A stretch of DNA of 63,967 nt, counting the filler. It is 6 parts of 6 records of this genome, joined end to end, with 100 filler letters (N's around TTAATTAATTAA, not from the genome) between each part and the next. Parts side by side here need not be neighbours in the genome. Positions count along the whole stretch, not along the records: positions 1 to 25,611 come from SRR31156797_12615; 5 more parts are not named here. One strand, 5' to 3'. The position numbers and the translations under genes were made by a program. The notes under the pieces are model-generated. The model did no database searches. It was not told where the DNA came from and saw only the letters and a program-made list of their open reading frames with translations. This document shows positions 1 through 63,967 of this stretch, one piece after another; position 1 is the stretch's first letter, and each line of letters starts with the position of its first letter.

Positions 1-119
1 CCCCCATCCTCTCCTTTTCCTAAACTTTTTGGGTCGCTTCGCGAGGGGGGGGGCGAAAAATCGCCGACCCGGAAGGTTTCGATTTTCAAGGGAAGGCCTG
101 CCAGTCAAGTCCCGGCAGG

Positions 120-210
120 CCTATTCACCACCCCTGTCAAGGTGTATTTTTATACCTATCAAGTGATTTAAGTATACATTTCTTCACATTTCGGGGTGTT
201 AGGAAAAACC
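120..210 (+). promoter_or_regulatory. Conserved upstream element, copy 1 (in front of Rhs gene)
   Basis: 77/91 nt identical without gaps to 2364-2454. Contains the imperfect inverted repeat AGGTGTA-N4-TATACCT and follows an AGGCCTGCC...GGCAGGCCT hairpin (94-122). Confidence 0.8.
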
Positions 211-271
211 AGGGGTATGGTTGTCTGGATTCTCGAGAATAATCCTTGAGGACGAAACCGTGGAGGATGAA

Positions 272-1534
272 ATGGTCCCCTATTCCTATACACTCAGGCA
301 CGATCAAAATGGTCGCATTGTGGAAAAAACCGAAACCGTCAACGGCAAGGCTGTTGTCTGGAAATATTCATATGACAAGGACGGGCGGTTGCAGGAGGCG
401 CATCTTGACGGACGACTGATCTGTCAGTGCCACTATGACAAGGAAGGTCGCCGCATACGTGATTACCTTCCGGCCACGGCTGGCCCGAACTATCGGGATT
501 ACACCTACACCATGGAAAATCGGCTGCTTCGGGCTGGAAAAGATTCGTACACACATGATGAAAAAGGCTTCCGGTCCATCTGGTCACATGGCGGCACGTA
601 TTATCTATACAAATATTCGCCCGACTATCGTCTGCTCAGGATGGAGGTGGAAGATCAGAATCGGGTCTTCACTTACCGTCATGACGACAACGGCCAACGC
701 ATTGCCAAGTATTGCAACGGCCAGTTGGTCGAGGCATACGCATGGCTCGATTTCGTCCGCCTTGCTGGCTTTCATGACGGACAACACGAGTACGAATTCG
801 CCTATCAGGACAAAACCCGCACCCCATACGCAATGCGCCGGGATGATGGCACAATCGCCTACCTCTTCTATGACCAAGTCGGAAGTCTTCGAGTCGTTGC
901 CGACCCGGAAGGCAATGTGATACAGGAAATTCTGTACGATCCATTTGGCGGCATCATTGAAGACACCAATCCGGGCCTGCGCATCCCTATCGGCTATGCC
1001 GGAGGCCTGCATGACCGCGATCTCGGCTTCGTCCGCTTCGGCTGGCGCGACTACGATGTAAACACCAGCAGATGGACCGCCCCGGACCCCATCGGCGACA
1101 AGGGTGGCGATTCAGACTGGTATGGGTATTGTCTGGATGATCCCGTGAACGGGGTGGACCCGTTGGGGTTGTTCAGGTTTGGGAAACGCCCATTGGGATT
1201 CTTGCCTGAAAATTGGCACGAGATCAGCATGAACGGATCAATAGCTGACAAATACAACTTTGAGCCCAAGCATGAACATGGATTCTACGAGGACGGCAGC
1301 GGCAATAATACTGGCTTATTTAAAGAAGGCCTCAAAAGAAAAGAAGACATTCACAAATACAAACTTGAAGACAAACATTACGACGACAAACGTATGGGGC
1401 GTGTTCAAAAGAGTGTTGACCCAGGTGAATACAATCTCATTGGCATCGGTGGAGTAAAAAACAACTGTCAGGATTATGCAGATAAAATGCGTGAACGTTA
1501 TAAATTACTCTGGCGCGGCGACAACATGCGATAA
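272..1534 (+). CDS. Short RHS-repeat protein with Rhs core and C-terminal toxin domain
   Basis: YD repeats (YSYDKDGRL, YDKEGRR), core motifs YDQVGS..YDPFG and RDYD...RWTAPDPIG, and DDPVNGVDPLG cleavage motif. ATG 272 has a GGAGG RBS; the ORF track starts at TTG 221. Confidence 0.93.
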   Translation: MVPYSYTLRHDQNGRIVEKTETVNGKAVVWKYSYDKDGRLQEAHLDGRLICQCHYDKEGRRIRDYLPATAGPNYRDYTYTMENRLLRAGKDSYTHDEKGFRSIWSHGGTYYLYKYSPDYRLLRMEVEDQNRVFTYRHDDNGQRIAKYCNGQLVEAYAWLDFVRLAGFHDGQHEYEFAYQDKTRTPYAMRRDDGTIAYLFYDQVGSLRVVADPEGNVIQEILYDPFGGIIEDTNPGLRIPIGYAGGLHDRDLGFVRFGWRDYDVNTSRWTAPDPIGDKGGDSDWYGYCLDDPVNGVDPLGLFRFGKRPLGFLPENWHEISMNGSIADKYNFEPKHEHGFYEDGSGNNTGLFKEGLKRKEDIHKYKLEDKHYDDKRMGRVQKSVDPGEYNLIGIGGVKNNCQDYADKMRERYKLLWRGDNMR

Positions 1535-1583
1535 ACAAAACGACATCGAGGGGCATAACGCCCCTCGGTTTGTAGGTACTTAA

Positions 1584-2120
1584 ATGCGATTAACAACGAT
1601 CATTATAATCATACTTACTCTTGGTGCCGCTTTTCTCTATAACACTATCTGGTTCCAAGCATTCTTTTTTCACAAAAAATTCTATGAAAATATTTATAGC
1701 GAGCCTTTTGATGTCACTAAAAAAAACGAATCAACATCTATAAAAATTAATTACAAATACAACACGTGTTATGACCTGTCTATTTCAGTCCCGGGGAGCA
1801 AATTATTTCACTCCGAAGGCATTGGTAAAGGAGTATTAAAGTATCAATTTATTTCGAACGGTCGAATACTTAAAGAGGGAACCTCATTCCAACCTTCAAA
1901 AAAGAATCTCTCACTATACAACGGAAGAAGTTCTGTTAGCATACTTGTTTTTGACCTTCCATTCCCAGGTGCAAACGGGGATCTTACACTAAATTTAAAA
2001 GTCATAGATCCTATGATTTTTTTGAAAAAATATTCAAACAACATCACTTGCCAGATTAATCCTGACTACAATCCCGACTTTAACCAATGTTACAATGAAG
2101 ATTTAAAGATTACTCAATAG
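1584..2120 (+). CDS. Putative immunity protein, exported or membrane-anchored
   Basis: AT-rich ORF directly downstream of the Rhs toxin domain, with a hydrophobic N-terminal segment. The immunity role is inferred from position. Confidence 0.65.
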   Translation: MRLTTIIIIILTLGAAFLYNTIWFQAFFFHKKFYENIYSEPFDVTKKNESTSIKINYKYNTCYDLSISVPGSKLFHSEGIGKGVLKYQFISNGRILKEGTSFQPSKKNLSLYNGRSSVSILVFDLPFPGANGDLTLNLKVIDPMIFLKKYSNNITCQINPDYNPDFNQCYNEDLKITQ

Positions 2121-2176
2121 ATGACAGAGAACAACATTCCGCACCTCAAAAACCCACTATGTTCACAATTATTCAC

Positions 2177-2274
2177 CATGACGAGATCTCGACTTCGTCC
2201 ATTTCGGCTGGCGCGACTACGATGTAAACACCGCTCCATATCCTCCGACTGATACGGGCACTTTCCCGACGCCC
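2177..2274 (+). pseudogene. Degenerate Rhs-core fragment
   Basis: 2185-2232 matches 1019-1066 at 45/48 nt and is followed by a decayed SDWYGYCLDDP segment that reads SD*YGHFPDAP. Confidence 0.8.
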
Positions 2275-2301
2275 CTTTTCAACTCCATCCGTTCACTTTT
2301 C

Positions 2302-2348
2302 AGGACAAGGCCTGCCGATCGAATCTCGGCAGGCCTTGTCCTTTTTTT
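2302..2348 (+). terminator. Intrinsic terminator
   Basis: AGGACAAGGCCTGCCGA / TCGGCAGGCCTTGTCCT stem followed by a T-run. Confidence 0.8.
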
Positions 2349-2363
2349 CGGCAAATAAACCGT

Positions 2364-2454
2364 CCTATTCCCCACCCCTGTCAAGGTGTTTTTTTATACC
2401 TATTGAATGATTTGAATATACATTCATTCACATTTCCCGGTTTTGCGAAAAACC
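2364..2454 (+). promoter_or_regulatory. Conserved upstream element, copy 2 (in front of phage-head module)
   Basis: Homologous to 120-210. It ends in a CCCGGTTTT-GCGA-AAAACCGGG hairpin (2436-2457). Confidence 0.8.
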
Positions 2455-2496
2455 GGGGTTAGCCTCCTGTGAAACATCTTACAGGAGGATTTTATT

Positions 2497-2781
2497 ATGG
2501 GAGGATCTGCATCAATAATCTCAACCGTGCTTGGCACAGTCGGAGGGTTGATCCAACACAAACCGGATTCATCCGGCGACATGGAAAAAGAACGCAAGGC
2601 TCGTGAAGAGCAACAGCGCAAAAAGGAGGCGGACGCCCGTCGAAGGGACAGGGAAAAGATAAATGAAGCCCGAAATCTGGAAAAAAAACGCAACGCCAGT
2701 ACACTCTCCAATGGAGCGGCATCTCTAGTTGAGGAAGAAGAAAACAATCCCACGGGCCTCAAGAACAAGTTGGGAGAGTAG
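2497..2781 (+). CDS. Small podophage-type protein upstream of portal
   Basis: Strong AGGAGG RBS, MGG start, charged coiled-coil middle and KLG end. Size and position match the small gene that precedes T7/BPP-1-type portals. Confidence 0.7.
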   Translation: MGGSASIISTVLGTVGGLIQHKPDSSGDMEKERKAREEQQRKKEADARRRDREKINEARNLEKKRNASTLSNGAASLVEEEENNPTGLKNKLGE

Positions 2782-2782
2782 C

Positions 2783-4561
2783 ATGGACGCAACAGAACGT
2801 GCGCGCTCGCTGCTCACCCGGTTCAGCGGGCTGGAAGAAGCACGGCAGCCATGGGTGAGTTCCTGGCAGGAATTGACCGAATACATGTTGCCCCGCAAGA
2901 ACAGTTTCACCTCCATTGGCGGATCCAACTCGTTTCGCGGTCAGACCGGTGATGAACGCATCTTCGACTCCACGCCCATGCACGCGCTGGAGCTGCTGGC
3001 TTCATCCTTGGGGGGCTTGCTTACCAACCCTTCCCTGCCGTGGTTCGATATCTCGGTTAAAGACCGTCAACTTGGTGACAATGCAGACGTACGCACCTTC
3101 CTTCAGGAAGCCCGCGAACGAATGGTTGCCGTATTCAACGCCGAAGATTCAGGGTTCCAGACTCATGTCCATGAACTTTATCTGGATGTGGCCCTGCTTG
3201 GTACTGCGGTGATGTATGTGGAAGCCGACAATGAAATGATTGTCCGATTTTCCACCAGACCGCTTGGCGAAGTCTATGTGGCCGAATCTGTTCGGGGTCA
3301 GGTGGACACCGTATACCGCAAATACGAAATATCCGCCCGTCAGGCCATTCAGGAATGGGGCGTGAACTGCTCGGATGAAACCAAACGCAAGGCCGAGGAC
3401 AAACCCGACGAGAAAGTGGAAATACTGCACGCGGTCTATCCTCGATCTGACCGCGACCCGCGTGGTCTGGGGGTAATGAACTTCCCCTATGCCAGCGTAT
3501 ACATGGAAACCAAGAACAATCACATTGTGGAAGAAACCGGCTATTTGGAAATGCCGTACATGGTTCCACGCTGGGCCAAGGCCGCAGGCGAAACCTATGG
3601 TCGTGGACCGGGCCAGACCGCCCTTTCCGATACCCGCGTGCTCAACGCCATGGCCCGTACTGCGCTTATGGCTGCCGAAAAGATGTCAGACCCGCCGCTC
3701 ATGGTGCCGGATGATGGCTTCCTCGGTCCGGTTCGCTCCGGTCCGGGTGGGTTGTCCTATTATCGGGCAGGATCATCAGACCGCATCGAAGCACTGCCGG
3801 TACATGTGGATCTCGGTGCCACCGAAGAGATGATGAACCAACGACGCGAGTCCATCCGGCGTATCTTCCTTGGCGACCAGATCGCCCCGGAAGGCCCGGC
3901 TGTCACCGCCACCGAAGCGGTTATCCGCCAATCCGAAAAAATGCGCGTCCTCGGCCCTGTCCTTGGCAGATTGCAAACTGAATTCCTCAGCCCGCTCATC
4001 AAACGCGTGTTCCGCATCATGCTCCGTAGCGGAGGCCTGCCTGCCTTCCCGCAAGGGCTAACGCCCGACGATCTGGACGTTCGCTACACCTCTCCTGTTG
4101 CCCGCGCTCAAAAGCAATACGAGGCACAGGGGTTATCCCAAACCATGGAATACCTCGGCCCGTTGGTGGGAGGCGCAGACGCCTTCGGAATCATGGACAA
4201 CTTCGACACCGATCGCATGGCTCGACACGTTGCCGAGCTGTTCGACACCCCGTCCGATTACCTGAAACCGGAACAGGATGTAGCTGCCGCTCGCGAAGGC
4301 AAAACCAAGGCTGCCGGAAGCGCACAGACCACAGCCACGGTCGCCAGCATGGCCACCATCGCCAAAACCCTGTCCGAAGCATACACGGACCGACCCAATG
4401 TTCTCACCGAACTGTGGGGAATGCTCGCCGGAGCGCTCGGTATTGTCGGACCACCGCCAGAACACATGGCTCCCGACCCCGCTCAGTCCGAAGATATGAC
4501 ACAGGAAGAGGCCATAGTCCTGCAACAAACGAAAGCAAACGAGGAGGCGTCCCATGCCTGA
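2783..4561 (+). CDS. Podovirus-type portal (head-to-tail connecting) protein
   Basis: Motifs WQELTEYMLP, FDST..ALELLAS.L...LT.P..PWF, VPRW...GETYGRGPG, TATE.....EKMRVLGPVLGRLQTEFL.PLI.R are typical of T7/BPP-1-like portals. ATG 2783 lies one base after the upstream stop. Confidence 0.92.
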   Translation: MDATERARSLLTRFSGLEEARQPWVSSWQELTEYMLPRKNSFTSIGGSNSFRGQTGDERIFDSTPMHALELLASSLGGLLTNPSLPWFDISVKDRQLGDNADVRTFLQEARERMVAVFNAEDSGFQTHVHELYLDVALLGTAVMYVEADNEMIVRFSTRPLGEVYVAESVRGQVDTVYRKYEISARQAIQEWGVNCSDETKRKAEDKPDEKVEILHAVYPRSDRDPRGLGVMNFPYASVYMETKNNHIVEETGYLEMPYMVPRWAKAAGETYGRGPGQTALSDTRVLNAMARTALMAAEKMSDPPLMVPDDGFLGPVRSGPGGLSYYRAGSSDRIEALPVHVDLGATEEMMNQRRESIRRIFLGDQIAPEGPAVTATEAVIRQSEKMRVLGPVLGRLQTEFLSPLIKRVFRIMLRSGGLPAFPQGLTPDDLDVRYTSPVARAQKQYEAQGLSQTMEYLGPLVGGADAFGIMDNFDTDRMARHVAELFDTPSDYLKPEQDVAAAREGKTKAAGSAQTTATVASMATIAKTLSEAYTDRPNVLTELWGMLAGALGIVGPPPEHMAPDPAQSEDMTQEEAIVLQQTKANEEASHA

Positions 4562-4784
4562 CACCCCTCCTCTGGAACTGCACCGAGCCTATAAACGGCT
4601 TTTTGAATCGGCTGACGGCGCAACAATCATGGATGATTTGGAAAAACGCGGAAGCTTCATGCGCTCCACATTTTCCACGGATGCAGGGCGCACACAGTTC
4701 AATGAAGGACGCAGATCGCTGATCCTGCACATGAAACACATGCTCAATGAAAACAACTTCATCAATAAGGAAAACAACCGATGA
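4554..4784 (+). CDS. Bbp19-like small phage protein
   Basis: AYKRLF...DG..I.DDL....F..ST.......FNEGRRSL motif. It overlaps both the portal stop and the scaffold start. Confidence 0.75.
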   Translation: MPDTPPLELHRAYKRLFESADGATIMDDLEKRGSFMRSTFSTDAGRTQFNEGRRSLILHMKHMLNENNFINKENNR

Positions 4785-5617
4785 CACCCAATACCAATAA
4801 AAAATGGCAGATGACCCTTCCCGAAGACTGGACCGTCAAACAGGCTGACGAAAACGGCATGGAAACGGAAATGCTCCTGCGCGACCATCCGGTTCTCGCC
4901 AAATACGCCACCAAGGACGAAGCCGTGAAGGCTTTGGTTCATGCCCAGCGCATGATCGGCAAAAGCCCGGAAGGTTATGTCCGCATGCCCGGCGATGACG
5001 ATGGCCCTGAAGAGTTGGCTGCTTTTTATACTGCTCTGGGCCGTCCCGAAGCAGCGGAAGGATATGAGCTGCCGAATATGGACGTGCCCGATGGCTTTGA
5101 AATCCGCGAAGACCTGATCAACGGCCTCAGACAAAAATCCCACGAACTGGGCTTGACCCCGAAACAGGTGTCCGGGTTGTACGAGTGGTTCATGCCGCTG
5201 GTCATGGACGCCCATCACGGAATTGAGAGCGAGGCGCAATCCCTGCGCGAGGCTGAACTGGAATCCCTGCGTTCCATTCATCGCGGCGACACACCCACCA
5301 TGCTCGATAATGCCATGCGCGCTGCCGAAGCCATTGGTGGTGACGACCTGCTGACGGCTCTTGACAAAACTAATGCGGGCAACCACGCCGCCGTCATCAA
5401 CGCATTCGCCAAAATCGCGCCACTGGTACTCGAAGGAGGTCTGCGTGGCTCAACCAAGGGCTGGGGTGAAGACCTTTCCATCGAACGACTGCGAGAAATG
5501 ATGAAAGATCCCCGCTTCAGCGATCCGTCCAAACGCGACTCTACCTTCGTCAAAAAAGTCAACGAAGGCTTTGAACTACTCTACCCCGGCGACTATGTCC
5601 CCGGCAGCAGACTCTAA
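4781..5617 (+). CDS. Putative capsid assembly (scaffold) protein
   Basis: W...LPED, AQRMIG, FY.ALGRPE...GY and HELGLTPKQ motifs, and a C-terminal MKDPRF.DP. Occupies the scaffold position after the portal. Confidence 0.75.
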   Translation: MTPNTNKKWQMTLPEDWTVKQADENGMETEMLLRDHPVLAKYATKDEAVKALVHAQRMIGKSPEGYVRMPGDDDGPEELAAFYTALGRPEAAEGYELPNMDVPDGFEIREDLINGLRQKSHELGLTPKQVSGLYEWFMPLVMDAHHGIESEAQSLREAELESLRSIHRGDTPTMLDNAMRAAEAIGGDDLLTALDKTNAGNHAAVINAFAKIAPLVLEGGLRGSTKGWGEDLSIERLREMMKDPRFSDPSKRDSTFVKKVNEGFELLYPGDYVPGSRL

Positions 5618-5679
5618 ACCATGAAAATAGGCCGGGTGCGAAATGTCGCTCCCGGCCATCCATACACGAGAAATATACT

Positions 5680-6623
5680 ATGAAATCAATGTTAAATAGC
5701 GATGCATACACACGCACACGAAAAACATCTACACCGGCAACGAGGACCGACAATGGCTTGAATATGCCGATGGAACTCTTGAGCCGGTTCGAAAAAACGG
5801 AAACCTGAACAAAAAGTTCCACGACAATCCGCAGACACTGGACTGGTGGACAGTAGACAAGCCCAGGGATTGGGACCCAGTCAAGGAAGGCAGAAAGGTT
5901 TCCCTGAACCATGATTACGGTCAGGAAAACAACCCAAAGAAAAAAACGAAAGCACCAAACAGTACACGCAGAACCATGGAGTTCAGAAAAGGCAAAGACG
6001 AATTTATTCCCATCCCATTGCCCCACCGCAATGGCGACAAGATGACACCCCAACTCTATGGGAAGGGCAAGACAGCCTTGCTTCAAGGGGCCGAAGCATA
6101 TCATGAGTTTGAAGCTCAACGTCAGGCAACAAAAACGGAAACCAAGGAAACTTCCGAAAACGGACCTGAAAAACCAACAAAATATGCCGGCGCAGACGCT
6201 GTTCCAAGGCCCACACTTCAAGATGACAAGGATTCCACAGAAAACCCTGGCGCGGCCAGCACCGGAGTCCTCGGTGGCATGGTTCAGTCCAATGGGCAGC
6301 ACGGTCAAGGTAAGGCGACCGGGGATGATCAAAGGATCGAACAATTCAAAAGGGAATATAAAGCGGCTAATAATAGCAAAAAAGGGAAATTTAAAACCCA
6401 ATTCAAAAAAGAAATCAACGAACTCAAAGAAAAAGCAAAAACCGCAAAAGGAAAAGAAAGAAAAAAGCTACTCCGACGGGCAAATCAATGGTCTGGAGCG
6501 CTAAAGGTCCTCACTGATGGCAAAATTAGACCAATTGGACCAGCAATCCTTTTCAATGCTCCACTGATGAAAAAGATCATTAAAAGCCCTTTCAGCGATC
6601 CAAATATTCCGAACAAAACATAA
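5680..6623 (+). pseudogene. Frameshifted (or phase-variable) hypothetical gene with Lys-rich, AT-rich C-terminus
   Basis: The frame of 5976-6623 stays open back to 5700. ATG 5680 would join it if one A were added to the A5 run at 5721-5725. Confidence 0.55.
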
Positions 6624-6653
6624 ACAAGAGGCGGCCAATTGCCGCCTCTTGTT
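6623..6653. terminator. Bidirectional terminator between convergent genes
   Basis: AAACAAGAGGCGGC-CAATT-GCCGCCTCTTGTTT inverted repeat. Confidence 0.75.
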
Positions 6654-7069
6654 TATGTTTTCTTAATATATAATGTGCCGTCAACATAGTACACATCGTA
6701 ATATTGACGATGATCGCGACGGACATTTTCCGCTTGTTCCAATTTTTTGAGCCACTTTGCTAAAGCATTTAAAATATCATGTTTTTTCAACAACTTTTTA
6801 ACTTGTTGTGACACGCTTGACGGTACAGCAAAAACCCCGATACTTGGTGACATTTTATACCAGTTTCCAGGAAGAAATGCCTCCCCGGTCATACTTGAAC
6901 CAAGGACCAAGATTTTTTTTTCTTTACCGGCACAACAGGTGTAGCTCACATACTCCAAATCCGTTACCTCAGCTTTCTCCAAGGCTTCATCCAAATCCCC
7001 TCTCTTGATGGGATAGGTATATCCTTTGACCAGCTTGTCCCGACCCGAAAACCTATATTCCAATGTCAT
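6653..7069 (-). CDS. Hypothetical protein (138 aa)
   Basis: AAGGAG RBS before ATG 7069 (MTLEYRFSG...). The longer ORF-track extension overlaps rlmN and is unlikely. Confidence 0.7.
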   Translation of the reverse strand: MTLEYRFSGRDKLVKGYTYPIKRGDLDEALEKAEVTDLEYVSYTCCAGKEKKILVLGSSMTGEAFLPGNWYKMSPSIGVFAVPSSVSQQVKKLLKKHDILNALAKWLKKLEQAENVRRDHRQYYDVYYVDGTLYIKKT

Positions 7070-7187
7070 CTCGTTCTCCTTCGAGAAAAAGATATACCTT
7101 GGACGTACACCCTGTGCAAGACCAAAGGCACAGGCCATAAGCCCCCTGACTTGACACAGTCCGTCATGCCGTACACAAGGGACGCGC

Positions 7188-8219
7188 ATGCAAAATCTTA
7201 TTGAATTGACAAAAAATGACCTTGAGGCGTTCGTTGCCGAGGATTTGAAAGAACCTCGTTTCCGCACCGAACAGATCTGGCAATGGCTGTGGCAGAAGCG
7301 CGTCCGCAACATTGACGCCATGACCAACCTGTCCAAGCCGCTCCGGGAAAAAGTCGCCACCATGGCAACCATTGCCTGGCCGGAAATCGCCAAAGTCGCC
7401 ACAAGCAAGGATGGGACCATCAAGTTGCTGTTGCGCATGGGTGACGGTGCGCTCATCGAGACCGTGCTCATCCCCATGAATGACCGTTACTCCCAATGCC
7501 TGTCCACTCAGGTGGGCTGTGCCATGGCGTGTACTTTCTGCAACACCGGCAAGCTCGGCTTCGAACGCAACCTGACCTATGGCGAAATCATGGGGCAGAT
7601 TCTGGTAGGCCGCCAATATCTGGAAGATCAGGGCATGAACCCACTCAAGAACCTCGTGTTCATGGGCATGGGAGAGCCGCTGCTCAACCTTGACACCCTT
7701 ATCAAAGTATTGACCGACCTGCCGTGTGAACGGGGGCTGTCTCTGTCATGGCGCCGGTCTATGGTTTCCACTGTCGGCTTCCCCGACAAACTCAAAATTT
7801 TAGGCGACCTTGAAATTGCCCTGCCTGCCATTTCCCTGCACGCTCCCACGCAGGAATTGCGCGCCAAGATCATGCCCAAGGCCGCCAAAGTACATATTAA
7901 TGACCTCATGGCCTGCCTCAAGACGTACCCTATGCGCCAACGCGAACGGATCACTTTTGAGTACCTGCTCTTGAAAGATGTGAATGACTCAATGGAGCAC
8001 GCGGACCAACTGGCTCGTCTCGTTGATCGCAGAAAGGGCAAGATCAACCTCATCGCGTACAACGCCACTGTGGGTATGCCCTACGACGCACCGGATCGAG
8101 CCAAGGTTGAAGCCTTTGAAAAACGTCTGTGGGATCACGGATTGACCGCCTTTATCCGTCGCTCCATGGGGTCAGATATCGAAGCGGCATGTGGTCAGCT
8201 CAAAGCTGAAAACATGTAA
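7188..8219 (+). CDS. rlmN: 23S rRNA/tRNA m2A methyltransferase
   Basis: CLSTQVGCAMACTFC radical SAM motif, MGMGEP, SLHA and DIEAACGQL. Confidence 0.96.
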   Translation: MQNLIELTKNDLEAFVAEDLKEPRFRTEQIWQWLWQKRVRNIDAMTNLSKPLREKVATMATIAWPEIAKVATSKDGTIKLLLRMGDGALIETVLIPMNDRYSQCLSTQVGCAMACTFCNTGKLGFERNLTYGEIMGQILVGRQYLEDQGMNPLKNLVFMGMGEPLLNLDTLIKVLTDLPCERGLSLSWRRSMVSTVGFPDKLKILGDLEIALPAISLHAPTQELRAKIMPKAAKVHINDLMACLKTYPMRQRERITFEYLLLKDVNDSMEHADQLARLVDRRKGKINLIAYNATVGMPYDAPDRAKVEAFEKRLWDHGLTAFIRRSMGSDIEAACGQLKAENM

Positions 8220-8243
8220 TCTCGATCAAATGAAATTTAAATA

Positions 8244-9128
8244 TTAACGAAGGGTTACGCTAAATTGTCTGGCGATCTTGACCAGATTGTCTGCCCAATC
8301 TTCCGCAAGAGGATCAGCCACGACGACCTGACCGCCAATAGCGTCGGCGATGGTCTGTGCTGACTTGGCAGAAAATTGCGGCTGAACAAAAACGGCCTTG
8401 ATGGATTCCTCTTTGGCCAACTCAATAACTTCGGCCAATTCTCTAGGGCCGGGATGTTTGCCTTCCAGCTCCACAGGCACCTGCACCAAACCATAATCAT
8501 GGGCAAAATATCCCCATGACGGGTGATATGTCAGAAAATGTTTTCCCTTGCTGCCTGCCAGCAACCTCTTGATTTCAGCATCCACATCATTAATTTTCGT
8601 CATCAGCTGATCATAATTTTTCCGATAAACAGAACTCTCTGTAGCATCGGCTTGAACAAGGGCAGAAAGGATGACTGCCGCTAGTTCCCGGGCCATTTTC
8701 GGAGAATTCCAGACATGCGGATCAAGAATGTGCTTGCCCTGTTCTACCTGAAGCACTTCGTTTCCATCTTGATGGTGATGATGCGAAGCCATAGGTAACA
8801 AATGCATCCCGGATGTCGATTTGACCACGGTCATATCCGGGTTTGCACTCTGCATACGAGGCAACCACGCCTTCTCAAAAGGCACACCAATGGCGACATA
8901 CAGTTTCGACCGAGTCAAAGCCACCATCTGACGGGGCTTCGGCTCATAGGTGGCTGGGCTGGCGCCGGGCGAAACCATGACCTCGACTTCAACCAGATCT
9001 CCACCGATTGATTCAACAAAGTACTTTAAAGGTGCAATGGACACCGTGACTGTCATTCTTTCTGCACGCGCAGGGACTACATAAAGCAACAACGCTGCAA
9101 AAAGGACAAAATATTTCAATCTGTTCAT
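8244..9128 (-). CDS. ZnuA/TroA-family metal ABC substrate-binding protein
   Basis: Signal peptide, SPATYEP, His-rich loop, DPHVW and YHPSWGYFA. Confidence 0.9.
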   Translation of the reverse strand: MNRLKYFVLFAALLLYVVPARAERMTVTVSIAPLKYFVESIGGDLVEVEVMVSPGASPATYEPKPRQMVALTRSKLYVAIGVPFEKAWLPRMQSANPDMTVVKSTSGMHLLPMASHHHHQDGNEVLQVEQGKHILDPHVWNSPKMARELAAVILSALVQADATESSVYRKNYDQLMTKINDVDAEIKRLLAGSKGKHFLTYHPSWGYFAHDYGLVQVPVELEGKHPGPRELAEVIELAKEESIKAVFVQPQFSAKSAQTIADAIGGQVVVADPLAEDWADNLVKIARQFSVTLR

Positions 9129-10237
9129 TGGAGAGCCTCCATTTGGTCAAGGACCGCTTCAAGTCCAAAGTCATAATACTCAAGCGTTGGATTGAGAGAT
9201 TTTGAAAATTTGGTGAAATCTATTTTTCGCCAGTCACTGACACCAAAATGCTTTTTATATTCAAATATATTACGCGCAGTCAGGCTGGAAAAATGAGACT
9301 GGCTTGCTCGGGGAACGGCAATGCCGTGCATGGCGTCATACATCATGACCAGCGCCCATGCTCCATCCATAAAATGCCCGCCCACCGAAACAGTAAAATC
9401 ACCTTTTTCAATCAACTCCTGAGCACGCTGTGTCCAGTCCACGCCACCAATCAAAATATCCAATCCGGGGTTCTTTCCCAATTCACGGACACCTTCGGCG
9501 ACACCAGCCCCCATGGCATCGCTGGCAGACCAAACAACTGAAGTATCGGGATATCGCCGCAATAACCTCTGACTCAATTCCCTGGCTCTATCCGGCTTCC
9601 ACCCTGCATGAATTATCTGACGCAACCGAGCATTCGGAAATTCTGCCAATGCTTCCCGTAATCCTTCTTCCCGAAGAAGAGATGCAGGTGAAGTCTCATG
9701 CCCGCTCACGGCAATAATGTTGATCATGCCATCGGCATCAATCATTCCGCGCTTGGAGGCCTTTTCTATGAGTTTTTTTGCCAAAAGATATCCGGCATGA
9801 GTGTCATCTGGCAGGTATTCAAAAAGCCATTGCGTAAATTTTTCGCCCGGTCTACCCGCGCTCTTTCGTTCAGTACCCAAAAAACTCTGGTTGATAAAGA
9901 CTGTCTTGATTCCAGCCGCTTCAGCCTGAACCAAAAGAGGCTCCCCTGCACCACGGGCATTCATGCCGATGATATACTGAGGCAATGTGTCTCGAGAAAA
10001 AAGAGTCTTCACATTCTCATCAATAAGGACATGATTTCGACCACCATAATAAACGTCCAAATCGAACCCGAGATCGTCTGCGGCTGCTTGCATAAAATCG
10101 GTTAAAAGCTGAAAAAAGACATCCCCTTGTGCTGCGGGATTCAAAAAGGCGACTGAAACTTTATCAGACGCCATGGACGACATGCTCATCCCCAGCAAAA
10201 AAACAACTGCCCAAATTGTTCTGATAAAAGTTCTCAC
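9125..10237 (-). CDS. Periplasmic binding protein, type I (sugar-binding-like)
   Basis: Signal peptide, MQAAADDLG, WSASDAMG.G, GGVDW and SVGGHF. Confidence 0.8.
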   Translation of the reverse strand: MRTFIRTIWAVVFLLGMSMSSMASDKVSVAFLNPAAQGDVFFQLLTDFMQAAADDLGFDLDVYYGGRNHVLIDENVKTLFSRDTLPQYIIGMNARGAGEPLLVQAEAAGIKTVFINQSFLGTERKSAGRPGEKFTQWLFEYLPDDTHAGYLLAKKLIEKASKRGMIDADGMINIIAVSGHETSPASLLREEGLREALAEFPNARLRQIIHAGWKPDRARELSQRLLRRYPDTSVVWSASDAMGAGVAEGVRELGKNPGLDILIGGVDWTQRAQELIEKGDFTVSVGGHFMDGAWALVMMYDAMHGIAVPRASQSHFSSLTARNIFEYKKHFGVSDWRKIDFTKFSKSLNPTLEYYDFGLEAVLDQMEALQ

Positions 10238-10352
10238 ATTCAGCCTCCCACTGCCTTTGAACTATCACACTGATCAAGGTCTCCGCTAGCACTAACCGTC
10301 CCCCTCGTACTTCCCTGATGCATTATGCCGTCTTTTTAGGTATACACACCAG

Positions 10353-11183
10353 ATGGATACTCAAACCGTACTCTTTGCCTTCGGCCTGACAGTGTTTGCC
10401 GGACTCTCCACCGGTATCGGCTCCGCCATCGCATTTTTCGCTCGACAGACCAATACAAAATTCCTTTCTCTGGCACTCGGATTTTCAGCAGGGGTCATGA
10501 TCTACGTTTCATTCGTTGAAATTATGGTCAAAGCAAAAGACGCACTCACCACCGAGCTGGGAGAAGTCACGGCATCCTGGGTTACGGTGCTCTCCTTTTT
10601 CGGAGGTATCGCCTTTATTGCCATCATCGACAAACTCGTACCCAGTTATGAAAACCCACACGAAATGCACTCCATCGAAGAGATGGATCAAGGTAAGGAA
10701 AATCTGCCTAAGGATGAAACACACAACTTCGACAAACTCAGAAGAACCGGCATTTTTGCAGCAATAGCCATCGCCATCCACAACTTTCCCGAAGGCCTTG
10801 CAACATTTACCGCAGCATTGACTGATCCAGCTCTGGGCATGGCTATTGCCGTGGCTATCGCCATCCACAACATTCCTGAGGGAATTGCCGTGTCCATTCC
10901 CCTATACTACGCAACCGGTGATCGTAAAAAAGCATTTCTCTACTCTTTCCTGTCCGGCCTGTCCGAACCTGTGGGAGCAATCATTGGGTACCTCGTGCTG
11001 ATGCCGTTCTTTTCTCCCACACTCTTCGGCGTCCTGTTTGCAGGAGTGGCCGGAATCATGGTCTTCATCTCCTTTGATGAACTCCTCCCTGCCGCCGAAG
11101 AATTCGGTGAGCACCATCTATCGGTATACGGACTCATCGCGGGGATGGCCGTCATGGCTCTTTCATTGCTGTTATTTCTCTAA
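10353..11183 (+). CDS. zupT: ZIP-family zinc transporter
   Basis: HNFPEG and HNIPEG motifs with multiple TM helices. Confidence 0.93.
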   Translation: MDTQTVLFAFGLTVFAGLSTGIGSAIAFFARQTNTKFLSLALGFSAGVMIYVSFVEIMVKAKDALTTELGEVTASWVTVLSFFGGIAFIAIIDKLVPSYENPHEMHSIEEMDQGKENLPKDETHNFDKLRRTGIFAAIAIAIHNFPEGLATFTAALTDPALGMAIAVAIAIHNIPEGIAVSIPLYYATGDRKKAFLYSFLSGLSEPVGAIIGYLVLMPFFSPTLFGVLFAGVAGIMVFISFDELLPAAEEFGEHHLSVYGLIAGMAVMALSLLLFL

Positions 11184-11479
11184 GAGCTCCTTGAAAGCAG
11201 CTAAAACTGTTTTCTTCATCACTCCAAGCGTTCAAAAACATCCTTCCTGCAAATTTTCATGCATAATTTTCGATGTGCAAAATTTCACTTACGAGAACCA
11301 GTTATCATTAACCATTCCAAAGCACACCAAGCCAAACAGCGTGGTTGATCCCCCCGCCAGCGGACGTATAGCAGCCGGGAACCCTTGAAATCCGGGGGTT
11401 GCCATCTGCCATCGACATATGTATGGGTAAGCCCCTGCTGCCCGGATCGGGTAGACGACATATATTTAAGGAGTGCATC

Positions 11480-11761
11480 ATGGCATCCAACGTGGACGAA
11501 ATTACTATCAATTATTCCGAAGACAACCAACTCATTGTAAAAGAGTTGGACAAGGTCATTCTGTCTAAGGGCGCATGGACCACCATTGTCTTCCGATATC
11601 AAGAACTCAATCGCGCAAAAGGCGAGTACGGCCCGGAAAAATTCACCATCCGTCGTTATCAGAAAGTCGACGGCACCTACCGCCCCAAATCCAAATTCAA
11701 CATTTCCAGTCAGGCCCAAGCCCAAAAGATCGTTGACGCACTGAGCGGCTGGATTTCCTAA
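11480..11761 (+). CDS. Conserved hypothetical protein, possibly PC4/YdbC-like
   Basis: AAGGAG RBS before ATG 11480. The IRRYQKVDGTYRPKSKFNI segment followed by a C-terminal helix resembles the PC4 fold. Confidence 0.75.
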   Translation: MASNVDEITINYSEDNQLIVKELDKVILSKGAWTTIVFRYQELNRAKGEYGPEKFTIRRYQKVDGTYRPKSKFNISSQAQAQKIVDALSGWIS

Positions 11762-11766
11762 AGATC

Positions 11767-12618
11767 ATGTATCTCGGAGCCCATATGTCCATCGCCGGAG
11801 GCCTGCACATGGCCTTCGAACGCATTGGTATGGTCAGTGGCACCGCTTTACAGATATTTACCCGGAACCAGCGGCAATGGAAGTTTCCGCCGCTGACCGG
11901 GTATGACATTGAGCTTTTTACCGTGGCATGGGAGCAATGGGGGAATTACCCTATTGCGGCGCATGACTCATACCTTATCAACCTCGCATCCGATAAGCCG
12001 GAACAGGTCAACCGCTCCATTTTGGGGTTTGCCGAAGAACTGCGACGCGTTGAGGCACTGTCCATCCCTTGGCTGGTGACACATCCCGGATCACATCTGG
12101 GCGACGGCGTTGAAATGGGGATTGCACGATATGTAGCCAATCTGGATATTGCTATCGAACAATCCGGCACAGAAACAGCCATGGTCCTGCTTGAAACTAC
12201 GGCAGGCCAAGGAACCAATCTCGGCTCGACGTTCGAAGAACTGGCCTCCATCATCCAGTTATCCAAATACCCTGACCGCCTCGGCGTCTGTTATGACACA
12301 TGTCACACTTTCGCCGCCGGATACGACATCCGCACACCTGAAGCCTACACGGCCACCTTCAACGCTTTCGACGACATCATCGGGCTGGATCGACTCAAGT
12401 TCTTCCACATGAACGATACCAAAAACGAATTCAATTCGCACAAGGATCGACACGAGCATATAGGCAAAGGGACCATTGGATTGGACGGCTTCCGCAACCT
12501 GATGCAGGATTCCCGTTTTGCTGATGTACCCAAAACTCTTGAGACTCCCAAAGACAAAGACTTGCAGGATGATGTCCTCAATCTGAACACCTTGCGGAAA
12601 CTCGCGCAAAAGACATAG
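11767..12618 (+). CDS. nfo: Endonuclease IV
   Basis: GAHMSIAGG, H.SYLINL, HPGS, LLETTAGQG, DTCH.FAAGY, HMND and DRHEHIG. Confidence 0.95.
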   Translation: MYLGAHMSIAGGLHMAFERIGMVSGTALQIFTRNQRQWKFPPLTGYDIELFTVAWEQWGNYPIAAHDSYLINLASDKPEQVNRSILGFAEELRRVEALSIPWLVTHPGSHLGDGVEMGIARYVANLDIAIEQSGTETAMVLLETTAGQGTNLGSTFEELASIIQLSKYPDRLGVCYDTCHTFAAGYDIRTPEAYTATFNAFDDIIGLDRLKFFHMNDTKNEFNSHKDRHEHIGKGTIGLDGFRNLMQDSRFADVPKTLETPKDKDLQDDVLNLNTLRKLAQKT

Positions 12619-12627
12619 GTCTCACGC

Positions 12628-13296
12628 ATGGGCAAACTTGACGCCATAATTTTCGATTTTGACGGCACTTTGGCTGATGTTCCTCTGGACTTCGACTGGA
12701 TGAAAACCAAAATCGCCGCGCTTGGCGAAGTCTTCATGGACGAACGGCCTGTACCAAACTCCAGACCCGCACTCGAGTGGTTGGAAGACCTCTCCAGTCA
12801 GGTCATGAAGCGTGACCGGGCTGAAGGCATGGAATTTTTGTCACGCGGACGATTGGTCATCACGGCCATGGAACTGGATGCAGCCAGAGATGGTACATTA
12901 TTCGAATTTACCAGACCCGTTCTTGCCGATCTTGCAAAACGAGGCGTTGCCGCGGGGGTGATCACTCGTAATATTTCTCCGGCAGTCAAAACGGTATTCC
13001 CGGACATCGAACAATACACACGTGTCTTCATTCCCCGTGAGGTTGCATCCAAACTCAAACCTGACCCCGCCCACCTGTATCAGGCGCTCACAGTCATCGG
13101 CGCCGACCCGACCAAATCTCTCATGGTCGGGGATCATCCCATGGATGTTGAAACAGGTCATCGAGCCGGCGCCCTTTCTGCAGCTGTGACCAGTGGAAAC
13201 GCCAACGCCGACGCCTTCACCGACTACACACCGAACTTCATGTGTTCCAATGTCGCACAGCTCATGGACGAACTGGCATCTGCCGACCTGATTTAA
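12628..13296 (+). CDS. HAD-family hydrolase (phosphoglycolate phosphatase-like)
   Basis: FDFDGTL, KPDP and MVGDH..D motifs. Confidence 0.88.
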   Translation: MGKLDAIIFDFDGTLADVPLDFDWMKTKIAALGEVFMDERPVPNSRPALEWLEDLSSQVMKRDRAEGMEFLSRGRLVITAMELDAARDGTLFEFTRPVLADLAKRGVAAGVITRNISPAVKTVFPDIEQYTRVFIPREVASKLKPDPAHLYQALTVIGADPTKSLMVGDHPMDVETGHRAGALSAAVTSGNANADAFTDYTPNFMCSNVAQLMDELASADLI

Positions 13297-13463
13297 TCCC
13301 TCTTTCCATTCTCCCCCAAGCTAAGACTTACCCCTGCCTTTATTTCCCCCTTCCAGCGGACAAAATATAATGTTGTCACAGTATCTTTTCACATAAAGTA
13401 GCGATCTATAGCTGCCGATATATTACGAAAGACCAAACACCTCACGTAATCCAAGGAGAAAAG

Positions 13464-15482
13464 ATGCGTTTCAAGGATTGGAGCCTCAAGCTCAAAATTT
13501 TGCTGCCCACATTCATCGTCGTTCTCATTGTGATGACTGCCAGCACCGTCATCCTGACCTTCAAGGCGCAAGATATGGCCGTTGAGCAAGCCACTGAAAA
13601 TGCGCATAGGTTGGCATATGGCCACAGCCTTGAAGTGGGTGAAACCATGGATTTGGCAATGACTGCCACTCGAACCATGGCTGCAGCGTATGAGCAGGGA
13701 GCCAATTACACTCCCATTCCTGATCGCGAATACCTTGACGCTTTTGTCATTGACGTACTTGACCGACACGACGAACTGGCTGGCGCATGGTGTACCTTTC
13801 CCCCCGGTAATTTTGACGACCGAGAAGAAGAATACAGAGACACTTACAACGGCGCATATCGCACATGGTTCCATCGCGATGGTGGTGCCATTGTTCCGAG
13901 CTTTGCCGGTGCCGGTAACTTCGAAAATGAAGAATGGTTTTCCAAACCCATGTCCGGCTCCATTGAAACCATCACAGAGCCATACCCTTGGGAAGTTGAC
14001 GGGAAAAAATTCTGGCTTGCTTCCACAGGGCATCCAGTCAAAAAGAACGGTAAGAATATCGGTATTGTCGGTGTTGACTTCTACCTCAATGACTTACAAG
14101 AAGTCGTTAAAGAAATTAAACCTTTCGATACTGGCTACGCATTCCTCATGACAAATAAAGGTACCATCGTAGGTCACCCGGATACCGACAAGATGGGCAA
14201 GAATGTCAGTGACTTTATGGATGCAAAACACGCAAACAGCGTGGCCAATGCTGCTAAAATGGGCAAAGACTTTTCGTATGAAACCGTGAACGCCGAAGGT
14301 GATTGGTACGTTACTCTCGCCCCCATCTCCATAGGACGCACCGGTGAACCTTGGAGTTTGGCAGTTGTCATTCCCATGGACAAAGTCCGTGAACAGGCAG
14401 ACTCCTTTGCCTACACATCCATCATCATGGCCGTCATTGCCGTGGTTATCCTCTTCGTGGTGCTTCTGGTTATCGCCAACGTCATCACCAAGCCGGTTCT
14501 CAAAGGAATCTCACTGGCCAAGAGCCTGTCTGAAGGCGACCTGACCAAAGATATCGATGTTGATCAAAAAGATGAAATCGGTACACTGGCAAACGCCCTG
14601 CGGACCATGACAAACCAACTCAGAAACGTCATCGGCAACGTCAGTTCCGCCACGGAAAACGTAGCGTCTGGCAGTGAGGAATTAGCAGCTTCCTCCCAAA
14701 GCATGGCAGAAGGTGCATCCGAGCAGGCGGCCAGCGTGGAAGAAGTTTCCTCATCCATGGAAGAAATGGCTTCCAACATTCAGGGAAACGCAGAGAACGC
14801 CAGCAAAACCGAAAAAATAGCTTCAAAGGCTGCTCTGAATGCCGAAGAAAGCGGCAAAGCCGTATCTCAGGCCATGCATGCCATGACCGATATCGCCGAA
14901 AAAATTTCGGTCATCGAAGATATTGCCCGTCAAACCAACCTGCTGGCACTGAACGCTGCCATTGAAGCTGCACGGGCAGGAGAACACGGCAAAGGATTTG
15001 CCGTTGTCGCCGCAGAAGTACGCAAGCTTGCGGAACGCAGCGGTCTGGCCGCCTCCGAAATCAGCGAACTCTCCTCCTCCACGGTTCAAGTGGCCGAAGA
15101 AGCGGGTGGAAAACTCGACCAGTTAGTGCCGGACATTCAGGAAACGGCTCAGCTCATTCAGGAAATCACCGCTGCTTCCAACGAACAAAGTGCTGGCGTC
15201 GAACAAATCAACGCCGCTATCCAGCAGCTCGACCATATCATTCAGCAAAACGCCTCTTCTTCCGAGGAAGTGGCCTCCACATCTGAAAGTCTGGCCAGCG
15301 AAAGTGCGCACCTGCAACAAGCCATCAATTTCTTCAGGTTGGGGACATCGTCGCATCAAGCCCCCCAACGCCCTGTTGTAAAACGACAGCCACAACAACA
15401 AATCGCTGCCGCACCGACCAAACCAGCGTCCAGTGGCATGGACCTCAATATGGATGACAGTGACGAGTTCGAACGCTTCTAA
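13464..15482 (+). CDS. Methyl-accepting chemotaxis protein with dCache sensor
   Basis: Two TM helices, ITEPY Cache motif, [22 protein letters not shown] and a C-terminal EFERF pentapeptide. Confidence 0.95.
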
Positions 15483-15495
15483 CTCCAAAACAACA

Positions 15496-15530
15496 AAGGG
15501 CGGGAGCTTGATATAAGCTCCCGCCCTTTT
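15496..15530. terminator. Bidirectional terminator
   Basis: AAAGGGCGGGAGCTT...AAGCTCCCGCCCTTT between convergent genes. Confidence 0.8.
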
Positions 15531-15545
15531 CTTACGCTGTATTCT

Positions 15546-16658
15546 TTAAAGATTAATCAGCTCATACTCACGTGAGCCAAGGCCAATCTCTTCCGCATAG
15601 TCGAGGCCGAACGCCTCCGGGACATGTTGATGGATCGACAAAAACTTATTCTGGCCCGGCGTGACTCCAAAAGGCAGCTGACTGGGATAAAGTGGTTGGG
15701 CCTCATTCACTAAATCCATAGAGGCCTGATCAACAGCCACAGGATCAAAACTCACCAAAACACCAATATCCGGACAAATGGGAGCATCAGTAAAGCCCAC
15801 ACAGTCACAGTCAGGCACCACGTCCATAACGAAATTCACATGAAGGCACGGACTTTCCTTGGTCGCCAGTACGCCCTTGGAGTATTCCATCATCCGTTCC
15901 AAAAACTCCTGCACTCCTGTCTTCCAGTTCACCTTGAGGCCATCATGACGACAGGCGACAAAGCACCCACCACACCCCACACACTTTTCCGCCTCAAGTG
16001 CAATCTTGCCCGTTCCCTCGTCAATATACAAAGCTCCCGACTTACAGACCTTGATGCAGGCTTCACACGCAGTACATGCTTCCTGATCAGTAATCGGCCC
16101 AGTAGAAAAATGTTGTTGCATCTTGCCCATCTTACTGGCCGACCCCATGCCTATATTCTTGAGTGCACCGCCGTATCCAGCCAGTTCATGCCCCTTGAAA
16201 TGGTTAAGTGAAATGAAGAAATCCGCTTCGGCGATGCCACCCGCGATATACGCGTCTTCAATATGTTTGCCCCCTACCGGAACAGGCACCTCGTATTCCC
16301 CCCTAAGGCCATCTGCAATGATCACCGGAGCTTCAAGCATAAGCGGGTCCCACCCGTGATGGGCTGCACACATGGTATGAGAAACGGCCTCGCCGCGCTG
16401 TCCTACATACAAAGTGGAGGCATCGGTCAGGAATGGTTTGCCGCCAGCTTCACGAACAAAATCCAGAATAGGCTTGATCCACAACGGACGCAGAAACCCC
16501 GTCGTACCCTGTTCGCCAAAATGCAATTTGATCGCAGTCAGATCGCCTTCCTTAATGTACTGACTACCCTTGGCCGCCTTGAGCAGGCTGCGCATACGTT
16601 TGCCAAAAGGCGCTTTGACTGTTGCCCGTAAATTCCAGAAAAAAACTTTCGATGCCAT
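15546..16658 (-). CDS. DUF362 / 2x[4Fe-4S] ferredoxin-domain protein
   Basis: IKLHFGE, HFKGH, GGALKNIGMG, CTACEACIKVC and CVGCGGCFVAC. Confidence 0.88.
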   Translation of the reverse strand: MASKVFFWNLRATVKAPFGKRMRSLLKAAKGSQYIKEGDLTAIKLHFGEQGTTGFLRPLWIKPILDFVREAGGKPFLTDASTLYVGQRGEAVSHTMCAAHHGWDPLMLEAPVIIADGLRGEYEVPVPVGGKHIEDAYIAGGIAEADFFISLNHFKGHELAGYGGALKNIGMGSASKMGKMQQHFSTGPITDQEACTACEACIKVCKSGALYIDEGTGKIALEAEKCVGCGGCFVACRHDGLKVNWKTGVQEFLERMMEYSKGVLATKESPCLHVNFVMDVVPDCDCVGFTDAPICPDIGVLVSFDPVAVDQASMDLVNEAQPLYPSQLPFGVTPGQNKFLSIHQHVPEAFGLDYAEEIGLGSREYELINL

Positions 16659-16866
16659 ACGTCTATCCCTCTGTTCAGGTTCAATCTCATTATGTAGCAC
16701 CAAGACACACGAGATGAAAGCCTACCGGCGGTCGCCTTCAGCGTGACGCCATTAATCATGCACAACAAAAAACAGGCGCACCATGTTCAAACATGATGCG
16801 CCCGTTCAATAAACCTTTCAAAATACAACCTTCTCTCAAAAATCAGCTTCCCGACCAGGAAGAAGG

Positions 16867-16977
16867 AGTGGTGTAGCTGCTAGGCGAAAGGCTTTGAGTT
16901 TCCCACAGCCGTACCTCCGTACGGCGAGGACAGACTCAAGCCTTTCAACGACGCAGATACGCCGCTATCGCAAGCCG
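16867..16977. repeat. About 110-nt REP-like nested palindrome
   Basis: Nested stems AGTGGTGTAGCTGC/GCAGATACGCCGCT, GAAAGGCTTTGAGT/ACTCAAGCCTTTC and GCCGTAC/GTACGGC. A second copy begins at 25584-25611. Confidence 0.75.
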
Positions 16978-16978
16978 C

Positions 16979-18322
16979 CTACAATACAGGCAAATACTTA
17001 TCAAGCTCGTATTCGGTGACTTGTGTGCTGTACTCATCCCATTCTGCGAATTTGTTTTCCACCAAGGCGGTATGCAGATGTTCGCCGAGCACTTCTTTCA
17101 TGAGACTGGACTTCTGCAAGTTAAGCGTGGCTTCATAAAGAGAACCGGGGAGTGACTTGATCTTATTCTTTTTGAGCTGGCGAGCATCCATGGAAAAGAT
17201 ATCCTCTTCCACCGGCGCGGCCAGTTCATATCCTTCTTCCATACCCTTGAGTCCGGCGGCAAGCTGAACGGCAAAGCAGAGATACGGATTGGCAGCCGGG
17301 TCCGGGCAACGCAATTCCATGCGGGTGGCATTTTCTTTACCGGGTTTGTACATGGGCACACGAACGAGCGCCGAACGATTGCGACGCGCCCAAGCAATGT
17401 AGACCGGTGCTTCGTAACCGGGAACCAAACGCTTGTAAGAATTGACCCACTGGTTGGTGACAGCCACAAATTCCGGGGAATGCTTAAGAATACCAGCAAT
17501 ATAAGACTTGCCTTCAGGCGACAGATGATACTCATCATTGGCATCATAAAATACATTACGGCCATTCTTGAACAACGACTGATGGACATGCATACCGGAG
17601 CCGTTTTCACCAAAAATTGGCTTGGGCATAAAGGTCGCATAGCACCCGTGCTTACGCGCAGTTTCCTTGACCACGACACGATATGTCATGGCGGTATCAG
17701 CCATTCTCATGCCTTCTGCATAGCGTAGATCAATTTCATGCTGAGATGGCGCTACCTCGTGGTGAGAGTATTCGACCTGGATACCCATAGCGTCGAGCGC
17801 AAAAATAATATCGCGACGGATATTGTTGCCAAGATCAAGCGGCGGAGCATCAAAATATCCGCCAGCATCCAGAACTTCGGTGTCCTGATCATCTGCAAAA
17901 AGAAAGAACTCAAGCTCTGGACCGACATAAAAGGTGTACCCTTTTTCGGCAGCTTGTCCCATGACCTTCTTGAGGACATACCGAGAATCAGCCTCAAACG
18001 GAGCACCATCAGGGCTAACGACATCGCAGAACATACGGGCGACCGGCCTGTCAGAAGGACGCCAGGAGCAAATCTGAAAAGTGGTCGGGTCCGGCATGGC
18101 CACCATGTCCGACTCGTCGATGCGGCAGAAACCGAGAATGGAAGACCCGTCAAAGCCCATGCCTTCCTCAAAGGAAGCCTCAAGCTCATTGGGTGTTACC
18201 TGAAAACTCTTCAACGTACCGAGGATGTCCAAGAACCAGTACTGAATGAAGCTGACGTCATAATCCTTGACCGCCTTCATCACGTCGTCTGCATTTTTAC
18301 AATTGAAAACCGGGATATTCAT
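16979..18322 (-). CDS. glnA: Glutamine synthetase type I
   Basis: FDGSS, HHEVAPSQHE, FMPKP..GENGSGMH, NRSALVRVP and ELRCPDP. Confidence 0.96.
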   Translation of the reverse strand: MNIPVFNCKNADDVMKAVKDYDVSFIQYWFLDILGTLKSFQVTPNELEASFEEGMGFDGSSILGFCRIDESDMVAMPDPTTFQICSWRPSDRPVARMFCDVVSPDGAPFEADSRYVLKKVMGQAAEKGYTFYVGPELEFFLFADDQDTEVLDAGGYFDAPPLDLGNNIRRDIIFALDAMGIQVEYSHHEVAPSQHEIDLRYAEGMRMADTAMTYRVVVKETARKHGCYATFMPKPIFGENGSGMHVHQSLFKNGRNVFYDANDEYHLSPEGKSYIAGILKHSPEFVAVTNQWVNSYKRLVPGYEAPVYIAWARRNRSALVRVPMYKPGKENATRMELRCPDPAANPYLCFAVQLAAGLKGMEEGYELAAPVEEDIFSMDARQLKKNKIKSLPGSLYEATLNLQKSSLMKEVLGEHLHTALVENKFAEWDEYSTQVTEYELDKYLPVL

Positions 18323-18702
18323 ATTTCCCTCCAGTCTTTGGGTTGAACGCCTTTATAAAAACATACGTCATCTTCTTATGGATATGGATAATGTCACCTT
18401 CAGGCACACGATCCGACTCTTCAAGGATCGCACCTTATCAGTTGCCCGCTATCAGAGACAATAGAAATATGCCCACCCGGTGGCAGCGGGCGTGCACTCA
18501 ATCGGGTCATTGCTCAAAATCTCACACCCTCCCTCCATAAACGAATTTCCACCCACTCCGACTTCTAATTATCAATACTTATTTTCCAAACATTATAATT
18601 GAAAAATCGACTATTATGCTCGTAATGACCATATTGTACACAAATCTCTCCGAAAAACTATACTATCTTAGTCTGATATCTAACGAAATATAGGAGGATA
18701 TT

Positions 18703-20721
18703 ATGGGATGGAAAGACTGCAAGCTCTGCATCAAATTTGGAATCGGCTTTGGTTCCGTATTGCTCTTGCTCATTGGCCTTGGGCTATGGTCAACATTTGG
18801 CATTGAAGGAATTGTTGGCAATGCAAAAGAAGTCATTTCCGGCAACCAATTACGTGGCAACTTCACGCAAAAAATAGTCGACCATCTCAAGTGGGCTGAA
18901 AAAGTCAACGAACTGTTGACCGACTCACACATCCACACTCTCAATGTTCAAACTGATCCCAAACAATGCGCTTTCGGTAAATGGTACTATAGCGATGCCC
19001 GTATCGCGGCCGAAAAGTTAGTCCCAGGCATCAAACCTCTGTTGGCCGAAATCGAAAAACACCATAACGAATTACACACCTCTGCCATTGAAATCAGCAA
19101 GAAGTATGCTCCGGCGGACATTGGACTTGGGGCCTTTCTCCGTGACAAGAAACTTGACCATCTGGTTTGGCTTGGGGAAATAAAGGATACACTCCTTAAC
19201 CCTCAATCAACCACAACAGGTGTTCAAGCCGATCCTCACAAATGCAAACTCGGCATATGGCTCTACTCGGCTGAAACGCAAAAAAAAATGCAAGCCGATC
19301 CTGAATTTGCGACCGCTGTCAAAGGCATATATGAACCACATGCCGCACTCCACGAATCTGCCAACGATATCAACAGTTTTTTGGCATCCGGTGAACGAGA
19401 AAAAGCCCAGTCATGGTTCCGCCAAATTACAGCTGGACTTGCCGTCGAGACACTGACAGCCATAGACTCGGTTATTACGCTCAACGATAATCGTATAAAA
19501 GGATATGAAGAGGCAAAAGCAATTTACACAACGAAGACTTTGCCAGCCCTCAATGCCGTACAAAACATCCTCAATCAAAGCACAGATGTTATCGCCAAAA
19601 ATATCATGACTGATAGCGAGATGCTCAAAGCCGCAAGCGACACAAAAATCGGGGTCATGATCTTCAGCATCATCTCCATACTGATCGGTATTGTACTCGC
19701 ATGGATCATTGCCAGGGGCATCATTATCCCTCTCCAAAAGGGCATGGATTTCGCCACTACGGTTTCTACAGGCGACCTGACAGCCTCTGTAGATTTGAAT
19801 CAAAAAGATGAAGTAGGACAATTGGCCAATTCGCTGTCGGAAATGGCGGATAAGCTGAATGGAGTTGTGGGCGAGGTCAACCAATCCACTGAAAGCGTCT
19901 CTGCCGGAAGTGAACAACTGTCGGCATCGGCACAATCACTCTCGCAGTCTGTGGTTGAACAGGCCGCTTCCATTGAATCCATTTCAGCCTCCATAGAAGA
20001 AATGAGTTCCGGCATCCGTTCAAACACTGAAAGTGCCCAACAGACCGAAGGTATCGCAGTCAAAGCGTCCGAAGGGGCCAAAGAGAGCGGTGAGGCTGTT
20101 GGAGAAGCCTTGGATGCCTTTAAATCCATTGCCGAACGCATCACCATCATTCAGGAAATAGCTCGTCAAACCAACCTTCTGGCATTGAACGCTGCCATTG
20201 AAGCAGCACGCGCCGGAGAACATGGCAAAGGCTTTGCCGTAGTCGCTGCCGAAGTACGCAAGCTGGCCGAGCGCAGTGGACAGGCTGCAGAGGAAATCAG
20301 CGGGCTCTCCGAATCATCCATGGGTGTTGCTGACCGGGCAAGCCAAATGCTGGAAGAATTGGTCCCTGAAATAGGTAAAACCGCCGAACTGGTGCAGGAA
20401 ATCGCTTCAAGCTGCATTGAACAGGACAAGGGCATCACTGAAATCAGTTCTTCCGTCGGACAACTCGATCAGGTCGTTCAAGGAAATGCTTCTGCGTCGG
20501 AAGAAATGGCCTCCACATCGGAAGAACTCGCCGCACAAGCGGAAAACCTTGCTCAGGCAATGACCTTCTTCAAGGTCCAAAACGGCAACGGTGGCATGAG
20601 CAACGCCAGAGTTGTGGTCACCACCCCGCACCAGGCCCTTCCCTCCGCACAGCCTCAGACAACAAATCAGGACAAAGGCTTCTCCATGAATATGGATGAT
20701 CAGGATTACGAAAAATTCTAG
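18703..20721 (+). CDS. MCP with two CZB domains between TM1 and TM2
   Basis: DHLKW...CAFGKW...HNELH and DHLVW...CKLGIW...HAALH, followed by HAMP, MCP signalling domain and a DYEKF tail. Confidence 0.93.
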
Positions 20722-20740
20722 CTTCCCTTCCCCAAATAGC

Positions 20741-20771
20741 ACAGGGGCATCCGAAAGTCGGATGCCCCTGT
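20741..20771. terminator. Terminator hairpin
   Basis: ACAGGGGCATCCGA / TCGGATGCCCCTGT inverted repeat between convergent genes. Confidence 0.7.
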
Positions 20772-20852
20772 CGTTTATTCAATGTATCAAAATTCTCAAT
20801 ATATCGTAAAAGAACGCACTACCAACACGGAACGCATTCCCCTTAAAGGTGA

Positions 20853-21650
20853 CTATTTTCTGAGCCGTACCCAATCTTTAAGGCCGTACTTAATCAACAG
20901 ATGATTGAGTTGTCCGGTCTTGCGCATAAGAGATATCCCTTTGTCGAGAGCGGCTCCAAGCGCTTTTGAACGCCCCGGCTGAGCAGGAGACAAAGCGAAG
21001 TACAGATGTTTTTCATCCGTATCAGTGAAACACCCGGCAAGACGCACTTCTTTTTCCAATCCAAGCGTCTTCACATAATATTCAACAACAGCCTTGTTGC
21101 CAGGCATAACTTGAATCCTGTCATCCTTGAGCATCCCAAGAAGCCGAACAATAGGTTCGTCGCCATGCATGATATGAAATTGTTGCGGTGAAAGCCTGAG
21201 TCTTTCAAGAACCCAGTCCCTATAAATATACCCTTTCACCAACCCTATCCTGACATCTGCAAGAGATTCGGGACCAGAGAACTTCCAATCCGGTCGATTT
21301 GTATAAAAACACATCAAATCCCTACCAAGTGTCTCCTTGGGGAAAATATACTTTGAATCATTACTCTTTAGGGAACCAATCAAGATATCGGCTTTTCCGG
21401 CCAGCACATCCTCAATAGCCCGTTTCCACGGCATTTCCCGATACTCAACACGGTGGCCCATCGGTTCAAAAATCGCACGAAGAATCTCAACCGCATACCC
21501 TTCATCATTGGTCCCGGCCCGACCATTGTAAGGCATCCATCTGTCGGCAACCGCGACAATAGTCTCCTGCGCCAAGGCCGGAACATAGCCCGCCGTCAAA
21601 ACAAGAATACACAGTAATATGCCGTTAATTTTCTGAAGCATGGCGCGCAC
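20853..21650 (-). CDS. Family 3 periplasmic substrate-binding protein
   Basis: Signal peptide, W.PY, GY.VEIL and MPWKRA. Confidence 0.85.
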   Translation of the reverse strand: MRAMLQKINGILLCILVLTAGYVPALAQETIVAVADRWMPYNGRAGTNDEGYAVEILRAIFEPMGHRVEYREMPWKRAIEDVLAGKADILIGSLKSNDSKYIFPKETLGRDLMCFYTNRPDWKFSGPESLADVRIGLVKGYIYRDWVLERLRLSPQQFHIMHGDEPIVRLLGMLKDDRIQVMPGNKAVVEYYVKTLGLEKEVRLAGCFTDTDEKHLYFALSPAQPGRSKALGAALDKGISLMRKTGQLNHLLIKYGLKDWVRLRK

Positions 21651-21721
21651 AGTAACAAACCATCAAGTTTAGCACAAATCCTGTATTTCCGAATCGATAG
21701 ACATTCCTAATCACTCTTCGT

Positions 21722-22141
21722 CTACTTCACGACGAGCACTGGTCTATTGGTGGTCTGCAATACCTTGTGCGTAACCGATCCGAGAAATAATCCTTCAAGA
21801 TCCGACTTACCCTTGGAGCCAATCACTATGAGGTCACACTTTTCCACGTCGGCGACATTGGCAACGACTTCAGCGACATCACCGCCGACAATCAATTCAA
21901 TAAAATCTGCGTTCGCGTTGGATAAAATAGCTCGATAGTGGGTCATGACCTCTTCCGCACCTTTGGTCAGATGCTCAAGCAAATCGTTGGCATTGGGTTG
22001 TCCCAATCCAACAGGTACAGCTCTTCGGACATGCAGTAAAACAATAGAGGCATTGTCGCCTGCCAAATCAATCGCCATGTCAGCAGCAGCATCCGACAAA
22101 CGGGAACCGTCAACAGGAAGAAGGATACGAGTAATTTTCAT
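21722..22141 (-). CDS. Universal stress protein
   Basis: ILLPVDGS and DLIVIGSKG...LGSVTHKVL. Confidence 0.92.
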   Translation of the reverse strand: MKITRILLPVDGSRLSDAAADMAIDLAGDNASIVLLHVRRAVPVGLGQPNANDLLEHLTKGAEEVMTHYRAILSNANADFIELIVGGDVAEVVANVADVEKCDLIVIGSKGKSDLEGLFLGSVTHKVLQTTNRPVLVVK

Positions 22142-22263
22142 AGCTCTACTCCTTGGTTTCGATGAAAACACCTCTCCAAACGGAGGGCTATTTTCAGTAT
22201 ACCCGAAGAAGCGGCTTCATGCCAATGAGAGTCTATAAGAAAAAGAAAAGTCCACCGTCACAA

Positions 22264-23670
22264 CTACATGGCGGTGTTCCGTTTGGTCAGAACGTCAGCC
22301 ATGGCCTTGTAGGCAGCGTAATATATCTGAACATGAGCGACATAATCCGGAGTTTCGTGGCCGATAATGTCATACGCCGCCCACTCGACGTTCCCGAACC
22401 AGAGATTTGGGTCAAACCCCTTCTCCGCAGTCTTTGTACGCAAACTTCGAACTCGCGCAGGGCCGGCGTTATAGGCGGCCAATGCAAAGTCCACACGATG
22501 TTCAGGGTCCACATCCTTGAAGTAACGTTCACACAAGAAGTGAAGATATTTAACCCCGGCATGGATGTTGTTTCCCAACTTCTCAATATTCTTGATGTTC
22601 ACATTAGGGTCACTGGCCGTGGAAGGTTTGATCTGCATGACTCCCACCGCGCCTCTGTTGCTCTTCAAATCCTGATTAAAACCGGACTCCTGAAATGCCA
22701 ATGCAGCAATTTTCAACCAGTCAAAACCATACTGTTCTGCATATTTTTGAAATAATTTCGCCATGGGCTGTAATCGCCCGTCAGCCAACGGATTTCTGAA
22801 ATTAAGCACATGATCTTCATTCACGAAATACCGCTTATAGAACATATTTCCTTTAAGCGTTCCCTGACGCACCGTTCGGGAAAAATCATCAAGACTCTCC
22901 TTGAATTCAGTATTTCCTGGCCGAACAGCCCACGCCAATTCTCCACCTGAATGAATGACGACATCATTAAAAAGCCGCAACCCACGCATATTCTTCTTCC
23001 AGACCTCGGCTAACTGATTCTCGGCCACCGCATACCCAATGAGACCACGTGCCACCATTTCCAAAAGATCTTCAGTGACTAGATTGGGATCTGCCTCAAT
23101 TACATCCACGGGGGCAAGTCCACGTGCCTTCAAAGAATTGCTCACAGCCTTCAAATGCTCGACATAACTACTACCAGCCATGACATGCACTCTTTTTCCT
23201 GCCAGATTATCCAAATTCGACAGCACTCGACTTCGATGACCTCCAACAACAATTTCCTTGATGTCTTTTCGGTAAGGCAATGAAAATGCCACACTCTTTT
23301 TTCGCTCTTTGGTCACGGTCAGACCAGCAGCCACAACATCACCTCGTCCGTCCAACAAGGCAGAAATCAACTGGTCAAAAGGAACAGCCAAAAAAACAAT
23401 TCGTATTTTTTTACCGGGATTGCTTCTGGACAAATACCGTTCGTACGCATTCATGAGGTCTACTTCCAGACCACGCATAACACCTTTTGAAAGGAAAAAA
23501 TTAGTTTGATTGTACGAGACAAGGACTCGAACAGGTCGCCCCTGCTTGATCATCTCTGACAAATCACCTGTCCAGTGACGAGAAACGCGCTCCAAACTTG
23601 TGGGCGCAGCCAAAGCCACACTCCCCAAACAGAACACAAGGACTATCACAAAGACCGATCTACGCATCAA
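22264..23670 (-). CDS. MltF-like SBP plus lytic transglycosylase
   Basis: Family 3 SBP N-terminus, then QESG, GVMQI and ALAAYNAG. Confidence 0.9.
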   Translation of the reverse strand: MMRRSVFVIVLVFCLGSVALAAPTSLERVSRHWTGDLSEMIKQGRPVRVLVSYNQTNFFLSKGVMRGLEVDLMNAYERYLSRSNPGKKIRIVFLAVPFDQLISALLDGRGDVVAAGLTVTKERKKSVAFSLPYRKDIKEIVVGGHRSRVLSNLDNLAGKRVHVMAGSSYVEHLKAVSNSLKARGLAPVDVIEADPNLVTEDLLEMVARGLIGYAVAENQLAEVWKKNMRGLRLFNDVVIHSGGELAWAVRPGNTEFKESLDDFSRTVRQGTLKGNMFYKRYFVNEDHVLNFRNPLADGRLQPMAKLFQKYAEQYGFDWLKIAALAFQESGFNQDLKSNRGAVGVMQIKPSTASDPNVNIKNIEKLGNNIHAGVKYLHFLCERYFKDVDPEHRVDFALAAYNAGPARVRSLRTKTAEKGFDPNLWFGNVEWAAYDIIGHETPDYVAHVQIYYAAYKAMADVLTKRNTAM

Positions 23671-25304
23671 TTCTCCTTGCTGTATTTGACGATAACGAGA
23701 GTTATGTCGTCTTCTGCCTTGGCCCCTTCAGTGAAAGCGTAAACGGCTTCAAAAACACTATCCAGAATTTCCTGGGCAGACTGATCTGCATGGGCACGCA
23801 CCGCTTCCTTGAAACGGGCCTTGCCAAACATCTCCCCTTCCCTGTTTCGGGACTCCCAAATACCATCGGTACCGATGGCGATTATCTGCCCGAAAAGCAG
23901 GTCGTTGGCCTGCTCACTATATAAGGATTCATGCGTCACCCCCAACGGTAATCCGGCGTCCGCGCCCAACTCCGTAAACACGTCATGAATCGGACAATAA
24001 ATCATAGCTGGGTCATGGCCAGCACGGACCCATCGAGCTATTTTATCTTCCGTATCCAGCGTGAGATAAAAAAGTGTCATGAACCGACCGGAACCATCCA
24101 GATCCTCGGCAAGATGACGGTTCATCTCGGTCACGACCTGAACAGGTGTGCCGGGCTGGGATGCTCGCATACGCAAAAAACCCCGCGCCGTGGTCATAAG
24201 CAGGGCCGCATCAACTCCGTGACCGGAAATATCTCCCACAGCCACAGTCAAGCCAGGATGATCGATATCCAGACTTTCCAGATAGTCGAAATAATCACCA
24301 CCTGCGACTTCACTGGCAACACTGGAACCGGCCACATCAAGGCCCGGAATATTGGGAGCTTTCTTTGGTAGCAGACTCTTTTGTACTTCTCCTGCCAACT
24401 CCACTGCTTTTTTCTGTTCGGTCAAATCTGCCACAAAAGCCACATGACCAAGAAATTCCCCCTCCGCCGTCCGCAATGTATTGGCATTGACTAATACAGG
24501 CACCACATGGCCGTCCTTATGCACCATACTCCCTTCAAAACGACGGTGGTCCTGTTTAAGAAAATGCTCTTTGTTACTTTCAAGAAAACGCTGATATTCA
24601 AGGGTAGCGAAATCATGGGGACGTCTGCCCATCAACTCCTCACGCTCATAGCCGATCATCCTACAATAGGCATCATTGACTTCCTTGATGGTCAAATCTC
24701 CGCCCATAAAAAAATACCCCTCACCAGCTCCTTCAATCGTCCGCCGAAACTTGGATTCACTGGCGGTCAAGGCTTCCTCCACCTGCTTGCGGCGGGTGAT
24801 ATCCATGAGCACACCCTGATTGAAAATCCGGTTGCCGTCCTCATCGCGTACGATGGACGTTTCATCGGAAACCCAACGAGTGTCGCCATCTGCCGTCTTA
24901 ATACGATATTCCTGCGCATATTCTTCGACATCAAGGTCTTGATACCGCATAATTTCATCGTGAAGACGTTGACTATCGTCCGGGTGGCCGATTTCCTCAA
25001 AAGTAATCTTGCCACTCAAAAAATCTTTGGCTGAATAGCCCCACTGGCTGACATTCTCAGACACATATACGAGGGCATACGTATCGTCGGCCTTACGCCG
25101 AAAAAGCACTGCCGGAGAATTTTCAACGATCAGATTGGCAAGTCCCAATTTCTCCCGGGCTTCCCGTAACTGGTCTACCTCGGCACACGCGCCCTTCCTG
25201 CCCGCTCTATATTCCTCCAGCTCGTCTTCACATTCAGCTTGACGCGCTCTGAGGTCTTCCAATTCATCCAAAAGGATTTTCATGGATACACCATCATCAA
25301 CCAT
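23667..25304 (-). CDS. PAS-PAS-SpoIIE (PP2C) phosphatase
   Basis: Two PAS domains, GGDYFD, GDISGHG, TDG and DDIT. The start could be 25304 or 25334. Confidence 0.9.
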   Translation of the reverse strand: MVDDGVSMKILLDELEDLRARQAECEDELEEYRAGRKGACAEVDQLREAREKLGLANLIVENSPAVLFRRKADDTYALVYVSENVSQWGYSAKDFLSGKITFEEIGHPDDSQRLHDEIMRYQDLDVEEYAQEYRIKTADGDTRWVSDETSIVRDEDGNRIFNQGVLMDITRRKQVEEALTASESKFRRTIEGAGEGYFFMGGDLTIKEVNDAYCRMIGYEREELMGRRPHDFATLEYQRFLESNKEHFLKQDHRRFEGSMVHKDGHVVPVLVNANTLRTAEGEFLGHVAFVADLTEQKKAVELAGEVQKSLLPKKAPNIPGLDVAGSSVASEVAGGDYFDYLESLDIDHPGLTVAVGDISGHGVDAALLMTTARGFLRMRASQPGTPVQVVTEMNRHLAEDLDGSGRFMTLFYLTLDTEDKIARWVRAGHDPAMIYCPIHDVFTELGADAGLPLGVTHESLYSEQANDLLFGQIIAIGTDGIWESRNREGEMFGKARFKEAVRAHADQSAQEILDSVFEAVYAFTEGAKAEDDITLVIVKYSKEN

Positions 25305-25409
25305 ATTTCCCCCAACATTAATCAACGATTCCATGCGGCACTTCTTGACCCATATCTAGCCTTTTTTTACAGGCGTGAGCCACTCTTTTCAATAAGTTCA
25401 ATTTTTGTA

Positions 25410-25449
25410 TTGACAACATCCATCTTTTTAGGAATGATTCTAATTATCA
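25410..25449 (+). promoter_or_regulatory. Sigma70-like promoter overlapped by a Fur-box-like site
   Basis: TTGACA (25410-25415), 17-nt spacer, AATGAT. TGATTCT-A-ATTATCA (25435-25449) matches 12/14 positions of the 7-1-7 Fur box. Confidence 0.55.
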
Positions 25450-25577
25450 ACAAAGGCAAGTAAATCCCAAGCGATTCCCCAACTGTCGCTAGAGAAAGAT
25501 ACAGACACACCTTCCCAAACCTCCTGTCACCTCCTGATCCCCCGGTCTCATGCCCCCGAGACCGGGGGTTCTGTTTC
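25446..25577 (+). ncRNA. Candidate C-rich small RNA
   Basis: Lies between that promoter and an 11-bp GC stem (25539-25568) with a T-rich tail. No plausible ORF. It carries CCUCCUG twice and C-rich loops. Confidence 0.5.
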
Positions 25578-25583
25578 ATGAGT

Positions 25584-25611
25584 CGGCTTGCGATAGCGGC
25601 GCATCTGCGTC
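25584..25611. repeat. Truncated second copy of the 16867-16977 element at contig end
   Basis: 27/28 identical to the reverse complement of 16950-16977. Confidence 0.8.
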
Positions 25612-25711
25612 NNNNNNNNNNNNNNNNNNNNNNNNNNNNNNNNNNNNNNNNNNNNTTAATTAATTAANNNNNNNNNNNNNNNNNNNNNNNNNNNNNNNNN
25701 NNNNNNNNNNN
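25612..25711. other. Artificial contig spacer
   Basis: N-run, TTAATTAATTAA, N-run. Confidence 0.99.
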
Positions 25712-26376
25712 CCCGGATGCCTTCTGGTTTCCATAACCATTTTCGCCGAGCCGAGAACGGTCTGGGAGGCCATCACATAGGCCTTGTCCCTGGGAAGGCC
25801 CTCCCTGACGGCGGCGTCGGCCATGGCCTCGATAAACATATAGACATAGGCCGGACCCGATCCGCAGAGGCCGGTAAAGGCGTCGAACTGGGCTTCATCC
25901 AGCAGCTCCGCCCGTCCCACGGCGGCGATCAGAGACAAAACCTTTTTCATCTCCGAGCTCGTTACCGTATCGCCCGGACATACGGCGATCATCCCTTCTC
26001 CCACCAATGCGGGGGTATTGGGCATGGTGCGGACCAGTTTGATCTCCCGGCCGAAGAGCTCGCGCACCTGGGCCCGGGTCTTCCCGGCGGCAATGGTAAC
26101 GATCACCGTTTCGGGCCTGACCTTCTCCCGTATCTGCAGGATGACGGGTTCGTAGATATGGGGTTTCACCGAAAGGACCAGAAAATCCAGGCGCTCCAGA
26201 AAGGCGAGGTTGTCCGTGCTGATCGACACGGCCGGGTAGCTGTCTGAGAGTCTCTTCAAAGCGGCGTCTGAAGCGTCCGTAAGAAAGAGTTCCTCCTCCT
26301 TAAGCATCCCCGTGCCGATAAGTCCTCCCATAAAGGCGGAGGCCATGTTTCCTGCTCCTATAAATCCTACATTCAT
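25712..26376 (-). CDS. proC: Pyrroline-5-carboxylate reductase, 3' truncated
   Basis: GFIGAGNMA, VKP, RTMPNTP and GSGPAYVY. Confidence 0.93.
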
Positions 26377-26580
26377 TATTGCTTCCCGTTGTTTGAATAT
26401 TTCTTTGCTTGAAAACAAGTATACATTGCCCTGAGCGGGCTTTCAATGAAATGAGGAAAAGAAGGCTCCCCGGAGGCCTGAGCGCCCGGGGAGAGGGGGG
26501 CAGCCCCGATCATCATCGCTTCCGACCGGGCCCGCAAGGAGAATGCGGCCGCCGACGGCGGCCTGGTTTATGAAGGATTA

Positions 26581-27915
26581 CTATGAAAAGATATACTGGT
26601 TGACGATGTTCTCGTAGAGTTCCTGCTTGCCGCTGACCACGGCGGGTTCGCCGTTGGCATGAGCCAGTTTGACAAGCTCTTCCAGATCCAGCCGGCCTTC
26701 TTCGAACTCCTTGCCTTTGCCCGCATCATAGGAGCTGTAGCGCTCGGCCTTCATCCTGTCCAGCCTGCCGTCCTCCTGCATCTTCGCGGCGATCTCAAGG
26801 CCCAGGGCGAAGACGTCCATTCCGCCGATATGGGCGATGAACAGGTCCTCCAAGTCTGTGGAGTTTCTTCTGATCTTGGCGTCGAAATTCAGGCCTCCGG
26901 TCTTGAATCCGCCCATGCCCAGAATGGTCCTCATGGCTTCCACTGTCTCATAGACGCTGTTGGGGAACTGGTCCGTATCCCAGCCGTTCTGCATATCACC
27001 GCGGTTGGCGTCCACGCTTCCCAGCAGTCCGTACTCGGCGGCGACCTGAAGATCGTGCTCGAAGGCGTGTCCGGCCAGGGTGGCGTGATTGGCTTCGATA
27101 TTACAGGCGAAATCTTTCTCCAGGCCGTAGGCCCTGATGAAGTTGATTACCGTTTCCGCATCGTAGTCGTACTGGTGCTTGGTGGGCTCCATGGGCTTGG
27201 GCTCGATATAGAATTTACCCTTGAAGCCGATCTTCCGTCCGTAGTCGCGGGCCAGGATAAGGAATCTGGCCAGGTGCTCTTTCTCCCTCTTCATATCCGT
27301 GTTGAACAGGGACATATAGCCTTCCCGGCCGCCCCAGAAGGTGTAGCCTTCGCCGCCGAGTTCCACATTGGACTCCAGGCAGGCCTTGACCTGTGCCGCC
27401 GCACGGGCCAGAACGTTAAAGTCGGGATTGGTAGAGGCGCCGTTCATATAACGGGGATTGGAGAACACATTGGCCGTGTTCCACAGCAGCTTGACGCCCG
27501 TGGCGTCCTGACGCTCCTTGAGCATCTTCGTCACGGCCTGCAGATTGCTTTCGTACTCGCTCAGGCTGTCGCCTTCGGGGGAGGCGTCCACGTCATGGAA
27601 GCAGTAGTAGGGGGCGCCCAGCTTGGAGATGAATTCGAAGGCGGCGTCGGCCTTGTTCCTGGCCCTATCCAGGCCTTCGCCGACCGCCCAGGGATGGATC
27701 AATGTGGCATTGCCGAAGGGATCTCCTCCGTCGGCGCAGAAGCTGTGCCAGTAGGCGATGCCGAAGCGCAGATGCTCCTTCATGGTCTTGCCCAGAACCT
27801 TCTTGTTCTCATCGTAAAACTTAAAGGCCAGGGGATTGTCCGACCCCTTTCCCTCGAACGGGATCTTTCCTATGCCCTTGAAATACTCTTTATCACCGAT
27901 AAACAACTGACTCAT
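26581..27915 (-). CDS. xylA: Xylose isomerase, class II
   Basis: [32 protein letters not shown] and GWDTDQF. Confidence 0.97.
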
Positions 27916-27993
27916 TACATCTATCTCCTTCGTCTTTGTCTTCGTATCAACTATGAAACCGGGAATCCCTGTCTCGGCTTCGGGAATCCATCG

Positions 27994-29493
27994 CTATGCC
28001 TGGGAAAACAGAGGGGTCAGGGCATTCACGTATTTGCTGTACTCCCTATACACCCCTTTGTAGATCTCCACGTTTTCAGGATCGGGAACGCAGCCCCCCT
28101 CGCCGTCCAGGGCCACATGTCTGTCGATCAGCTCTTCCAGGGTCGTATCGCGCCCCTCCAGCTTCTCCAGACACCAGAGGGCCTGCATGGCTCCTCCCAA
28201 GGCCGCGGCCTCCGCCGTAACGGGGATGACCACCGGCAGATCCAGGACATCGGCGGTGATCTGACGCCAGATCTTCGAGTTGGCCCCCCCTCCTATGAGG
28301 CGGACTTCCTTCGCCTCGAATCCCAGCTTCTGGAACGATTCCAGGCCCACCTTCATTCCCAGGATGGCCGACTCCAGAGCGGAGCGGAAGATATTCTCCT
28401 TCTTCACGTTGGAGGCGTTCATACCGACGATACAGCCCCTGCCGTTGGGCAGGTTGGGCGTCCGCTCCCCATTGAAGAAGGGAAGGGTCAGGATACCCTC
28501 AGCTCCGGCGGGGGCGCCGGCTCCCAGTTCGTCGAATTCCCTGACCCCGTACTCGAAGAGGTCGCGCATAAGCTCGGTGGCCACGGTGCAGTTCATGGTG
28601 CAAAGCAGGGGCAGCCAGCCTCCGGAGCTGGAGCAGAAGGCCGCCAGATTCCCGTCGGGATCGACGATGGGCTTATCCGAGTAGCCGTAGAGGGTGCCGC
28701 TGGTTCCCAGGCTCATGGTGAGAACGCCGTCCCGGATGGTTCCGGTTCCCACGGCCCCCATCATATTGTCCCCGCCGCCCGACGAAACGGGTATGCCTTC
28801 GGGGATGCCGAACTGCCGGGCCGCTTCAGGACGGACCCTGCCGGCGGGCTCCCAGGGCTCGATCAGACGGGGCAGGCAGGCCATCAGATCCCGTTCGGGA
28901 TCCAGAGCCCTGACAAGCTCCCTGTGCCAGACCCGTTTCCGGACGTCCATCAGAGCGGTTCCCGAGGCGTCGCCGTACTCCATGACGGCCTCTCCGCTAA
29001 GGTAGTAGTTCAGATAGTCGTGGGGCAGCAGGATACGGGCCATCCGGGCATAGGCCTCGGGATGGTTCTTCCTGAACCAGAGGATCTTGGAGGCCGTGTA
29101 GCCGGGAAGGATGAGGTTGCCCGTATCCTTCAGCAGATCCTCTTCGCCGCCGTAGGCGTCGGTCAGCTCCCGGCACTCCCCGGCGGTCGAGGTATCGCAC
29201 CATAGCTTTACGTCGTTCAGGACCGCCCCCTCCGCATCCACGGGAACGAAACCGTGCTGCTGACCCGAAACGCCGACGGCCAGCGCGGTCTTCCTGATCT
29301 CCGGATCGATCTGCGAAAAGCAGGAGTCCAGGGCCTCAATCCACCAGGAGGCCTTCTGTTCCCGGCGGCCGTCATCCCCGGAGATCAACTCATGAGGGGC
29401 GGAGGCGGAGGCCGCGATCTTTCCGTTTTCAAAATCATAAAAAACGACCTTCGTACTCTGAGTGCCGTTATCAATACCAATAATTGTCTTCAT
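27994..29493 (-). CDS. xylB: Xylulokinase
   Basis: GIDNGTQSTK, SGQQHG, GGGDN, SLGTSGT and GERTP; adjacent to xylA. Confidence 0.93.
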   Translation of the reverse strand: MKTIIGIDNGTQSTKVVFYDFENGKIAASASAPHELISGDDGRREQKASWWIEALDSCFSQIDPEIRKTALAVGVSGQQHGFVPVDAEGAVLNDVKLWCDTSTAGECRELTDAYGGEEDLLKDTGNLILPGYTASKILWFRKNHPEAYARMARILLPHDYLNYYLSGEAVMEYGDASGTALMDVRKRVWHRELVRALDPERDLMACLPRLIEPWEPAGRVRPEAARQFGIPEGIPVSSGGGDNMMGAVGTGTIRDGVLTMSLGTSGTLYGYSDKPIVDPDGNLAAFCSSSGGWLPLLCTMNCTVATELMRDLFEYGVREFDELGAGAPAGAEGILTLPFFNGERTPNLPNGRGCIVGMNASNVKKENIFRSALESAILGMKVGLESFQKLGFEAKEVRLIGGGANSKIWRQITADVLDLPVVIPVTAEAAALGGAMQALWCLEKLEGRDTTLEELIDRHVALDGEGGCVPDPENVEIYKGVYREYSKYVNALTPLFSQA

Positions 29494-29574
29494 AGCGATT
29501 CTCCATGGTCCAGAACCGATCCGACGCCGGCTCCCGATATGCTTCCCAGTATCCGCCCGCCTGAATGAGAAAGG

Positions 29575-29611
29575 AATGGACAGAATTGACAGTTTATACA
29601 TATAATTGACA
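29575..29611. promoter_or_regulatory. Direct repeats in the divergent xylB/AraC promoter
   Basis: AATTGACA at 29584 and 29604 (20-bp period) plus AATGGACA at 29575. Confidence 0.5.
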
Positions 29612-29637
29612 TCTATATGGCTTTCCAGGAGGATTTA

Positions 29638-30477
29638 ATGGAGATTCTCGATGTGGTTTTCGTCTGGCAGATGAAGGAAGAGAACCAGATCCGCTGGCAC
29701 AGCCGCTACCATGCCCATGGAAAAAACGAGTTCGAACTCCACTATTTCATCCAGGGAAACGGCAGCTTCCTCAACGACAGGACCCGCTTCGGCCTGGAGC
29801 CGGGTACCCTCTTCATCACCACTCCCGAGACCCATCACTCCATCATCGTCGACGACAGGGCCAATCCCATATCCTACTACGCCGTCCTGATCAGAACGGA
29901 GGGCCCGGAAAGGGATATACAGCGGCTGATGACCATCGATCTGAAGTCAAACAGGACCTATAAGGTGGGAACGAACTACCGCTTCTTCTTTGAAGAGATC
30001 AGGGAGAAGGGGCTGTCTGCAAACAGGGCCCTCAGAAAATCGGCGGTCCATCAGTTTATCTCCTTCCTCTACCTCCTCTCGGGAGAGGAGGACTTCCATT
30101 TCTCCGACGGCCGGAACAGCCATATAGAAAAGGCCCTGCGTATCATGCAGAACGGCATCACGGGGGACCTGGACCTGGACGAGATAGCCCGCCGCCTGGG
30201 CCTCAGCCCCTCTTACTTCATCCGCCTTTTCCGCCAGAAGATGAACACCACCCCCATGAAGTATCTGATGAAACTGAAGATCGAGGCGGCGGGGGCCATG
30301 CTGACCAGCACGGACCGCCCCATGCTGACCATTGCCCAAGATCTGGGATTCTACAGCGAATTCCATTTCAGCCGGGTCTTCAAACAGTACACGGGAAGCG
30401 CCCCTTCCCGGTACAGAAAGCAGTATCTCCAGCTGGCGGGGGATAAAAAGGAAGAAGGGAACCGAAAAATCGGATAA
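29638..30477 (+). CDS. AraC-family regulator
   Basis: Cupin N-terminus (HAH..E.H) and double HTH (LSPSYFIRLF, FSRVFKQYTG.AP..YR). AGGAGG RBS. Confidence 0.92.
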   Translation: MEILDVVFVWQMKEENQIRWHSRYHAHGKNEFELHYFIQGNGSFLNDRTRFGLEPGTLFITTPETHHSIIVDDRANPISYYAVLIRTEGPERDIQRLMTIDLKSNRTYKVGTNYRFFFEEIREKGLSANRALRKSAVHQFISFLYLLSGEEDFHFSDGRNSHIEKALRIMQNGITGDLDLDEIARRLGLSPSYFIRLFRQKMNTTPMKYLMKLKIEAAGAMLTSTDRPMLTIAQDLGFYSEFHFSRVFKQYTGSAPSRYRKQYLQLAGDKKEEGNRKIG

Positions 30478-30563
30478 TTCGCTATGAATAAATATTCCAG
30501 AAACACTAGAGTTTCTGTATAATCTTTCAAAATTAAGAGATTAATTTGTAACGGAGGTTGATA

Positions 30564-31850
30564 ATGAATCCACAGGCGGCAGCGCTAAACGAAGTGCTCG
30601 AATCCAAGAGTCCCGCAATCTATTCACTGCTCAGTAACAAGGGCCGTAACATCTTCTTTCCCAAGAAGGGACTGGTCATGCAGGGCCAGGACGCCAAAGG
30701 TAAAAAGATAAACGCCTCCATCGGCATGGCCACCGAGGATGACGGTTCCCCCCTGAGGCTTTCCGCCATCGAAACCCTGGTGAACCTTCCCCCCGCCAAG
30801 GTCTTTCCCTACGCTCCCAGCTACGGGCTCCTCCCTTTGAGACAGAAGTGGCAGACCATCATCAAAGAGAAGAACCCCGGCCTAAAGGATGCGGAACTGA
30901 CCATGCCCGTCGTCACCAACGCCCTGACCCACGGACTCTCTATGGCGGGTTATCTCTTTATCGACGAGGGTGATGAGGTGATCCTCCCCGAATACTTCTG
31001 GGGCAACTACAATTTGGTCCTCAAGAATGCCTACGGCGCCGAGTTCGCAACCTATACAATGTATAAGGAAGGCGGATTCAACATCGACGGCCTGAAAGAG
31101 AAGCTGGCGTCCCCCGGTGAGAAAAAGATCGTCCTTCTCAACTTTCCCAATAACCCCACGGGCTATACCCCTACCGACGCGGAGATGAAAGGCATAGCCC
31201 AGGCCATACGCGAGGCCGCCGAAGCCGGCAAGAACATCGTCGTCCTGATCGACGACGCCTACTTCGGACTGGTCTATGAAGAGGGAGTCGCCCTCCAGTC
31301 CGTCTTCGCCTCTCTGGCGGAGATCCACGAGAACGTCCTGGCCGTCAAGGTCGACGGGGCGACCAAGGAGGACTACGTATGGGGATTCCGCGTCGGATTC
31401 ATGACCTTTTCCTGGAAGGGGATGGATGCCGAGGCCGGACAGGTCCTGGTGGACAAGGCCGCGGGAGCGGTGAGAGGAAACATCTCCAACGATTCCATCC
31501 TGAGCCAGAACCTCCTGCTCACCGCCTATGAGGCTCCCGGCTACGCGGAAGACAAGAAGAGCAAATACGATCTGCTGAAATCACGCTACGATCTGGTAAA
31601 GAAGACCCTGGCCGATCATCCCGAGTACGGGGACTATTTCGCAGAGATTCCCTACAACTCGGGGTACTTTATGTGCGTGGAGCTGAAGAAAGGCAATGCC
31701 GAAGAGGTCCGCCAGAAACTGCTGGCCGATTACGACACGGGCATCATCGCCCTGGGCTCCCTGATCCGGGTGGCCTACTCCTCCCTCCCCGCCGCGCAGA
31801 TAGACGAGCTCTACGCCAATATCTACAGCGCCTGCAAGGATCTGGACTAG
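30564..31850 (+). CDS. Class I/II PLP aminotransferase
   Basis: NFPNNPTGY, DDAYFG and TKE....GFRVG. Confidence 0.92.
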   Translation: MNPQAAALNEVLESKSPAIYSLLSNKGRNIFFPKKGLVMQGQDAKGKKINASIGMATEDDGSPLRLSAIETLVNLPPAKVFPYAPSYGLLPLRQKWQTIIKEKNPGLKDAELTMPVVTNALTHGLSMAGYLFIDEGDEVILPEYFWGNYNLVLKNAYGAEFATYTMYKEGGFNIDGLKEKLASPGEKKIVLLNFPNNPTGYTPTDAEMKGIAQAIREAAEAGKNIVVLIDDAYFGLVYEEGVALQSVFASLAEIHENVLAVKVDGATKEDYVWGFRVGFMTFSWKGMDAEAGQVLVDKAAGAVRGNISNDSILSQNLLLTAYEAPGYAEDKKSKYDLLKSRYDLVKKTLADHPEYGDYFAEIPYNSGYFMCVELKKGNAEEVRQKLLADYDTGIIALGSLIRVAYSSLPAAQIDELYANIYSACKDLD

Positions 31851-31854
31851 AGCC

Positions 31855-32088
31855 GTGCCCATCTACGAGTACAGCTGCAGGGACTGCGGAAAGGATTCAG
31901 AGATCCTCGTCCGCGAGGGGACGGAGATCAGCTGCCGCAGCTGCGGCAGCGCCAATCTGGACCGCAAGCTCAGCGGCTTCGCCTTCTCTGCCGCTCCCTC
32001 CGGGAGCGGGGCTCCGCCCTGCGCGCCCGCCTGCGGCGGTGGATTCGAAGGGGGCCGCTGCGGCTCCGGCGGCTGCTGCGGAAAATAG
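31855..32088 (+). CDS. FmdB-family zinc-ribbon protein
   Basis: MPIYEYSCRDCG...CRSCGS with a Cys/Gly-rich tail. Confidence 0.88.
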   Translation: MPIYEYSCRDCGKDSEILVREGTEISCRSCGSANLDRKLSGFAFSAAPSGSGAPPCAPACGGGFEGGRCGSGGCCGK

Positions 32089-32178
32089 TAAATAATTTTT
32101 TTATTAGTAAATCATACTTTAAAAATGAACGCACTTCCTCAATAATTAATGTATACCATCCATTATTGAGGAAGTGTT

Positions 32179-33479
32179 ATGAGAAGAAAAAGACTCAGTC
32201 GCCGTCCCTTGGCCATAATGAAGCTTAAGAATCAGCTTTTAGCCGGAATTCTGATGATCATCCTCCTTTTCTCCGTCTTTACCATATACACGGAAAGCCA
32301 TCTAAAAGATATCAGCGATACCCAGGAGGCCATCTCTGTTGAGGTTCTTCCTTCTACCCTGACTTTGATAGGCCTGAAGACGGATGTGATCCAGATCCAG
32401 CAATGGCTGACAGATATCTCGGCCACCAGGGCACAGCCGGGCTACGACGACGGTTTTGCTGAGGCCGAGACCTATTACAAGGACGCCGTCTCCCGTCTGG
32501 ATGCTCTTGACAGGGCCCATGAAGCCCTTGGGGAAACGGCGACCATGGAAAAACTGAGGAAGATACGTACAGCACTCAAGGAGTTCTATGACATGGGTCG
32601 CCAGATGGCGCAGGCCTATATAGACGGGGGCCCGGAGGCGGGGAATCCCATGATGGAGGAATTCGATCCCTTCGCTGAAGCCATCACCACCATGGTAAAC
32701 GAAATGACCGATGAGCATATCCTGGAACTTGAAACGGGGATTGCCGAAGACGCCGAGCTATCCAGCAATCTGATCCTGAATATGGTAATCCTCTTCTCAG
32801 GAACACTGCTTATGTGCATCATCCTCATCATTCCGGTGGCCGACAGCATCATCCGCCCCATGAAGCATATTGAGGAAGAGGTTCAGCATCTCGCTTCCGG
32901 ACGCCTGTCCACGGATCTGAACATTGGAGGACGGGATGAACTGGCCAGCCTCTCAGGGAACCTGGAATCCGCAGTGACCCAACTGGGCACGCTGCTCAAG
33001 GACACCCAGAATGCAGCTGGAAGAACCGAGAAGTCCAGTTTCGCCCTGACGACCCAGATTCAGAACTCACTCCAGGCCTCTAACTCCGTCTCGGCCCGGT
33101 CCGTCAACACGGCGGAGGAGCTTCGCCTCCTGACGAGGCAGATAGAGGGAGGCTCCAGCGCGGTGGAAGAGATCAAAGCCAACGTAGCCAGCCTGACCAG
33201 GATGATACACGAACAATCCTCCGCCATCACCCAAACCTCTTCTTCCATGGAAGAGATGTCCGCCTCTATAAACAGCATCTCCCGTATATCATCGGAGCGC
33301 TCAGAAAGCGCTCAGGAACTGATCAGTCTGAGCAGAGACGGCCAGGAGAAGGTAAGCAAAACGGTCGGCATGGTTCAGAACATAGGCGGCCGCATCGACG
33401 ACATGCAGGAGATGATCCAGGTGATCAACGCTGTGGCGGCCAGGACCAACCTGCTGGCCATGAACGCCGCCATCGAAGC
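32179..33479 (+). CDS. Methyl-accepting chemotaxis protein, 3' truncated
   Basis: TM, four-helix sensor (QIQQWLTDISAT), TM, HAMP, then RTNLLAMNAAIE at the contig end. Confidence 0.9.
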
Positions 33480-33579
33480 NNNNNNNNNNNNNNNNNNNNN
33501 NNNNNNNNNNNNNNNNNNNNNNNTTAATTAATTAANNNNNNNNNNNNNNNNNNNNNNNNNNNNNNNNNNNNNNNNNNNN
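33480..33579. other. Artificial contig spacer
   Basis: N-run, TTAATTAATTAA, N-run. Confidence 0.99.
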
Positions 33580-35088
33580 GGCTGCAAAAGCCCGCTGACC
33601 GGCGGCATCAAGGAAGCCAATTCCGGCGGCCAGGGTGCCCATACGTTGGCCCGTCTGGGATATGCCGCCATCGTGCTTGAAGGCGAATATTCCGGCGATG
33701 ACCTTTACGTCGTCCGCATCGGTCCCGACGGCGCCAGGATCGAAGCCGATCCTTCGGTCCGCATGGCCACCAACTATCAGATGATGGACAAGTTCCTCAG
33801 CGAGTACGAGGGCAAGGGTGCCATGCTGTCGATCGGCACCGCCGGCGAAATGCGCATGTCCAATTCGTCGATTGCCGTCTCCGATATCGAAGGCCGTCCG
33901 ACTCGTCACGCCGGACGCGGCGGTGTCGGTGCGGTCATGGGTTCGAAGGGCGTCAAGGCGATCATCGTCGACGGCGGCGGCGCCAAGAATCGCGTGCCGG
34001 CCGATCCGGCAGCCTTCAAGGCGGCCAACAAGGCCTGGTCGGAAGGGCTGAAGAAACACGCCGTCACCGGCGAAGGCCTGCCCGCCTACGGCACCGCCGT
34101 GCTGATCAACGTTATCAACGAAGCCGGCGCCCTGCCGACCAACAACTTCGCGACCGGCCAATTCGAAGGCGCGGCCAAGATCAGCGGCGAAAACCAGGCA
34201 GAGCTTGAAGTCGAACGCGGCGGTTCCGCCACCCACGGCTGTTCGCGCGGCTGCATCATCCGTTGTTCGGGCATTTTCAACGACAAGAACGGCAACTTCC
34301 TGACCAAGCAGCCCGAATACGAAACGGTCTGGGCCCACGGTGCCGACTGCGGCATCGACGATCTCGACGTCATTGCCAAGCTCGACCGCATGGATGACGA
34401 TTTCGGCGTCGACACCATCGAAATGGGCGCCACCATCGCGGTCGCGATGGAAGCCGGCGTCATTCCCTATGGCGATGAGCAAGGTGCCATCCGCCTGGTC
34501 GAGGAGGTTGGCAAGGGCACGCCCCTGGGCCGCATCCTCGGGGCCGGTGCCGAATACACGGCCAAGGCTTTCGGGCTCGAACACGCGCCGTGCGTCAAGG
34601 GTCAGGCCATGCCGGCCTACGATCCGCGCGCCATCAAGGGCATCGGCGTCACCTATGCGACCTCGACCATGGGTGCCGACCACACGGCCGGTTACGCGGT
34701 TGCCACCAACATCATGAAGGTCGGCGGCGACGTCGATCCGTTGGCCGTCGAAGGCCAGGCCGAACTGTCCAGGAGCCTGCAGATTGCCACCGCCGCGGTC
34801 GATGCCACCGGCATGTGCCTGTTCGTCGCCTTTGCCGTGCTCGATCAGCCGGAGACCTTCCAGGCGTTGGTCGATCTTCTCAATTCTTGCTACGGATGGG
34901 AACTCGACGGCGACGGCGTTACCGCCTACGGCCAGAAGATCCTGGCCTACGAGCGGGACTTCAACGCCCGTGCCGGCTTCACGCCGGAAGACGACCGGCT
35001 GCCGCGCTATTTCTCGCGCGAACCGCTGGCGCCGCACAACGTGACCTTCGATGTTCCCGACGCGGAACTGGACAAGGTCCACGCCTAG
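33580..35088 (+). CDS. Aldehyde:ferredoxin oxidoreductase (tungsten AOR family), 5' truncated
   Basis: KSPLTGGIKEANSGG, AGRGGVGAVMGSKGVKA, CSRGCIIRC, PEYET and DTIEMG. Confidence 0.93.
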   Translation, partial: GCKSPLTGGIKEANSGGQGAHTLARLGYAAIVLEGEYSGDDLYVVRIGPDGARIEADPSVRMATNYQMMDKFLSEYEGKGAMLSIGTAGEMRMSNSSIAVSDIEGRPTRHAGRGGVGAVMGSKGVKAIIVDGGGAKNRVPADPAAFKAANKAWSEGLKKHAVTGEGLPAYGTAVLINVINEAGALPTNNFATGQFEGAAKISGENQAELEVERGGSATHGCSRGCIIRCSGIFNDKNGNFLTKQPEYETVWAHGADCGIDDLDVIAKLDRMDDDFGVDTIEMGATIAVAMEAGVIPYGDEQGAIRLVEEVGKGTPLGRILGAGAEYTAKAFGLEHAPCVKGQAMPAYDPRAIKGIGVTYATSTMGADHTAGYAVATNIMKVGGDVDPLAVEGQAELSRSLQIATAAVDATGMCLFVAFAVLDQPETFQALVDLLNSCYGWELDGDGVTAYGQKILAYERDFNARAGFTPEDDRLPRYFSREPLAPHNVTFDVPDAELDKVHA

Positions 35089-35155
35089 ACCATGATCGCG
35101 GGGCCGGGTCCGGAATAATCGGATCCGGCCCGCATCTTTCAGACCGAAGGTGGCC

Positions 35156-35725
35156 ATGAATACCGTTATTGACGACGCGCCCTTGTGCCGCGTCGAATTG
35201 CGCGAAGGCGATTTTCGCGCCGTCAAACCGATGCTTCAGGCCGGTGTTGGCGTCAGGGCGCCGAAAATAAAGTCCGTTCGCGCGTTTCTGACCGGCGATC
35301 TCGGATTCGATCCGGACTATGTCGAGGGGCGCCTGCAAACCGTATTCCTCGATGGCGCGCCGGTCGATGATTTCGACACGGCGATGGTTCTGCCGGGGTG
35401 CACCCTGGCCCTGTCCGGGGCGATGCCGGGCCTGGCCGGCGCGACCATGCGCCGCGGCGGCTATTTCGCCCGCATGCGTGAAGGCATCGCCCATGACAGC
35501 GGCAAGGCGGAAGACGCCGATGCCAATCCGGATGGGGCGACCGTCACGATCAAGCTTTTCAACAAGGCACTGGCCGATCTGGCTCGGGATCTGATCCGGG
35601 GCGGGCCGTTGCTGGTGGAACGGCGCTGGCTGGCCGATCTTCCCGCCTTGACGAATCCCGGCACCGGCAAGGAAGATAGCGCCGGTACCTCGTCCGTCTG
35701 GTTGACCTTCTCGTTCGCCGATTGA
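35156..35725 (+). CDS. Hypothetical protein with an internal ubiquitin/MoaD-like segment
   Basis: RLQTVFLDGAPVDD......PGCTLALSGAMPG segment; located between AOR and MoaD. Confidence 0.7.
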   Translation: MNTVIDDAPLCRVELREGDFRAVKPMLQAGVGVRAPKIKSVRAFLTGDLGFDPDYVEGRLQTVFLDGAPVDDFDTAMVLPGCTLALSGAMPGLAGATMRRGGYFARMREGIAHDSGKAEDADANPDGATVTIKLFNKALADLARDLIRGGPLLVERRWLADLPALTNPGTGKEDSAGTSSVWLTFSFAD

Positions 35726-35747
35726 CCGCGGATCCCGGAGGCCATCG

Positions 35748-35975
35748 ATGCCGATCACGCTGAAATGTTTTGCCACGTTGTCGTCTCACCAGCCGCCGGA
35801 CGGCGGTCAAATGGACATCACCGATGGGGAAACAGTGGGGGAAATCATTGACCGTCTCGGCATCCCTAAGGAAACCGTCGCTCTCATTTTCATCAACAGT
35901 CGGCACTGCAACTTTGAATCGGTTGTAAACGACGGCGATATGGTCGGTCTGTTTCCCCTGATCGGCGGCGGTTGA
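35748..35975 (+). CDS. MoaD/ThiS sulfur-carrier protein
   Basis: 75 aa, FATL near the N-terminus, C-terminal LIGGG. Confidence 0.9.
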   Translation: MPITLKCFATLSSHQPPDGGQMDITDGETVGEIIDRLGIPKETVALIFINSRHCNFESVVNDGDMVGLFPLIGGG

Positions 35976-36112
35976 ACCGGCGTCGGCCCGGACTTTCCTT
36001 TAGCCACGATTTGTCAGCATGCTTGCGAGCCGGACTATTAAACCATAGGCTCCAGTCGGGGCAGGTATCCCGCTGACATGTTATGCGGCTGAAGCCGGGG
36101 AAACGGTAAGGC

Positions 36113-36514
36113 ATGGTCCGCTTCGCGGTCATTTCGATTGCAGCAAGCTTGTTCGCAGCCATCCTGGCCGCTCCACCTGCCTATGCCCAGGCGGCTGCTG
36201 GGGGCGACACCGTCGAATCGGGGCCCGGTGGCGCTTCCTTTCAATTGACCGAAGAAAAACTAAACGCCTTCGTCACCGTCGCCGTGCGCATCGGCCGCAT
36301 GAAGCGCATCTGGGAACCGCGTATCAAAGGGGCCCGCACCCGGGCCGAGGCGACCAAGTTCCAGGACGCCGCGATCAAGCAGATGCTCGCCCTGATTGAG
36401 GGAGCGCCGGGCATCACCGTCGACGAATACATGGGTATCGCCCAGGCCGCCCAGACCGACGACGCCCTGGCCCGGGTCATCGCCGAGATGATCGAGGCAG
36501 CTGGCGGCAACTGA
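36113..36514 (+). CDS. Exported DUF4168-like helical protein
   Basis: Signal peptide, TEEKLNAFV and GITVDEY..IA.AA..D.AL. Confidence 0.7.
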   Translation: MVRFAVISIAASLFAAILAAPPAYAQAAAGGDTVESGPGGASFQLTEEKLNAFVTVAVRIGRMKRIWEPRIKGARTRAEATKFQDAAIKQMLALIEGAPGITVDEYMGIAQAAQTDDALARVIAEMIEAAGGN

Positions 36515-36538
36515 CCGCCCGATCGATGGCGCCCGTTC

Positions 36539-37021
36539 TTATTGCTTCTTAAGGCCGGCCCGCAGGGCGTGCACGACCTGCCAGATTTCCTCGTCGCTCA
36601 GCACCTCGCCGAAGGCCGGCATGTCGGTACCGATCTTCTCGCCGCCTTCGGTGATGGTCCACAGAAGGTAGCCGTCGGTCGACATCCGCATTCCCATCAC
36701 CATCATCAGGTCGGCGGGGCGTGGATCCAGGTCCTTGGCGCCCTCGCCGTCGCCGCGGCCGGCTTCACCATGGCAAAGGGCGCAGTTGTCCTGGAAAACC
36801 TCGACCCCGGCCGCGATCGTTGCCTTGTCGGCGGCCAATGGGTTTTTTGCGGATCGGTATTTCTCGGGCACACCGTTTTGCATGAAATATTGGTGGCGCT
36901 GCATCGCGTAGTTACCCATTCCTTGGCCCATACCTTGGGCGTCGGTCGGCGGCGCATAAATGGCGCTGCTGGCGGCCACAAGTGCCGCCAATAGCGAATA
37001 TCCGATCCATTTGTTTTTCAT
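36539..37021 (-). CDS. Monoheme cytochrome c
   Basis: Signal peptide, CALCH and MPAF. Confidence 0.9.
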   Translation of the reverse strand: MKNKWIGYSLLAALVAASSAIYAPPTDAQGMGQGMGNYAMQRHQYFMQNGVPEKYRSAKNPLAADKATIAAGVEVFQDNCALCHGEAGRGDGEGAKDLDPRPADLMMVMGMRMSTDGYLLWTITEGGEKIGTDMPAFGEVLSDEEIWQVVHALRAGLKKQ

Positions 37022-37057
37022 GTGCCGTTCCTTTTTGTGATGGATTGTTGAGCCTGC

Positions 37058-37519
37058 TCAGCGTTGGGCGCTGACGGCGGACTGACGCCGCCGGATGTTT
37101 TCCGGCCATTTGCTTTTGATGAAGGCCAGGGTTGCCCAGATTTCCTGCTCGGTCAGAACGTCGGCAAAACCGGGCATGCCGCTCTTGAAACCGGGGCCGC
37201 CAATCTTGCCGCCGCCTTCCTTGATATAATCGAACAGCAACCCGTCGCCGTGATGCCAGGTATGCCCGCTGGCGTTATGGGGAGGTGCGGGCAGGGTGCC
37301 GTCGGCCTTGCGGACGCGCCAGTTGGCCATCTCGCCTTGCAGGTTGGCGCCGTGGCAGTCGGCGCATTGTTCGGCATAGATCCGGGTGCCCAGCGCTACT
37401 GCCTCCGGATTGGCCGGATCGCCCCAACTCGACGTATCGGGCGTCAGAACCTGAACCAGGGGAACGGAAATCACCGCGGCAGCCAACAGGGCCAAGCCGA
37501 TCTTCGTGATTTTCTTCAT
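37058..37519 (-). CDS. Monoheme cytochrome c
   Basis: CADCHG..LQG, PAPPH...GHTWHH and MPGF. Confidence 0.9.
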   Translation of the reverse strand: MKKITKIGLALLAAAVISVPLVQVLTPDTSSWGDPANPEAVALGTRIYAEQCADCHGANLQGEMANWRVRKADGTLPAPPHNASGHTWHHGDGLLFDYIKEGGGKIGGPGFKSGMPGFADVLTEQEIWATLAFIKSKWPENIRRRQSAVSAQR

Positions 37520-38922
37520 TTCGGAAGCTCGATGCTGACGCGAAGGCCGCCGGACGCGCGATTTTCGAGGCGGATTTCGCCGCCGTGGGCGTTGACGATG
37601 GTTCTTGCCACGCTAAGCCCCAGCCCGACGCCGCCGGTCTCATGGGCGCGGGATTTTTCGACCCGATAGAAAGGCGCGAACACGTTCTCCATCTCGTCCG
37701 CTTCAATTCCCGGTCCGTCGTCATCGATCGCGATACAAATGGATCGGGCATCTTCGATGATGGAAAGCTCTGCTTTGCCGCCGTATTTGACGGCGTTTTC
37801 GATAAGGTTGGTAATGGCCCGTTTGAGGGCGCGTTGTCGGCATCGGTAAGGCAATGGCCCGCCCGCCGCGAAGACGACCGGCAGGCCGGTATCTTCCAGG
37901 TCGTCGCAGATGCTGGCAACCAGCGCCGACAGGTCGACGGTTTGTTGCGGCTCGTCGCGAGCGTCTTCGCGGGCGAAGGACAGGGTCGAGGAAATCATCG
38001 CCTCCATTTCCTCGAGCGTCGCCAGCGTTTTCGATTGTTCTTCCGCATCCTCGATAAACTCGGCGCGCAGGCGCAGCTGAGTGATGGGCGTGCGAAGATC
38101 GTGCGATATGGCGGCCAGCATCCGGGTCCGGTTTTCGACCAGCCGACGGACGCGTTCCTGCATTTTATTGAAGGCGCGGGCGGCCTGGCGGATTTCGGTC
38201 GGTCCGTCTTCGGCGAGGGGTTCGGCGCGAACGTCGCGGCCCAGGCGCTCGGCGGCGCCGGCGAACAGCCGCAGCGGATTGGTCATCCGCCGCACCGCCC
38301 AGACCGAGAAGACGACGACGGTCAAAGCCATCAGTGCCATCGAAAGAACCGCCGGCGTCGACCACAGCGACGGCGATTCCGGAATGGCGGCGCCGAAATT
38401 CAGCCACTTGCCGTCCGACAGCAGGATCGATGCCCGAAGCGTCGCGCCGAACGGTCTTCCTTCCATGAACCGTCCCATGGCCATGGTCATATGGGAATGC
38501 ATCCGACCCATGCGGGACGGGGCTGGGGTGTTTTCCGCAGGCAAGGCGGTGTCGACGAAACGGACCGCAACCTGTCCGCTTGTTTCTCCGTGCACCTCGC
38601 GAACCAGGAAACGCTGGATCAGTGCGGTGCGCCAATCTTCGTCCTCGCCGGAACCGACGGTGCGATCGTCGGAAATTTCGACACGCAGGTCCGGTCCCTG
38701 GACGGCATCGAGGATGCGGCCGCGCCACTCCGGCGGAACGTCGTCGACCAGATGGGCGATCGAGGCGATGCGCCGGGCGGTTTCCTCGCTGCCGGTCAGG
38801 GTCAGAAGCTCGATGCGGTCGCTCGAATAGATGCCCATGCTGACGACGTGCGAAACCGTCAGCCCCAACAGCAGAACCAGGACCGTTTGCCCGAAGAAGC
38901 TTTTCGGCAGGAACCGTCTCAT
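37516..38922 (-). CDS. Sensor histidine kinase (HAMP-HisKA-HATPase)
   Basis: SHDLRTP, NLIENAVKY, DDGPG and GLGLS. The periplasmic loop is Met/His-rich. Confidence 0.93.
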   Translation of the reverse strand: MRRFLPKSFFGQTVLVLLLGLTVSHVVSMGIYSSDRIELLTLTGSEETARRIASIAHLVDDVPPEWRGRILDAVQGPDLRVEISDDRTVGSGEDEDWRTALIQRFLVREVHGETSGQVAVRFVDTALPAENTPAPSRMGRMHSHMTMAMGRFMEGRPFGATLRASILLSDGKWLNFGAAIPESPSLWSTPAVLSMALMALTVVVFSVWAVRRMTNPLRLFAGAAERLGRDVRAEPLAEDGPTEIRQAARAFNKMQERVRRLVENRTRMLAAISHDLRTPITQLRLRAEFIEDAEEQSKTLATLEEMEAMISSTLSFAREDARDEPQQTVDLSALVASICDDLEDTGLPVVFAAGGPLPYRCRQRALKRAITNLIENAVKYGGKAELSIIEDARSICIAIDDDGPGIEADEMENVFAPFYRVEKSRAHETGGVGLGLSVARTIVNAHGGEIRLENRASGGLRVSIELPK

Positions 38923-39638
38923 TGCGATTCCACCTTCGGGGTGAAGACGTAGCCGCCGCCCCAGACGGTCTTGACGATGATCGGGTTTTTCGGGTCGGCC
39001 TCGATCTTGCGACGCAGGCGGCTGACCTGGGTGTCGATGCTGCGATCGAACGGGACCGATTCCCGCCCGTGCATCAGGTCCAGAAGCTGGTCGCGGCTCA
39101 GGACCCGTCCGGGATGCTGAAGCAGTGTGATCAAAAGGGTGTATTCGCCGGTGCTGAGCGGAACGACGACGCCGTCCTTGGATACGATTTCACGGCGTGA
39201 TGCATCGAATGTCCAACCGGCGAAACGGACGGCCTTTTCGGACGGCGGCGCGCCGCTTTGCGGCAAGGTCTGGACACGCCTCAGGACCGCCTTGATGCGG
39301 GCCAGAAGCTCGCGCGGATTGAACGGCTTGGCGACATAATCATCGGCGCCCATTTCAAGGCCGACGATGCGGTCGGTTTCCTCGCCCATGGCGGTCAACA
39401 TGACCACCGGCATGTTGGATTTCGCCCGCAGTTCGCGGCACAGTACCAGGCCGTCGTCGCCGGGCAGCATCAGATCAAGCACGATCAGGTCGATTTTCGC
39501 CGTCTCCAGGACGCGGCGCATGGTCTTGCCGTCCTCGGCCGTCGTCACCCGCATCTCGTGCTTGGCCAGGAAGCGGGCCAGCAGGTTGCGGATCTCGAGG
39601 TTGTCGTCGACGACCAGAATGTGAGGCGTTTCGCTCAT
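38919..39638 (-). CDS. OmpR-family response regulator
   Basis: VVDD, LDLMLP, GADDY.AKPF and DRSIDTQVSRLRRK. Confidence 0.95.
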   Translation of the reverse strand: MSETPHILVVDDNLEIRNLLARFLAKHEMRVTTAEDGKTMRRVLETAKIDLIVLDLMLPGDDGLVLCRELRAKSNMPVVMLTAMGEETDRIVGLEMGADDYVAKPFNPRELLARIKAVLRRVQTLPQSGAPPSEKAVRFAGWTFDASRREIVSKDGVVVPLSTGEYTLLITLLQHPGRVLSRDQLLDLMHGRESVPFDRSIDTQVSRLRRKIEADPKNPIIVKTVWGGGYVFTPKVESQ

Positions 39639-39681
39639 GGCCCCAACTATATGACCCCGGCGGAGGGAATATTCCCGGGAA

Positions 39682-39704
39682 ATTGTGACAAAGTTTGTCG
39701 CAAT
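39682..39704. promoter_or_regulatory. Near-perfect palindrome in divergent promoter
   Basis: ATTGTGACAAA-G-TTTGTCGCAAT with one mismatch. Confidence 0.5.
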
Positions 39705-39815
39705 GGCGTAGCGGAAAACTCTGTTACCAAAAAACGCATCGGCGGCAAATCTCCGTTACATTTTTGCCCTAGATCAGGGTCATCGCGAATTTCAAAAACC
39801 CGAAAGGTCAATCCG

Positions 39816-40274
39816 ATGAAACGTTCCCTGATCGCAATCGCAAGTGTCGCCACGCTCGGCGCCGCCATCCTGGCGGCCGGCCCGGTCATCGCCGGCCCAG
39901 GACACGGCCAGCAGTTGGCCCACTATGCCGGCCCGGGTGGTGCGGCCCAGACTGGCTGGGGTCCCGGCGCCATGATGCATCCCGGCATGATGAACATGAT
40001 GGGCGGTGCTTACGGTCCCGGCATGATGGGTGCTGCCGGTACGCCATGCCCCGGCTTGGCAGCCAACGCCAATTCCGAACCGCTGACCCTTGAAGACGCC
40101 CGTTCGGCGGTCGAAAAACGCCTGCAATGGCAGGGCAATGACCGCCTCAAGGTCGGCGAAATCACCGCCGACGGAGACACCGGCTTCGTTGCCGAAATCG
40201 TCACCGTTGACGGGTCATTGGTCGACAAGCTGGCAATCGATGCCAAAACCGGATTCATGCGCCCGGTGCGCTGA
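39816..40274 (+). CDS. Exported Met/Gly-rich protein
   Basis: Signal peptide, GPGAMMHPGMMNMMGG region and a PepSY-like C-terminus. Confidence 0.75.
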   Translation: MKRSLIAIASVATLGAAILAAGPVIAGPGHGQQLAHYAGPGGAAQTGWGPGAMMHPGMMNMMGGAYGPGMMGAAGTPCPGLAANANSEPLTLEDARSAVEKRLQWQGNDRLKVGEITADGDTGFVAEIVTVDGSLVDKLAIDAKTGFMRPVR

Positions 40275-40379
40275 ACCGAATCCCTCCCGCCCTGCGGCCG
40301 GCCGGCATCCCCCCCGATCCCTTCCTCCAACGGCCGGCCGGCCGCCCGATGAGCGAATAAAAACGAAAGGAGCAAAACA

Positions 40380-40631
40380 ATGTGGAACGGACCGGGAAGT
40401 CACTGGAATGCGATGGGCTGGGACGGCGGCATCTGGCCGTGGTTCATGGGCTTTCACGGGATCTTCTGGATTCTGATCATGACGCTTGTCGTCATTTGGA
40501 TCGCCCACCTTGTCCGCGATTGGCGTCGCAACCCGGCCCGCGATACCGCCTTTGCGGTTCTGGCCGAGGAATACGCCCGCGGCCGCATCGACCGCCAGGA
40601 ATACCTGCGCCGCAAGGAAGACCTTTCCTGA
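40380..40631 (+). CDS. SHOCT-domain small membrane protein
   Basis: One TM helix followed by AFAVLAEEYARGRIDRQEY. AAGGAG RBS. Confidence 0.85.
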   Translation: MWNGPGSHWNAMGWDGGIWPWFMGFHGIFWILIMTLVVIWIAHLVRDWRRNPARDTAFAVLAEEYARGRIDRQEYLRRKEDLS

Positions 40632-40639
40632 CGGACGCG

Positions 40640-41752
40640 TTAGATCACCCGCGCCACTCCGGGGATTTTTCTCAAGGCCATGGCCGTCGCGAAGCTGATG
40701 ATCAGCGCCAGCACCGTGACGATCAGGAACTTGGCGAAAGACGGCAGGGCGAGGCCTAGGAAGGCCGCATTGAGCCCGACGACGATGAACACGTGCAATA
40801 GATAGACCCCGTAGGTGGCGCCGGCCAGCCGGCTCAAGAGGGTCGACGGGCGGTTCCAGCGGTGACGGGCGTGGGTGCACAGGCCGACCGACAGGCCGAC
40901 GCACAGCACCGCCTCCCACAGGGGAAACAGCACCGTTTCCGAGCCGAAGCCGATCGATCGCACGCCGCCGAAGCTCTCGGCGTAATCCAGCCCGTAGGCC
41001 AACACGACGGCGCCGATCCCGATGCCCAGCCAGATACGGCCAATACCGGCGTCCAGGCGCTCGAACCAGCCATGCCGCCCGGCGATCGTGCCGACGGCGA
41101 ACATGGCCAGATATTGCGGCAGATGGGCCGGTTCCGCCGGTATCACCCAGAACAGCCGGACCCAGGCATCCTGCGGATAGACCGAACGGGTCAATGCTCC
41201 GGCCACGGCAATGACCGCGACAAGCCCGACGATCGCCCGGTGTCCGGGCGCCGGCCCGTCGCCGCCAGCGGTCAAGGCAGGGAAGGCCCGGGCAAGAAAG
41301 GCATAGGCGATGCTGTAAGCCAGCAGATGGAAGACGAACCACGTGTGGCCGAATTCGACCTGCCAGTCGCCGATATAGCTGTCCCGGTAGTAGGCCCAGA
41401 AGTCAACGCCGTCGCCGGCGCCGGCATATCCGATCAGGGCGAAGATCCCGAGCCCGATGATCATCAGCGGAATGCCCAGCCGAACCAGCCGGTCGGCGAT
41501 GAACCGCGCCGTTCCCTTGCGGGCCAACGAAGCCGGCACAAAGTAGCCCGAGATCAGGAAAAACAGCCCCATGAAAAAGCCGGCATTGACCGAGAAAAAG
41601 GGGCCCAGAAGCTGACTGCGCTCGGCCTCGAAAATGGGCCAGCCGCCTCCGGTCGGGCCGTAGGCCTGGGCGCCGTGATGGGCGACGACGATGGATGTGA
41701 CCAGGACCCTCAGCCAGTCGATGGCGGCGAGACGCTGCCTTTCGTTTTGCAT
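40640..41752 (-). CDS. Acyltransferase-3 (OpgC/MdoC-like) membrane protein
   Basis: IDWLR....VVAHH, FFMGLFFLISGYF, DRLVRLGIP and HTWF. Confidence 0.88.
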   Translation of the reverse strand: MQNERQRLAAIDWLRVLVTSIVVAHHGAQAYGPTGGGWPIFEAERSQLLGPFFSVNAGFFMGLFFLISGYFVPASLARKGTARFIADRLVRLGIPLMIIGLGIFALIGYAGAGDGVDFWAYYRDSYIGDWQVEFGHTWFVFHLLAYSIAYAFLARAFPALTAGGDGPAPGHRAIVGLVAVIAVAGALTRSVYPQDAWVRLFWVIPAEPAHLPQYLAMFAVGTIAGRHGWFERLDAGIGRIWLGIGIGAVVLAYGLDYAESFGGVRSIGFGSETVLFPLWEAVLCVGLSVGLCTHARHRWNRPSTLLSRLAGATYGVYLLHVFIVVGLNAAFLGLALPSFAKFLIVTVLALIISFATAMALRKIPGVARVI

Positions 41753-41786
41753 GGAACGATCTTTTCCCCCGTATGCGCGGCCGCCG

Positions 41787-42041
41787 TCAGTGCGGCGGTT
41801 CGACCGGGCGAATACCCGCATAGGCCGAACACCGGAACCACTCGCCGATGCTGCGGATCAAGTGGCTGTTGCCGACGGCGCCGATTCGATCTTTGTACAA
41901 TTCCCGGTACAACGCACGGTCGCCTGCCCATATTTCTACCATAACTTGCGGGGTTGAAGTTATGTTGATATCGACATTCTTGCCGTCGAACACGATCCAC
42001 CAAGTCTTGAATATTTCAAGGTCGATGTAGGTGAAGCCCAT
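41787..42041 (-). pseudogene. Probable remnant of the C-terminal domain of an HxlR/SCP2-like regulator
   Basis: WWIVFDG..VDI.I.....MVEIWAGD....IRSIGEWF..S.YA pattern, recognised from memory. No HTH domain. Confidence 0.45.
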
Positions 42042-42070
42042 CGCCGTTTCGCCGTTGGGCCGGCGGCTTT

Positions 42071-42799
42071 CTAATCCTCGGCGGTGGTGGAAGCCCCTTT
42101 CTGGAAAGTCGAGAAAAACCAACCGACACGATCCAGATGCGCTTGCATGGCGGCCTTCGCCCCGGCGCCGTCGCGGTATTTGATGCAACGGAATATGGCC
42201 TGGTGATCGGCAATTGCCGGTCCCCGGTTTTCCGGCCGTCGCGCCTGTTCGCTCGCATTGTCGATAATCAGACGGCGGTATCGGTCCCAAAACGCGGTAA
42301 CGATGGTTATCAGGGCGGGATTTCGGGTCGCCTCGGCAATCGCGACATGAAAGGACCGGTCGGCGGTATGCCGCAGCATATAGGGTTCGATATCCTGCTC
42401 CATCTGCTGGACCGCGGCTTCCAGCTTGGCCAGATCTTCCGGTGTCGCGGTAATCGCGGCAAGCTTGGCGACGTCTCCCTCGATCATGCGGCGCGCGGCC
42501 AAAAGCTCGAACGGCCCGGCATCGTCGAATGCCAAAGTCGGCAATTGCGCCGGTCCGGACCCGGGCGATTCCGCCAATACATAAGTTCCGGCGCCGACAC
42601 GGATTTCGACCAGCCCCTGAAGATCCAGCACGATCAGGGCTTCCCGAAGAACCGCCCGGCTGACGCCGAGCTGCTTGATCAGTTCGCGTTCGGGCGGAAG
42701 CCGGGTCCCGGCCGCGAACTCGCCGCTCAGGATCAATGCCTCAATCTGCCGCGCGACCTGTTGATACAGGCGGCTGGTGTCGACGGCCCTTACAGGCAT
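42071..42799 (-). CDS. GntR/FadR-family regulator
   Basis: RLPPEREL...LGVSR..LREAL, with an FCD domain (DRSFH.AIA). Confidence 0.93.
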   Translation of the reverse strand: MPVRAVDTSRLYQQVARQIEALILSGEFAAGTRLPPERELIKQLGVSRAVLREALIVLDLQGLVEIRVGAGTYVLAESPGSGPAQLPTLAFDDAGPFELLAARRMIEGDVAKLAAITATPEDLAKLEAAVQQMEQDIEPYMLRHTADRSFHVAIAEATRNPALITIVTAFWDRYRRLIIDNASEQARRPENRGPAIADHQAIFRCIKYRDGAGAKAAMQAHLDRVGWFFSTFQKGASTTAED

Positions 42800-42861
42800 G
42801 GCGGATTTCCTTACCCAATATCGATGACGGGGGCATTGTGTCACCGTGTGGGCGACAAATC

Positions 42862-42948
42862 AATTGGTCAGTCTATCGGACCAATTTAAATTAAATATTG
42901 AAATTATCTCTTAATTGGTCCAATAATCAGAAATTGGTCAGTCCAATT
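42862..42948. promoter_or_regulatory. FadR-type operator sites
   Basis: AATTGGTC...GACCAATT (42862-42886), AATTGGTC (42913) and AATTGGTCAGTCCAATT (42932-42948). Confidence 0.7.
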
Positions 42949-43003
42949 ATATCCAAGATAAAACGTGGGATCCCTTGAGGATTGCGGGAGGCGAAAAACC
43001 AAT

Positions 43004-43142
43004 ATGAAGACGGTCTTCCTTCTGTTTGATTCCCTTTGTCGGCAGGCGCTGGAGTGTTACGGCGGCACCGCCGTCAAGACGCCCAATTTCAACCGGCTTG
43101 CCGCGCGCGGTGTCTGTTTCGACAATCATTATGTCGGCAGCA
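43004..43142 (+). CDS. Sulfatase, N-terminal fragment
   Basis: FLLFDSL.R..L.CYG....TPNF.RLA.RGV.FDNHY.GS. Confidence 0.8.
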
Positions 43143-43242
43143 NNNNNNNNNNNNNNNNNNNNNNNNNNNNNNNNNNNNNNNNNNNNTTAATTAATTAANN
43201 NNNNNNNNNNNNNNNNNNNNNNNNNNNNNNNNNNNNNNNNNN
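43143..43242. other. Artificial contig spacer
   Basis: N-run, TTAATTAATTAA, N-run. Confidence 0.99.
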
Positions 43243-43519
43243 TGATGTAGCAGTAGCTTATACAACTGATGGATTACTTAAAAAATATGGTCTTAAAATC
43301 TTAAAAGATGATAAAAATTTCTTCCCGCCATATGATTCAGTACCAGTGATGAAAACTGAATTTGCTGAATCACATCCTGAAGTTATAACACTTCTTGAGA
43401 AATTTAACAGAAACTTCTCAGAAGAAGATTTCCAAAACTATAACTATCAGGTAGATGTACTTGGATATCCTGAAAAGAAAGTTGCGGAAGAAGCGTTAAA
43501 AGAAAAGGGATTAATTTAA
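43243..43519 (+). CDS. Glycine betaine/osmoprotectant ABC binding domain, C-terminal fragment
   Basis: My translation reads DVAVAYTTDG...LKDDKNFFPPY...NYQVD...EKGLI*. It is not in the ORF track. Confidence 0.85.
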
Positions 43520-43649
43520 TATAGATAAATATATTAATGAAGTAAATATAATTAATAATTAATTTGTGAGATGAATAATGAAAATCAGTATTTACTCAAA
43601 CAAATGTTATAGAATGAAAGTTATATTGAAAAATTATAATATTAGAACT

Positions 43650-43756
43650 GGGGTTTGTTCAGGGTCTTAGGGCAATGAACCATAGTATTAATAAATGCTG
43701 TGAAGTGAGTCAGGTATTAAGTGTAGATGATTTTATATCTACATTAGGGCGAAACT
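43650..43756 (+). ncRNA. Riboswitch-like leader resembling the Na+-I (DUF1646) motif
   Basis: TGTTCAGGGT..hairpin..AAGTGAGTCAGG..hairpin..GGCGAAAC downstream of TATAAT (43635) and upstream of a terminator and ablA. The motif match is from recall. Confidence 0.5.
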
Positions 43757-43757
43757 T

Positions 43758-43808
43758 AAACACTCTAACTCTTTTAGTTGTAACTAATAGAGTTAGAGTG
43801 TTTTTTTT
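43758..43808 (+). terminator. Leader (attenuator) terminator upstream of ablA
   Basis: AAACACTCTAACTCT / AGAGTTAGAGTGTTT stem followed by a T-run. Confidence 0.85.
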
Positions 43809-43894
43809 ATGCAATTTTTTATGTATTGTGCAAAGCTATTAATTAGAATATATAAACTATAAAACGCGTTATAATATAAAGCAGGAGGAAAAAA

Positions 43895-45223
43895 TTGACA
43901 GAAAGAATTGAACTAACAAAGAATAAGATGAACAACAATGAAGTAGGGAAGTTATCTGAGAAATGGACTGATTGGAAATGGCAGATAAAAAACTGTATTT
44001 CGAGACTTGATACAATAGAAAAAATACTTGGGATAAAATTTAGTGATGAGAAAAAAGAGCAGATTAAAGAAACTGCTGAAAAATTCCCTATCTCTATAAC
44101 TCCATATTATCTTTCACTCGTTGATAGTGATGATTATGAAAATGATCCTATCTTCAAACAAGCCTTTCCGGATATTAGAGAGCTAAGTATTAGTGAGTGT
44201 GATATGGAAGATCCCCTGCATGAAGACAAAGACAGTCCTGTAGAGGGTTTAACTCATAGATATCCGGATAGAGTGCTTCTTCATGTTGCTAACGTATGTT
44301 CTATGTATTGCAGACACTGTACCAGAAAGAGAAAAGTAGGAGATCTGGATAATATTCCTTCCAAAGAGAAAATCATGAAAGGAATAGAGTATATAAAGGA
44401 ACATCCTGAGGTAAGAGACGTCCTGTTATCCGGAGGAGATCCATTAATGTTATCAGATGATTACATAGATTGGATTCTTACAGAAGTAAGAAAAATACCT
44501 CATGTTGAAGTTATAAGAATAGGAAGCAGAATGCCGGTTGTACTACCTTATAGAATCACTGATTCTTTAGTAGAAGTGTTAAAAAAACATGAAACTATCT
44601 GGTTAAATACGCATTTTAATCATCCAAAAGAGATTACTCCTTCTGCAAAAAAAGCATTAAAAAAACTTGCTATGGCTGGAATCCCTTTAGGGAATCAATC
44701 TGTTTTATTAGCGGAAGTAAATGACTGTCCGAGAATAATGAAAAAATTAGTTCATAAACTTGTTGAAAATAGAGTAAGACCATATTATCTATATCAATGT
44801 GATTTATCAGAAGGATTAGAGCATTTCAGAACCTTTATAGGTAAAGGGATAGAAATAATAGAAAGTCTGAGAGGACATACCAGTGGATTCGCGGTGCCGA
44901 CATATGTTATAGATGCTCCAGGTGGAGGAGGTAAAATTCCGGTTAATCCAAATTATGTTGTTTCGTGGTCGACAAACAAAGTAATTTTAAGAAACTATGA
45001 GGGAGTAATTACTACTTATAAAATGCCGGATAAATATGATCATAATTTCTGTGATTTAAATTGTAAAGACTGTAACCTTCATCTAGATCTTGAAGAGTGC
45101 CAAGAGGTGAAATCCATAGGTGTAGCGAAACTTCTTTCTGATTATGAGGAAAACATAACTCTGACACCTACAAGTTTGGAAGAGGATCAAGATTATAAAG
45201 GAGCATATGCTGCCAATGAGTAA
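43895..45223 (+). CDS. ablA: Lysine 2,3-aminomutase
   Basis: [27 protein letters not shown] and [10 protein letters not shown]; paired with a GNAT gene. Confidence 0.92.
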
Positions 45224-46055
45224 AGATGTAATTGAAAAAATTGGAAACTCTATTATTCAGCATGGAAAACTAAATAATAGAGTATACATAATGAAATTAG
45301 CGAAAAGTGATGTAAGTGATGTGATCAATACCGCTCAATCTTTAGTTGAAAAAAATGGATATACAAAAATATTTGCCAAAGTTGCAAAAGAGTTATATGA
45401 TTATTTTTTATCTGCGGGATTTGAGATAGAAGCGGAAATACCTGAATTTTTTAATGGAAAAGAAGATTGTGTATTTTTAGCAAAATATTTTGATCAAAAA
45501 AGAATAAATATAGCTAACTTAGATGAATTAGAAAAAGTTCTGGATATCTCATTAAATAAATCAAAACAAATTGATATTGGAAAACTTTCGGAAAAATATG
45601 CTATAAATGATCTGACAGAAGAAGATGCAGTTAAGATGGCGAATGTGTATAGGAAAGTCTTTAAATCTTATCCTTTTCCGATATTTGACGACAAATATCT
45701 AATTCAAACAATGCAAGAAAATATCAAATATGCCGGACTTTGGCATAATGATGAATTAGTGGGGATTGCTTCGGCCGAAACATCTCCAAAGGATAAAAAT
45801 TCCGAAATGACAGATTTCGCAGTATTACCTGAGTATAGAGGCGAAGGTTTTGCTCTTTATTTATTAGAATATTTAGAGGAAAAACTAAAAAAAGAAAACT
45901 ATAAAACTCTTTATACTATTGCAAGAGCAAGGTCTTTTGGTATGAATGTGACTTTCAGGAAAAGTGGTTATTATTTCTCCGGAACTTTAAAAAATAACAC
46001 TCAGATTTCAGGGGAAATTGAAAGTATGAATGTTTGGTATAAATCTTTAATATAA
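45207..46055 (+). CDS. ablB: Beta-lysine N-acetyltransferase
   Basis: [33 protein letters not shown] and [19 protein letters not shown]. Confidence 0.9.
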
Positions 46056-46098
46056 TTAATGATAATAAAAAAAATGCTCAGAATCCTGAGCATTTTTC

Positions 46099-47277
46099 TT
46101 ATTTCTTATCTGCAGTTTTTAAAGCATCATTTACTGCATTTTTTATTCCTATTGACGAGTAAGTAGCACCTGCAATCAGATCAACATCTGTACTTTGTTT
46201 ATCTAAAATATTGTCAATAACTGCTAAAGCTCTACTGAACCATTTTCTATCATCTCTGTAGCTATCCACACTAATATTTACTATTTTTTCATTTTCAATT
46301 GCAACACTTAGTTTTGTTGTTCCTCTAAAACCCGTTCCACTTCCTTGATATTCTCCGTTTTTAATCCCCTCAGCAGTATATGTCACTGAATCCTCTGAGA
46401 TTGTAGAGGAACCATGATGACCTCTCTTTTTACCCCAGCCCCAAGCATAATCTTTATCTTCGTTATTATCTAAATTACTAACTTCAGAAGAAGATATTGA
46501 ACTTGTAATAGTAGTATCAGCTGCATTTAATTTGCTGAAAAGTGCAAAGAAAATTAAGACAGAACATACCATACCAATAAGTGAGAAATACATAATTTTA
46601 TTTTCGTTTTTCAAATTAATCACCCCATATTTTAAAGTTTTATCTACCGGACACGAACTAATGCAATTAAAACAATTAACACAATTTGCTGATCTTAAAT
46701 TATTACATGTTGAAATTTCCAAATTCATTGGACAGACCTTATCGCATTTTTTACAATTAACACATTTTGAATGATCTCTTTTAATCGTAAAAGGTCTTAG
46801 AAAACTAAATAAGCCATATTTTGCTCCCTGAACACATAGATAATTGCAGAAAAATCTATCAAAGAACATAGAGAGTATAGCGAAAGCCAATATTATTATT
46901 CCGGCTGTGATACTCAAGATATGATTAGACAGAAACATATCAAGATTTACTCTGGGATCTTTACTAAGCAATGTGAAGATAAAATCTGCTGTAATAAGAG
47001 CACTTGCAAGTGCTAAAATAAACCTGCTGTATTTTGCAATCCTATGGATGGATTTAGGCATCTTAACTTTTTTTATTTTCAACAATGAGCCTAACTTTGA
47101 CATTAAATCTTGTAAAAAACCAAATGGACAGATCCAACCACAATAAAACGCTCCTCCTAATATTGTAGCAGTTAATATAACTAACATTGTTTGATTGAAT
47201 TTTGTCATTAATGAGAAACTTATTATCACTAAAAAGAGTATTTGAGATAAAAGTCTGAATTTTTGAATTTTTTTCAT
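46099..47277 (-). CDS. 4Fe-4S membrane protein with C-terminal FMN-binding domain
   Basis: CGWICPFG, CNYLC, CVNCKKCDKVCP, CVNCFNCISSCP and DLIAGATYSS. Confidence 0.88.
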   Translation of the reverse strand: MKKIQKFRLLSQILFLVIISFSLMTKFNQTMLVILTATILGGAFYCGWICPFGFLQDLMSKLGSLLKIKKVKMPKSIHRIAKYSRFILALASALITADFIFTLLSKDPRVNLDMFLSNHILSITAGIIILAFAILSMFFDRFFCNYLCVQGAKYGLFSFLRPFTIKRDHSKCVNCKKCDKVCPMNLEISTCNNLRSANCVNCFNCISSCPVDKTLKYGVINLKNENKIMYFSLIGMVCSVLIFFALFSKLNAADTTITSSISSSEVSNLDNNEDKDYAWGWGKKRGHHGSSTISEDSVTYTAEGIKNGEYQGSGTGFRGTTKLSVAIENEKIVNISVDSYRDDRKWFSRALAVIDNILDKQSTDVDLIAGATYSSIGIKNAVNDALKTADKK

Positions 47278-47489
47278 AAAAATAACCTCCTACATATGAT
47301 CTTCTTATATAACTAAGTTTACTAAAAAGATATGAAAAAAATATGAATGTTAGATTAAAGAATGATTAAAAGTAAAATTACTTGTTTAAAAACTAAGATC
47401 TTAAATTTAAGTAAATGATTTTCTAAGATAGTTATGGTATAATGTGTGGAGCGCAATACTAATAGAAATGCTTAAGATGAGGGGTATAT

Positions 47490-49925
47490 ATGAAAAAAAT
47501 ATTGGTTTTATTAATAACACTTAGCGTGTTTTTATCAGCATGTTCAAACAATAAAAAAGTAAATTCAAACAAAGAATTAACAGTGAAAGAAAAAAAAGAG
47601 AATCTTGTAGAGCAATATGTTATTCAAGGAGATAAATTTTTTAAAGAAAAAAAATATGATGAAGCAATTCTGGAGTTTCAAAAAGCTATCGATTTAGAAC
47701 CGAAAAATGATTTTATCTATAATTTAATTGCGAATTCCTATCTTGCTTTAGGCAACGAGGGAAGGGCTGTAGAGGCTTTTGAAACTGCTATAGAAGTATC
47801 TACACAAAAAGAAATAGCGTATTATAGAATAGGGATGTACTATTTTAATATAGCTCGTTATGAACAGTCTGTAGATTATCTGAAAAAAGCTACAGAACTT
47901 AATAGTGAGTTTTATTTAGCGTTTTTAATGTTGGGGAATTCTTATGATGCAATAGGAAAACCTGATGAGTCTATAAAGTTATTTAATGAAATTATTGAAA
48001 ATGATCCGGAAAATGGTCAGGCGTACCTGCATCTCGGGATATTGGAATTTAAATATGGATTATTTGAGGAGGCAAAAGCTAATATACTCAAGGCTGTTGA
48101 TCTGGGAATAAACGAGAGAACTTATTTTTATCTTGGTGCAACAGCATTTGCACTGGGTGAATACAAAGAGAGTTATGAGTATTATAAAACTGCTCTTGAA
48201 TATGAAGAGAGAAAAGATGAAATCTATTTCAGAATAGGTAACCTGTTTTATGCACTACGTAATATAAAGGGCGCAATTGATAGTTATGAAAAAACTATTG
48301 AGCAAAATCCTGAGTATGCGGAAGCGTATTTTATGCTTGGAGCAATTTATTATCAGGCAAATCAATATCCTAAGGCAATTGAAGTATATGATAAGATACT
48401 AAAACTTTATCCTGAAGATGCAAATATTCACTTTAACTTAGGTTTATCTTATTATTATTTACTTAATTATGAAATGTCACAGTATCATAATGAAAAAGCA
48501 TTGGAGTTTGGATATCAAACTGCTGATGCAGATTATTATCTTGGTTTAATAAATCTTGATACAGATAATATTGATCTGGCAAATAAATATTTTGTTGAAG
48601 CTCTGAAAAAAGATCCGAATTTATACTATAATTCAATAATTTTTGGAGATTCATCAGGAATTTATGATGAGTTTGGAACGAATTATCATTATATCATGGC
48701 AGTAAAATTTTATAGAAATAATCAATTTAATAAAGCGAAATTCCATCTGGAAAAATGTCTGATTAAAAATCCGACAAATACTGAAGCGGCGTATTTATTA
48801 GGAGAGATCTATCTGGCTTTTGGAGACCTTGATATCGCAGAGGAGATTTTCTCAGCAATATTGGAACTGAAATCAACTAATAAAGATGTATATCTAACTT
48901 TGGGAAAAATATATGAACAAAAGCAAGAGTATGAAAAGGCAAGAGCGGTTTATAATGCACTATTAGCTAAAAACCCAATTGATTCTGACGCTATTAATCA
49001 ACTAGCGGGAATCAAAATTACTGAAAACAGATTTGATGAAGCGATATTAACGCTTGAAAACTTATTAAGCAGAAATCCTGAACATAAAAAAGCATATCCG
49101 AATTTAGCCTTTGCATATTACAGTATAGCGGATTATGATAATGCACTAAAAAACTATAAAATTCATAGTGAGAATAATCCGGAGGATTCTGATGCATGGT
49201 ACAGATTAGCAGTTGTAGCTTATCTAAAAAGAGATTATGAGCAAACAATAATTGCTTATGAAAAATCACTTGAATTTGATCCGGATAATAGCGAAAACAG
49301 ATTATCTCTGGGGATAACATATTATAAGAATAAAAATTATGAAAAAACAGTTGAGACTTTGTCTGAATTGCTAGCCAATAAGAATGAGAACGAAAATGAA
49401 GAAGCATCATATTTAACTTATTTTTATATAGGACTTGCATATGAAGCTGAAATGAAACTTGAAGAGTCTCTTGAAATAATCAAGGCAGGTCTTGAAGTTT
49501 ATCCTGATAAAGTTCCGTTAATAGAGGAGCTGGCAATAGTTAATAATCTACTGGGAAATCATGATGAAGCTTTGAAATGGTTTTTAAGGGCTGTTGAACT
49601 TGATCCGTCTAATGAAGTAGCAAGACTTAATCTGAAGGAGTTCTATATAACTCAGGAGCGTTATATGGACGTTCTTTCAGCTGAGTTACAAGCAGAAAAC
49701 CCATCTGTGATAAATTATCTATATGATTATATTGCTAAAGAGATGTTAGAGCAGAATAATGATTTTGAATTGAAGGAGCTTCAGGGTGTTGAAGAAACTG
49801 AAGAGATATTCAGAGATTTCTCTTGGTTAGAGCTGGAGAGATGGCTTGAAAAAATTGAGGATAATGATAATTCAGGTAAATTATCTGAGATAAAAGAAGT
49901 GATTAGAAAACTTAGAAATAATTAG
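47490..49925 (+). CDS. TPR-repeat lipoprotein
   Basis: LSAC lipobox and many 34-aa TPR-like repeats. Confidence 0.88.
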   Translation: MKKILVLLITLSVFLSACSNNKKVNSNKELTVKEKKENLVEQYVIQGDKFFKEKKYDEAILEFQKAIDLEPKNDFIYNLIANSYLALGNEGRAVEAFETAIEVSTQKEIAYYRIGMYYFNIARYEQSVDYLKKATELNSEFYLAFLMLGNSYDAIGKPDESIKLFNEIIENDPENGQAYLHLGILEFKYGLFEEAKANILKAVDLGINERTYFYLGATAFALGEYKESYEYYKTALEYEERKDEIYFRIGNLFYALRNIKGAIDSYEKTIEQNPEYAEAYFMLGAIYYQANQYPKAIEVYDKILKLYPEDANIHFNLGLSYYYLLNYEMSQYHNEKALEFGYQTADADYYLGLINLDTDNIDLANKYFVEALKKDPNLYYNSIIFGDSSGIYDEFGTNYHYIMAVKFYRNNQFNKAKFHLEKCLIKNPTNTEAAYLLGEIYLAFGDLDIAEEIFSAILELKSTNKDVYLTLGKIYEQKQEYEKARAVYNALLAKNPIDSDAINQLAGIKITENRFDEAILTLENLLSRNPEHKKAYPNLAFAYYSIADYDNALKNYKIHSENNPEDSDAWYRLAVVAYLKRDYEQTIIAYEKSLEFDPDNSENRLSLGITYYKNKNYEKTVETLSELLANKNENENEEASYLTYFYIGLAYEAEMKLEESLEIIKAGLEVYPDKVPLIEELAIVNNLLGNHDEALKWFLRAVELDPSNEVARLNLKEFYITQERYMDVLSAELQAENPSVINYLYDYIAKEMLEQNNDFELKELQGVEETEEIFRDFSWLELERWLEKIEDNDNSGKLSEIKEVIRKLRNN

Positions 49926-50049
49926 TTTATAAAAAACACTGAAGAATTTTCAGTGTTTTTTATTTTTTTGCTATTTTAAATTTGTTGGTTAAAAATTTTT
50001 TTAATAAAAAAAGCTGTACTCTTTCGAGCACAGCTTTTTTATAAATTAA

Positions 50050-50523
50050 TTAATATTTGTTAATATTATCAATAGCTGAATCGATGTCGTCAGTTGCAGT
50101 GTCTAAATTATCTTTAGCACCTTCTAAAGACATAATAGCTGTTTTAAGCTTAGTGTTGTCTTTTTCAACTTCTTGGATCTCAGTTCTAACTTTTTCTACA
50201 ACGATCTCTTTGTTTACAACTTTTCTTTCAGCAACTTCTGTATCATATTGAGCTGCACTTAATTCTTCGTTTAATCTTTCAACTTCCGCTTCAGATTCTT
50301 TTAAGTTAGCTTTTGTGATTTCAAGTTCCTCAAGAGTTGTTTTGTACTTAGATTCTGAATCCTCTAAACTTTTTTTGCTAAGTTCAAGATTTTGCTCTAA
50401 TTCAGTAACCTTCTCGTTTACAGTATTGTCAACAGTTTCCTGGACAGTTCCTTCTTCTTGTTGTTTACACCCAACTGCAAGTAGTAGAGATGCCGCAACT
50501 AAAACTGTAAAAAACTTCTTCAT
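50050..50523 (-). CDS. Coiled-coil lipoprotein
   Basis: AVGC lipobox, acidic heptad pattern and AGGAGG RBS. Confidence 0.8.
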   Translation of the reverse strand: MKKFFTVLVAASLLLAVGCKQQEEGTVQETVDNTVNEKVTELEQNLELSKKSLEDSESKYKTTLEELEITKANLKESEAEVERLNEELSAAQYDTEVAERKVVNKEIVVEKVRTEIQEVEKDNTKLKTAIMSLEGAKDNLDTATDDIDSAIDNINKY

Positions 50524-50680
50524 ATGAAATTCCTCCTTGTTTTATTATTAAATATACAATTTTATTGTACCATACTTCTATAGTGAAATCAAAAAAAAAT
50601 CAGATTTTTAAGAGATTTTTACATAAATTGTGAATTATTTAGAAAAATACTGTCGAATATTAAGATGTTTTAAGCTATTT

Positions 50681-51496
50681 TTAAATTTTAATATTTTCAT
50701 TTTGTAATAAAATATCAAGCTTATCTATTAAAATGTCAATTTTTTCCAAGATAACATTACTGCAATTTGGAATTTCTGCAATAATATCCCGGACATTCGT
50801 TTCCATATTAACAGGTAGCTTTTTAGCATTTTCGCTTAGTAGTTTTAATATTTTCTTTTCTCCAGGGTGTTTTATCTCATTTAAAGCAAATAATATATCA
50901 AAATAACTCTCAAACAGTGCACTTACTCTGTGATTAACACTAACGATATCATCTCTTTTTATCGCTTTTTCTATCTGAAAATAGTATGCAGGTGTTTTTA
51001 ATCTCAGTAAATCATAATTTTTTCTGATAATATTTAACTTTAATTCTTGTGGATATGCGATGTCATATTTTTCTATTAACTCTTTTGCTGTTCCGTTTCT
51101 ATCAAATAGTATTTTGGAATTAATCAAATTACTCCAGAAACAAGTTGAGTAACCAACCCATGCATTCTTATTATCTAATGAATCATTTAAAATTCCCTTA
51201 ATAAAATCGAAACTTCTGTAAATTAATTCAATTGGAACATCTCCTTCTTTTAATACTCCGTCATCTTCTGTTTCCCAGTATTGATTGTTTATCTCCATCA
51301 TACTACAGTATTTGTCAGCAATCTCTTTTCTAGTATCGATGCTGATCTCTTTATTAGTGTAGATATAAACATCATAATCAGAAAGGCTATCCTCAGTTTC
51401 ATTAGCTTTTGATCCTGCTAATAATATGGCTTCTACTTCTTCTAAGTTCGAAAAATCTGCTATTAAGCCATCAAAATCTTTGTTTTGCATATTCAT
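50681..51496 (-). CDS. Nucleotidyltransferase-fold (DUF4037-like) protein
   Basis: GS.A....D..SDYDVY, YFDILFALN and HPGEK. Confidence 0.8.
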   Translation of the reverse strand: MNMQNKDFDGLIADFSNLEEVEAILLAGSKANETEDSLSDYDVYIYTNKEISIDTRKEIADKYCSMMEINNQYWETEDDGVLKEGDVPIELIYRSFDFIKGILNDSLDNKNAWVGYSTCFWSNLINSKILFDRNGTAKELIEKYDIAYPQELKLNIIRKNYDLLRLKTPAYYFQIEKAIKRDDIVSVNHRVSALFESYFDILFALNEIKHPGEKKILKLLSENAKKLPVNMETNVRDIIAEIPNCSNVILEKIDILIDKLDILLQNENIKI

Positions 51497-51623
51497 CTCT
51501 CCTCTTGTAATTAATATTGTAACTTCTCGTTTTGGAAACGCTTCCAAAAATAGATAAAAAAAGTTACAGCTGCTAAAGCAATTGTAACTTAAAATTTCTA
51601 TTTTGAAAAGAGTTAAATTTTAA

Positions 51624-52571
51624 TTATTTTACGTGAGTATAACTTGACCATTCGTTTTTAGCTGTTTTAATAATAATTCTGCTAACATTGAATTTGAGTT
51701 TTGTATCAAATTCAGCTTCTAAATAACCATCTTTAAGATTATACCATTGCCAGCCGTAACCAGAGATATATAACTCAACTTTATTTATTTTATCATCTAC
51801 TTTTATTTTAAGAGATTTTAATATATTATCTTCTATTTGAACCTCTTCCCACTTTGCATCAAGGTATTTTGTTCTTAACCAGTAAGCAAGATCATTATCA
51901 TTTCCAATTGCGATTCTATTTAAATCATAGATATTACTCTTGTGACTGACTGCACCACTTGTTTGGTTAAATACAGCTCTAAATTTGAACTCTTTAACAG
52001 TATCTAAAACATCGGCATTGTATTCACTGTATGGGTGAGTATATGACTCGACGTTTCCTTTATAATTTTTAGCGAAAAGTTCCATACTTTTTTTCAGATC
52101 AGCCCTTAACTCCTCTTTGCTTATTTTAGTAGAGTGCGGATGACTATGAGAATGGCTTCCTATTGATCCGTATTTACTGATCTCCTCTATTTGCTCCCAG
52201 CTAAGAAAATCACCATAACCGTCATTTACAGCCTGAGTATTAACATATAGTGTAAATGGATAATCAAACTCTTTAAAGACAGGTAATCCGTTAGTATAAA
52301 AAGTCTCATATGCATCATCAATAGTTAATGCTATCCAGTTATTAGGAATCTCTATTCCTTTTTCGATTCTTTCCAGAATTGCTTCTAATTTTACAACTTC
52401 ATATCCTTTATCTTTTAAATATTGAAAATCCTTTTTTAACTTCTCAGTTTTGATATTTGATGAGTTATATCTCGAATCGTTAAATCTATGATAAACCAGA
52501 ATATGCGCATTTGCTGAGACGAGTATATTTATAACTAAAAATGTAACTAAAATACTTAATTTCTTAAACAT
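51624..52571 (-). CDS. Exported polysaccharide deacetylase
   Basis: LVYHRF, TIDDAY, SHSHSH and HPYSEY. Confidence 0.88.
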   Translation of the reverse strand: MFKKLSILVTFLVINILVSANAHILVYHRFNDSRYNSSNIKTEKLKKDFQYLKDKGYEVVKLEAILERIEKGIEIPNNWIALTIDDAYETFYTNGLPVFKEFDYPFTLYVNTQAVNDGYGDFLSWEQIEEISKYGSIGSHSHSHPHSTKISKEELRADLKKSMELFAKNYKGNVESYTHPYSEYNADVLDTVKEFKFRAVFNQTSGAVSHKSNIYDLNRIAIGNDNDLAYWLRTKYLDAKWEEVQIEDNILKSLKIKVDDKINKVELYISGYGWQWYNLKDGYLEAEFDTKLKFNVSRIIIKTAKNEWSSYTHVK

Positions 52572-52647
52572 AATTGGCTCCCTTCAACTATTTTTTTTGT
52601 TTTATTATAAATTTTACTTAGTTTCTTATACAGTCACGAGCTTAAAC

Positions 52648-52747
52648 NNNNNNNNNNNNNNNNNNNNNNNNNNNNNNNNNNNNNNNNNNNNTTAATTAAT
52701 TAANNNNNNNNNNNNNNNNNNNNNNNNNNNNNNNNNNNNNNNNNNNN
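52648..52747. other. Artificial contig spacer
   Basis: N-run, TTAATTAATTAA, N-run. Confidence 0.99.
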
Positions 52748-53299
52748 TTGGTGGTACACTACATGTATGCCCGCAACAGCCGCCGCAAAGATTTTTACTT
52801 TAGCTTCATTTCGGTTGGTACTGTGGTATTTTTACTTAGCTTTTTGCTGAACAGTGTAAAACTGGAACTCGGATTTGCCCTCGGTTTATTCGCCATTTTT
52901 GGCATTATTCGGTATCGAACCGACGCCATTCCCATAAAAGAAATGACCTATTTGTTTATTGTAATTGGTATTTCGGTAATAAATGCATTGGCCAATAAAA
53001 AGGTAAGTTATGTGGAGCTGATTTTTACCAACTCGGCCATCGTTTTTGGCTTGTGGTTGCTCGAAAAACGCCTGATGCTTAAACAGGAAGGCTCAATTAA
53101 ACTTATCTACGAAAAAATAGAAAATATTCATACACAAAGCGAAGAATCGTTGCTTGCCGACCTTCGCGAACGAACGGGCATAGATATTAAACGCTACGAA
53201 ATTCAAAAAATCGACTTTTTGAAAGATGTGGCCGAGATCATCTTGTATTTTAACGTAAACGGAAAAGGAAATTCAAAAAACAACGTAACATCCATATAA
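52748..53299 (+). CDS. DUF4956-family membrane protein, 5' truncated
   Basis: GFALGLFAIFGIIRYRT..I.IKEMTYLF. Confidence 0.85.
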   Translation: MVVHYMYARNSRRKDFYFSFISVGTVVFLLSFLLNSVKLELGFALGLFAIFGIIRYRTDAIPIKEMTYLFIVIGISVINALANKKVSYVELIFTNSAIVFGLWLLEKRLMLKQEGSIKLIYEKIENIHTQSEESLLADLRERTGIDIKRYEIQKIDFLKDVAEIILYFNVNGKGNSKNNVTSI

Positions 53300-53520
53300 T
53301 TTTTTTTGCCAGAGCCACTGCTGCTAAAAGCTTGTAAAACCAAAAGACAGTTTATAGCAGCAAGCAAGAAGATTAGGCTCATAGACGGGAACAATTACAA
53401 CAAATAGTAAATCATACGGTTTCCGGTCTACCCACAAGCTCGCCTACCGAAGGGCAAGCAGGCATCATATGCCCTATAAAGAAATAATTATAATGAGTTG
53501 AAAACCAAAAATTTCAGAAC

Positions 53521-54168
53521 ATGAAAATCAGAATAAAAATAATATCATTAGCGATCCTCCTGCTGGCCGGCATAATTACTTTGGCACAGGAAACCGAAAA
53601 TGAATTTCAAACAAGAACCGGGCTTGACCTTACTTTTAAACCCATAAAAAAAGTGAAGTTTACCATTAGCCCTGAACTTCGTTTTGAAGACGACTTTACC
53701 CTCGATAAATATTTACTTGAAGGAGAACTGGAATACAAAGCAATAAAATACCTGACTCTTGGAGCAAAATATGGTTTTGTGGGAAACCTTCGTAATGAAA
53801 AGGACACCGAATATCTTAGCCGCTATGCATTTTCTGCTACCCTGAAAAAGAAATTCGATCGTTTTACTCCTTCTTTTCGTTTAATGTACAGCAACTATGC
53901 CGACGACGATGTGGACGATAAAAAATTTATGCGTTACAAAGCGGCAGTTAAATACGATATTCCCGATTGTAAAATTACGCCTTTTGTGGCTGTTCAGCTT
54001 TTCCAGGACTTAAGCGAAGGCGGATTGCACAAAACCCGGTATGCTGTGGGTGCCGATTATAAACTGTTCAAAAAGAACTACCTCGGGCTTAGCTACAAGT
54101 TAGATTATTACAAAACGGAATACCTGAATAAGCATATAATCAGTCTGAGATACAAGATTAAATTTTAA
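53521..54168 (+). CDS. DUF2490-like outer-membrane beta-barrel protein
   Basis: Signal peptide, amphipathic strands and terminal YKIKF; next to DUF4956. Confidence 0.75.
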   Translation: MKIRIKIISLAILLLAGIITLAQETENEFQTRTGLDLTFKPIKKVKFTISPELRFEDDFTLDKYLLEGELEYKAIKYLTLGAKYGFVGNLRNEKDTEYLSRYAFSATLKKKFDRFTPSFRLMYSNYADDDVDDKKFMRYKAAVKYDIPDCKITPFVAVQLFQDLSEGGLHKTRYAVGADYKLFKKNYLGLSYKLDYYKTEYLNKHIISLRYKIKF

Positions 54169-54466
54169 GATTTTACTACGATGAAAAGAGACCTATGGCC
54201 ATAGGTCTCACAATTTCTACCCGAATAATAATCCTGAAAACGGACTGCTAACCCGGATGCTGTGGGATAACAATGAAGCTTTTCAGGAAGGTATGATGTT
54301 CTTGCCGGTTCGTTGCCTTACAACTACCATTCAAACGTCATTACGATCCCGGTGACCGTCGGGAGAAGCAATCCGTACTCCACTTCCGCTGTTAAATCCT
54401 TTCAAAAAACACAAACCTATTTTTTGTTTTCACGTACCCTAACACACTCACTTTAAAATCACTATC

Positions 54467-55225
54467 ATGAAAAAATTTATTCTAGTCGTTGGATTTGCCA
54501 TATTTTCGGCAGCCTTTTTAATCACAACGGTAACGGCTCAGGAAACAGAAGAGCCAGCCATGTTCCTGGTGTTTGAAGAACTTGTTTCACCTGCCGACCT
54601 TCCAAAATTCTGGGAAGTACAAACCGAAGCCATAAAAACATTCGATGAACACGAATTTGACATGAAATTTACGGCCTTTCAAACCGATGCCAATTCATTT
54701 TACTGGGCCATTCCAATTAAAAATTTTGCTTCCATCGACGAGCTTTATGCCAAAATGAAAAGTCAGTATAAAGTAATGTTGGAAAATGGTTACAATCCGT
54801 CTGAAAAATTCCGCGATTTATCCAGACTAAACCATTTTGTTGTTCGACACAACAAAGATCTCTCCTATCATTCTGAAGAAAAAACAGAAGATGCAGCACC
54901 CGATAAATTTTTCGAATGGACCTTTTTTCACCTGAAATCCGGTCATGAGAAAGAAGCTTCCGAAGCGGCCAAAAAATACATCGAATTTTACGACAATATC
55001 GAAGAAGATTACGGATGGAACATTTACGAAATAGTTTTGGGCAACAATACTCCCTGCTGGATTTTAGAAGTTTCGGGCGAAAGCGAAGTAACACTTCGTA
55101 AACTGGAAACAGAGTTAATGGAAAAATACAAAGAGGATTTCCAGAAACTATGGATGGATTTTATTCAGCATGTGGATGACACCGAGATGAGAAGAGGTTG
55201 GTTGCTTCCCGATTGGTCGAGATAA
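54467..55225 (+). CDS. Secreted hypothetical protein, paralog A
   Basis: Signal peptide. Shares FYW..PIKNFAS.DELY, EWTF..LK..H.KEA and TPCWIL with 55289-56059. Confidence 0.85.
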   Translation: MKKFILVVGFAIFSAAFLITTVTAQETEEPAMFLVFEELVSPADLPKFWEVQTEAIKTFDEHEFDMKFTAFQTDANSFYWAIPIKNFASIDELYAKMKSQYKVMLENGYNPSEKFRDLSRLNHFVVRHNKDLSYHSEEKTEDAAPDKFFEWTFFHLKSGHEKEASEAAKKYIEFYDNIEEDYGWNIYEIVLGNNTPCWILEVSGESEVTLRKLETELMEKYKEDFQKLWMDFIQHVDDTEMRRGWLLPDWSR

Positions 55226-55288
55226 AAAAAATCATAACCTATTGATTTACTTTACGTAGTATAGCTTGTCTCACTAAAAGTCACTACC

Positions 55289-56059
55289 ATGAAAAACTTT
55301 ACTTTATTAATTGTGCTGTGTCTCTTCCTGGGTGTAGCACTAAGCCCCAACAGTGTAGCACAAAATACTGAAATGCCCGATAACTTTATTGTTTACGAAG
55401 AAGTGATCGAACCTGCCGATGTTCCTGCTTATGAAAAAATTCAGGAACAAAACACCGTACTCTTTAAAAAACACGGATTCGATATTCCGATGTACAGCTA
55501 CCGCACCGATGATTATTCGTTCTATTGGGTGGTACCCATAAAAAACTTTGCCAGCATGGACGAATTGTATGAAAAATACAAGGAGTTTTACAGCAAACTG
55601 AGCCAAGATGAAGAATTTGATCCGATGGCAGGACGCGACCTATATACGCAGAACCAAACCATTATTCACCGTTCGTCTTCGTTATCGTTTTCGCCGGATA
55701 GCAGCAGACAAACCGAAAATAATACTTATTGCGAATGGACCTTTATATACCTGAAAGCGCAGCACGGAAAAGAAGCCGCTGAGGTAATTAAAAAATACCA
55801 GGAATTTTACGATAGCATTGAAGACAGCTATCAATGGGATTTGTACACGGTTATGATTGGGCAGGAAACTCCCTGCTGGATATTGATGACACGTGCCGAA
55901 AGCGAACTGGCCTTACGGCAGCATGAACACGAACTCTACCAAAAACACGGCGAAAAATTTAAAGAGCTTTGGGCCGAGTTTGTTCCGCATGCCCGGAAAA
56001 TAGAAACCCGAAAAGGCTGGTTTATCCCCAACTGGTCGTTAAACTGGAAAATGGAGTAG
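55289..56059 (+). CDS. Secreted hypothetical protein, paralog B
   Basis: Colinear paralog of 54467-55225, followed by a terminator at about 56107-56135. Confidence 0.85.
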   Translation: MKNFTLLIVLCLFLGVALSPNSVAQNTEMPDNFIVYEEVIEPADVPAYEKIQEQNTVLFKKHGFDIPMYSYRTDDYSFYWVVPIKNFASMDELYEKYKEFYSKLSQDEEFDPMAGRDLYTQNQTIIHRSSSLSFSPDSSRQTENNTYCEWTFIYLKAQHGKEAAEVIKKYQEFYDSIEDSYQWDLYTVMIGQETPCWILMTRAESELALRQHEHELYQKHGEKFKELWAEFVPHARKIETRKGWFIPNWSLNWKME

Positions 56060-56377
56060 CTGGTATTCCACAGCTTAGCATATAAAAGCGATTTTACTCC
56101 GTATGGAACACGGGTTGCAAGACCCGTGTTTTTTTGTGTAAACCAGTGTAAGGCGAACACACATTCATCGCAAAGTTTAAACTTGTTAAAAAAACAACCA
56201 ACTCTAATTAACACCTCCCTTATTGCGGTACATGCCAGGCTACCAAAATAAAATCCCTACAGGGTTTATCCGGTTATCAAACAAACAGTCATTGCGAACA
56301 AAACAAAGCAATCTCAACAATTACCTTGCGAAATAAAAGGAAACCAGGTTACCTCGTTGTACCTCCTCCCCATCACA

Positions 56378-56842
56378 TTAATCTGCAGGTTCATTGGCTT
56401 GCAGTTTCATACCTAGTTGCAGCATCATACCCATCTCGTCGTATAGTTCCCATTCTTCCGTAATCTTTCCATGCTCAATTCTGAAAATGGTAACGACCTG
56501 CACCTCTAGCTTTTTACCGCTTGCTGGTATTCCGTTTAGTTCGCCGGTATGTACACCGCTAAACAAAACACGGCTAATCACTTTATTGTCCGATGCGATC
56601 AATTCCTGTACCTCAACCCGGGTATTCTCAAAAGCCGATGCGTACATTTTATACATCTCCTTGTACGCTGCCAAACCCTTTTGGCTGGTCCTTGGACCAC
56701 CAAAAACAATGTTGGGCAACAAGCATTCATCCAAAACTGCGATATTGCGTTTGTTCCACATTTCATCCCAGCAATGTTTAATTAGATTTTTGTTCCGCTG
56801 CTCTTGTTCTTTTAAATGTTTAAATTCTGCTGTTTCTAACAT
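56378..56842 (-). CDS. SnoaL-like ester cyclase
   Basis: GVHTGEL.GIPASGK and FRIEHGKI.EEW...D. Confidence 0.85.
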   Translation of the reverse strand: MLETAEFKHLKEQEQRNKNLIKHCWDEMWNKRNIAVLDECLLPNIVFGGPRTSQKGLAAYKEMYKMYASAFENTRVEVQELIASDNKVISRVLFSGVHTGELNGIPASGKKLEVQVVTIFRIEHGKITEEWELYDEMGMMLQLGMKLQANEPAD

Positions 56843-57163
56843 ATCATTACTTTTTGGTTAATGTGGTTTTTTATACGTAATTAGCGGGGGTTTTGTTTGA
56901 ACAAAACCGATAAACTACAGCTGCCGGTACACGGTTTTATTGCCTATTTTTTCACCCAACGAAATGGAAAAATGGCGCGTATTACCTTCTGCCAATAACA
57001 AACCATTTCATCGCTTCCCTTTTGTTAATACCACCTATCCCTCGTTAGTGGCATTTCTCCCAAAGTTGCTACAGTGGTCACTATTCTGTGTTGTTTAACA
57101 CCGATATATTCCAATTCTGAAGACAATGTTCTTTTTTTGTATAAATCGTATTGCACCATTACA

Positions 57164-58645
57164 ATGAATATTTTACTGATTTACCCGGAATATCCCGATA
57201 CATTCTGGAGTTATAAACATGCCCTGAAATTTGTTTCCAAAAAAGCAGCCTATCCGCCTTTGGGATTGATAACAGTAGCCGCTATGCTTCCCAAAAACTG
57301 GAATTGCAAACTGATTGACCTGAACATTGAAACGTTACCAAACAAAGACCTCCGGTGGGCCGACTATGTTTTTATCAGCGCCATGAATACTCAAATTATT
57401 TCGGTGAAGCAGATCATTCATACCTGCAAAATCAACAAGAAACCTATTGTTGCCGGTGGTCCTTTATTTACAGCCGATTTCGAACATTTTAAGGATGTCA
57501 ACCATCTGGTATTAAATGAAGCAGAAATCACACTTCCTCTTTTTCTGAAAGACCTGCAAAACGGTTGCGCAAAAAAAATATACACCAGTAATGCCTTTGC
57601 CAATTTAAAAGAATCGCCTGGCCCCGACTATTCGCTTATTAAAATGAAAAGTTACACCTCAAAAAGCATCCAGTTTTCAAGGGGATGTCCTTTTAACTGC
57701 GAGTTTTGCGATATAACAGCCTTACTCGGACATCAATGCCGGCTAAAAAGTACCGGGCAGATCATTCAGGAGCTGCAAAACCTTTACGATTTAAACTGGA
57801 CAGGTGAGCTCTTTTTTGTTGACGACAACTTTATCGGAAATAAGAAGGTGCTTAAAAAGGAGTTGCTCCCGGCCATTATCAAATGGATGGAGGAACACCA
57901 GTATCCTTTCTATTTTACCACCGAGGCTTCTATTAACCTTTCCGACGATGAAGAACTGATGCGCCTAATGACCCGCGCTGGATTTTTAAACGTTTTTATT
58001 GGTATTGAAACCCCCGTAACTGAAGGGCTGGAAGAATGCAATAAAACACAAAACACCAACCGGAACCTCATTAAAAGTGTAAAAAAAGTGCAGCAGGCGG
58101 GAATGGAAGTGCTGGGTGGTTTTATTATCGGTTTCGACAGCGATTCTCCAACTGTTTTTCGCAAGCAGATTGAATTTATCCAGGAAAGCGGAATAATATC
58201 GGCAATGATAGGCTTGCTTAATGCCCCCACAAAATCGCGCTTATACCAGCGTTTAAAATCAGAAAACCGGATTCTTGAACAATGGAAAGGTGACAACACA
58301 AGCAATGCCATGAATTTTATTCCCAAAATGGATAAAAACGAACTGGTAGAAGGTTTCCGGATGGTGATAAAAGGGGTATACGGAGGCAAACCCTATTACG
58401 AACGGGTAAAACGTTTTCTGAGTGATTTTGAGCCAAAGGTAAAAGGCAAAAACAAATTAAACCTCATCAGAATAAAGGCCTTTTTTAAATCCATTTTTAT
58501 TATCGGAATTTTAGACAACAACCGCCGTTATTACTGGAAACTGTTTTTCTGGAGCTTAATCAACCGGCGCCACCTCTTTCCCATGGCCATAACCTATGCG
58601 GTATACGGTTACCATTACAAAAAGTCCTACGAAAAACTATTCTGA
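57164..58645 (+). CDS. B12-binding radical SAM protein (DUF4070 type)
   Basis: PPLGLITVAA, GGP, SRGCPFNCEFC and VDDNFIG. Confidence 0.9.
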   Translation: MNILLIYPEYPDTFWSYKHALKFVSKKAAYPPLGLITVAAMLPKNWNCKLIDLNIETLPNKDLRWADYVFISAMNTQIISVKQIIHTCKINKKPIVAGGPLFTADFEHFKDVNHLVLNEAEITLPLFLKDLQNGCAKKIYTSNAFANLKESPGPDYSLIKMKSYTSKSIQFSRGCPFNCEFCDITALLGHQCRLKSTGQIIQELQNLYDLNWTGELFFVDDNFIGNKKVLKKELLPAIIKWMEEHQYPFYFTTEASINLSDDEELMRLMTRAGFLNVFIGIETPVTEGLEECNKTQNTNRNLIKSVKKVQQAGMEVLGGFIIGFDSDSPTVFRKQIEFIQESGIISAMIGLLNAPTKSRLYQRLKSENRILEQWKGDNTSNAMNFIPKMDKNELVEGFRMVIKGVYGGKPYYERVKRFLSDFEPKVKGKNKLNLIRIKAFFKSIFIIGILDNNRRYYWKLFFWSLINRRHLFPMAITYAVYGYHYKKSYEKLF

Positions 58646-58722
58646 CAACAAGGTGGTAATACTATTCGCATTTCAACCCAAAACGAATACCCAACTACCA
58701 CCGACCAAAAATTCTCCTCCTG

Positions 58723-58822
58723 NNNNNNNNNNNNNNNNNNNNNNNNNNNNNNNNNNNNNNNNNNNNTTAATTAATTAANNNNNNNNNNNNNNNNNNNNNN
58801 NNNNNNNNNNNNNNNNNNNNNN
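58723..58822. other. Artificial contig spacer
   Basis: N-run, TTAATTAATTAA, N-run. Confidence 0.99.
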
Positions 58823-59199
58823 TGGCTGCTTTTTCAAGTCTATGTGGGGCTCAAGCAGAGACAGCAATACGATTGTCCACTGGTTTTGCAGGCGGAATGG
58901 TTCATGGAAAGACCTGTGGCGCCATATGCGGCGCCGTAATGGTGATTAGCTTAAAACTGGGTCCTGGAATTAGTAGGGATCAGTATTCAAAAGAATTGTG
59001 CATTCAGGCTATACAGGAGCTTTTCCAGCGTTTTAAACAGCGAAGAAAAACCGTTGAGTGCAGAAAGCTTCTTCTGATTAACGGCGTTAATTTTGATAAC
59101 CCCGATGAGATGAAAACTTTAAGTGAAAAAGGTATTTGTGTATCGATTGTCAGGGATGTAGCAGAATTACTTGAAGAAATTCTTGCCGAAATTCCGTGA
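58823..59199 (+). CDS. C_GCAxxG_C_C redox protein, 5' truncated
   Basis: GFAGG...TCGAICG...C...C. Confidence 0.82.
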
Positions 59200-59438
59200 G
59201 CGACATGTTTATAAGAGAGAATTAAGAAAATTAACCAGATTTCTTAAGCATTATGGGGGACTCCTTGGAAGGGCAAATAAAATTACTGTCTTGGTCCTTT
59301 ATAAAAGGGATAATATCATTGGCGCCTAACGGGCATAGAATAAAACATAGAATAAAAGACATCCAGTTTTATATAGTTGTATTTGCATCTTAATCAGGTT
59401 CGTAATACATGTTCTTTAATATTTGACGATCAACGGTT

Positions 59439-59855
59439 TCACGTTGCGCCTCCAGGGACCGGCGCCCTGTTTGCCCGGTTGCGAAAGACAGGAATAAGAT
59501 ATAATAAGCTAATCCCCATAAACACGATAACAATGACCTGGGAAGTGAGAGTCGTCATGTCCCAGAATATAAATTCATTTACGGAACGCAGCAGATAAAA
59601 CAGTCCTATGGTCGCCCCGACGATCCGGCCCAGGGACGTTTGTAAAATCTCCCTGGAATAAAACAAGGACACGTAGGTAAACATGATAAAAACCAGGATC
59701 AGGTGAATATTCAAAGTCTGCATGACGCCGCGATTGTCCAGCGACAAAACGGCCAGGCTCCCGGGCCAGTCAAAAAGCTCCCAAAAAAACATGTGAAAAA
59801 CGGCCAATAATGCGTTTAACACTCCTCCGGCCAAAATCCATTTATTTCCGTTCAT
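59439..59855 (-). CDS. Hypothetical four-TM membrane protein
   Basis: FH.FFW.LF.W motif and four hydrophobic segments. Confidence 0.75.
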   Translation of the reverse strand: MNGNKWILAGGVLNALLAVFHMFFWELFDWPGSLAVLSLDNRGVMQTLNIHLILVFIMFTYVSLFYSREILQTSLGRIVGATIGLFYLLRSVNEFIFWDMTTLTSQVIVIVFMGISLLYLIPVFRNRANRAPVPGGAT

Positions 59856-59908
59856 GGCGTCTCTTCCTATATTTTATTAGTATTTAAATTTCATGGCCCC
59901 TGTTATGA

Positions 59909-61219
59909 TCAGGGGCAGGCGTCAAATTCATAGGGATTGCGAAATGAAACCCGGGCGCCCATTAATTCATAGAGCCTCAGTAATCCATACCGGGTCCGGT
60001 TGAGAAATGTGAAATGCGGGTTGACGCATAGATAATCTCTGTATTTGATCATGCCGGTCATGATGGCTTTGCCTTCTCGAATGAAATCCTTCTGCCTGGA
60101 AAAATCAAACACATCCACGCTGAACAACTTGGCCAGCCAGTCCCCGAATTGCTGCGATAGTTCCAAAATCTCGGCCTCATAAGGACCCTTGGAACCGCGC
60201 GGAAGAACCTCCAGTTCTTCCAGAAGATCGATATAAGCGTCCTGGTCAGATTTAACGGCCTGATGGGACAATTGTTGATAAAGTGATATGAAGCGTTCAT
60301 CAAATCTTTTGATGCAGCCAAAATCAACCAGACCCACAGACCCGTCGCCGTCTATCAACCAGTTGCCCGGGTGGGGGTCCGCATGAATGCAATTGAGCTC
60401 ATAAAGGCATTTAAGGAAAGCTTCTTGCATGACCTGGGCTACAGCGTCACGTTGTTTCTGCGAAGGATTTATTTTCAGCCATTCGTTTAAAGGCAGCCCT
60501 TCCATAAATGAAAGGCACAGGACATTATCGGAGCATAATTCGGGAAAGACGCTCGGGATGCGGAGCTTGTTTACGTCCAGGTTGTTTTTGAAAAAAGCCG
60601 CGTTTTCAGATTCCTGCCTGTATTCGGTCTCCTCAATGAAGCGGGCCTCAACTTCTTTAAGCACCGGCAGGATAAGTTCGTATTCCGAAAAAGGTTTAAA
60701 CAGGCTTTTTACAATCCGTACGTCGCTATCAATTGTGTTTTTTATTCCGGGGTACTGGAGTTTCACAGCCAGGGCCTGTCCGTCCGTCGCCGTCGCTTTG
60801 TGGACCTGCCCCAGGCTTGCCGCGGCAAAAGCTTGAGAATCAAAGGAATGAAACACTTTTTCCGGCGGCTTGCCAAAGGCGTTGATGATCACCTTGCGGG
60901 CCAGGACCCGGTTCATTGGAGGGACGTTATGATACGACCGCTCCAACTGGATACGAACTTCACTGGGAAACAGGTCCAGCTCCAGGCTAATGAGTTGGGC
61001 CAGTTTGAGAGCCGTTCCCTTAAGTTTGCATAGCCCCTCGAAAAGGGCTTCGGAACTTTGCTCGGCCATCTCCTTCCGGGCTTCGTCCTTGGCTTCATCA
61101 GAAAGAAAAGCTTTCCTGGCCGCGTATTTCAACTGCATACCCCCCAGGCGGGCGACGGTCTTGCCGCCTTCTATGCATCTAGCCAACCGGCTTTCCGGGA
61201 TATCATCGTTTTTTGTCAT
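59909..61219 (-). CDS. ABC1/UbiB/AarF atypical kinase
   Basis: AAASLGQVH, VKLQYPG, HADPHPGN and DFG. Confidence 0.92.
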   Translation of the reverse strand: MTKNDDIPESRLARCIEGGKTVARLGGMQLKYAARKAFLSDEAKDEARKEMAEQSSEALFEGLCKLKGTALKLAQLISLELDLFPSEVRIQLERSYHNVPPMNRVLARKVIINAFGKPPEKVFHSFDSQAFAAASLGQVHKATATDGQALAVKLQYPGIKNTIDSDVRIVKSLFKPFSEYELILPVLKEVEARFIEETEYRQESENAAFFKNNLDVNKLRIPSVFPELCSDNVLCLSFMEGLPLNEWLKINPSQKQRDAVAQVMQEAFLKCLYELNCIHADPHPGNWLIDGDGSVGLVDFGCIKRFDERFISLYQQLSHQAVKSDQDAYIDLLEELEVLPRGSKGPYEAEILELSQQFGDWLAKLFSVDVFDFSRQKDFIREGKAIMTGMIKYRDYLCVNPHFTFLNRTRYGLLRLYELMGARVSFRNPYEFDACP

Positions 61220-61943
61220 CTCTCATGAACTCTCTTTTTAAGCGACCCAGAACATCCAGATTTTTATGGAAGTCTTCCATGCGATTAAGCACATGTGTTT
61301 TAAAAAGGAATGAAGCAATATCCACAGCCTTGTTTATCGCTCCGGACTTGAGCAGCGCATAGCCGAGATCCAGGTTTTTATCAATGAATATTGAAGTGTT
61401 GGTGAACTGATCGGAGTCGTCCTTTAACCAGTAGACAACAACGCCGACATAAAAATCCCAGATAATGCGGTAAATAAGCTCGGTAAAAACCTGCTCTGAA
61501 ATTTCATCAACCTCAATTGCCGCCTGAAACATGTCTTCCAATATCTCAAAGAAACGTTTCTGAATCGATCTCAACCGTCGGCTGACCGGGGTCAGGGAAA
61601 AGAAGACGGAAATAAAGGTTTCGGCCACGAATTCACGGTCAGCCAAATACTGTTCCAAAAGGGATTCGAAAAGAGCCTGGAACTGCTCCCTGAGGCTGTA
61701 TTCGTTAAAACCTTCTATTTCCTTCAGGGCCAGGACCGCGTTATCCAGAGCATCTTCATAATAGGCGAAGAGGATGGATTCCTTGGTGGGGAAATAGTTA
61801 TAGATGGTGGCTTCGCCAATACCGGCTCCGGCCGCCGTAGCCCTCATGGTTGCGGCTTTAACGCCCTTTTCCGTGATCAGGTCCACGGCCGCCTGAATGA
61901 TGCGCCGCCTGTTTTCTTCTTTTTTTTCCGAACTTATTTTCAT
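61203..61943 (-). CDS. TetR-family regulator
   Basis: HTH with G...ATIYNYFPTKE; overlaps the kinase start. Confidence 0.9.
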   Translation of the reverse strand: MKISSEKKEENRRRIIQAAVDLITEKGVKAATMRATAAGAGIGEATIYNYFPTKESILFAYYEDALDNAVLALKEIEGFNEYSLREQFQALFESLLEQYLADREFVAETFISVFFSLTPVSRRLRSIQKRFFEILEDMFQAAIEVDEISEQVFTELIYRIIWDFYVGVVVYWLKDDSDQFTNTSIFIDKNLDLGYALLKSGAINKAVDIASFLFKTHVLNRMEDFHKNLDVLGRLKREFMRDDKKR

Positions 61944-62178
61944 TTTTCACCGAAAATAGTATCTATAAAAAGATTAATATTTAATTTTAATGTATAGCAG
62001 CTTCGCATTAAAGTCAAGCATGTTTTGAAAATAAAAAAGAGCTAACAGCCTAACTACCTGAATTGGTGATATATAATTAGAAAAATATCTGGCGGGCCGG
62101 GAGGTCGTTGATTAAGGAGTAGACCTTGATAATAGGAAGCATAGTCGGGTTGTGAACTTGACCAATTTCTCTAATATT

Positions 62179-62490
62179 CTATGAACCCGGCAAATTCGAT
62201 TTTCCCCCGAAGCTGCAGCCCGGGCAGTATTGAGACATACCTTTGGCTTTCATTTTCATGCCGCATTTCGGGCATTTTCTATACCATACATGCACCATGA
62301 CACAGCCTGTAATTATGGCGGTATACAATAGGAAATCGAACCAGGTAAAAGGTCTTCTCGATAACGGGTGCAACCCCGAGGATGATGACTCAATGCCGGT
62401 AATAATGAACCAGGACAATGCTATTGAGATGATGCTTACCCAATAGATTGTCCTGCGTTTTCTGAGTATTCTTGTTTCTTCCCGGTTCAT
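62179..62490 (-). CDS. Small two-TM protein with C-terminal zinc ribbon
   Basis: Two hydrophobic segments followed by CPKC...CPGC. Confidence 0.55.
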   Translation of the reverse strand: MNREETRILRKRRTIYWVSIISIALSWFIITGIESSSSGLHPLSRRPFTWFDFLLYTAIITGCVMVHVWYRKCPKCGMKMKAKGMSQYCPGCSFGGKSNLPGS

Positions 62491-62568
62491 GTTTTTAATT
62501 ATCAGTTTAGGCGCAATTAGTGCGATTGTTTATTCAGTTTCCTCGAATTGGCTTACAGGAATGGCGCC

Positions 62569-63967
62569 TCAGTCGCCTGTTTTGCTTTCCATAAACTGTT
62601 CCATCACTTTATCCAGGTTGAACGATGCGGGTTTTTGGCGGGGAGGAAATTCCTTCAGGGTCGCCAGAACTTCCGCCATGGCTGCTTGTACGGGTAACGC
62701 GATAAACGCAGTTTTTTTACCCCACCAATGGTTGTACTGATTCGAGTCGGTGTCGGCTCGTTCAAAAGGATCGCGGCGCAGATGAAAGAGCTTCGGGGTT
62801 CGCAGTTCCACAAACGGATCGCGCCACACATCAAATCTTTTCGCCCGTTGCTCCGCGAACACGAGCTTCCAATCGCCGGTGCGCACTGCGAGCAGCTGGC
62901 CGTCGTCACTTACGTAGAAAAACCTGTTGCGCGGGCTTTTGTCTGTCTTGCCGGTCAGTAAATCAAGCATATTGTGGCCGTCAAGATGGACTTTATAAGT
63001 TCTGTTTCCTATTGTGTGCCCCTTTAGCAGTTTCTCCTTGACTTGTGCATCGCCGACAGCGGCCATGAGGGTCGGCATCCAGTCCTGATGGGATACGATT
63101 TCATTCGTCACCGCACCTGCCTCAATGTTGCCGGGCCAGCGGACGATGGCCGGAACGCGAAAGCCGCCTTCCCAATTTGTGTTCTTTTCACCGCGGAACG
63201 GCGTGATGCCTCCGTCGGGCCACTCGTTGTAGTGCGGACCGTTGTCCGTTGAGTAAAAAACGATCGTGTTGTCGGCGATACCCAATCGATCCAGCAGATC
63301 CAGCACCTTGCCGACATGATTGTCGTGCTCAACCATTCCGTCCGCGTAGAAGTTTGCGCCTTCTCCCGCGATTCCTTTATTCTTTTCGCTGATGTGAGTG
63401 TAGTAATGCATTCGCGATGCGTTCAGCCAGCAGAAAAATGGTTTTTGGGCGGTGTGGGCCCGCTCGATAAAGTCGATGGCCGCATCAGTAAACTCATCAT
63501 CAATGGTTTCCATGCGTTTTCTAGTGAGCGGGCCTGTATCTTCAATTTTGCCGTCTGCTGAAGATTTGATCACACCGCGAGGACCGAATTTCTTGCGGAA
63601 CTCGGGATCCTTGGGATAGTCCTCGTCTTCCGGCTCCTCCTCGGCATTGAGGTGATACAGATTGCCGAAGAACTCATCAAAGCCGTGGTTTGTCGGCAAA
63701 TGTTCGTCGCGATCTCCGAGGTGGTTTTTGCCGAACTGACCAGTCATGTACCCATGCGGTTTAAGAAGCACGGCCAGCGTTGGATCTTCCGGTTGGATGC
63801 CTTCCGCGGCGCCGGGCATGCCGACCTTGGTAAGCCCCGTGCGGAAAGGATGTTGGCCGGTGATAAACGCCGCACGGCCGGCAGTGCAAGATTGCTCGGC
63901 ATAGTAGTCAGTGAAAATCATCCCTTCACTCGCGAGCCGGTCGATGTTGGGCGTCTGGTATCCCATC
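62569..63967 (-). CDS. Arylsulfatase, 5' truncated by window end
   Basis: TPNIDRLA, SCTAGRAA (CxxxR), GKNHLG and TDNG. Confidence 0.93.
   Translation of the reverse strand, partial: MGYQTPNIDRLASEGMIFTDYYAEQSCTAGRAAFITGQHPFRTGLTKVGMPGAAEGIQPEDPTLAVLLKPHGYMTGQFGKNHLGDRDEHLPTNHGFDEFFGNLYHLNAEEEPEDEDYPKDPEFRKKFGPRGVIKSSADGKIEDTGPLTRKRMETIDDEFTDAAIDFIERAHTAQKPFFCWLNASRMHYYTHISEKNKGIAGEGANFYADGMVEHDNHVGKVLDLLDRLGIADNTIVFYSTDNGPHYNEWPDGGITPFRGEKNTNWEGGFRVPAIVRWPGNIEAGAVTNEIVSHQDWMPTLMAAVGDAQVKEKLLKGHTIGNRTYKVHLDGHNMLDLLTGKTDKSPRNRFFYVSDDGQLLAVRTGDWKLVFAEQRAKRFDVWRDPFVELRTPKLFHLRRDPFERADTDSNQYNHWWGKKTAFIALPVQAAMAEVLATLKEFPPRQKPASFNLDKVMEQFMESKTGD

Follow-up and report, generated by a model that had tools for sequence, protein, structure and literature searches.

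The locus described here is probably part of the regulon of a podovirus particle that resembles a gene-transfer agent (GTA), one that would be kept by the host, vertically inherited and coupled to polymorphic toxins. It lies at the start of the analyzed stretch of DNA (the window, 63,967 nucleotides), which is a set of unrelated contigs; the analysis concerns positions 1–25612 only, an N spacer near 25612 marking the end of the locus contig. The nearest complete genome, G001, is 98% identical to the window over the locus, and in it the island sits between host genes, bounded by rlmN on one flank and by GGDEF, glycosyltransferase and oxidoreductase genes on the opposite flank. Loci outside the window contig were read from G001 as a close relative, which counts against our reading. 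A preliminary description of this DNA had proposed a dispersed, host-domesticated podovirus module with Rhs toxins under the same element, a proposal that is largely borne out: all of its feasible refutation tests gave a favorable result.

The probable head operon and its upstream element

Positions 2372–6623 (+) would constitute a head-assembly operon, in which a promoter element is followed by the genes for a small protein, the portal, a Bbp19-like and a scaffold-like protein, with a toxin-like gene appended. Its first four ORFs (2497–2781, 2774–4561, 4554–4784 and 4781–5617, all +) are all intact, with overlaps of 8, 8 and 4 nt, in agreement with the preliminary description of four intact, tightly coupled genes. 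The first encodes a Lys/Glu-rich protein of 94 aa, the counterpart of HTVC010P gp04 by position, with a weak match to phrog_15746 ‘internal virion protein’ (E 0.004), and its gene is kept ahead of the portal in relatives. It is followed by the portal, i.e., the head–tail connector (595 aa; PF12236, E 4e-152; phrog_332, 9e-134), a Bbp19-like protein of 76 aa (PF25181, E 5e-17, 61.9 bits vs. a cut-off of 25) and a scaffold-like or head-maturation protein of 278 aa. The gene previously called a scaffold is thus present, at a position equal to that of HTVC010P gp07, but the name is taken only from position and weak family matches, because these are phrog_3742 (3e-25) and phrog_458 ‘protease’ (2e-10).

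A stable hairpin between the scaffold-like gene and a fifth gene (5630–5658, +; − 23.5 kcal/mol, z = − 4.9) had been taken to close the module. The hairpin is real, but it is not followed by a T run and is therefore probably not a full terminator, and the fifth gene (5680–6623, +) lies downstream and belongs to the operon as well, so that the four-gene module must be extended. This gene is polymorphic-toxin-like, with a conserved N-terminal domain of ~65 aa (the N-domain) and a Lys-rich variable C-terminus. It is intact in G001 (319 aa) and frameshifted in the window at an A run near 5720, with indels at 5670 and 5720 relative to G001, which also counts against our reading. As described earlier, rlmN lies nearby (7188–8219, +; PF21016 at 4e-18 plus Radical_SAM), serving as host flank and synteny anchor, and the 10 largest of the remaining contig ORFs are all host-type, consistent with the earlier claim that no integrase, terminase, capsid, tail, replication or lysis gene can be recognized in the 25.6-kb contig.

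The gene order had been likened to that of BPP-1 and T7, which is imprecise. Among 50,697 phage records, the best portal matches are HTVC010P and its relatives (44–47% aa identity). Bordetella phage BPP-1, the source of the Bbp19 family, likewise has a Bbp19-like gene between the portal and scaffold genes (PF25181), but it is not among the best 15 of 291 portal matches. The Pelagibacter podophage HTVC010P, with the gene order TerL-x-small-portal-78aa-293aa-x-MCP-x-x-tailA-tailB (TerL, large terminase; MCP, major capsid), shares with the present system the order small-portal-78aa-293aa-MCP-tailA-tailB. HTVC010P-type phages are complete lytic phage genomes of ~35 kb, whereas the present module is divided up among host genes.

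Two copies of a promoter-like element, the only ones returned by a sequence-model scan of the 64-kb window, lie at 128–226 (+; model R2, 68.2 bits, E 2e-20) and at 2372–2470 (+; R2, 80 bits, E 5e-24), the latter 27 nt 5′ of the small gene. Positions 120–217 and 2364–2461 are 84% identical over 98 nt, confirming that the same element precedes the Rhs pair and the portal operon, as had been noticed before. A hairpin ahead of copy 1 (96–120, +) is part of a ~140-nt duplicated unit (78–217), and the hairpin region is also duplicated as a direct repeat (78–122 vs. 2292–2336, 78%). The element starts with GTCAA, followed by 85–86 nt to the end of AAAACCGGGG-n-TAnnnT, in which TAnnnT is a − 10-like box with AAAACCGGGG just ahead of it. 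Of 16 copies taken from two species, 13 have this spacing of 85–86 nt, and the anchors and their spacing are kept between species while the intervening sequence has diverged. The copies show no common RNA fold (z = − 3.2, − 1.3, − 0.2, 0.0 and + 1.5), and Rfam holds no family matching the element.

Putative toxin and immunity genes

Downstream of copy 1 lies a mini-Rhs polymorphic toxin gene (272–1534, +; PF25023, E 1e-22, 80 bits vs. a cut-off of 50), the ORF of which is open from 221, with a Shine-Dalgarno sequence and a likely ATG at 272 giving 420 aa. The protein begins straight in YD repeats without an N-terminal delivery domain, and its core terminates in DPLGL, followed by a variable C-terminus of ~120 aa; in G153, G121 and G193, orthologues likewise follow a copy of the element. 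The next gene (1584–2120, +) encodes a putative immunity protein of 178 aa with an N-terminal membrane helix (hydrophobic segment at residues 6–24), for which a Pfam/PHROG search gave no match and homologues of which (41–46%) follow Rhs genes in G153 and G121. An orphan fragment of an Rhs core end (2182–2232, +), 92% identical to 1016–1066, is a remnant of a displaced Rhs C-terminal cassette, and G001 carries ~0.7–0.8 kb of extra orphan cassette at this site. The Rhs cassette is closed by an intrinsic terminator (2302–2342, +), a 17-bp stem followed by a T run. On the far side of the head operon, a two-way terminator hairpin (6612–6664; 24-nt arms, 96% complementary) separates the fifth gene from a convergent gene for an immunity-like protein of 140 aa (6653–7075, −). 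This protein, for which the Pfam/PHROG search returned no family, belongs to a group arrayed beside N-domain toxin genes, with two paralogues in G001 and four beside the N-domain gene of G153.

At seven loci of the genus, an N-domain toxin-like gene lies directly 3′ of the scaffold-like gene, i.e., inside the head operon. This arrangement favors an alternative that we consider possible although doubtful, namely a real domesticated particle that was selected to deliver toxins or to kill, as a podovirus-type bacteriocin or ‘capsid secretion’ device, and not for gene transfer. The particle would bear the N-domain toxins, perhaps along with the mini-Rhs, on its surface or inside it and would inject them into the periplasm or cytoplasm of rival cells, and DNA packaging would merely pressurize or complete the head. 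The N-domain also heads long Rhs proteins and Ntox44/peptidase fusions, always at residues ~8–90, in the manner of polymorphic-toxin delivery domains (among the 54 family members scanned, an Rhs shell is present in 7 and Ntox44 in 2). The immunity-like protein of the Rhs pair is membrane-anchored, and toxins of G193 end in lysozyme or CHAP, which fits periplasmic action. However, the N-termini of the mini-Rhs, of the N-domain proteins and of the G193 family are of three unrelated types, making a single common loading signal unlikely; constraint on TerL (dN/dS 0.023) matches that on the capsid gene; and neither fold nor sequence connected the N-domain to any virion protein.

The same alternative draws on the MuF toxins (‘capsid packaging-like secretion’), which, like the genes here, are polymorphic toxins genetically tied to phage head genes. 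In the available portion of their paper, Zhang et al. (2012) link MuF-fused toxins with prophage-remnant genes for portal, terminase and capsid, proposing that these toxins are packaged in the capsid and ride in the head. By comparison, the toxins here are Rhs and new-N-domain proteins, linked through a shared putative promoter and a place in the operon and not through fusion to a head protein, and the profile search of the window proteins reported no MuF domain. Under the GTA-like reading that we prefer, sharing one promoter means that the toxins would be made only in producer cells, and either lysis would then free them or the particle would carry them, on its outside or within.

Dispersal, descent and selection of the structural genes

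The capsid and terminase genes, along with tail genes, are present elsewhere in G001, the nearest complete genome. There, the genes for portal, major capsid, large terminase and tail B occur once each, undamaged, and are spread over ~0.44 Mb, the four sites being 3.050, 3.093, 3.316 and 3.491 Mb. Portal, TerL, tail B and MCP (PF19821) are single-copy and intact in 5/5 complete genomes of the genus, except that the MCP gene of G174 is split by a ~42-kb insert; TerL is 79–84% identical between species. The scaffold-like gene of G174 has a stop at codon 109, which together with the split MCP gene indicates that the system can decay and counts against our reading. No replication or integration genes were seen at the loci examined, and in the G001 regulon neither an endolysin nor any internal or ejection protein could be recognized, two small membrane proteins being the only lysis candidates.

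Far from being patchy, the portal was found in all seven genus members, and in six of them rlmN lies 1.2–6.2 kb away. In the family sample, 12 genera have at least three genomes, and in 10 of these the portal is present in every genome or in none; portal identity follows rlmN identity (Spearman 0.88, n = 29; 0.72, n = 22, when the genus is excluded). In genera g14 and g72, the portal is closer than rlmN predicts, and in genus g8 rlmN is similarly close (60–64%) but the portal just 33–35% identical; because of these deviations, descent was not purely vertical.

Purifying selection on the structural genes is strong, with dN/dS values of 0.01–0.10 that are similar to that of rlmN, although they are rough because the between-species dS is partly saturated (0.5–2.2). 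For the window/G001 against G174, dN/dS is 0.050 for the portal, 0.010 for MCP, 0.023 for TerL, 0.042 for tail B, 0.019 for tail A and 0.071 for the scaffold-like gene, compared with 0.031 for rlmN and 0.026 for zip, two neighbours with similar dS; for the portal, the window against G001 gives 0.024, and the range over comparisons is 0.024–0.078. Such constraint in all structural genes, equal to that of housekeeping neighbours, excludes neutral decay and thus speaks against fragments of one old cryptic prophage, scattered by rearrangements and being lost, with the element as the phage's repeated late promoter and no particle today. The lesions in G174 and the failure to recognize lysis or ejection genes fit such a prophage, and compact forms in other genera already have the element before several modules, so that no selection after dispersal would be needed. 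However, the structural genes are all intact in four of the five complete genomes, and the element has kept its anchors and spacing, leaving this explanation improbable.

The element across genomes and the proposed regulon

Model R1 gave 10 hits in G001 and 8 in G174, the latter being outside the R1 training set; model R2 gave 9 in G001, 7 in G174, 12 in G193, 12 in G153 and 8 in G121, with G153 and G121 outside both training sets. The position of copy 2 is conserved in G174, G153, G121, G076 and eight further Pseudodesulfovibrio contigs. In the five complete Pseudodesulfovibrio genomes, the element stands ahead of both tail units (A and B) as well as the portal and capsid units, and also 1.6–1.9 kb upstream of the terminase; the tail-A copy is present in G001, G174, G193 and G153, tail A itself not having been found in one of the five. 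In G153 and G121, elements lie 30–157 nt ahead of the small-portal, MCP and tail-B genes and 1.6–1.8 kb ahead of TerL. The element also precedes Rhs genes in 5/5 complete genomes, other polymorphic-toxin genes and a glycosyltransferase operon, and weaker copies stand ahead of the same modules in five other genera. It is very unlikely to be a mobile repeat or a promoter or operator type in general use by the host (serving a stress or stationary-phase factor), with a non-specific phage–toxin link: the glycosyltransferase operon and one orphan G001 copy lacking an Rhs gene downstream would suit it, whereas there are just 7–12 R2 hits per 3.5–3.9-Mb genome, the nine in G001 fall on five phage structural units, two Rhs genes, the glycosyltransferase operon and the orphan, all annotated copies point toward the following gene, and five species show these classes of gene again.

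In the GTA-like reading, the ancestor would be an HTVC010P-like podovirus, the contiguous structural module of which would have been split in this genus into at least five transcription units among host genes: one for the terminase and a small-membrane-protein pair, one each for the portal group, the capsid and tail A, and one for tail B and the fibres. Four of the five begin directly behind the ~95-bp promoter-like region. In the terminase unit, the element precedes the two small membrane-protein genes; the G001 stretch from these genes to TerL is best read as an opposite-strand lipoprotein gene, so that TerL may be served by another promoter, which counts against our reading. One dedicated putative regulator would turn on the whole set, and the product would be a DNA-packaging short-tailed particle, a GTA-like ‘viriform’ since the particle could not carry its own scattered genes. 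The same promoter would drive the mini-Rhs, the new-N-domain proteins, the peptidoglycan-hydrolase toxins (in one species) and the glycosyltransferase operon. The sole RNA-library signal is four short portal contigs in one metatranscriptome, which DNA carry-over could explain.

RcGTA genes have a multi-locus layout. The RcGTA-type GTAs of Alphaproteobacteria (Rhodogtaviriformidae) are, like the present system, vertically inherited phage structural genes kept by the host under purifying selection, spread over several loci under common control, which is here predicted. RcGTA differs in being siphovirus-like and unrelated in sequence, whereas the ancestor here would be an HTVC010P-like podovirus. 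The units here share one recognizable ~95-bp element, and the set includes polymorphic toxin genes. Particle production and transfer are here predicted. As a further similarity, a surface-polysaccharide function (the capsule receptor) is co-regulated with RcGTA, according to the available text of Kogay et al. (2022).

Dd1 is the GTA of Desulfovibrio desulfuricans, a sulfate reducer that belongs to the same family but to a different genus. It was reportedly described by Rapp and Wall in 1987; its particle is short-tailed, and older reviews reportedly give a candidate Dd1 cluster. The link between Dd1 and the present system is only an analogy. In the part of the literature available, the Desulfovibrio GTA is presented as found experimentally and cursorily characterized, and the available text of Kogay et al. 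(2022) classifies only three GTA groups with an established genetic basis, Dd1 not among them. With its scattered phage-particle genes and toxins behind what would be one switch, this sulfate reducer looks like the bearer of a new gene-transfer-agent-like system.

Head operon and Rhs cassette of the window

The feature lies on the first contig only (1–25612, with the N spacer beginning near 25612), where 1–2232, 2182–6314 and 6956–8300 are 98% identical to G001, the nearest complete genome, a chromosome of 3.70 Mb. The preliminary description had placed four tightly coupled head genes at 2497–5617, and these are confirmed as overlapping ORFs: a small ORF (2497–2781) overlaps a podovirus portal ORF (2774–4561) by 8 nt, which overlaps a Bbp19-like ORF (4554–4784; PF25181, E = 5e-17) by another 8 nt, which in turn overlaps a scaffold-like ORF (4781–5617) by 4 nt. 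The portal matches PF12236 (Head-tail_con) at full length (E = 4e-152; 507 bits, above the cut-off; profile positions 3–488 of 489). The fourth ORF, previously called a scaffold gene, is present; it matches phrog_3742 (3e-25) and also a 'protease' PHROG (2e-10), so that 'scaffold' is a name by position. The hairpin said to close the operon is stable (5630–5658, z = −4.9) but is not followed by a T run. The claim that no integrase, terminase, capsid, tail, replication or lysis gene is recognisable on the contig agrees with its 10 largest other ORFs, which are all of host type (Nfo-like, HAD, chemoreceptors, GlnA, transglycosylase, SpoIIE-type phosphatase).

Upstream of the operon lie an Rhs gene (420–437 aa; PF25023, E = 1e-22), a gene for a membrane-anchored protein of 178 aa, an orphan Rhs-core piece of 51 nt (2182–2232, 92% identical to 1016–1066) and a strong terminator (2302–2342). 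The Rhs protein carries a partial YD-repeat shell, matching PF25023 with 80.3 bits (cut-off 50) at profile positions 598–866 of 909 only. Its core end, DPLGL, is followed by a C-terminus without a family match, then by the 178-aa gene and then by the orphan core fragment. With further orphan Rhs cassettes seen in G001 and in G153 and G121, two other complete Pseudodesulfovibrio genomes, this arrangement fits the pattern of Rhs/YD-repeat toxins, i.e., a variable C-terminus, a putative immunity gene and orphan cassettes. Whereas classical Rhs toxins have an N-terminal delivery domain, the window mini-Rhs begins inside the YD repeats and has no N-terminal export domain (PAAR, signal peptide, etc.). 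The cassette is flanked by two hairpin-plus-element units and is missing in G174, a further complete genome of the genus, and thus looks like an insertion via recombination between promoter copies. The window differs from G001 in the cassette regions 1149–2182 and 6314–6956; G001 has ~707 nt of extra orphan Rhs-end/immunity sequence relative to the window, and in the toxin C-terminus/immunity region 1059 nt of G001 replace 641 nt. These strain differences fit a rapid turnover of cassettes.

Directly 3′ of the hairpin, a fifth gene opens at ATG 5680 and encodes 319 aa in G001. It is frameshifted in the window at an A run near 5720, and G001-like contigs have one base fewer at 5670 and one extra after 5720 relative to the window; the frameshift may be genuine or may stem from a homopolymer error. 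A 140-aa gene on the minus strand (6653–7075) is convergent to the fifth gene, with a two-way terminator between both. The contig start (1–50) is a short repeat with ~20 occurrences in G001 at 83–97% identity, probably a REP-like element and a likely cause of the assembly break. N spacers (25613–25711 and further on) separate contigs that differ strongly in GC content (~0.50, then ~0.60 at 26–42 kb, 0.30 at 43–53 kb and 0.40 at 53–60 kb); the window is a mixed bin or a concatenation of unrelated contigs rather than a single replicon.

Scattered particle genes and their shared upstream element

PF12236 detects exactly one portal in G001 and none in 14 control genomes. The other particle genes of G001 lie at separate loci: the capsid gene (MCP, PF19821) at 3,491,209–3,492,006 and tail B (phrog_376) at 3,049,514–3,051,583 are single-copy, the large terminase (TerL) has one close match at 3,092,113–3,093,396, and a tail-A-like gene (phrog_394) near 3.072 Mb was read at that locus, its family not being scanned genome-wide. 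Tail B is followed by a 155-aa gene and by two fibre-like proteins, one of 328 aa whose N-terminus is of the T7 fibre type (phrog_1640, 4e-24) and one of 827 aa with DUF7483. Portal, scaffold-like protein, MCP, TerL, tail A, tail B and the two fibre-like proteins together make up a caudovirus-like particle set (head, portal, packaging, tail). Among the G001 particle genes, neither ejection proteins nor endolysin/lysis proteins were recognised; two small membrane proteins that head the terminase-side unit are the sole lysis candidates. G174, G193, G153 and G121, the four other complete genomes of the genus, have one open copy each of portal, MCP, TerL and tail B (start codons uncurated), except for a split capsid gene in G174.

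The units are spread over ~40 kb in G193, ~67 kb in G153 and ~442 kb in G001 (3,049,514–3,492,006). An intact, inducible prophage would carry its integration, replication and lysis modules in one unbroken genome. At the loci examined, however, the portal island of G001 lies between host genes, with rlmN at one end and a GGDEF cyclase, a glycosyltransferase and oxidoreductases at the other, and the structural genes are 43–265 kb apart, which argues against such a prophage. Among phages, the portal best matches HTVC010P-type podophages of Pelagibacter (44–47% aa identity), and all 291 matching records are below 60%. In HTVC010P the order TerL-x-small-portal-78aa-293aa-x-MCP-x-x-tail A-tail B is contiguous, whereas the present loci are scattered, suggesting that one ancestral module was cut into at least five units.

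In three other genera (loci L047, L049 and L055) the cluster is more compact, yet it is partly rearranged and mixed with a gene for an HD-GYP c-di-GMP phosphodiesterase, which lies between TerL and portal (L049 4995–6236, L055 13537–14892, L047 4694–7549). This neighbour and the GGDEF cyclase that flanks the G001 locus (L011 627–2129) hint at c-di-GMP control. Two candidate genes near TerL were dropped. A 743-aa ORF beside it, with Gly/Ser- and Asn/Asp-rich repeats, low Protein Atlas recognition and only low-complexity look-alikes, is probably a host gene; a supposed gene of 221 aa, located between TerL and the small membrane proteins (dN/dS ~1.2), is better read as antisense to a 306-aa lipoprotein-like ORF.

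The element said to precede both the Rhs pair and the head operon is indeed the same: 120–217 and 2364–2461 agree at 84% over 98 nt, with the preceding hairpin duplicated too. A model of it finds two copies only in the 64-kb window (E = 5e-24 and 2e-20). R1, a model built from these copies and look-alikes near G001 loci, gave 10 matches in G001. They lie before small-portal, tail A, tail B and MCP (gene start ~140 nt further on), before two Rhs genes and a deacetylase/glycosyltransferase gene, and before the pair of small membrane-protein genes that sits 1.7 kb upstream of TerL; the remaining two are an orphan copy without an Rhs gene and a weak match. G174, which lies outside the model, yields eight matches, which precede an Rhs gene, the same glycosyltransferase operon as in G001 and the units of portal, MCP, both tail genes and the terminase side. 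In G193 diverged sequence separates the anchors, with the architecture kept before the MCP, tail B, portal and terminase-side units. Measured from GTCAA through to the end of AAAACCGGGG-n-TAnnnT, 13 of the 16 copies examined span 85–86 nt.

A second model, R2, was built from G001/window and G193 copies and run on the five genomes, with 7–12 matches per genome. In G153 and G121, which were in no training set, small-portal, MCP and tail B have matches 30–157 nt ahead of them and TerL has one at 1.6–1.8 kb; tail A, which is not found in G121, is preceded by R2 matches in G153 and G193. The scan proposed in the preliminary description thus returned what it had anticipated for capsid, tail and Rhs genes, with the portal, capsid and both tail units directly behind copies and the terminase 1.6–1.9 kb downstream of one. 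In G001, the 306-aa ORF (L082 11443–12363) intervenes on the opposite strand between the small membrane-protein genes and TerL, so the promoter serving TerL is ambiguous, which we count against the scheme. The element also precedes small-portal in eight further Pseudodesulfovibrio contigs, and five other genera (L047, L048, L049, L052/L053, L055) carry weaker copies (14–33 bits) at the corresponding modules.

A structured RNA was considered and rejected, as folds are not common to the copies (z = −3.2, −1.3, −0.2, 0.0 and +1.5) and no Rfam family matched; the element is therefore read as a putative promoter region, with an upstream protein-binding site at a fixed helical distance from a −10-like box. 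A sigma-70 consensus scan gave 6 sites against 6.5 expected, none inside the element core. One RNA library from a sediment metatranscriptome (X1) gave four short contigs on the portal and none on Rhs, the scaffold-like gene or rlmN, a gap that carries no evidential weight; the contigs of X2–X4 resemble DNA of a G001-like strain.

A longer-spaced variant of the element, with ~128 nt rather than 86 nt from GTCAA to the −10-like box, escaped R1 and R2 and precedes another group of mini-Rhs orthologues (L004 1100–1500, at 3.143 Mb of G001; L095 11990–12135 in G193). In three species the element is followed by a gene or operon for a 700-aa polysaccharide deacetylase plus GT4 glycosyltransferase: immediately in G001 (L086 1654–3756), after two small ORFs in G174 (L089) and ~4 kb downstream in G121 (L117). 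The orthologues are 90% and 65% identical, and the product may modify a surface polysaccharide or receptor.

Selection and descent

Nei–Gojobori dN/dS ratios of window/G001 against G174, which are rough where dS exceeds 1 and is saturated, are low: 0.050 for the portal (dS 0.66), 0.010 for MCP, 0.023 for TerL, 0.042 for tail B, 0.019 for tail A, 0.071 for the scaffold-like gene, 0.096 for the Bbp19-like gene and 0.17 for the small gene. The neighbours rlmN (0.031), zip (0.026) and znuA (0.094) have a dS similar to that of the particle genes, and the portal ratio of window against G001 is 0.024. These ratios bear out the low dN/dS expected of a domesticated system, and the expectations of a single-copy portal and of synteny with rlmN held as well: each of the five complete genomes has one PF12236 portal, which lies 1.2–6.2 kb from rlmN in six of seven genus genomes, the exception being G121, at 100 kb.

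In the family sample, a PF12236-type portal matched in 131 of 201 genomes (110 of the 162 of good quality), and its presence is all-or-none in 10 of the 12 genera with at least three genomes listed. Matches fall into two tiers, at ≥57% and at 30–40% identity. The upper tier comprises the genus and the genera closest to it by rlmN (59–67% rlmN identity), and within it portal identity tracks that of rlmN (Spearman 0.88, n = 29; 0.72, n = 22, with the genus left out), with P values that overstate the significance, as kin are not independent. The lower tier, which has no such relation (0.22, n = 40), probably represents other phage lineages. Three genera deviate: in g8 rlmN is close (60–64%) but the portal is only 33–35% identical, and in g14 and g72 the portal is 60–62% identical though rlmN is more distant (55% in g14; by weaker E-value only in g72). 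Apart from these exceptions, the distribution points to vertical transmission with the cell genome. Two genes are broken in G174: the scaffold-like gene has a stop at codon 109 (L042 11450–12286), and ~42 kb (L092/L066/L067, 2,431,321–2,474,121) interrupt the capsid gene at nt 637/641. By-eye reading of N-terminal sequences finds phage-like primase-like and terminase-like proteins in this insert, which looks like another mobile element or prophage inside the domesticated capsid gene. Both lesions count against the GTA-like reading, as do the frameshift in the fifth gene of the window, the failure to recognise endolysin or ejection proteins and an RNA record confined to the four portal contigs of X1.

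Toxin coupling and a GTA-like reading

Rhs genes behind the element occur in every one of the five complete genomes: two in G001, plus a further mini-Rhs behind the longer-spaced variant, one in G174, four in G153, two in G121, and in G193 a frameshifted one behind a standard element and another behind the longer variant. The mini-Rhs proteins have a common N-terminus that begins inside the YD repeats. The long Rhs proteins of G001 (646-aa ORF) and G174 (611 aa) open with a ~65-aa N-terminal domain, the N-domain, which also opens the fifth gene of the window and its relatives. An N-domain gene stands directly 3′ of the scaffold-like gene at seven loci of the genus (window/G001, L102, L103, L107, L109, G121 and G076), and in G153 it stands alone behind its own element copy, beside four paralogues of the 140-aa gene.

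Among 1.84 billion representatives (clusters at 50% identity), a profile search found 72 N-domain proteins at E ≤ 1e-3, 47–787 aa long apart from one 1684-aa repeat protein, with the domain nearly always at residues ~8–90. Scanning 54 of them revealed an Rhs shell in seven, Ntox44 in two and M15/VanY peptidase domains in single members; all five close homologues named by NCBI are from Pseudodesulfovibrio. Polymorphic toxins with a trafficking domain at the N-terminus show this pattern, and the N-domain is predicted to be such a domain. Its predicted fold (mean pLDDT 69.6) had no match at E ≤ 0.001 among PDB and viral structures. In MuF-toxin systems the MuF domain is fused to the toxin, whereas no MuF family was found in nine window proteins, nor do the families listed for the 54 scanned N-domain proteins include one; on this evidence the window system is not a MuF-type system of capsid-packaged toxins.

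A separate family in G193 (L095, L096, L097; 1.333–1.402 Mb) has seven matches, four of them behind the element, with a common ~320-aa N-terminus and C-termini that are Phage_lysozyme, CHAP or unmatched; its members could be toxins or the missing lysis/penetration enzymes. A terminase-portal cluster of G175, in genus g8, has a 694-aa Rhs gene (L060 1372–3456) ~3 kb upstream of its terminase. This Rhs is 38% identical to that of the window, and the portal of the cluster only 32%. The Rhs–phage head neighbourhood may recur in another lineage.

The feature is real and not due to chance, and its earlier interpretation as a dispersed, domesticated podovirus module tied to Rhs toxins is supported. 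In G001, a complete-looking podovirus head, packaging and tail set is single-copy, intact, under selection, vertically kept and scattered. Kogay et al. 2022 require of a gene transfer agent (GTA) a caudovirus-like particle, encapsidation of at most part of its own genes, vertical transmission, induction in a small subpopulation under cellular control, and packaging and transfer of random host DNA. With units ~442 kb apart and related phages of ~35 kb, the geometry suggests that a particle would hold at most part of its own genes. The shared promoter-like element bears on induction, and the intact and constrained TerL on transfer. Gene content, the self-packaging limit and vertical descent agree in silico with this definition, and we call this podovirus-derived, dispersed, promoter-unified and toxin-coupled system GTA-like rather than a proven GTA; known here from its genes, it would work like one.

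In the proposed mechanism, a dedicated regulator would switch on all element-preceded units jointly, probably in part of the cells, and a DNA-filled, short-tailed particle would be built, whose own genes are too far apart to fit. Producer cells would then lyse, with the two small membrane proteins of the terminase-side unit as lysis candidates, and toxins would either escape at this point or travel with the particle. Carriage is favoured for the N-domain family by the place of its gene within the head operon, and co-release for the remaining toxins by the three unrelated toxin N-termini.

An established genetic basis exists for three GTA groups only, Dd1 of Desulfovibrio not included (Kogay et al. 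2022), and Dd1 has been characterised cursorily. The likeness of Dd1 to the present system is one of analogy only. A candidate Dd1 gene cluster is reportedly described in an older review. The literature searched, to which supplements and most subscription papers did not belong, held no paper with both 'Pseudodesulfovibrio' and 'gene transfer agent' and none describing this system. We consider it rather unlikely that the system is at once a fourth genetically defined class of GTA-like viriforms, the first from a podovirus and the missing gene set behind Dd1-type agents, and that its particles deliver N-domain toxins (including the long Rhs), loaded via the head operon, into rivals, thereby placing gene transfer and killing in one regulon.

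The Desulfovibrio agent has been known since 1987 and stands outside the three genetically based GTA groups. A conserved, selected and scattered podovirus gene set with a common promoter offers concrete genes and a DNA element that are testable in sulfate reducers, and the element may ease the finding of dispersed loci of such systems in related genomes. The N-domain is a new family of N-terminal toxin domains, with 72 clusters at 50% identity, and coupling through the promoter to Rhs and further polymorphic toxins, together with a toxin gene in the head operon, would be a new tie between toxin and particle.
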